From the IMG/VR virus record IMGVR_UViG_3300022928_000001: a stretch of DNA of 20,000 bases; one strand, 5' to 3'. The DNA is from an uncultured virus (IMG/VR IMGVR_UViG_3300022928_000001). Taxonomy: Duplodnaviria; Heunggongvirae; Uroviricota; Caudoviricetes. Numbering within the stretch: position 1 is the first letter of the stretch; each line of letters begins with the position of its first letter. Below, one piece after another: positions 1 to 20,000 of the stretch. A program made the position numbers and the translations under genes. Below the pieces are notes generated by a model, which was not told the origin of the DNA, did not search any database, and saw nothing but the letters and a program-made list of their open reading frames with translations.

Positions 1-2
1 TT

Positions 3-3000
3 AGCGATGACTTATTAAGTACTATAAAAAATGCTGCTAAAAAAGCATTAGCTACAGTAAGCAAAAAAGTAGACGATATAAAATTTAAATCAGATGTTTC
101 TAAATCTTTTAAAGATGATTTATATAAATTAATTAAAGACGCTAAAGGTCTTAAAAATACAAAAACAAATCCTGGTTTAACGAAAGCAATAGAAGAGTCT
201 CCAGAGGCTTTTTATAATTCACTTTCTATAGAGTCCATGCGTATGGCCCGCGCTAAAGGAGGAGTAAATCCTTTTGAGCAAGCAGGTTTATTAAAAAGAG
301 ATAGCAATGGTGATTTGCAAAAAGTAAAATTTAGCAATGATATTTTATCTAAGTTTTTAAACTATTATACAGATGAATCTTTAAAACCAGCGGCTAGATC
401 CGATAGACAAATGAATCTTATTGAAGCTTTAGTTACTTCAATGGGTGCACGCGAGGCTATAAACTTATTAGAAAATGATATTGAGTTTAGAAAAAGATTT
501 GCTGAGCAGCAACAACAAGAGCAGTCTAAAAATGTTTTTGAGCAAGCAGCAAATAAAATAAAAAATATATTTCAAAAATCTTTTGTAAAATCAATAAAAG
601 AATTTGCAGCATTTGGCAAAACATGGAAGGCTATTGCTAAAGATTTTAATATTAATGTATTATTAGATTCTAAAAATGAAGCGGATGTTTTAGAATTTCA
701 AAACTGGGTTGCTGAAACGGCAACTCGTTTTTTGCCTAGAAGTTTTTTTACAAGTGGAACTTTTGCGGGCGCTGGCACATCAGCTCCTTCAAGAAACTTT
801 TATTATACATCTGTTGAGCAATTAAATGAATCAATAAAAAATTCTTCTTTTGCCAAAGAGGACTCAGATATTGAAGCTGCAGTAACAAAACAAAATTATA
901 CCTCAGGGGTTGGGTCTAAAAGAAAAATTCAAGATAAATTTTTAAAAGGTCTTTGGGGTTCTGCTAAATTACAAGAGCAAAATAAATCTAAATTAGAAGG
1001 TTTAAAAAAAATATTTTTAGCTTTTGAGTCTATGATTAAGGAAGACCCAAATAATGCTAAATTTATTATAGCCATGCTAAGCAGCACTAGCCAGGGAATG
1101 GGGGGCTTTGTAAGAGTATCTGCTCCAATTAATTTTATAGCTAAAAATTTATTTGGAGTAATTGTTGAAGAGCATACTTTACCAGCTAGTTTGGTTGCAA
1201 AATATTTGTTTAACCAAGCCATGAATCAAACTGTTAATAAAGGATTCAATGGAATTAAAAATAATTATTTTCAGGGAGCTTTAGCAAAAATTGATGACAA
1301 TAAACTTGCTGGATTAGGACCTGATGGTAGACCTTATAATTATAAAGAAAGAACCCCACCGGGATGGACTTTATTAGACAATATATGGGCTAGGTATTTT
1401 AATAAAAATGTTAATAGTACATCAAACGGTATTGATCCTAATAATATTGTTTTAGCAAATAATAAAACTGTTGCAGAAGAATTTAATGTTGGTTTTGACG
1501 GATCAATTATACCTGATGTTAAAAAACTACAACAAGAAGCTATAGCTGAGCAAACAGAAGATCAAGTAGAAAACCTAATTGATAGAGCTATAGCTAAGTT
1601 AACAGAGCTAACTGGAACGGAAGGAACTTTGCAAACTAATATAGGGGCTGTGCCAATTAATATAATTATTGGAGGTTTAAGAGCAACTAAATTAGCTTAT
1701 CAAGGTGGAAAAGCTTTAGCTGATGCAATAGCTGATGGTTATAAAAAAGTTAAAGGCTACATGAGTGCTAAAGAGTGGTCTGATTTTGTAACACAATACA
1801 CCAGTGAAGTAAAAAACGAAAAAAATCCTTCACAAGTTAAATTAGCAATACTTTCTGAAAAAGGGGTTGCTCAAGTGCAAGAGCAAGCTAGAAAAACAAA
1901 TGAAGCTTTATTAAATAGCTTAGGCATAGAAACAGAAGGGTTAACAACAGAAGAAATTGTTGATAAAATAAATACGCTAAGAAAAGCAAAAGTAGCAGCA
2001 GCAAATAAAAAAGCACCAACTAAGAAGGCTAGAGTTTTTGATTTTGATGACACTCTAGCTAAAACTAAATCTAACGTGCTATACACGCTTCCAGATGGCA
2101 CTTCAGGAAGTTTAGATGCTACACAATTTGCAGAACAATATAGCGAGTTACAGGAAGCCGGAGCAACTTTTGATTATTCTGAGTTTAGCCAAGTAAAAGA
2201 TGGAAGTAAAGGGCCGTTAGCTGTTCTTGCCAAAAAATTTACCGAGGCTAAAGGGGATAGAGATGTTTTTGTTTTAACAGCTAGACCCGCTGATTCAGCT
2301 AAAGCTATACAAGAATTTTTAAGATCAACATTAGGAATAAGTATTCCTTTGCAAAATATTACAGGTTTGGCAAATGGAAAACCTAGTGCTAAAGCTTTTT
2401 GGATTGCGGAAAAGGTTTCTGAAGGTTATAATGATGTATTTTTTGCGGATGACGCTGCTGCTAATGTAAAAGCAGTTGCCTCTATGCTTGACAACTTAGG
2501 TGTTACTAAACGAGTGCAACAAGCTAAAGAAACTGATCAAAAAAGCCTTGAAGATGAAATGGATTCTATTATTAGAGGTAAGAAAAGATCTAAAATAGCT
2601 AAATTTTTAAGTAAAATTAATATTTACATTCCGCCTGGAGCGGATGATTTTGCTGGACTGCTTCAATATTTTCAAGCCAAAGGAAAGTTAGGAGAAGAAC
2701 AAATGCAATGGTTTCAAGATAATTTATTAATTCCTTTTTCTAAAGGCATTGCCGCATTTACTTCTGCTAAAGTTACATTAGCTAGTGATTTTAAAGAATT
2801 AAATAAAAGATTTAAAAATACAAAAACACTAGGTGTATCTTCTAAATTTAGAAAATTGCTTGATAAAAAAGTATTAGATGGATTATATACTAATGAACAA
2901 GCAGTTAGAGCTTACTTATATGATAAAGCAGGAGAAGATTTAGGTATAAATAAAGCGGATGCTCAAGATTTAATAAGTTTAGTTGAAGGTAATTCTGAAT

Positions 3001-4889
3001 TAAAAGCATATGCAGATGAACTTTCTAAAATAACAAAATTAGATACAGGCTATCCTCCTATTACCGAGCAATGGCTAGGTGGGAATATTGAGTCAGACAT
3101 GGCTACAGTTTCTAATAGAGCACAAAGAAAAGAATTTTTGCAAGAATTTATTAATAATAAAAATCAAATATTTTCTGAGCAAAACATGAAGCTAATAAAA
3201 CAGGTTTATGGAAATGACTTTACTGACGCTCTTAAAAACATTCTTGAAAGAATGGAAACTGGCCAAAATCGTAAAAAAGGTAAAGACAAGGAATTCAACG
3301 CAGCAATGAATTGGATTAACCAATCCGTAGGTGCGGTTATGTCTATTAACATGCGTTCCGCTTTGCTTCAACAAATGTCTATTGTTAATTACTTAAACTG
3401 GAATTTTAATAATCCTATTAAAATGGGATTAGCTATGGCTAATGTCCCTCAGTTTATGAAAGATTACATTAAGATATTAAACTCCGATTTTTTAAAAGAA
3501 AGAAGAGGAGGTATGGCAATTGAAGTTAATTTATCAGATATAGCAGACTCAACTCCAGGTAATTTATTCCAAAGGCTAAACAAAAAAGTTTTAGAATTAG
3601 GATTTAAGCCTACTCAATGGGGTGATAGTAATGCTATTGCATTTGGTGGAGCTTCGTGGTATAGAAATAGATATAATCAATTAATTAAAGAAGGTTTATC
3701 TGAATCTGAAGCGGATGCTCAAGCTATGTTAGAATTTCAAGAAGTTACAGAAACCTCTCAACAGTCATCAAGGGTTGATAAAGTCTCTAGACAACAAGCT
3801 TCAGATATAGGTAGACTTATATTAGCATTTGCTAATACACCATTACAGTATGCTCGTGAAACTAGAAAAGCAACTTCTGATTTAATAAATGGAAGAGGTG
3901 ATTGGAGAACAAATGCTTCAAAAATAATTTATTATGGAGTTGCCCAAAACTTAATATTTACCGCTTTACAGCAAGGTTTATTTTCTTTGTTAATTGGTGA
4001 TGATGATGATGACGAAGAAAAAAGAAACAAAAAATTAAATTATGCAGTAAACGGAGTTTTAGACGGCATACTTAGAGGTATGGGTTACGCAGGAGCGGTA
4101 GTATCCGCGCTTAAAAACTTAAGTATGGAGTACTACGATCAATATCAAAAAAGACAAGCTGGAGAAAGAGTATATGACGGTTCCTTAAAGCTTATACAAA
4201 AGGGTCTTTCAATTTCTCCTCCTATTAGCAAAAAAATAGGTGATATTGTAGAAGCCCAAAAGTTTGAAACATGGAGACAATATAAAAACGACCCGTTTTA
4301 TCAAGCTTTTGCTTACGCTAATTATGTTTCAGGAATAACTAATTTGCCGGTTGATCGTGTTTTTAAGAAAATAGAAAACTTAAAAGCCGCTTCACTGGAA
4401 AGTACTGAAACGTGGCAATCTTTGTTTTTGTCTTTAGGTTGGTCGCCTTATAATGTAGGTGTAGAATATCCTAAAAAAGTTGGAAAGAAAAAAATAATAA
4501 AAATTTCAAAACCAAAAGAACTTAAACAATATAAGCCTATTGGTGGTAGTAAAAGAAAAAAGAAATCTTTAACTGGTATAGGTTCTGGAATTCCTAAAGT
4601 TTTACCTAAAGGTGTTTTAGGTAGAGCTAATCGCGATGGCAGCATTGAAGTTGCTGAAGGATTATCTCCTACTAAAAAAAAGCAAGTAATTGCTCATGAA
4701 CAAAAGCATCAAGAGGATATGAAATCTGGAAAACTAGATTATAATAAAAAATTTATTTATTGGAATAATGAAAAGTATAAAAGAACAGCTGATAAAAAAA
4801 TAAATTATAAAGGAAAATTATATATTGAAGGTTCTCCGGCTTTACCTTGGGAAAAAGCTGCAAATAAAGCTGAAAAAAAAATTAATTAA
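3..4889 (+). CDS. Giant polyvalent probable virion/ejection protein (5'-truncated by window), with internal HAD phosphatase domain and C-terminal HExxH zincin-like module
   Basis: The frame is open from base 3 with no stop before the ATG at 237, so at least 1628 codons. HAD motifs are FDFDDTL (2037-2057), VLTAR, K and FFADD (about 2439-2453). HEQKH lies at 4695-4709, followed by PWEKAA. The body is helical with hydrophobic C-terminal segments. The virion role is inferred from size and strand context. Confidence 0.8.
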   Translation, partial: SDDLLSTIKNAAKKALATVSKKVDDIKFKSDVSKSFKDDLYKLIKDAKGLKNTKTNPGLTKAIEESPEAFYNSLSIESMRMARAKGGVNPFEQAGLLKRDSNGDLQKVKFSNDILSKFLNYYTDESLKPAARSDRQMNLIEALVTSMGAREAINLLENDIEFRKRFAEQQQQEQSKNVFEQAANKIKNIFQKSFVKSIKEFAAFGKTWKAIAKDFNINVLLDSKNEADVLEFQNWVAETATRFLPRSFFTSGTFAGAGTSAPSRNFYYTSVEQLNESIKNSSFAKEDSDIEAAVTKQNYTSGVGSKRKIQDKFLKGLWGSAKLQEQNKSKLEGLKKIFLAFESMIKEDPNNAKFIIAMLSSTSQGMGGFVRVSAPINFIAKNLFGVIVEEHTLPASLVAKYLFNQAMNQTVNKGFNGIKNNYFQGALAKIDDNKLAGLGPDGRPYNYKERTPPGWTLLDNIWARYFNKNVNSTSNGIDPNNIVLANNKTVAEEFNVGFDGSIIPDVKKLQQEAIAEQTEDQVENLIDRAIAKLTELTGTEGTLQTNIGAVPINIIIGGLRATKLAYQGGKALADAIADGYKKVKGYMSAKEWSDFVTQYTSEVKNEKNPSQVKLAILSEKGVAQVQEQARKTNEALLNSLGIETEGLTTEEIVDKINTLRKAKVAAANKKAPTKKARVFDFDDTLAKTKSNVLYTLPDGTSGSLDATQFAEQYSELQEAGATFDYSEFSQVKDGSKGPLAVLAKKFTEAKGDRDVFVLTARPADSAKAIQEFLRSTLGISIPLQNITGLANGKPSAKAFWIAEKVSEGYNDVFFADDAAANVKAVASMLDNLGVTKRVQQAKETDQKSLEDEMDSIIRGKKRSKIAKFLSKINIYIPPGADDFAGLLQYFQAKGKLGEEQMQWFQDNLLIPFSKGIAAFTSAKVTLASDFKELNKRFKNTKTLGVSSKFRKLLDKKVLDGLYTNEQAVRAYLYDKAGEDLGINKADAQDLISLVEGNSELKAYADELSKITKLDTGYPPITEQWLGGNIESDMATVSNRAQRKEFLQEFINNKNQIFSEQNMKLIKQVYGNDFTDALKNILERMETGQNRKKGKDKEFNAAMNWINQSVGAVMSINMRSALLQQMSIVNYLNWNFNNPIKMGLAMANVPQFMKDYIKILNSDFLKERRGGMAIEVNLSDIADSTPGNLFQRLNKKVLELGFKPTQWGDSNAIAFGGASWYRNRYNQLIKEGLSESEADAQAMLEFQEVTETSQQSSRVDKVSRQQASDIGRLILAFANTPLQYARETRKATSDLINGRGDWRTNASKIIYYGVAQNLIFTALQQGLFSLLIGDDDDDEEKRNKKLNYAVNGVLDGILRGMGYAGAVVSALKNLSMEYYDQYQKRQAGERVYDGSLKLIQKGLSISPPISKKIGDIVEAQKFETWRQYKNDPFYQAFAYANYVSGITNLPVDRVFKKIENLKAASLESTETWQSLFLSLGWSPYNVGVEYPKKVGKKKIIKISKPKELKQYKPIGGSKRKKKSLTGIGSGIPKVLPKGVLGRANRDGSIEVAEGLSPTKKKQVIAHEQKHQEDMKSGKLDYNKKFIYWNNEKYKRTADKKINYKGKLYIEGSPALPWEKAANKAEKKIN

Positions 4890-4891
4890 TT

Positions 4892-5479
4892 ATGGAAGAC
4901 GAAAGTTTAAAATTAAAAAAAGCCCGTGAAAAAATGAACGATGCTTTAGGTTTAAAAGAATCAAACTCTATTACTCCTGAGCCTAAGCTTAAAACAAAAA
5001 AACAAAAAAATAAAGCAAAAAAAAGAGTTGATAAAATTACCCGTAGAGTAGAAAGAAAATACGATGCTGGAGATCTTAGCACTACTGAAAATATGGCAGC
5101 TGCAAGAACAAAAGAGGGTAATTTAATTGATACAAGAAAACAAAAAAGAAAAGATTATCTTGTTGCTTTTGCTAATGAACTAGCTCCCGCAGAACAATCT
5201 GGGCAATATAAAGGAGAAGCTTTTGGTAAAGGGCCAAAACCCACGAGTGGCGAAGCAAGTATTGCAGGTGCTCAAGCTGCTGTTGATGATAAAAGAGCGG
5301 AAACAGCAAAAAATGAGCAGCAATATTCAGATATTTTTAAAGGATTACAAGATGTATCAAACGATAAATTACTTAATAATTTTTCTTATGATACAGGTGT
5401 TTCTGGTTTAAATAAAAATACAGACTCGAATCCTTCTTCTTTTATGAAAAAAGAATATTTTAAAAAGAGAGGATATTAA
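4892..5479 (+). CDS. Hypothetical Lys-rich protein (195 aa)
   Basis: Starts 2 nt after the giant ORF stop and ends immediately before the terminator. No recognisable motif. Confidence 0.75.
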   Translation: MEDESLKLKKAREKMNDALGLKESNSITPEPKLKTKKQKNKAKKRVDKITRRVERKYDAGDLSTTENMAAARTKEGNLIDTRKQKRKDYLVAFANELAPAEQSGQYKGEAFGKGPKPTSGEASIAGAQAAVDDKRAETAKNEQQYSDIFKGLQDVSNDKLLNNFSYDTGVSGLNKNTDSNPSSFMKKEYFKKRGY

Positions 5480-5524
5480 ATAAAAAAAGGGGTAACCATT
5501 TACGGCTACCCCTTTATTTTTTTT
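5480..5524. terminator. Bidirectional intrinsic terminator between convergent modules
   Basis: Perfect 9-bp stem AAAGGGGTA (5486-5494) / TACCCCTTT (5507-5515), extended inward by 2 C-G pairs, loop ATTTAC. An A-run on the left and a T-run on the right give a U-tail on both strands. Confidence 0.9.
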
Positions 5525-7265
5525 ACCCATCACAAGATATGCAACTAGGATCCATTGCTTTTGCGGCTATATCGCCTCGCAATACTGATTCTGTACGCAT
5601 ATAATATAATGTTTTTATACCTCTTTTCCAAGCTTCAAAATGTACCTGATTAATCCATCTAGGCTCTGCTTCTGAAGGGAAAGCTAAATTAAGTGATACC
5701 GACTGATCTATATAATCTTGCCGTATACCCGCTTGACCAACCAATTCTAATTGGTTTATTTCTTTAAATGTTTTAAATACATTTTTAACTGGCTCACCAT
5801 CTTCTTGAGTTAGTCGTCCGAGGTGGTCGTAAAACCATCCATCGAGTTCTTTAATTCCTTGAACGGATCCACCATCTTCCAAAATTTTATCCCAAATTTC
5901 TTTGGTATCGATACCAATCTTTTTAAATACTTTTTTAAGTTCATTGTTTTTGCGTATAAACGTTCCTTTAGCTGATTGCTCTGTAAATACATTAGCAGCC
6001 CAAGGCTCAATTCCAGGAGATATATTGCCACTAAGCTTACTATTAGAGACTGTAGGGGCCACAGACCGAAGATGAGTGTTACGCATACCAGTACCCACAC
6101 ACCAGAGAGGCTCCCCATATATTTCTGCAAGCTTTCTTGACGCTCTTTCAGATTCAATTTTAATTTTACTAAAAATTTCACGTGTTTTAAATTGTGCTAA
6201 TAATCCTTCAAAAGCAATTCCTTTTTGCTGCAACAAAGTATGCCAACCTAAAACACCTAAGCCAACTGCTCGGCCTTTTTCAGCACTACGTATAGCATTC
6301 TCAAAGCCTTTCATGTTTTTAGCTTTTTGTATAAACTCTTCCATCACTCCATCTAAAAACCAAATAGCATCGTAAATAAGATTAGTATTTTTCCATTCAT
6401 CATACTTTGCAAGGTTTACTGAAGACAAACAACAAACAAAACTATGCGATTCATCTGTATGCAATGTAATTTCACTGCATATGTTTGTCATATGTACTTT
6501 TAAGCTATTGCTTTTGTAAGCATCTGGATTAGCTTTGTTCGTATTGCCTTTAAAGAGGATATACGGCTCCCCAGTAGCTTTACGTTTTTGGAGTAGTTTT
6601 GACCACCTCGATCTTGCTTCTTGATCTCCGCCCTCGAGTCTTCGCATAAACTTATCGCCAACGACAGCACACTGATGTAGGTTAAGAGATTGCCTGTTGA
6701 CGTCACCTTTAGGTTCTCTGATTTCCAACCATTCATCAAAATCAGGGTGTTCGATATTGAGATTAACGGATGCAGCCCCTCTTCGTACTGATCCTTGATT
6801 GGTCGCGAGTATAGTTGAGTCATAGATTTTGCAAAAAGGGACAACTCCATCTGATGTTCCATTACCTGTAATTTTAGCTCCAGCGGGTCTTATCATATTA
6901 ATGCCAATACCTACACCCCCGCCGTGCTTTGCAAGCAGCATCATTTCTAAATTCTTTTGTCCAATATCATTTATACTATCTGCTACATCAATACCAAAGC
7001 AACTTATAGGTAAACCTCGGTCTGTGCCTGTATTAGACAACACTGGGGAAGCTAAACATAGCCACCCCTTCCATATATACTCAAAAAACTTTTCAGCCAG
7101 TTCTGGCTTATATAAACGCCTCGCTACTGAATTAGCTACTCTTTGATAGGCGTCTCTAGGTGATTCTCCTAAAAGCAAATATCCGCCTGTAATGGTTTTT
7201 TTATAAACCTCAGTGTCTCCCCAAGACGGATAGTCAACACCTTTTTTCCATTCTTTATTCCACAT
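5523..7265 (-). CDS. nrdA: Class I ribonucleotide reductase alpha subunit (short, no ATP-cone; NrdAi/class Id-like)
   Basis: Motifs RGLPISCF, GGGVG, TNICSEI (catalytic N-x-C-x-E), VAPTVSNS, KTLYY and C-terminal CISCDG. 580 aa with no N-terminal ATP-cone. Confidence 0.95.
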   Translation of the reverse strand: MWNKEWKKGVDYPSWGDTEVYKKTITGGYLLLGESPRDAYQRVANSVARRLYKPELAEKFFEYIWKGWLCLASPVLSNTGTDRGLPISCFGIDVADSINDIGQKNLEMMLLAKHGGGVGIGINMIRPAGAKITGNGTSDGVVPFCKIYDSTILATNQGSVRRGAASVNLNIEHPDFDEWLEIREPKGDVNRQSLNLHQCAVVGDKFMRRLEGGDQEARSRWSKLLQKRKATGEPYILFKGNTNKANPDAYKSNSLKVHMTNICSEITLHTDESHSFVCCLSSVNLAKYDEWKNTNLIYDAIWFLDGVMEEFIQKAKNMKGFENAIRSAEKGRAVGLGVLGWHTLLQQKGIAFEGLLAQFKTREIFSKIKIESERASRKLAEIYGEPLWCVGTGMRNTHLRSVAPTVSNSKLSGNISPGIEPWAANVFTEQSAKGTFIRKNNELKKVFKKIGIDTKEIWDKILEDGGSVQGIKELDGWFYDHLGRLTQEDGEPVKNVFKTFKEINQLELVGQAGIRQDYIDQSVSLNLAFPSEAEPRWINQVHFEAWKRGIKTLYYMRTESVLRGDIAAKAMDPSCISCDG

Positions 7266-7270
7266 CTAAT

Positions 7271-7417
7271 TTATTTTAGTTCTTTATCTTTCTTAAGCAT
7301 ATCTTTTTTATTAGTTCTAATATACTCAAGTATAGCTCCTGCTACTCTTACATCTGAATCAAACATATTGGTTAAATCAGATTCATATTCAAATAATTCT
7401 TGTAATGGTGTTTTCAT
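7271..7417 (-). CDS. Small hypothetical protein (48 aa, MKTPLQELFEYESD...KDKELK)
   Basis: Not in the ORF track; translated by hand. The ATG overlaps the upstream stop (TAATG at 7415-7419) and the ORF fills the gap to nrdA. Confidence 0.6.
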   Translation of the reverse strand: MKTPLQELFEYESDLTNMFDSDVRVAGAILEYIRTNKKDMLKKDKELK

Positions 7418-7767
7418 TATGCACTATATAAATAAATTAAATATCCTATTGTAACATTTACATTAACCGCAACTAAGTTCCATTGTTTTAAAACAAAAAC
7501 CTGCGGAGTTAATAATAAGCCGGCTATTACATATGTTATTCCTCCAATTTTACCATAGCTTAATAAATGCGGAGACATCATCATGAAAGCTGTGCCCATA
7601 TACCCTAATCTAAAAGAAAGTCTTTCAATAGCAGTTAATCTTCTATCGTGTACTAATGCTCTTAAAAATCTTTGTTTAAAACGATATTCACATTTCTTAC
7701 AGGTGCGTTTACCATAACGAAACTTATTTGTATTTTTTTCTTTATGGCATTTGTTACATTTTCTCAT
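7417..7767 (-). CDS. Zn-finger (CxxC...CxxC) plus about 3-TM membrane protein
   Basis: MRKCNKC...TCKKC followed by three hydrophobic segments including LLTPQV. The true start is probably the ATG at 7767 (TAATG overlap with the nrdB stop) rather than the TTG at 7773. Confidence 0.7.
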   Translation of the reverse strand: MRKCNKCHKEKNTNKFRYGKRTCKKCEYRFKQRFLRALVHDRRLTAIERLSFRLGYMGTAFMMMSPHLLSYGKIGGITYVIAGLLLTPQVFVLKQWNLVAVNVNVTIGYLIYLYSA

Positions 7768-8735
7768 TACCAAATATCTTCAAAATCTTCTCCTTCATTC
7801 GCTTTGGAATAGTCCGTGGGACGTACAGCAAAAAAGTCAGTATGAGTGTGACCACCAGTGAGATGGTAAAACCAATCGAGTTTGCTTGCTCCTTCGGCAT
7901 CATATTCAAAGTACTTCCTGATGTTTGTGTAACCAAGTTCATTGATTTTTTCATTAAGTCTTTTTCTAATAAATTGTTTGAGATCGTTGGCTTTAAGGTT
8001 TTCAATATCTCCTTGTTCGAACATTTTGTCAATATATCTTTCTTCTGCTTTAAGCATTGCTTCTGCTGCATCTATAACATCTTTTTTACAATCTTCTAAT
8101 AACTTAGGATCTTCTTGACACATATGCTTAAACAGCTGGCAACCCATCTTACTGTGTAATGATTCATCTCGCACAGACCATTTCATTTGTTGTCCAATAC
8201 CTTTTAAAAGATTTCTTAACTGGAAGCTATATAACACAGCAAAAGCAGAATATAAACTAACTCCTTCAGCAAAAGCACTAAAAATAGCCAACGATTTTGC
8301 AATACCAATTTTATCAGTTCCTTCATAGCTAACTAAATTATCAAAGCGTTCCATAGTAGCTTCGTCTTGTAAAAACGCTTCAAAGTTTTCTAATCCTAAT
8401 GTTTCATTTAAATAGCTATAAGCAACAGCGTGTATTGTTTCTTGCGAACCAAACATCATAGCCATTTGCTGTATTTCGTGCTTAGGAAACCAGCCTACTA
8501 CCTTTTGAGTCCAATAATCTGAAACGGCACATTCTGTTTGGGCAAAGCCTAATAAAATATTACCAACTAAGTTTTTTTCTGAATCAGTTAGTTTTTCGTT
8601 CCAATCCTTAACGTCACCTGACATTGGTATTTCGGTGTGCAACCAGAACGCTTGAGCTTGTTTAAGCCATCCCTCAGTATAGTACTCTGGATATTCAAAT
8701 GGTTTGTACGGTATTCTTTCATCAAATAATCCCAT
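7767..8735 (-). CDS. nrdB: Class I ribonucleotide reductase beta subunit (NrdBi/class Id-like)
   Basis: Ferritin-like metal ligands E68, E99-x-x-H102, AEGV and DESLH; Tyr106; FW-x-x-x-E; C-terminal DFFAVRPTDYSK. Confidence 0.95.
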   Translation of the reverse strand: MGLFDERIPYKPFEYPEYYTEGWLKQAQAFWLHTEIPMSGDVKDWNEKLTDSEKNLVGNILLGFAQTECAVSDYWTQKVVGWFPKHEIQQMAMMFGSQETIHAVAYSYLNETLGLENFEAFLQDEATMERFDNLVSYEGTDKIGIAKSLAIFSAFAEGVSLYSAFAVLYSFQLRNLLKGIGQQMKWSVRDESLHSKMGCQLFKHMCQEDPKLLEDCKKDVIDAAEAMLKAEERYIDKMFEQGDIENLKANDLKQFIRKRLNEKINELGYTNIRKYFEYDAEGASKLDWFYHLTGGHTHTDFFAVRPTDYSKANEGEDFEDIW

Positions 8736-8933
8736 TTATTTTTCTTCTTCTTTTTTAGTTAAACTTTCTTTTAATTTATCTAATGCTAATTGGTAATCTG
8801 GAAACTCTTTAATTAATTCCATAGTACCTATTGATAAATCTTTAAGATTAGTTAACTCTTGCACAACCCTATTCATAGCTGACCCTAAAGTATCTATTTT
8901 ATTAGACATTTCTATTAATCTACTTTCTTTCAT
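8736..8933 (-). CDS. Hypothetical coiled-coil protein (65 aa)
   Basis: Abuts the nrdB start; ATGA overlap with the upstream ORF. Confidence 0.7.
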   Translation of the reverse strand: MKESRLIEMSNKIDTLGSAMNRVVQELTNLKDLSIGTMELIKEFPDYQLALDKLKESLTKKEEEK

Positions 8934-9079
8934 TCTAATATTTTTTTACTTAAAAAAACAGGTGAGCCGTCTTTTATATATGCAATTATATGTTTGTCTC
9001 GCTCTTCAATAATTATGTTATCACCTTTTTTAAATCTACTAGGATAATTTTTTAATAAATATTCTTCTATATTACTCAT
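8930..9079 (-). CDS. Small hypothetical protein (49 aa, MSNIEEYLLKNYPSRF...SKKILE)
   Basis: Hand-translated. Its TGA overlaps the next ATG (ATGA) and its start overlaps the upstream ORF end. Confidence 0.6.
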   Translation of the reverse strand: MSNIEEYLLKNYPSRFKKGDNIIIEERDKHIIAYIKDGSPVFLSKKILE

Positions 9080-9209
9080 AATATATTGTTATTATAAATT
9101 CAACAAATGGCAAATAAACTACATGCTCTACAAATTGCTGCTCCGGATAGCTTCTAGCTCCTATAAGCACCCCAGGATATAATCCTACTGCTAATTCCCA
9201 ACCTTTCAT
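9072..9209 (-). CDS. Small hydrophobic hypothetical protein (45 aa, MKGWELAVGLYPGVLIGARSY...IYYE)
   Basis: Hand-translated; 8-nt overlap with the next ORF; protein-like composition. Confidence 0.6.
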   Translation of the reverse strand: MKGWELAVGLYPGVLIGARSYPEQQFVEHVVYLPFVEFIITIYYE

Positions 9210-9272
9210 TGCGTTTCATTTAAATAATAAAGAAGCATCTTCATATGAAAAGATACCCTTTCTTTATAGTGA

Positions 9273-9392
9273 CTACGTAGTGTAAAATCCGTGTCCTCTT
9301 GCAATTCTATCAATTTCTCTGTATTTGATTCCACCTTTTTCTTTTTTAGTGTATTGTTTAATATCTCTTTCTAATACTCTTCTTGTATACAT
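9273..9392 (-). CDS. Small basic hypothetical protein (39 aa, MYTRRVLERD...GFYTT)
   Basis: The likely start is the ATG at 9392 (TAATG overlap with the endonuclease stop), not 9503, which lies deep inside the endonuclease gene. Confidence 0.5.
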   Translation of the reverse strand: MYTRRVLERDIKQYTKKEKGGIKYREIDRIARGHGFYTT

Positions 9393-9850
9393 TAGTCGCG
9401 CTTTCTTTTTCTGTTCTCTTTGATCAGCATCACCGTCCGGTCTACTTCTTTCTGGTTTTGCGGCTTGTAAAGCGTCTTTCCAATCTTGTTTTTTGTAAGC
9501 CATAATTTAAATAATTTCCATCTCAAAGGGAAAGACTCATTAGCCCTTCCCTTGCATTCTATTATGTAGTCTTTTCCAACGAAGTCAGGTGTATACTTAA
9601 TTCCCAAAACTTTTTTTTGCCCTCTGTTAGTATACTCACCCTTTCCGTTGGATTGTTTTTCGTAAGATTGATTTTCAAAATTAAATCCTTCGACCAACTG
9701 GAAAACTTCATTTTCATAACCTTCAAATAATTTTTCTTTTTTTAAAGCCATATAAGTATACCGTTCTAAGCCTGACGCAAAGTTTATTCCGTCATAAGAT
9801 ATTTTTTTAGCTTGTACAGGTCCTCGCTTTTTACTACGTTTTTTTACCAT
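9392..9850 (-). CDS. T7 endonuclease I-like PD-(D/E)XK nuclease / Holliday junction resolvase
   Basis: FASGLE...YTPDF...IIECKG matches the endo I F-x-SGLE / YTPDF / E-x-KG motifs. Confidence 0.8.
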   Translation of the reverse strand: MVKKRSKKRGPVQAKKISYDGINFASGLERYTYMALKKEKLFEGYENEVFQLVEGFNFENQSYEKQSNGKGEYTNRGQKKVLGIKYTPDFVGKDYIIECKGRANESFPLRWKLFKLWLTKNKIGKTLYKPQNQKEVDRTVMLIKENRKRKRD

Positions 9851-10125
9851 GTTCTATCTTCTACCCATCTTTCAGGGCTTTTATGCTTACTAAAGCTATC
9901 TTCTTCTTCGTAATCTTTAAGTATCTTTTCTTCAAGAGCGTTACTTGTTTCCATCTTAAGCTTTTGAATATAGTTTACAGCATCCATTAATTCTTCTTGT
10001 AAGTGATTAAGCCATTTATGTAAGCTAGGTTCATCATCGTGTAAAGTAACACCGTATTTTTTATAACCTACATCGCTTCGTTCTTTGAACTTATCGATTA
10101 CTTGTTTAATTATTTTATCACGCAT
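9844..10125 (-). CDS. Small all-alpha protein, possible MazG-like NTP pyrophosphatase fold
   Basis: GYKKYG...WLNHLQEELMDAVNY contains an EExxD acidic helix. Confidence 0.5.
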   Translation of the reverse strand: MRDKIIKQVIDKFKERSDVGYKKYGVTLHDDEPSLHKWLNHLQEELMDAVNYIQKLKMETSNALEEKILKDYEEEDSFSKHKSPERWVEDRTW

Positions 10126-10912
10126 CTTTTACAAATGTTCCGTTAACCATCTTACCTGTGCGCCCAGCTATTACCTTATAAGCTGAATCTATACAGTCTT
10201 CTATATTATATCCTTTAAGCTTAGCTAAGTTTGTTAAAACAACAACCATATCACCTATAGCATCTATAAATTCAGGCTCGTCGTTTTTTAATATAGCTTG
10301 AGCTAATTCTCCAGCTTCTTCCATAAGCTTAATATATTGTGTTCTTACGTCGCCGGTTTTATATATACCTTTTTCTTCAGCCCATTCTCTAATTAATTCA
10401 AATTGATCCTGATTAGAGTATAGCTTTTCTTTATCTTTTTGAAACGGGCCAGCCATGTGCATAGCTTTATTATATACAAAGCTACGGCTTTTATTAAACA
10501 TAGATTCTTTAATATTGTCTAATATCCATTCTATTTTATCGGTTGAATCTATTTTAATATTGCCATATGGTGTTTCCCATTCAAGCTCCGCTAAAAATGC
10601 TCCATCAATATCATTTTTTGATACAGCAAATGTAGTTGTTTGATCCGTTACATTAACTTGTTTACTCATAGGTTTTTTAAATAATTTATCATAAGGTTTT
10701 ATATCAACTTTATAACCTAAGTCTTTTTGTAATTGTCTTTCAGCGTTAGCAGCCTCTTTTATATCATCTGTTTCAAATAATATTTCATATTCTCCAGGTT
10801 TAAAACCCTGTTCATCAACAACTCTTTTTTGTATATTAGTTGTACAGCCTATCTTTTTACCTAGTATATGATAAACTTTATATTTACCTGTGCTTACTGC
10901 TGATATTCCCAT
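10118..10912 (-). CDS. Fusion: N-terminal GIY-YIG-like domain, central unknown domain, C-terminal MazG-like NTP pyrophosphatase
   Basis: N-terminus YKVYHI..KKIGCTTNIQKR...AANAE. C-terminus IREWAEEKG...KLMEEAGELAQAI...DAIGDMVVVL...AYKVIAGRTGKMVNGTFVKD, the typical phage MazG pattern. Confidence 0.8.
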   Translation of the reverse strand: MGISAVSTGKYKVYHILGKKIGCTTNIQKRVVDEQGFKPGEYEILFETDDIKEAANAERQLQKDLGYKVDIKPYDKLFKKPMSKQVNVTDQTTTFAVSKNDIDGAFLAELEWETPYGNIKIDSTDKIEWILDNIKESMFNKSRSFVYNKAMHMAGPFQKDKEKLYSNQDQFELIREWAEEKGIYKTGDVRTQYIKLMEEAGELAQAILKNDEPEFIDAIGDMVVVLTNLAKLKGYNIEDCIDSAYKVIAGRTGKMVNGTFVKDA

Positions 10913-11250
10913 CTTACAATATAATATTTGTTATCTTGACCTCTAAGCAAAGCATCTCTTTTTATTTCGCCTGGTCTAATCATATAATCAGATTTCCAAT
11001 TAGATTCAATAACTGCATCCATATCAGAATCTGATTCAAAAGAATCTATAACTTTAGCTTTAAGCATTATACTTTCATAATCACCTTCATACCTAGGTAA
11101 ATAATCTGATGTTGCTATAATTTTACCTTGTTGTACTGGAGCAATATAAAAATCGTCTGTCATTGTAACAAATTGTGACCCTGAATAATATACATAATCA
11201 AATTGTGCAAATGTAAATAAAGGTAATAATAATAATAATAATATTCTCAT
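10894..11250 (-). CDS. Secreted hypothetical protein with Sec signal peptide
   Basis: MRILLLLLLPLFTFA|Q: basic n-region, Leu-rich h-region, cleavage site followed by Gln. Confidence 0.7.
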   Translation of the reverse strand: MRILLLLLLPLFTFAQFDYVYYSGSQFVTMTDDFYIAPVQQGKIIATSDYLPRYEGDYESIMLKAKVIDSFESDSDMDAVIESNWKSDYMIRPGEIKRDALLRGQDNKYYIVRWEYQQ

Positions 11251-11260
11251 AATTTTAGTT

Positions 11261-12082
11261 TTAAGTTCCTACTGATAATTTTGCTTTTATTGGTTTATGC
11301 GGGTCGTAATCAAACAACATCACATCATTTATTTTTGGTAATACTAGTTCATTATCTCTTTCAAATATTCCACAACCTAATTTTACTTTAGGTGGTTTTT
11401 TAATGCTCCTAGAAAGCTGTTCTTTAACTTGCTCAAAATGATTATTATATATATGACAATCACCTAAACTAATAGTTAGTCTTCTTGGTTCTAATAAAGC
11501 TCCTTTAGCAAGCATTTCTAATAACAAGCCATACATTGCAATATCATAAGGCAAGCCTAAAAATAAATCTGCTGATCTTTGTTGAAGCATTAAATCTAAG
11601 TGTGTACCATCACTATATAGTTGGAAACTATGGTGACAAGGAGGCAATACCATATCAGGCATATCAACTGGGTTCCACGCAGATAGCATAAGTCTACGAG
11701 AGGTGGGATTTTCTTTGAGTTCTCTAACAACGGCTCTAAGCTGATCAACACCATTAAAATTGCGCCACTGATGCCCATATACAGGTCCCAATGTGCCATC
11801 CGTTCTTCCTGATCTTTTATAATCGGCGTCCCAATACCTAACGCCGTTAGAATGAAGATAATCAAGATCGACACGACCGTTGATGATCCATAATATCTCC
11901 GCAATAGCATTTTTAAAATATATTTTTTTAGTTGTTAATAAAGGAAATCCTAAAGCCATATCATGCCTGATAACTCTGCCAAACACTGATTTTGTTCCAG
12001 TTCCTGTTCTATCTGGTTTATCATAACCTCCATGCAATGTGCCTGAAAGTAAACCTAAGTATTCTTCTTCTATATTAATCAT
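11261..12082 (-). CDS. thyA: Thymidylate synthase homolog with Asn-to-Asp specificity switch (possible dCMP methyltransferase)
   Basis: Motifs DRTGTGT, FPLLTTKK, LGPVYGHQWR, SRR, SAWN, LPPCH (C149), QRSADLFLG and DCHIY. Residue 180, equivalent to E. coli N177, is Asp (GAT, 11543-11545). Confidence 0.9.
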   Translation of the reverse strand: MINIEEEYLGLLSGTLHGGYDKPDRTGTGTKSVFGRVIRHDMALGFPLLTTKKIYFKNAIAEILWIINGRVDLDYLHSNGVRYWDADYKRSGRTDGTLGPVYGHQWRNFNGVDQLRAVVRELKENPTSRRLMLSAWNPVDMPDMVLPPCHHSFQLYSDGTHLDLMLQQRSADLFLGLPYDIAMYGLLLEMLAKGALLEPRRLTISLGDCHIYNNHFEQVKEQLSRSIKKPPKVKLGCGIFERDNELVLPKINDVMLFDYDPHKPIKAKLSVGT

Positions 12083-12354
12083 TGTTTATCATAATAGTAT
12101 TTACACATTTCAAACATTGCATCCCAAACCTGATTTTTATCATATATATGTTTGCTTTTATAAACTTTTTTATAATTATCAGGTGTTGAAATACCTATAT
12201 ACCATTTACCCGGAGTATTTTGTATACCTATAGGACTTATTATAATATTGCTTTTAACGCAATAATCATAATATTTTTGTTGTTCTTTTGATATGTTAAA
12301 TTCAGGTAATTTATATTTAGCCTGTTCTTTTTGTCTTTTAGTTAAAGTTCCCAT
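12079..12354 (-). CDS. Hypothetical protein (91 aa)
   Basis: Overlaps both neighbours (ATGA with thyA); protein-like composition. Confidence 0.7.
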   Translation of the reverse strand: MGTLTKRQKEQAKYKLPEFNISKEQQKYYDYCVKSNIIISPIGIQNTPGKWYIGISTPDNYKKVYKSKHIYDKNQVWDAMFEMCKYYYDKQ

Positions 12355-14048
12355 GGCATTTCATTTACCGCCACATTTTCATGAGGCACATAGTTACCAC
12401 TTATATGGTCCCATTTGAAATGGGCTTCTGCCTGGTTTTCACCGAGGTTTTGAAATTTAACTTTAAGAACTTTAACTTTGACTGTTTTATTATTGTAATC
12501 CCTGTGAACAAGCAAGCCATGATAAGAAGCATCATACCACTCACCACCTCCTTTAATAGAATACATAGTTGGTTCATCAATTGTGCCATCGTCTTTTTTA
12601 TACATTTTAGTTGGATGTGCAACTATTATAACTAACACATCATACTTCTTAGCAAAAGCTTCTATTCTAGTTAAGTACTCCATAGTAGCATCAGGTATGC
12701 TCATTTTTTCAGCACCCTTCATTTTAACTTTATTATATGGATCAATAACTAAACACTTTATTCCTTTGCGTTTAACAAGTTCTGCGCCTTTAGCTAAAAC
12801 AGCATCTAAATCATATCTTTCGTTTTCAATAAAATAAAAGTTATCGTTTACTAAAGATTTTACATCATTCCATTTATTGCTACCTATATCCTCTTTACTT
12901 GGCATCCAATTGCCTATTTTGCGCATTAATTTATGAGCATGTAAGAATGTAGGTTTATTTTCTGGAGACGCAAAAGCAGTTTTCCAACCATATTTTAATT
13001 GGTATCCCACCACCATTCTATCAACAAAATCAGACTTCCCGCTGCTAGGAACGCCTGTAACGGTGATGAATTGTCCCGTGTAAGTACTGAATATGCTATC
13101 AAAGTTATCAAGACCGACTTGATACCCAGGTTTAAAACCTTCTTGAATAAATTCCTGTAGTTCATCGTCTATATCATTTAATGTTATTACGTTTTCAAGA
13201 GGAACAGGGCTAGCTTCATTAACAAGACGCTTGAGCATAGACCCGCCGTAAGCCATAATATATTCATTAGCATCTTTGAGACCTGAGAAGTTAAGTGTAT
13301 AGCATACTTCAGCTCCAAAACGTCTAATGAGTTCTTGTTGTAAATTTTGGCCGGCTTCATCTCCGTCAACGGCAATGATGATTTTCTTTTTGTCATTGAA
13401 ATATTCAATGCAATTGTCGAGGTAATCAAGATTAAGGCGATTAAGAGTAGCTCCGTTTGGTACAGAGACCACACTATCGATCTTAGATTCCACAAAAGAT
13501 AAAGCATCCATCTCGCCTTCCACAATAACAACATAGTCGTGCCCAACAGTGCTATCAATATTATAGAATACTTTTTCTGCCCCTTTAACAAGTTTAAAAT
13601 TCTTTCTACCATCTCTATATTTTATATTTATAAGTTCATTATTAATAAAATAATTGAATTGAATTGTGTTCTCTTCTTTAGATGTTTGAGGCATCCATTC
13701 AGGACCCTCTGTAATTTTCATTTTAATTAAAGTACGTTGTGATATTCCTCTACTTTCAAACCATTTAACAGCCCTGTCGCTAAGCATTACATCATTCTTC
13801 CACTCTGGTTTTATATAAACCTTATCAGCTTCTCCTTTGCGTTGAAAGGTATGTAATTGAAAAACCTCATCACAGTTCATACAAGTACCAAGACCACGAT
13901 CCCAATCATACATAGCGCATTTAGCTTTACGATTCTCGGGTTTTCTATCAGCAGAGCAAAGAGGGCATACACCCTCTTTTTTCCCTACCTCAAGATCATA
14001 TTGATTGAACTGGTCAATCTTAAAACCATTGATCTCTGTTGTATTCAT
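12342..14048 (-). CDS. T7 gp4/Twinkle-like DNA primase-helicase
   Basis: Zn ribbon CPLC...CMNC, TOPRIM IVEGEMDALS and DGDEAG, Walker A GVPSSGKS, Walker B LVIDPY, and VAHP. Confidence 0.93.
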   Translation of the reverse strand: MNTTEINGFKIDQFNQYDLEVGKKEGVCPLCSADRKPENRKAKCAMYDWDRGLGTCMNCDEVFQLHTFQRKGEADKVYIKPEWKNDVMLSDRAVKWFESRGISQRTLIKMKITEGPEWMPQTSKEENTIQFNYFINNELINIKYRDGRKNFKLVKGAEKVFYNIDSTVGHDYVVIVEGEMDALSFVESKIDSVVSVPNGATLNRLNLDYLDNCIEYFNDKKKIIIAVDGDEAGQNLQQELIRRFGAEVCYTLNFSGLKDANEYIMAYGGSMLKRLVNEASPVPLENVITLNDIDDELQEFIQEGFKPGYQVGLDNFDSIFSTYTGQFITVTGVPSSGKSDFVDRMVVGYQLKYGWKTAFASPENKPTFLHAHKLMRKIGNWMPSKEDIGSNKWNDVKSLVNDNFYFIENERYDLDAVLAKGAELVKRKGIKCLVIDPYNKVKMKGAEKMSIPDATMEYLTRIEAFAKKYDVLVIIVAHPTKMYKKDDGTIDEPTMYSIKGGGEWYDASYHGLLVHRDYNNKTVKVKVLKVKFQNLGENQAEAHFKWDHISGNYVPHENVAVNEMPWEL

Positions 14049-14049
14049 A

Positions 14050-14106
14050 TTAATCTTCGATTAAATCGTTATCTCCGTTATCTGCTACCCAATCATCCCA
14101 ATCCAT
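14050..14106 (-). CDS. Candidate acidic micro-protein (18 aa, MDWDDWVADNGDNDLIED)
   Basis: The ATG overlaps the SSB stop (TAATG) and the stop lies 1 nt before the primase ATG, exactly filling the gap. Confidence 0.4.
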   Translation of the reverse strand: MDWDDWVADNGDNDLIED

Positions 14107-14435
14107 TAAAATGGTAAATCAGGTTCTTGAGTCGCACCAGATATTGATTGTAACATATCTACATTAGACTGTTGAGGTTGCCCTTCTCTTGGAGCAGTAG
14201 TTACGTTTTGGCCATTAGTCCAAACAACTTTAACATTACCTAAATAAGATTTTTGAGCTTTAGCATCTCGTTCTTCTTTGGTTTGTTCGGTTTGTATATA
14301 ACCTGAATCTCCGTATTGACCAACCTCATCATTTAATACAATAGTAATCGGATAGTATTTACCCTTTTTACCCTCATAAATTTTTGACTTTTCAATTTTA
14401 GTTAAGTCAATGTTTGCTGAAATAATACTTGCCAT
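14106..14435 (-). CDS. ssb: Single-stranded DNA-binding protein (phage type)
   Basis: Beta-rich 109 aa protein with a disordered tail ending DLPF, located between the recombination genes and the primase. Confidence 0.75.
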   Translation of the reverse strand: MASIISANIDLTKIEKSKIYEGKKGKYYPITIVLNDEVGQYGDSGYIQTEQTKEERDAKAQKSYLGNVKVVWTNGQNVTTAPREGQPQQSNVDMLQSISGATQEPDLPF

Positions 14436-14602
14436 TAATATGTAGCTAATTGATTAAACATTCTTCTCATTTGATCTTTAGTAGCACCTGTTGTTCTACG
14501 TAAATTGTCCACCGCTTTTGTATGCGATTGATTGTTGTAAAAATTGTTTACGCTTGTGTTAACTCCTGTTACGTCACAAACTTTTTTTCTGGTTCTTCCC
14601 AT
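14435..14602 (-). CDS. Small hypothetical protein (55 aa, MGRTRKKVCDVTG...QLATY)
   Basis: Hand-translated; TAATG overlap with the SSB start; A/T-rich leader. Confidence 0.65.
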   Translation of the reverse strand: MGRTRKKVCDVTGVNTSVNNFYNNQSHTKAVDNLRRTTGATKDQMRRMFNQLATY

Positions 14603-14617
14603 AATATTAAATTTAAA

Positions 14618-15349
14618 TTAAAGTGTTTTGGAGATATAATATTGGCTAAAATCTCCGTCGCCATTTACAAAAAACTCATTATAAGCCTGAACTGCTTTAG
14701 CAACTTTGTTTTGTCCAGACTGCAAAAATCTTTCGCTGCAATCAAACAATCCAGTTTGTAATGTTTTTTTATCTATCACTATAAATACTAATTCATAACC
14801 AAACATTTTAGAATAAATATATGCTTGACTATCATAATTATATTTATAGGCTGAATTAGCAAAGGCATTTATATTGTTTGTAGTCTTAAGATCAATAACT
14901 AATTGATGACTATGATTAACAATATCTGCTTTACCTTTCCATTGCATACCTTCTAATTCAGTTATACCTGGCAGTTCGTATTCAACTGCACCTTCTTGTA
15001 TTAGATCTCTAAATAAATCATTATCTAATACTTTTTCACGCATCAATTCTATAGCATCAGCTTCGTGTTCAAGCAAGCATATATCTTCCCCTGCTATCTC
15101 CTTATAAGCTTTTGTATTACGTGTTGATGATTTTACTATTTTATATTTATCAAGCTTGTGAGGCTCTAATATTGTTGTATGAAAATATCCTCCGATTAAA
15201 AAAGCGGGATTAGGTGGTGAAGGTTTTTTAAATTCTAAAGGATTATTTAAGAGAGCTGATATATCACTATTGCTTAAATAAGTTTTACCAAACTCTCCAT
15301 AATAATCTTCGTCATTACGTAACCTTTCAATTGCTTTTTTATTATTCAT
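14618..15349 (-). CDS. PD-(D/E)XK exonuclease (RecE/exonuclease VIII, DUF3799-like)
   Basis: YLSNSDI, GGYFHTTILEP, KGKADIV, IDLKTT and YDSQAYIY; adjacent to ERF. Confidence 0.85.
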   Translation of the reverse strand: MNNKKAIERLRNDEDYYGEFGKTYLSNSDISALLNNPLEFKKPSPPNPAFLIGGYFHTTILEPHKLDKYKIVKSSTRNTKAYKEIAGEDICLLEHEADAIELMREKVLDNDLFRDLIQEGAVEYELPGITELEGMQWKGKADIVNHSHQLVIDLKTTNNINAFANSAYKYNYDSQAYIYSKMFGYELVFIVIDKKTLQTGLFDCSERFLQSGQNKVAKAVQAYNEFFVNGDGDFSQYYISKTL

Positions 15350-15932
15350 TAAGTTGTTCTAAAGCCTCAGCTGTTATAGTATATTTTTCTTGAAGTGTTT
15401 TCATTAAACCTCCATTTGCTAAAAACTTTTTAGCTTGATCAATATTCTTCATATTAATTAAAGGTTTTTTGTTTTGCATAATTTTATTTTCAAGATTATT
15501 AACTTGAGCTTTTAATGTTTGCCGCTGCATATCACGGCCATGCGTATTTGTCGCATCCGAATCAGCTGTATCATCAATAAGCAATAAATTACCTAAAGCA
15601 TATTTTTTACCATAAGAAGATGCTGAACCAAACTTTTGTGGCATTTGCATACCCTTTTGATTAAGATCAACACCTACAATAGCAGTGCCTTCAATTTGAT
15701 CACCAGTCTCAGCATCTACAATTGTAGCAGTACTATGAATTATAGGAAATTCAGATCCTAGTGTTAAGTTCTCTCTTATTGTAACATAAACACCGTACTT
15801 CTCATTATATGGTTTTAATGCTTCTAATATATCTTCCGCAGATCGGAACATATAGTTGCCAAAATTATTTTTTCTAGACTTTTTAGCTTTAAAGTCTGCC
15901 TGAATAGCACTAAGCTTCTCTCGTATGTTCAT
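15342..15932 (-). CDS. erf: ERF-family ssDNA annealing protein
   Basis: NNFGNYMFRSAEDILEALKP...QKFGSASSYGKKYALGNLLLIDD. The ATG at 15932 is preferred over the TTG at 15941. Confidence 0.85.
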   Translation of the reverse strand: MNIREKLSAIQADFKAKKSRKNNFGNYMFRSAEDILEALKPYNEKYGVYVTIRENLTLGSEFPIIHSTATIVDAETGDQIEGTAIVGVDLNQKGMQMPQKFGSASSYGKKYALGNLLLIDDTADSDATNTHGRDMQRQTLKAQVNNLENKIMQNKKPLINMKNIDQAKKFLANGGLMKTLQEKYTITAEALEQLNE

Positions 15933-16035
15933 TAGATTCAATTATTTGATAGTTAATATAAATTCCGTTTTTATAATATGTTACAATTCCATCTCCCGTG
16001 ACTTTTGTAACTTCATCATCAATAAAACCTTCCAT
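15910..16035 (-). CDS. Small hypothetical protein (41 aa, MEGFIDDEVTKVTG...)
   Basis: Hand-translated; starts 2 nt after the upstream stop; 23-nt overlap with ERF. Confidence 0.45.
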   Translation of the reverse strand: MEGFIDDEVTKVTGDGIVTYYKNGIYINYQIIESNEHTREA

Positions 16036-16037
16036 AA

Positions 16038-16388
16038 TTAAGATGTTAGATCGTAAATGATGTTATCCTTTTTAAATAATCTCCGCTTATTATATTTTTT
16101 TATTGTACCGAAGATTGTTTGCCCATCTACTAAAGTGTTGTTGTGATAAGAATGTTCGTGCCATATTTTTTCTTTTTGATTTACGCCGATGCCGGTTAAT
16201 TGTTGGTTAGTTATTGGAATATATTTGCCACCTGATACTGCATTAACAGTGCTTAAATTATAATTAGGTTGCTTTTGCTTAGGTGCATTATCTTTATAAG
16301 AATTAGGTGGTTGATCACCTTGTCTTACAAACTGCAATTCATCTATTGTCGATAGACAATATTTATATTTACTTTTAAATTTATACAT
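16038..16388 (-). CDS. Hypothetical protein (about 116 aa)
   Basis: ORF track gives 16038..16403; the ATG at 16388 (MYKFKSKY) is the more likely start. Confidence 0.65.
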   Translation of the reverse strand: MYKFKSKYKYCLSTIDELQFVRQGDQPPNSYKDNAPKQKQPNYNLSTVNAVSGGKYIPITNQQLTGIGVNQKEKIWHEHSYHNNTLVDGQTIFGTIKKYNKRRLFKKDNIIYDLTS

Positions 16389-16421
16389 AATATTATAGTG
16401 CAATTTTACGTTAAAGGGACC

Positions 16422-17198
16422 TTAATCTTTATAAATTTTCAATTTATTTTCTGCCCAATCATATACTTTTGACGATGACTTAATGCCGTTGGTAACTACA
16501 AAATAAGCTAATTCATTAAGTGCATCATCATTTGATCTTAGTTTAGTTAATAAACGTTGTTTTTGTTTCTTAACATTCTCTACATTCATACTAAAATATG
16601 AAGCTATGTCTTTGATTTTCTTAGGTTTAGAATATATATCATCTAAGCCATAAAACATTTCTATCATAACATGGTATTTAGGTACATACTTTAATAGCCA
16701 ACCTTTTAAAAATTCACCCAGTTTTTCGTAATCATAATCGTATACTTCTTCGTCTATAACAGATAGTACATCATTATCAAACCACTGAGGAAACAATACA
16801 GTTATAAATCCAAAACCATTTGAATAACGTTTTTTGTCTTCATTATTCCAAACACCTTTTATAGGCCGCTTTGATCCGTCTGCATTTTTTTTAACTTCAT
16901 CTGCAACTAAACCTTTTATACTTATATTTAAGTATTTAGAAATAGCTTTCTTACGATCTAATTTAGTTTCTAATGAATTTATTAAATTCCAGTCTATATT
17001 AGACCATGATTTTAATAAAGCATAATATCCTTCTTGGTGTAGATCATTGATATTTACAACACCTATAGCAGAATATTCTTTTGAAAAACTATTTGCAATT
17101 CTAGATGCCATTTTAAAATAATCTAAAGGTATTTCAGATTTTAAATTAGAAATTGATGATTGGTTTAAAGCATATATTTTTTTATTAAAATTTTTCAT
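16422..17198 (-). CDS. Phage-encoded sigma70-like transcription factor
   Basis: Region-2-like INDLHQEGYYALLKSW and region-4 HTH MIEMFYGLD...KIKDIASYFSMNVENVKKQKQRLLTKLR. Confidence 0.75.
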   Translation of the reverse strand: MKNFNKKIYALNQSSISNLKSEIPLDYFKMASRIANSFSKEYSAIGVVNINDLHQEGYYALLKSWSNIDWNLINSLETKLDRKKAISKYLNISIKGLVADEVKKNADGSKRPIKGVWNNEDKKRYSNGFGFITVLFPQWFDNDVLSVIDEEVYDYDYEKLGEFLKGWLLKYVPKYHVMIEMFYGLDDIYSKPKKIKDIASYFSMNVENVKKQKQRLLTKLRSNDDALNELAYFVVTNGIKSSSKVYDWAENKLKIYKD

Positions 17199-17410
17199 AT
17201 GCGTAATAGTTTTAAACGTCTGCTGTATTTTTTTATAAGCTTAGCTTTTATTTTTAATTCTTTAACAGGAATTCTATTTCTTGCTTCGCCTATTAATACA
17301 ATGTCTATAATTTCGTGTCTTAAAGAAACTATTTCATTAAGCAAAAACTCTCTATGTTTCTGTGTTCTGCTTTTAGTATCAATTCTTATTTTTCCTATTT
17401 TTATTATCAT
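17195..17410 (-). CDS. Hypothetical basic protein (71 aa)
   Basis: ATGA overlap with the sigma-like gene. Confidence 0.65.
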   Translation of the reverse strand: MIIKIGKIRIDTKSRTQKHREFLLNEIVSLRHEIIDIVLIGEARNRIPVKELKIKAKLIKKYSRRLKLLRI

Positions 17411-17498
17411 TTTTTGGCTTTCTAAAATCTTTTATTTTTGTGGCAATATTAAAACTATTGCTTGATGTTAGGTGTTTATATAGCTTTTGTGATCTCAT
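17379..17498 (-). CDS. Small basic hypothetical protein (39 aa, MRSQKLYKHL...)
   Basis: Hand-translated; ATGA-coupled to the upstream ORF; 32-nt overlap downstream. Confidence 0.4.
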   Translation of the reverse strand: MRSQKLYKHLTSSNSFNIATKIKDFRKPKNDNKNRKNKN

Positions 17499-17653
17499 AT
17501 TATTGTTTCAAAGTGTATGTCCACATCTGGTGGAAATTGTTTTAAAATGTGTTCGCAAGCTTGTTCTTGCACGTGTATAGCAACTTGAGTATTAATCATA
17601 TACTTATGTTGCTTACCTCTATCGTTTATAATCATATATTCTAATATACTCAT
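17495..17653 (-). CDS. Small hypothetical protein (52 aa, MSILEYMIINDRGK...)
   Basis: Hand-translated; TAATG coupling upstream, ATGA downstream. Confidence 0.6.
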   Translation of the reverse strand: MSILEYMIINDRGKQHKYMINTQVAIHVQEQACEHILKQFPPDVDIHFETII

Positions 17654-17790
17654 TAGTATAAAGGTTTAGTGTGTTCTGGGTCTGTTTGCCAATGCTCCAT
17701 AATGTGCTCGCCAGTTGAATTATCAATATAATAGGTTTCAGTACCTATTGTTATAAATACTGAGTGCTCAGATCGTACATCTATAATCAT
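17653..17790 (-). CDS. Small hypothetical protein (45 aa, MIIDVRSEHSVFITIG...)
   Basis: Hand-translated; ATGA coupling upstream, TAATG downstream. Confidence 0.6.
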   Translation of the reverse strand: MIIDVRSEHSVFITIGTETYYIDNSTGEHIMEHWQTDPEHTKPLY

Positions 17791-17954
17791 ATGTAATTCC
17801 AAAATGAATCGACTTTCTCGATATAAGTTAAACCATTCTTTTTAAAATGTAAAGTTTTATGCTTATCAAAGCTAGGTGGTATTTCACCAACAGCATAAGG
17901 TTTGAATTCTACTGTTCTATTTGTTAATGTATTTGTTAATTTAATTGTTTTCAT
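17787..17954 (-). CDS. Small hypothetical protein (55 aa, MKTIKLTNTLTNRTVEFKPY...)
   Basis: Hand-translated; A-rich leader AATTAAATAACAAAT-ATG; ATGA overlap downstream. Confidence 0.6.
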   Translation of the reverse strand: MKTIKLTNTLTNRTVEFKPYAVGEIPPSFDKHKTLHFKKNGLTYIEKVDSFWNYI

Positions 17955-17963
17955 ATTTGTTAT

Positions 17964-18050
17964 TTAATTATAGTACATGTCTAATATTTTGTGCATTGCG
18001 TCCTCGCTAATCTCATTAGAAAGAACCATACTGAACAATAATTTTCTCAT
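17964..18050 (-). CDS. Micro-protein (28 aa, MRKLLFSMVLSNEISEDAMHKILDMYYN)
   Basis: Hand-translated; fills the gap after the ligase. Confidence 0.45.
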   Translation of the reverse strand: MRKLLFSMVLSNEISEDAMHKILDMYYN

Positions 18051-18056
18051 AGCCGT

Positions 18057-18890
18057 TTATTCGTAATTGCGAATACTTTTGAATAGAGGGTGTCTATATG
18101 AGCCAGATGGCGTGCGTTGGAAGTATGTAAATGTAGCAGTCTTGCCAATATACCATTCAGCTATGTCATACATTTTTTCTAGCACAGGCATTTTGTCCAT
18201 TACAGGCATTCCGAATTCGATACCGTTAGCGTCTCGTGCAAGAAATTTGCCGATCGTGCCAGTACGTTTGCCCTGGCCTTCCACCCAGCCGATGATCGTT
18301 GCTTCGGTGTCGTAGAAATCTTTGAACTTTTGTAAATTGTAACTGCGTTTGTTTTCATATGGTTTGTTATTACGTAAGATTGAGCCCTCATAGCCTAGAT
18401 CAAGAAAGCGTTTGTGCCATTCAGTAGCGGATTCAATAATTGATACTTCATGTGTTTCAACTGTTTTACAGTATTGTAATGTAAACTCTTTGTGTAAGTT
18501 TTTAATGCTTTCATTGCGATACCTAAAACTATTATCAGGCGTTTCAGGCATAAATATATCGTAGTTGTGAAATTGTATTACTTTAGCTTCGTTACGCTCA
18601 GCATCAGATGGTGTTTGTTTACGCACAAGTGAGATAATCTTGTTGAAGTTATCTTTGTAATTGTGATTGTATAACTCGCCGTCTAGCACAACGTGAGGAT
18701 ACTTAGCAAACAAAGGTGCAAGCTCATCTAGTATGTGCTGAGCGTTCATAAATTGTTTATGGTTACGTGAAAACGCGCCGTCTTGAGTAATGTAGCAACG
18801 CACGCCGTCCAGCTTCGGTTGAATAAAAGAATCTTTATCAAATTCTTTTTTACCTACTGGATGCGCAAGCATTACATTAAAGGTTGTCAT
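18057..18890 (-). CDS. lig: Minimal ATP-dependent DNA ligase
   Basis: Motif I QPKLDGVRC, III VLDGELY, IIIa FHNYDIF, IV YEGSILR, V LQKFK, and C-terminal YRHPLFKSIR. The start is probably the ATG at 18890; the track gives 18911. Confidence 0.92.
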   Translation of the reverse strand: MTTFNVMLAHPVGKKEFDKDSFIQPKLDGVRCYITQDGAFSRNHKQFMNAQHILDELAPLFAKYPHVVLDGELYNHNYKDNFNKIISLVRKQTPSDAERNEAKVIQFHNYDIFMPETPDNSFRYRNESIKNLHKEFTLQYCKTVETHEVSIIESATEWHKRFLDLGYEGSILRNNKPYENKRSYNLQKFKDFYDTEATIIGWVEGQGKRTGTIGKFLARDANGIEFGMPVMDKMPVLEKMYDIAEWYIGKTATFTYFQRTPSGSYRHPLFKSIRNYE

Positions 18891-19197
18891 ATTCTTTTTT
18901 AATTTTTTCATATATTTCTTTAAGCTCGGTTAATAATTCATATTTTTCTTCTTCTAATAATTTTTTTGCAGTATCTTCTAATTGAAGCATTTGCTCTGCT
19001 AATAAATCTTTTTGTGTATATTCTTGGCTATATTTTATATTACCAAAAGCATCAATATCTTTACTAAAAAATTCTTGTGGACCCATTGCGTCAAACGATA
19101 TTATTGTTTTGTCTATTGGACCTAAATAATCTTTTAGTCTATTAAATACTTTATCAGCTATCATATCTGATAATAGCTCCATTTGATCTTGGGTCAT
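18877..19197 (-). CDS. Hypothetical protein (106 aa)
   Basis: ORF track; helical and acidic; short overlap with the ligase. Confidence 0.7.
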   Translation of the reverse strand: MTQDQMELLSDMIADKVFNRLKDYLGPIDKTIISFDAMGPQEFFSKDIDAFGNIKYSQEYTQKDLLAEQMLQLEDTAKKLLEEEKYELLTELKEIYEKIKKEYDNL

Positions 19198-19277
19198 ATT
19201 CTAATTCTTTAAACATATTAATAATTTCTTCACTTATATTATCACTTTGCAATGGTGTTTGTAACGTATTTTTCATA

Positions 19278-19508
19278 TTATTTTATATAATTATTTGTTG
19301 TGCATAGCATTTTCATTGTACGCCATACTCTTAAATCTCTAATTGCACCATAAGCAAGGTCAAACGTTTGTTGGCTATCAACACCTGCTAGGCCATTGTG
19401 TCTGTTTTTAAAATAATATCCAACTTCGTATTTGCCATGATGAATTTTAGCATAAAGTTTATTTTTTATTCTTTCATCAACATATTTTTGCATTTCTTTT
19501 TTATTCAT
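19278..19508 (-). CDS. Hypothetical protein (about 76 aa)
   Basis: Likely start is the ATG at 19508 (MNKKEMQ), with an 8-nt overlap with the upstream gene. Confidence 0.6.
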   Translation of the reverse strand: MNKKEMQKYVDERIKNKLYAKIHHGKYEVGYYFKNRHNGLAGVDSQQTFDLAYGAIRDLRVWRTMKMLCTTNNYIK

Positions 19509-19821
19509 CTTCGTCTTCGTGCTGTTCAACATAATCTTCTATTTCGTATTCATTAAAGAATTGTTCAATATCTGAACAGTATATTACGGTCTGCTCGTCA
19601 TCATAATCATAACTTACGTCTTTAATGCGTTCAATAATATCATCAAAGCTTGGTTCATAATAATATACGTCTTCTTCCCAATTTATATTTCTATCATCAT
19701 TAGTTATAATGAACACTTCATAGCCGTCAACCGTGCTCTGAGTATATATACTTAGCTCTGGATTACGTGGCCAATCTTCTGTAATTTTTACGTTAAGTAA
19801 TTTTTCTAGTTTTTCAATCAT
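19501..19821 (-). CDS. Highly acidic hypothetical protein (106 aa)
   Basis: ORF track; rich in D/E/Y; A/T-rich leader directly after the tRNA. Confidence 0.7.
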   Translation of the reverse strand: MIEKLEKLLNVKITEDWPRNPELSIYTQSTVDGYEVFIITNDDRNINWEEDVYYYEPSFDDIIERIKDVSYDYDDEQTVIYCSDIEQFFNEYEIEDYVEQHEDEDE

Positions 19822-19841
19822 TGTATTTAATTTAATATTAG

Positions 19842-19914
19842 TTGCGGTGACAGGATTCGAACCTGTGACCTCGAGTTTATGAGACTCGCGAGCTGACCTC
19901 TGCTCTACACCGCT
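19842..19914 (-). tRNA. tRNA-Met(CAT), initiator-like body
   Basis: Cloverleaf AGCGGTG-TA-GAGC-AGAGGTCA-GCTC-G-CGAGT-CTCATAA-ACTCG-AGGTC-ACAGG-TTCGAAT-CCTGT-CACCGCA-A. Anticodon at 19879-19881. CCA is not encoded (followed by CTA). Confidence 0.93.
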
Positions 19915-19920
19915 AAAAAT

Positions 19921-19991
19921 TAGGGCCTCACCATTGCTTTTCGTTTACACTCCCACGCTAGCCAAGAGGTACGCCGGTTTTTTTGGCCCTA
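19921..19991 (-). ncRNA. Candidate structured RNA / long hairpin upstream of the tRNA
   Basis: Terminal inverted repeat TAGGGCC/GGCCCTA; 37 of 70 bases G+C in an AT-rich context; additional internal pairing is possible on the minus strand. Confidence 0.3.
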
Positions 19992-20000
19992 TATAAGATA

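Follow-up and report, generated by a model that had tools for sequence, protein, structure and literature searches.

The ThyA-family gene described here belongs to an uncultured phage from a salt marsh, with Flavobacteria-type hosts. Its product has probably been retuned from dUMP to dCMP and, judged from its residues, would make 5-methyl-dCMP for phage DNA that contains 5-methylcytosine (5mC). The gene lies in the window, by which we mean the whole 20,000-nucleotide stretch of viral DNA that was analyzed. The principle that Asp at position 177 (E. coli ThyA numbering) leads from dCMP to modified cytosine is established, experimentally validated, and already used on metaviromes, and the salt-marsh gene is a further example of a type of thymidylate synthase (TS) homolog that phage Xp12 and virome surveys have already revealed. 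A preliminary description of this DNA overrated the novelty of the Asp177 reading, since the same residue rule had previously been applied to contigs of IMG/VR, the source of the present contig as well (the screen is reported in the available part of bioRxiv 10.1101/2024.12.05.627091). The one point that goes beyond the published cassettes is the absence of a recognizable kinase, deaminase, and polymerase.

Results

A full-length ThyA-family protein with Asp at the base-specificity position

PF00303 covers residues 7 to 271 of the protein and profile positions 2 to 266 of 266 (E value 3e-86), a full-length match, and PHROG 160 is matched at 4e-97. The AF2 model has a pLDDT of 95.4, with low confidence in the last three residues of the tail, and a Foldseek search with this model returned the ThyA structure 6auj as the closest solved structure (TM 0.87–0.92); the scores against 6auj together with the E. 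coli, human, and Mtb enzymes spanned 0.87 to 0.93. In a full-length alignment to E. coli K-12 ThyA (41% identity), Cys149 corresponds to Cys146 and Asp180 to Asn177, and the Asn that is the hallmark of canonical dUMP-methylating TS is therefore absent; the segment around it reads LGLPYDIAMY, compared with LGLPFNIASY in the E. coli enzyme. Translation and alignment bore out the preliminary description, which had placed Cys149 and a GAT-encoded Asp180 31 residues apart (Table 1). It had also held the remainder of the protein to be ThyA-like rather than a divergent hydroxymethylase, and all the motifs it named were located (DRTG starting at residue 24, AEILW at 61, RYWD at 82, GPVYG at 99, SRR at 128, PPCH at 147, RSAD at 169, PYD at 178, and HIY at 210), while the signature of T4 gp42 is absent. 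Among the ThyA residues kept in the alignment are R25, E62, W84, Y102, R129/R130, C149, R169, D172, H210, and Y212, and across the homolog alignment the catalytic and nucleotide-binding residues are mostly invariant. As that description anticipated, automatic annotation would return thyA: the protein reaches 266.5 with the TIGR03284 "thymidylate synthase" model, whose cut-off is 108.35, and JGI calls the homologs thymidylate synthase.

Table 1 Features of the TS locus and its surroundings (positions in the window; all on the minus strand)
Feature	Position	Strand	Basis
ThyA-family gene, 273 aa, predicted deoxycytidylate C5-methyltransferase (5-methyl-dCMP synthase)	11261..12082	-	PF00303, active-site residues
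Asp180 codon GAT, at the E. coli Asn177 base-specificity position	11543..11545	-	Alignment, conservation
Tyr179 codon (= E. coli Phe176)	11546..11548	-	Alignment
Asp172 codon (= E. coli Asp169), retained, not D169N type	11567..11569	-	Alignment
Catalytic Cys149 codon (= E. coli Cys146)	11636..11638	-	Alignment; invariant among aligned homologs
Leu146 codon (= E. coli Leu143), 3 residues before Cys, hydrophobic, not Asp/Glu	11645..11647	-	Alignment
Class I RNR large (5523-7265) and small (7767-8735) subunits, 117-aa ORF between	5523..8735	-	PHROG 84 7e-147, PHROG 86 2e-70
Conserved 92-aa protein between MazG-like gene and DUF1064 gene	9844..10125	-	35/43 loci; invariant Q43 E44 E45 D48
MazG-like NTP pyrophosphohydrolase, GIY-YIG/T5orf172-like N-terminal domain	10118..10912	-	PHROG 1992 7e-30, PHROG 715 4e-29
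117-aa protein, hydrophobic N terminus, variable presence	10894..11250	-	11/43 loci; no Pfam/PHROG match
90-aa basic protein overlapping TS start	12079..12354	-	31/43 loci; no family match
Primase-helicase, always upstream of TS gene	12342..14048	-	PHROG 239 8e-81, Toprim domains; 43/43 loci

The Asp is conserved across a viral clade

The preliminary description had proposed checking whether the Asp persists across homologs, and it does: it is kept in 119 of 120 homolog protein clusters of 61 to 92% identity (among the matches listed). Clustered at 90% identity, the proteins of the Asp group form 119 clusters or more. We also compared 80 IMG/VR loci, which divide into 43 Asp-type loci, whose proteins are all at least 54% identical to the salt-marsh protein, and 37 Asn-type loci at 47% identity or less. 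Two further salt-marsh runs yielded contigs that match the window without a difference over 10900–11704 and 10900–11697, and no change at 11543–11545 was seen in contigs of four sequencing runs among the matches listed. Because the Asp is kept across clusters, viral loci, and contigs of other runs, a sequencing error at this codon is ruled out.

Within the Asp clade, the substitution is accompanied by further coupled changes, Phe176Tyr and Ser180Met in E. coli numbering. The Tyr (Tyr179 here) accompanies Asp in the clade and in Xp12, and it also occurs in 17 Asn-type representatives and is thus not exclusive to Asp. A longer C-terminal tail could likewise have been taken as a mark of the clade, and this was ruled out by the Asn-type TS of Bacillus phage Deep Blue, which ends in VSVGL.

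Megablast of positions 10000–14000 found no near-identical DNA in the phage collection, a set from which records very close to the window may have been left out and which also yielded no member of the Asp clade; its best protein matches were at most 47.6% identical, and the four that were checked all read PFNIASY (Asn-type). No PF00303 gene was found in the structural relatives Maribacter phage Panino, Flavobacterium phage elemoF, and MW202828. Cellular ThyA sequences were all at most 47% identical and came from many phyla, and for this reason no donor can be named for a host-derived origin.

Published specificity rules and the Xp12 enzyme

Several lines of published work bear on how this residue is to be read. 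Preference reportedly shifts to dCMP, with 5mdCMP as the product, in two engineered enzymes, N177D of E. coli ThyA and N229D of L. casei TS (as cited in the portions available of PMC8670742 and PMC13326640). In the accessible part of PMC8670742, Asn177Asp is the top residue separating the TS of cytosine-modified viral contigs from those of unmodified ones, with position 147 next in discriminating power. The corresponding part of bioRxiv 10.1101/2024.12.05.627091 reports that five of seven tested Asp-type enzymes, plus the Xp12 enzyme, yielded 5mdC in vivo and that the other two gave none. Based on these rules, the Asp180 enzyme most likely uses dCMP rather than dUMP, and the hedged proposal of a dCMP substrate and modified cytosine in the preliminary description agrees with them and with their validation. 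The lab mutants resemble the salt-marsh protein in being otherwise ordinary ThyA proteins with an Asn-to-Asp change; unlike them, the salt-marsh protein belongs to a natural, conserved clade with the coupled changes described above.

The Xp12 deoxycytidylate 5-methyltransferase (MT664984, CDS 45326–46195) is a validated producer of 5mdC from a phage whose DNA has its cytosine fully replaced by 5mC, according to the part of the literature available on it. It has 30% identity to the salt-marsh protein over 237 residues and shares with it Asp177, the G-L-P-Y-D motif, Asp169, and the absence of an acidic residue three positions before the catalytic Cys, a residue set represented here by D180, D172, and L146. 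The two differ at position 143, where Xp12 has Asn and the salt-marsh protein Leu, and at position 147, where they have Pro and His, respectively. The rule for position 143 is loose, given that the Asn of the Xp12 methylase is not hydrophobic. His150 of the salt-marsh protein is the retained E. coli His147, and Xp12, T4, and RB69 all lack a His there.

In a quick maximum-likelihood tree, Xp12 fell outside the set of 75 ThyA-like rows, and a tree constrained to hold the enzymes together was 27 log-likelihood units worse but not rejected (AU p 0.219), in a comparison that involves long branches and a group named after the tree was seen. The free tree suggests an origin independent of the Xp12 enzyme, which we do not claim given this AU p for a common clade.

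A linked MazG-like gene and a replication module

The TS gene is adjoined by the MazG-like gene in 42 of the 43 Asp-type loci. The MazG-like protein matches Pfam MazG (1.7e-6), PRA-PH (3.6e-5), and T5orf172 (4.8e-4), its metal-binding residues E198, E199, E202, D217, and D221 are invariant, and its nearest solved relative is 1vmg. PRA-PH domains have been reported alongside Asp-type TS genes (available parts of PMC8670742 and bioRxiv 10.1101/2024.12.05.627091), and the MetaGPA contigs (Yang et al. 2021; 2024 mSCD preprint) are likewise uncultured and viral, with Asp177 and a PRA-PH/MazG-type partner. A comparable pairing occurs in T4, where gp42, which has the ThyA fold and Asp at the specificity site, works with the MazG-superfamily dCTPase gp56 that supplies dCMP. 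The salt-marsh MazG-like protein is a candidate dCTPase that would both supply dCMP and remove dCTP. As a homolog of gp56 it was rejected, since BLASTP gave only a 20-residue match at chance level. The conserved 92-aa neighbor was considered as a second MazG-like enzyme on account of its EExxD-like motif and was also rejected (hhalign probability 0.3%, no Pfam match, no PDB match).

The RNR genes, of which the large subunit is present in 33 of the 43 loci and the small subunit in 38, are the dNDP supply of the same module as the TS gene; Xp12 also has a class I RNR, together with a ligase. The primase-helicase has the sole helicase-type Walker A motif of the genome.

Partners that are absent

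We examined five relatives that are 94 to 100% complete, and in these the TS gene is the only PF00303 gene. No ThyX, no dCMP-type deaminase (0/5), and no family A or B DNA polymerase was found in them. A Walker A scan for P-loop kinases in the contig and the closest complete relative returned only the primase-helicase, apart from a match in the ligase ORF that is put down to chance. PHROG and Pfam scans of the contig ORFs, the closest complete relative, and representatives of the neighbor families revealed no DHFR, kinase, or glycosyltransferase.

This gene content differs from that of known systems. The Xp12 TS homolog lies beside a dCMP-type deaminase and a DHFR, whereas neither a deaminase nor a family A polymerase is found in the five relatives of the salt-marsh phage. 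In the available part of bioRxiv 10.1101/2024.12.05.627091, 70% of the deaminase genes on modified contigs lie within 3 kb of a TS gene, and the deaminase of the systems described there is phage-encoded and adjoins the TS gene. Published assays also needed co-expression of a phage dNMP kinase to bring the base into DNA (PMC13326640 and the accessible text of the same preprint).

Discussion

In the pathway that we favor, Cys149 would attack C6 of dCMP, as in thymidylate synthase, and Asp180 would read and protonate cytosine at N3/N4, in the place that Asn177 occupies for the reading of uracil. CH2-THF would donate the methylene group, and hydride transfer would then reduce it while Leu146, Trp84, and the C-terminal tail keep the active site closed, giving 5-methyl-dCMP and dihydrofolate. 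The MazG-like pyrophosphatase would convert dCTP to dCMP, both feeding the enzyme and removing competing unmodified dCTP. Host kinases, or kinases that we do not recognize, would presumably phosphorylate the 5-methyl-dCMP, and 5-methyl-dC would then take the place of cytosine in the phage DNA, which may protect this DNA from restriction. Several observations count against this reading: His150 is kept, the rule for position 143 is loose, two of the seven tested Asp-type enzymes gave no 5mdC, the MazG-like protein has no real similarity to gp56, and the usual cassette partners are missing.

The preliminary description had left the product as either methyl or hydroxymethyl, and of these the sequence favors methyl, the hydroxymethyl half being disfavored by the missing signature. 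A hydroxymethylase of the T4 gp42 type, making 5-hydroxymethyl-dCMP as a base for decoration, would account for the Asp at the specificity position, which gp42 has as well (the preliminary description had said so, and it is seen in the alignment), and would gain from the low model confidence of the last tail residues and from a tail two residues longer than that of E. coli ThyA. We nevertheless judge it very unlikely. Hydroxymethylases are recognized by an acidic residue three positions before the Cys, a Ser/Thr two positions before the Tyr, and the lack of a C-terminal tail; the acid (Asp/Glu) activates the substrate water, and D145N alone abolishes hydroxymethylation by T4 gp42 (PMC6400193). 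The gp42 protein has Asp145, Ser94, and no tail, and none of these is found in the salt-marsh protein: it has Leu146 (Leu in 80 of 80 viral loci), Pro100 in G-P-V-Y two residues before Tyr102, and the tail IKAKLSVGT, and these three features point to methyl rather than hydroxymethyl as the product. The long tail itself fits methylation, as the ending of the Asn-type Deep Blue enzyme illustrates. Identity to gp42 is 22% over 144 residues, and no glycosyl- or carbamoyltransferase was found in the ORFs and neighbor-family representatives scanned or in the closest complete relative. The ThyA fold was recently shown to be capable of unexpected chemistry (PMC13326640), which lends some weight to a flavin-dependent 5-hydroxy-dCMP synthase of the RB69 gp48/DLP3 gp80 type, or to another activity or none, but we regard this as extremely improbable. 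The mark of the 5-hydroxy-dCMP synthases is D169N (PMC13326640), and RB69 gp48 has Asn186 where the salt-marsh protein has Asp172, a residue that is invariant in the homolog alignment and kept in 80 of 80 viral loci; with the mark absent, 5-hydroxylation is not indicated. Every residue of folate-dependent catalysis is retained, and the strong conservation speaks against an inactive protein.

A different concern is the destination of the product. The main use of 5-methyl-dCMP might be to supply thymidylate without dUMP: dCTP would be converted to dCMP and on to 5-methyl-dCMP or -dCTP, from which a host deaminase would make dTMP or dTTP. Alternatively, dUMP might still be accepted. In either case the phage DNA would contain little or no 5mC. 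This would suit a phage whose relatives have a sole TS-family gene and no ThyX, and whose AT-rich genome (GC 32.5%) implies a high demand for thymidine; it would also suit the failure to recognize a phage dNMP kinase in the contig and the closest complete relative, the finding that His150 and the bulk of the ThyA active site are unchanged, and the precedent of Xp12, which makes dTTP by deaminating some of its 5-methyl-dC pool (available portion of bioRxiv 10.1101/2024.12.05.627091). The route would be wholly dependent on the host for its deaminase, which is missing from all five relatives, whereas the systems in that portion of the preprint encode it beside the TS gene. Moreover, replacement of cytosine accords better with the strict, clade-wide Asp combined with a pyrophosphatase expected to destroy dCTP, and Asp177 is tied to modified DNA in viromes (PMC8670742, in the part available). 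We therefore consider a thymidylate role unlikely and retain the replacement of cytosine by 5mC as the preferred reading.

The missing partners raise a further possibility, which we put forward tentatively and regard as less than even in its chances: that this lineage of Flavobacteriaceae podophages swaps cytosine for 5mC by means of two genes, one for a ThyA that is hardly altered apart from Asn177Asp and one for the MazG-like dCTPase, without a phage DNA polymerase, dNMP kinase, deaminase, or DHFR. Such a two-gene kit would imply either that the host replisome and kinases handle 5-methyl-dC nucleotides or that the phage genome hides a novel kind of kinase; the conserved small ORFs or the GIY-YIG-like N-terminal domain fused to MazG may be candidates for the latter.

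Public databases currently name this gene "thymidylate synthase." If the 5mC reading is true, a widespread group of Flavobacteriaceae phages from marine and salt-marsh settings carries 5mC-substituted DNA, which would affect their escape from host restriction and would cause virome methods that rely on restriction, bisulfite, or deaminases to under- or overrepresent them. The clade would also be a natural counterpart of the N177D and N229D laboratory mutants and would help in studying how few changes switch the substrate of ThyA.

A ThyA-family protein with Asp at the base-specificity position

The window, with a GC content of 32.5%, is the right half (contig positions 19101-39100) of a 39,283-base IMG/VR viral contig with an estimated completeness of 59%. 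Its thymidylate synthase (TS) homolog, a 273-residue protein, is covered end to end by PF00303 (Pfam, E 3e-86) and matches PHROG 160, "thymidylate synthase." All ThyA motifs named in the preliminary description were recovered in the translated ORF, and its numbering of Cys149 and Asp180, 31 residues apart, was correct. It had also predicted annotation as a plain TS; the protein scores 266.5 against NCBIfam TIGR03284 (cut-off 108.35), so "thymidylate synthase" is the name expected from automatic pipelines, and JGI labels the homologs in this way.

Reference proteins (E. coli K-12 ThyA, T4 gp42, the Xp12 TS homolog, and RB69 gp48) were taken from their own genome records. Alignment to these and pairwise BLASTP place C149 at E. 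coli C146 and D180 at N177, with LGLPYDIAMY in the TS homolog versus LGLPFNIASY in E. coli ThyA; the active-site residues other than N177 are the same as in the E. coli enzyme (12 rows in the table). The closest solved structure, the Elizabethkingia ThyA 6auj, is 47% identical; the values for E. coli ThyA (full length), the Xp12 enzyme, and T4 gp42 are 41%, 30%, and 22%. In sequence, the protein resembles ordinary ThyA much more closely than it does the Xp12 enzyme. An AlphaFold2 model from a 30-sequence input alignment has a mean pLDDT of 95.4, with low confidence confined to the last three residues, and solved thymidylate synthases superpose on it with TM 0.87-0.93. The C-terminal tail exceeds that of E. 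coli ThyA by two residues. In the Asp clade it ends in LSVGT, which resembles the VSVGL end of the Asn-type TS of Bacillus phage Deep Blue, so the longer tail is not diagnostic and is unlinked to the substrate switch.

Features of the window and its closest complete relative, with residue correspondences to E. coli ThyA
Feature	Position	Strand	Correspondence or match	Basis
MazG-like gene	10118-10912	-
117-aa ORF	10894-11250	-
TS homolog	11261-12082	-	ThyA family	PF00303
Asp180 codon (GAT)	11543-11545	-	E. coli N177	alignment, BLASTP
Primase-helicase	12342-14048	-
Giant ORF (~2,486 aa)	contig 16529-23989 (ends window 4889)	+
GroEL-/GroES-like chaperonins	11119-12947 of locus L090 (closest complete relative)		PHROG 5725 (E 4e-130); PHROG 3188
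R25			E. coli R21	alignment
E62			E. coli E58	alignment
W84			E. coli W80	alignment
Y102			E. coli Y94	alignment
R129 / R130			E. coli R126 / R127	alignment
L146			E. coli L143	alignment
H150			E. coli H147	alignment
Q168			E. coli Q165	alignment
R169			E. coli R166	alignment
D172			E. coli D169	alignment
H210			E. coli H207	alignment
Y212			E. coli Y209	alignment

Conservation of Asp180 and relationships within the ThyA family

Tyr-Asp at positions 176-177 (E. coli numbering) is present in 119 of the 120 closest protein clusters listed (61-92% identity), the remaining cluster reading Phe-Asn-Ser, and Met follows three residues after the Asp in 114 of 121 aligned sequences, counting the query. 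All 43 IMG/VR loci at 54% identity or above carry Tyr-Asp, with Met (42) or Ile (1) at position 180; all 37 loci at 47% or below carry Phe-Asn, with Ser (36) or Cys (1) at that position. W80, Y94, L143, C146, H147, and D169 are kept in all 80. Fourteen salt-marsh metagenome runs, one possibly the source run, contain 0.62-0.97 of the stretch's sampled words; contigs from two of them are identical over 10900-11704 and 10900-11697, and among the matches listed for the four runs compared, there was no change in the Asp codon. We conclude that this codon is genuine and conserved; the residue is present as first claimed, and the Tyr-Asp pair holds across close homologs.

At E 1e-3 or better, 16,158 proteins matched in a search against 1.84 billion cluster representatives. 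Among the best 150 (38-53% identity), position 177 is Asn in 136, Asp in 13, and Ser in 1; the Asp types have His, Pro, or Trp at position 147 and also vary at 176 and 180. Several ThyA lineages include Asp at 177. In a quick maximum-likelihood tree of 78 rows, the Asp clade (18 rows) and two other Asp representatives form a group (99) nested among ThyA-like sequences, with Xp12, T4 gp42, and RB69 gp48 outside it on a tree with long branches. A tree uniting the Asp clade with Xp12 had a log-likelihood 27 lower and was not rejected by the AU test (p 0.219) for this group, which was picked post hoc; given these features, we do not claim an independent origin of the switch.

Gene neighborhood and near-complete relatives

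The TS homolog lies within a minus-strand module for replication and nucleotide metabolism that comprises a ligase, Erf, a PDDEXK exonuclease, the primase-helicase, a 90-aa unknown, the TS homolog, a 117-aa unknown, the MazG-like protein, a 92-aa unknown, a DUF1064 resolvase-like protein, and a class I RNR; related loci share this module. The 43 Asp-type loci include many short contigs. Alongside the TS gene, all 43 carry the primase-helicase, 42 the MazG-like protein, 40 DUF1064, 38 the RNR small subunit, 35 the 92-aa protein, 33 the RNR large subunit, 31 the 90-aa protein, and 11 the 117-aa protein. The 117-aa ORF, whose N terminus is strongly hydrophobic and signal-like, looks like a variable insert between the MazG-like and TS genes, where gene order is otherwise constant.

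The metal-binding Glu/Asp set is retained in the MazG-like family, whose nearest solved relative is 1vmg, a Sulfolobus MazG-type protein. Its GIY-YIG/T5orf172-like N-domain has eight invariant residues in 17 sequences (Y14, H15, G18, K20, G22, T24, R30, and E58), and 42 of 43 loci preserve the fusion of this domain to MazG. The middle region, which has no assigned function, is also conserved. The protein has no detectable similarity to T4 gp56, so a role as dCTPase would rest on analogy with T4 and on published co-occurrence.

The closest complete relative, 61.8 kb long and 94% complete, is collinear with the contig; four further relatives are 100% complete, and two of these have terminal repeats. 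Each of these five encodes exactly one PF00303 gene, and neither ThyX, a dCMP-type deaminase, nor a family A or B DNA polymerase was found in them. All five nonetheless encode the primase-helicase, and the replicative polymerase must come from the host or belong to an unrecognized type. Beyond the contig, the 61.8-kb relative carries tail fibers, lysis genes, GroEL/GroES, and small unknowns; the annotation of MW202828, a structural relative, likewise includes these chaperonins. When the contig and the 61.8-kb relative were scanned for Walker A motifs, the primase-helicase was the sole hit apart from a chance match within the ligase ORF, and no kinase, deaminase, DHFR, or glycosyltransferase was present among neighbor-family representatives from related loci.

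Structural genes occupy the left half of the contig: terminase, portal, virion proteins, and a giant ORF. The nearest matches to the portal (42-50% identity) come from podophages of Flavobacterium, Cellulophaga, Maribacter, and Tenacibaculum. The giant ORF closes the structural module; for its 1,628-aa in-window part, Pfam gave no match and PHROG only a weak one, to "polynucleotide kinase" at residues 665-853 of that part (E 6.6e-5). MW202828 has an 11.6-kb CDS at this position. Bins of Flavobacteriaceae MAGs, one labeled Flaviramulus sp., include two contigs with the same module, one of them 117 kb or about twice the phage genome length; these are either a host hint or a binning artifact.

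Predicted product and consequences for virion DNA

The residue rule and the enzyme class are already established, and the rule has been applied to IMG/VR. In an alignment of 433 virome TS sequences, Yang et al. 2021 (PMC8670742) found 177 and 147 to be the best discriminators between cytosine-modified and unmodified contigs, the modified ones carrying Asp at 177; they also cite the N177D and N229D mutants as enzymes that methylate dCMP. A 2024 preprint (10.1101/2024.12.05.627091) filtered IMG/VR contigs on Asp at 177 and describes 5mdC from five of seven Asp-type enzymes and the Xp12 enzyme when T4 dNMP kinase was co-expressed. For hydroxymethylases, the signature given by Park et al. 2019 (PMC6400193) combines Asp/Glu three residues ahead of the Cys and Ser/Thr two ahead of the Tyr with the lack of a C-terminal tail; these authors describe D145N hydroxymethylase as inactive and attribute water exclusion in TS to Leu143, Trp83, and the tail. 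Both the 177 and the 143 rule reappear in Lee et al. 2026 (PMC13326640), where D169N is shown to mark flavin-dependent 5-hydroxy-dCMP synthases.

By these rules, Asp180, Leu146, Pro100-Val101-Tyr102, Asp172, and the kept tail read "dCMP, methyl." The preliminary description had allowed methyl- or hydroxymethyl-dCMP; dCMP specificity and methylation are supported, and the hydroxymethyl side becomes unlikely because its signature is absent. The validated Xp12 methylase has Asn at 143, unlike the Leu146 here, and it seems to be the lack of an acidic residue, not a hydrophobic residue as such, that matters. The TS homolog is therefore predicted from its residues to be a dCMP methylase, which we consider probable.

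The preprint lists a PRA-PH pyrophosphohydrolase, a dCMP-type deaminase, and a family A polymerase as usual neighbors of Asp-type TS, and puts forward deamination of some of the 5-methyl-dCTP to dTTP (10.1101/2024.12.05.627091). In Xp12, the TS gene sits beside a deaminase and DHFR, and the lack of such partners here is the main difference from that cassette and the main evidence against full replacement of cytosine. Without recognized partners, either the host or unrecognized proteins must take 5-methyl-dCMP through to DNA and supply dTMP. That the virion DNA is largely 5mC is roughly an even prospect, with less confidence than we place in the enzyme itself.

A literature search found no paper on this clade of Flavobacteriaceae phages. 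We found no member of the clade in the phage collection searched, which may leave out records very close to the window; the best matches there reach at most 47.6% identity, the four checked are all Asn-type, and three structural relatives lack any TS. The Asp-type TS of this Flavobacteriaceae-phage clade would be an additional case of the established dCMP-type enzyme class, with the first reading narrowed to methylation.
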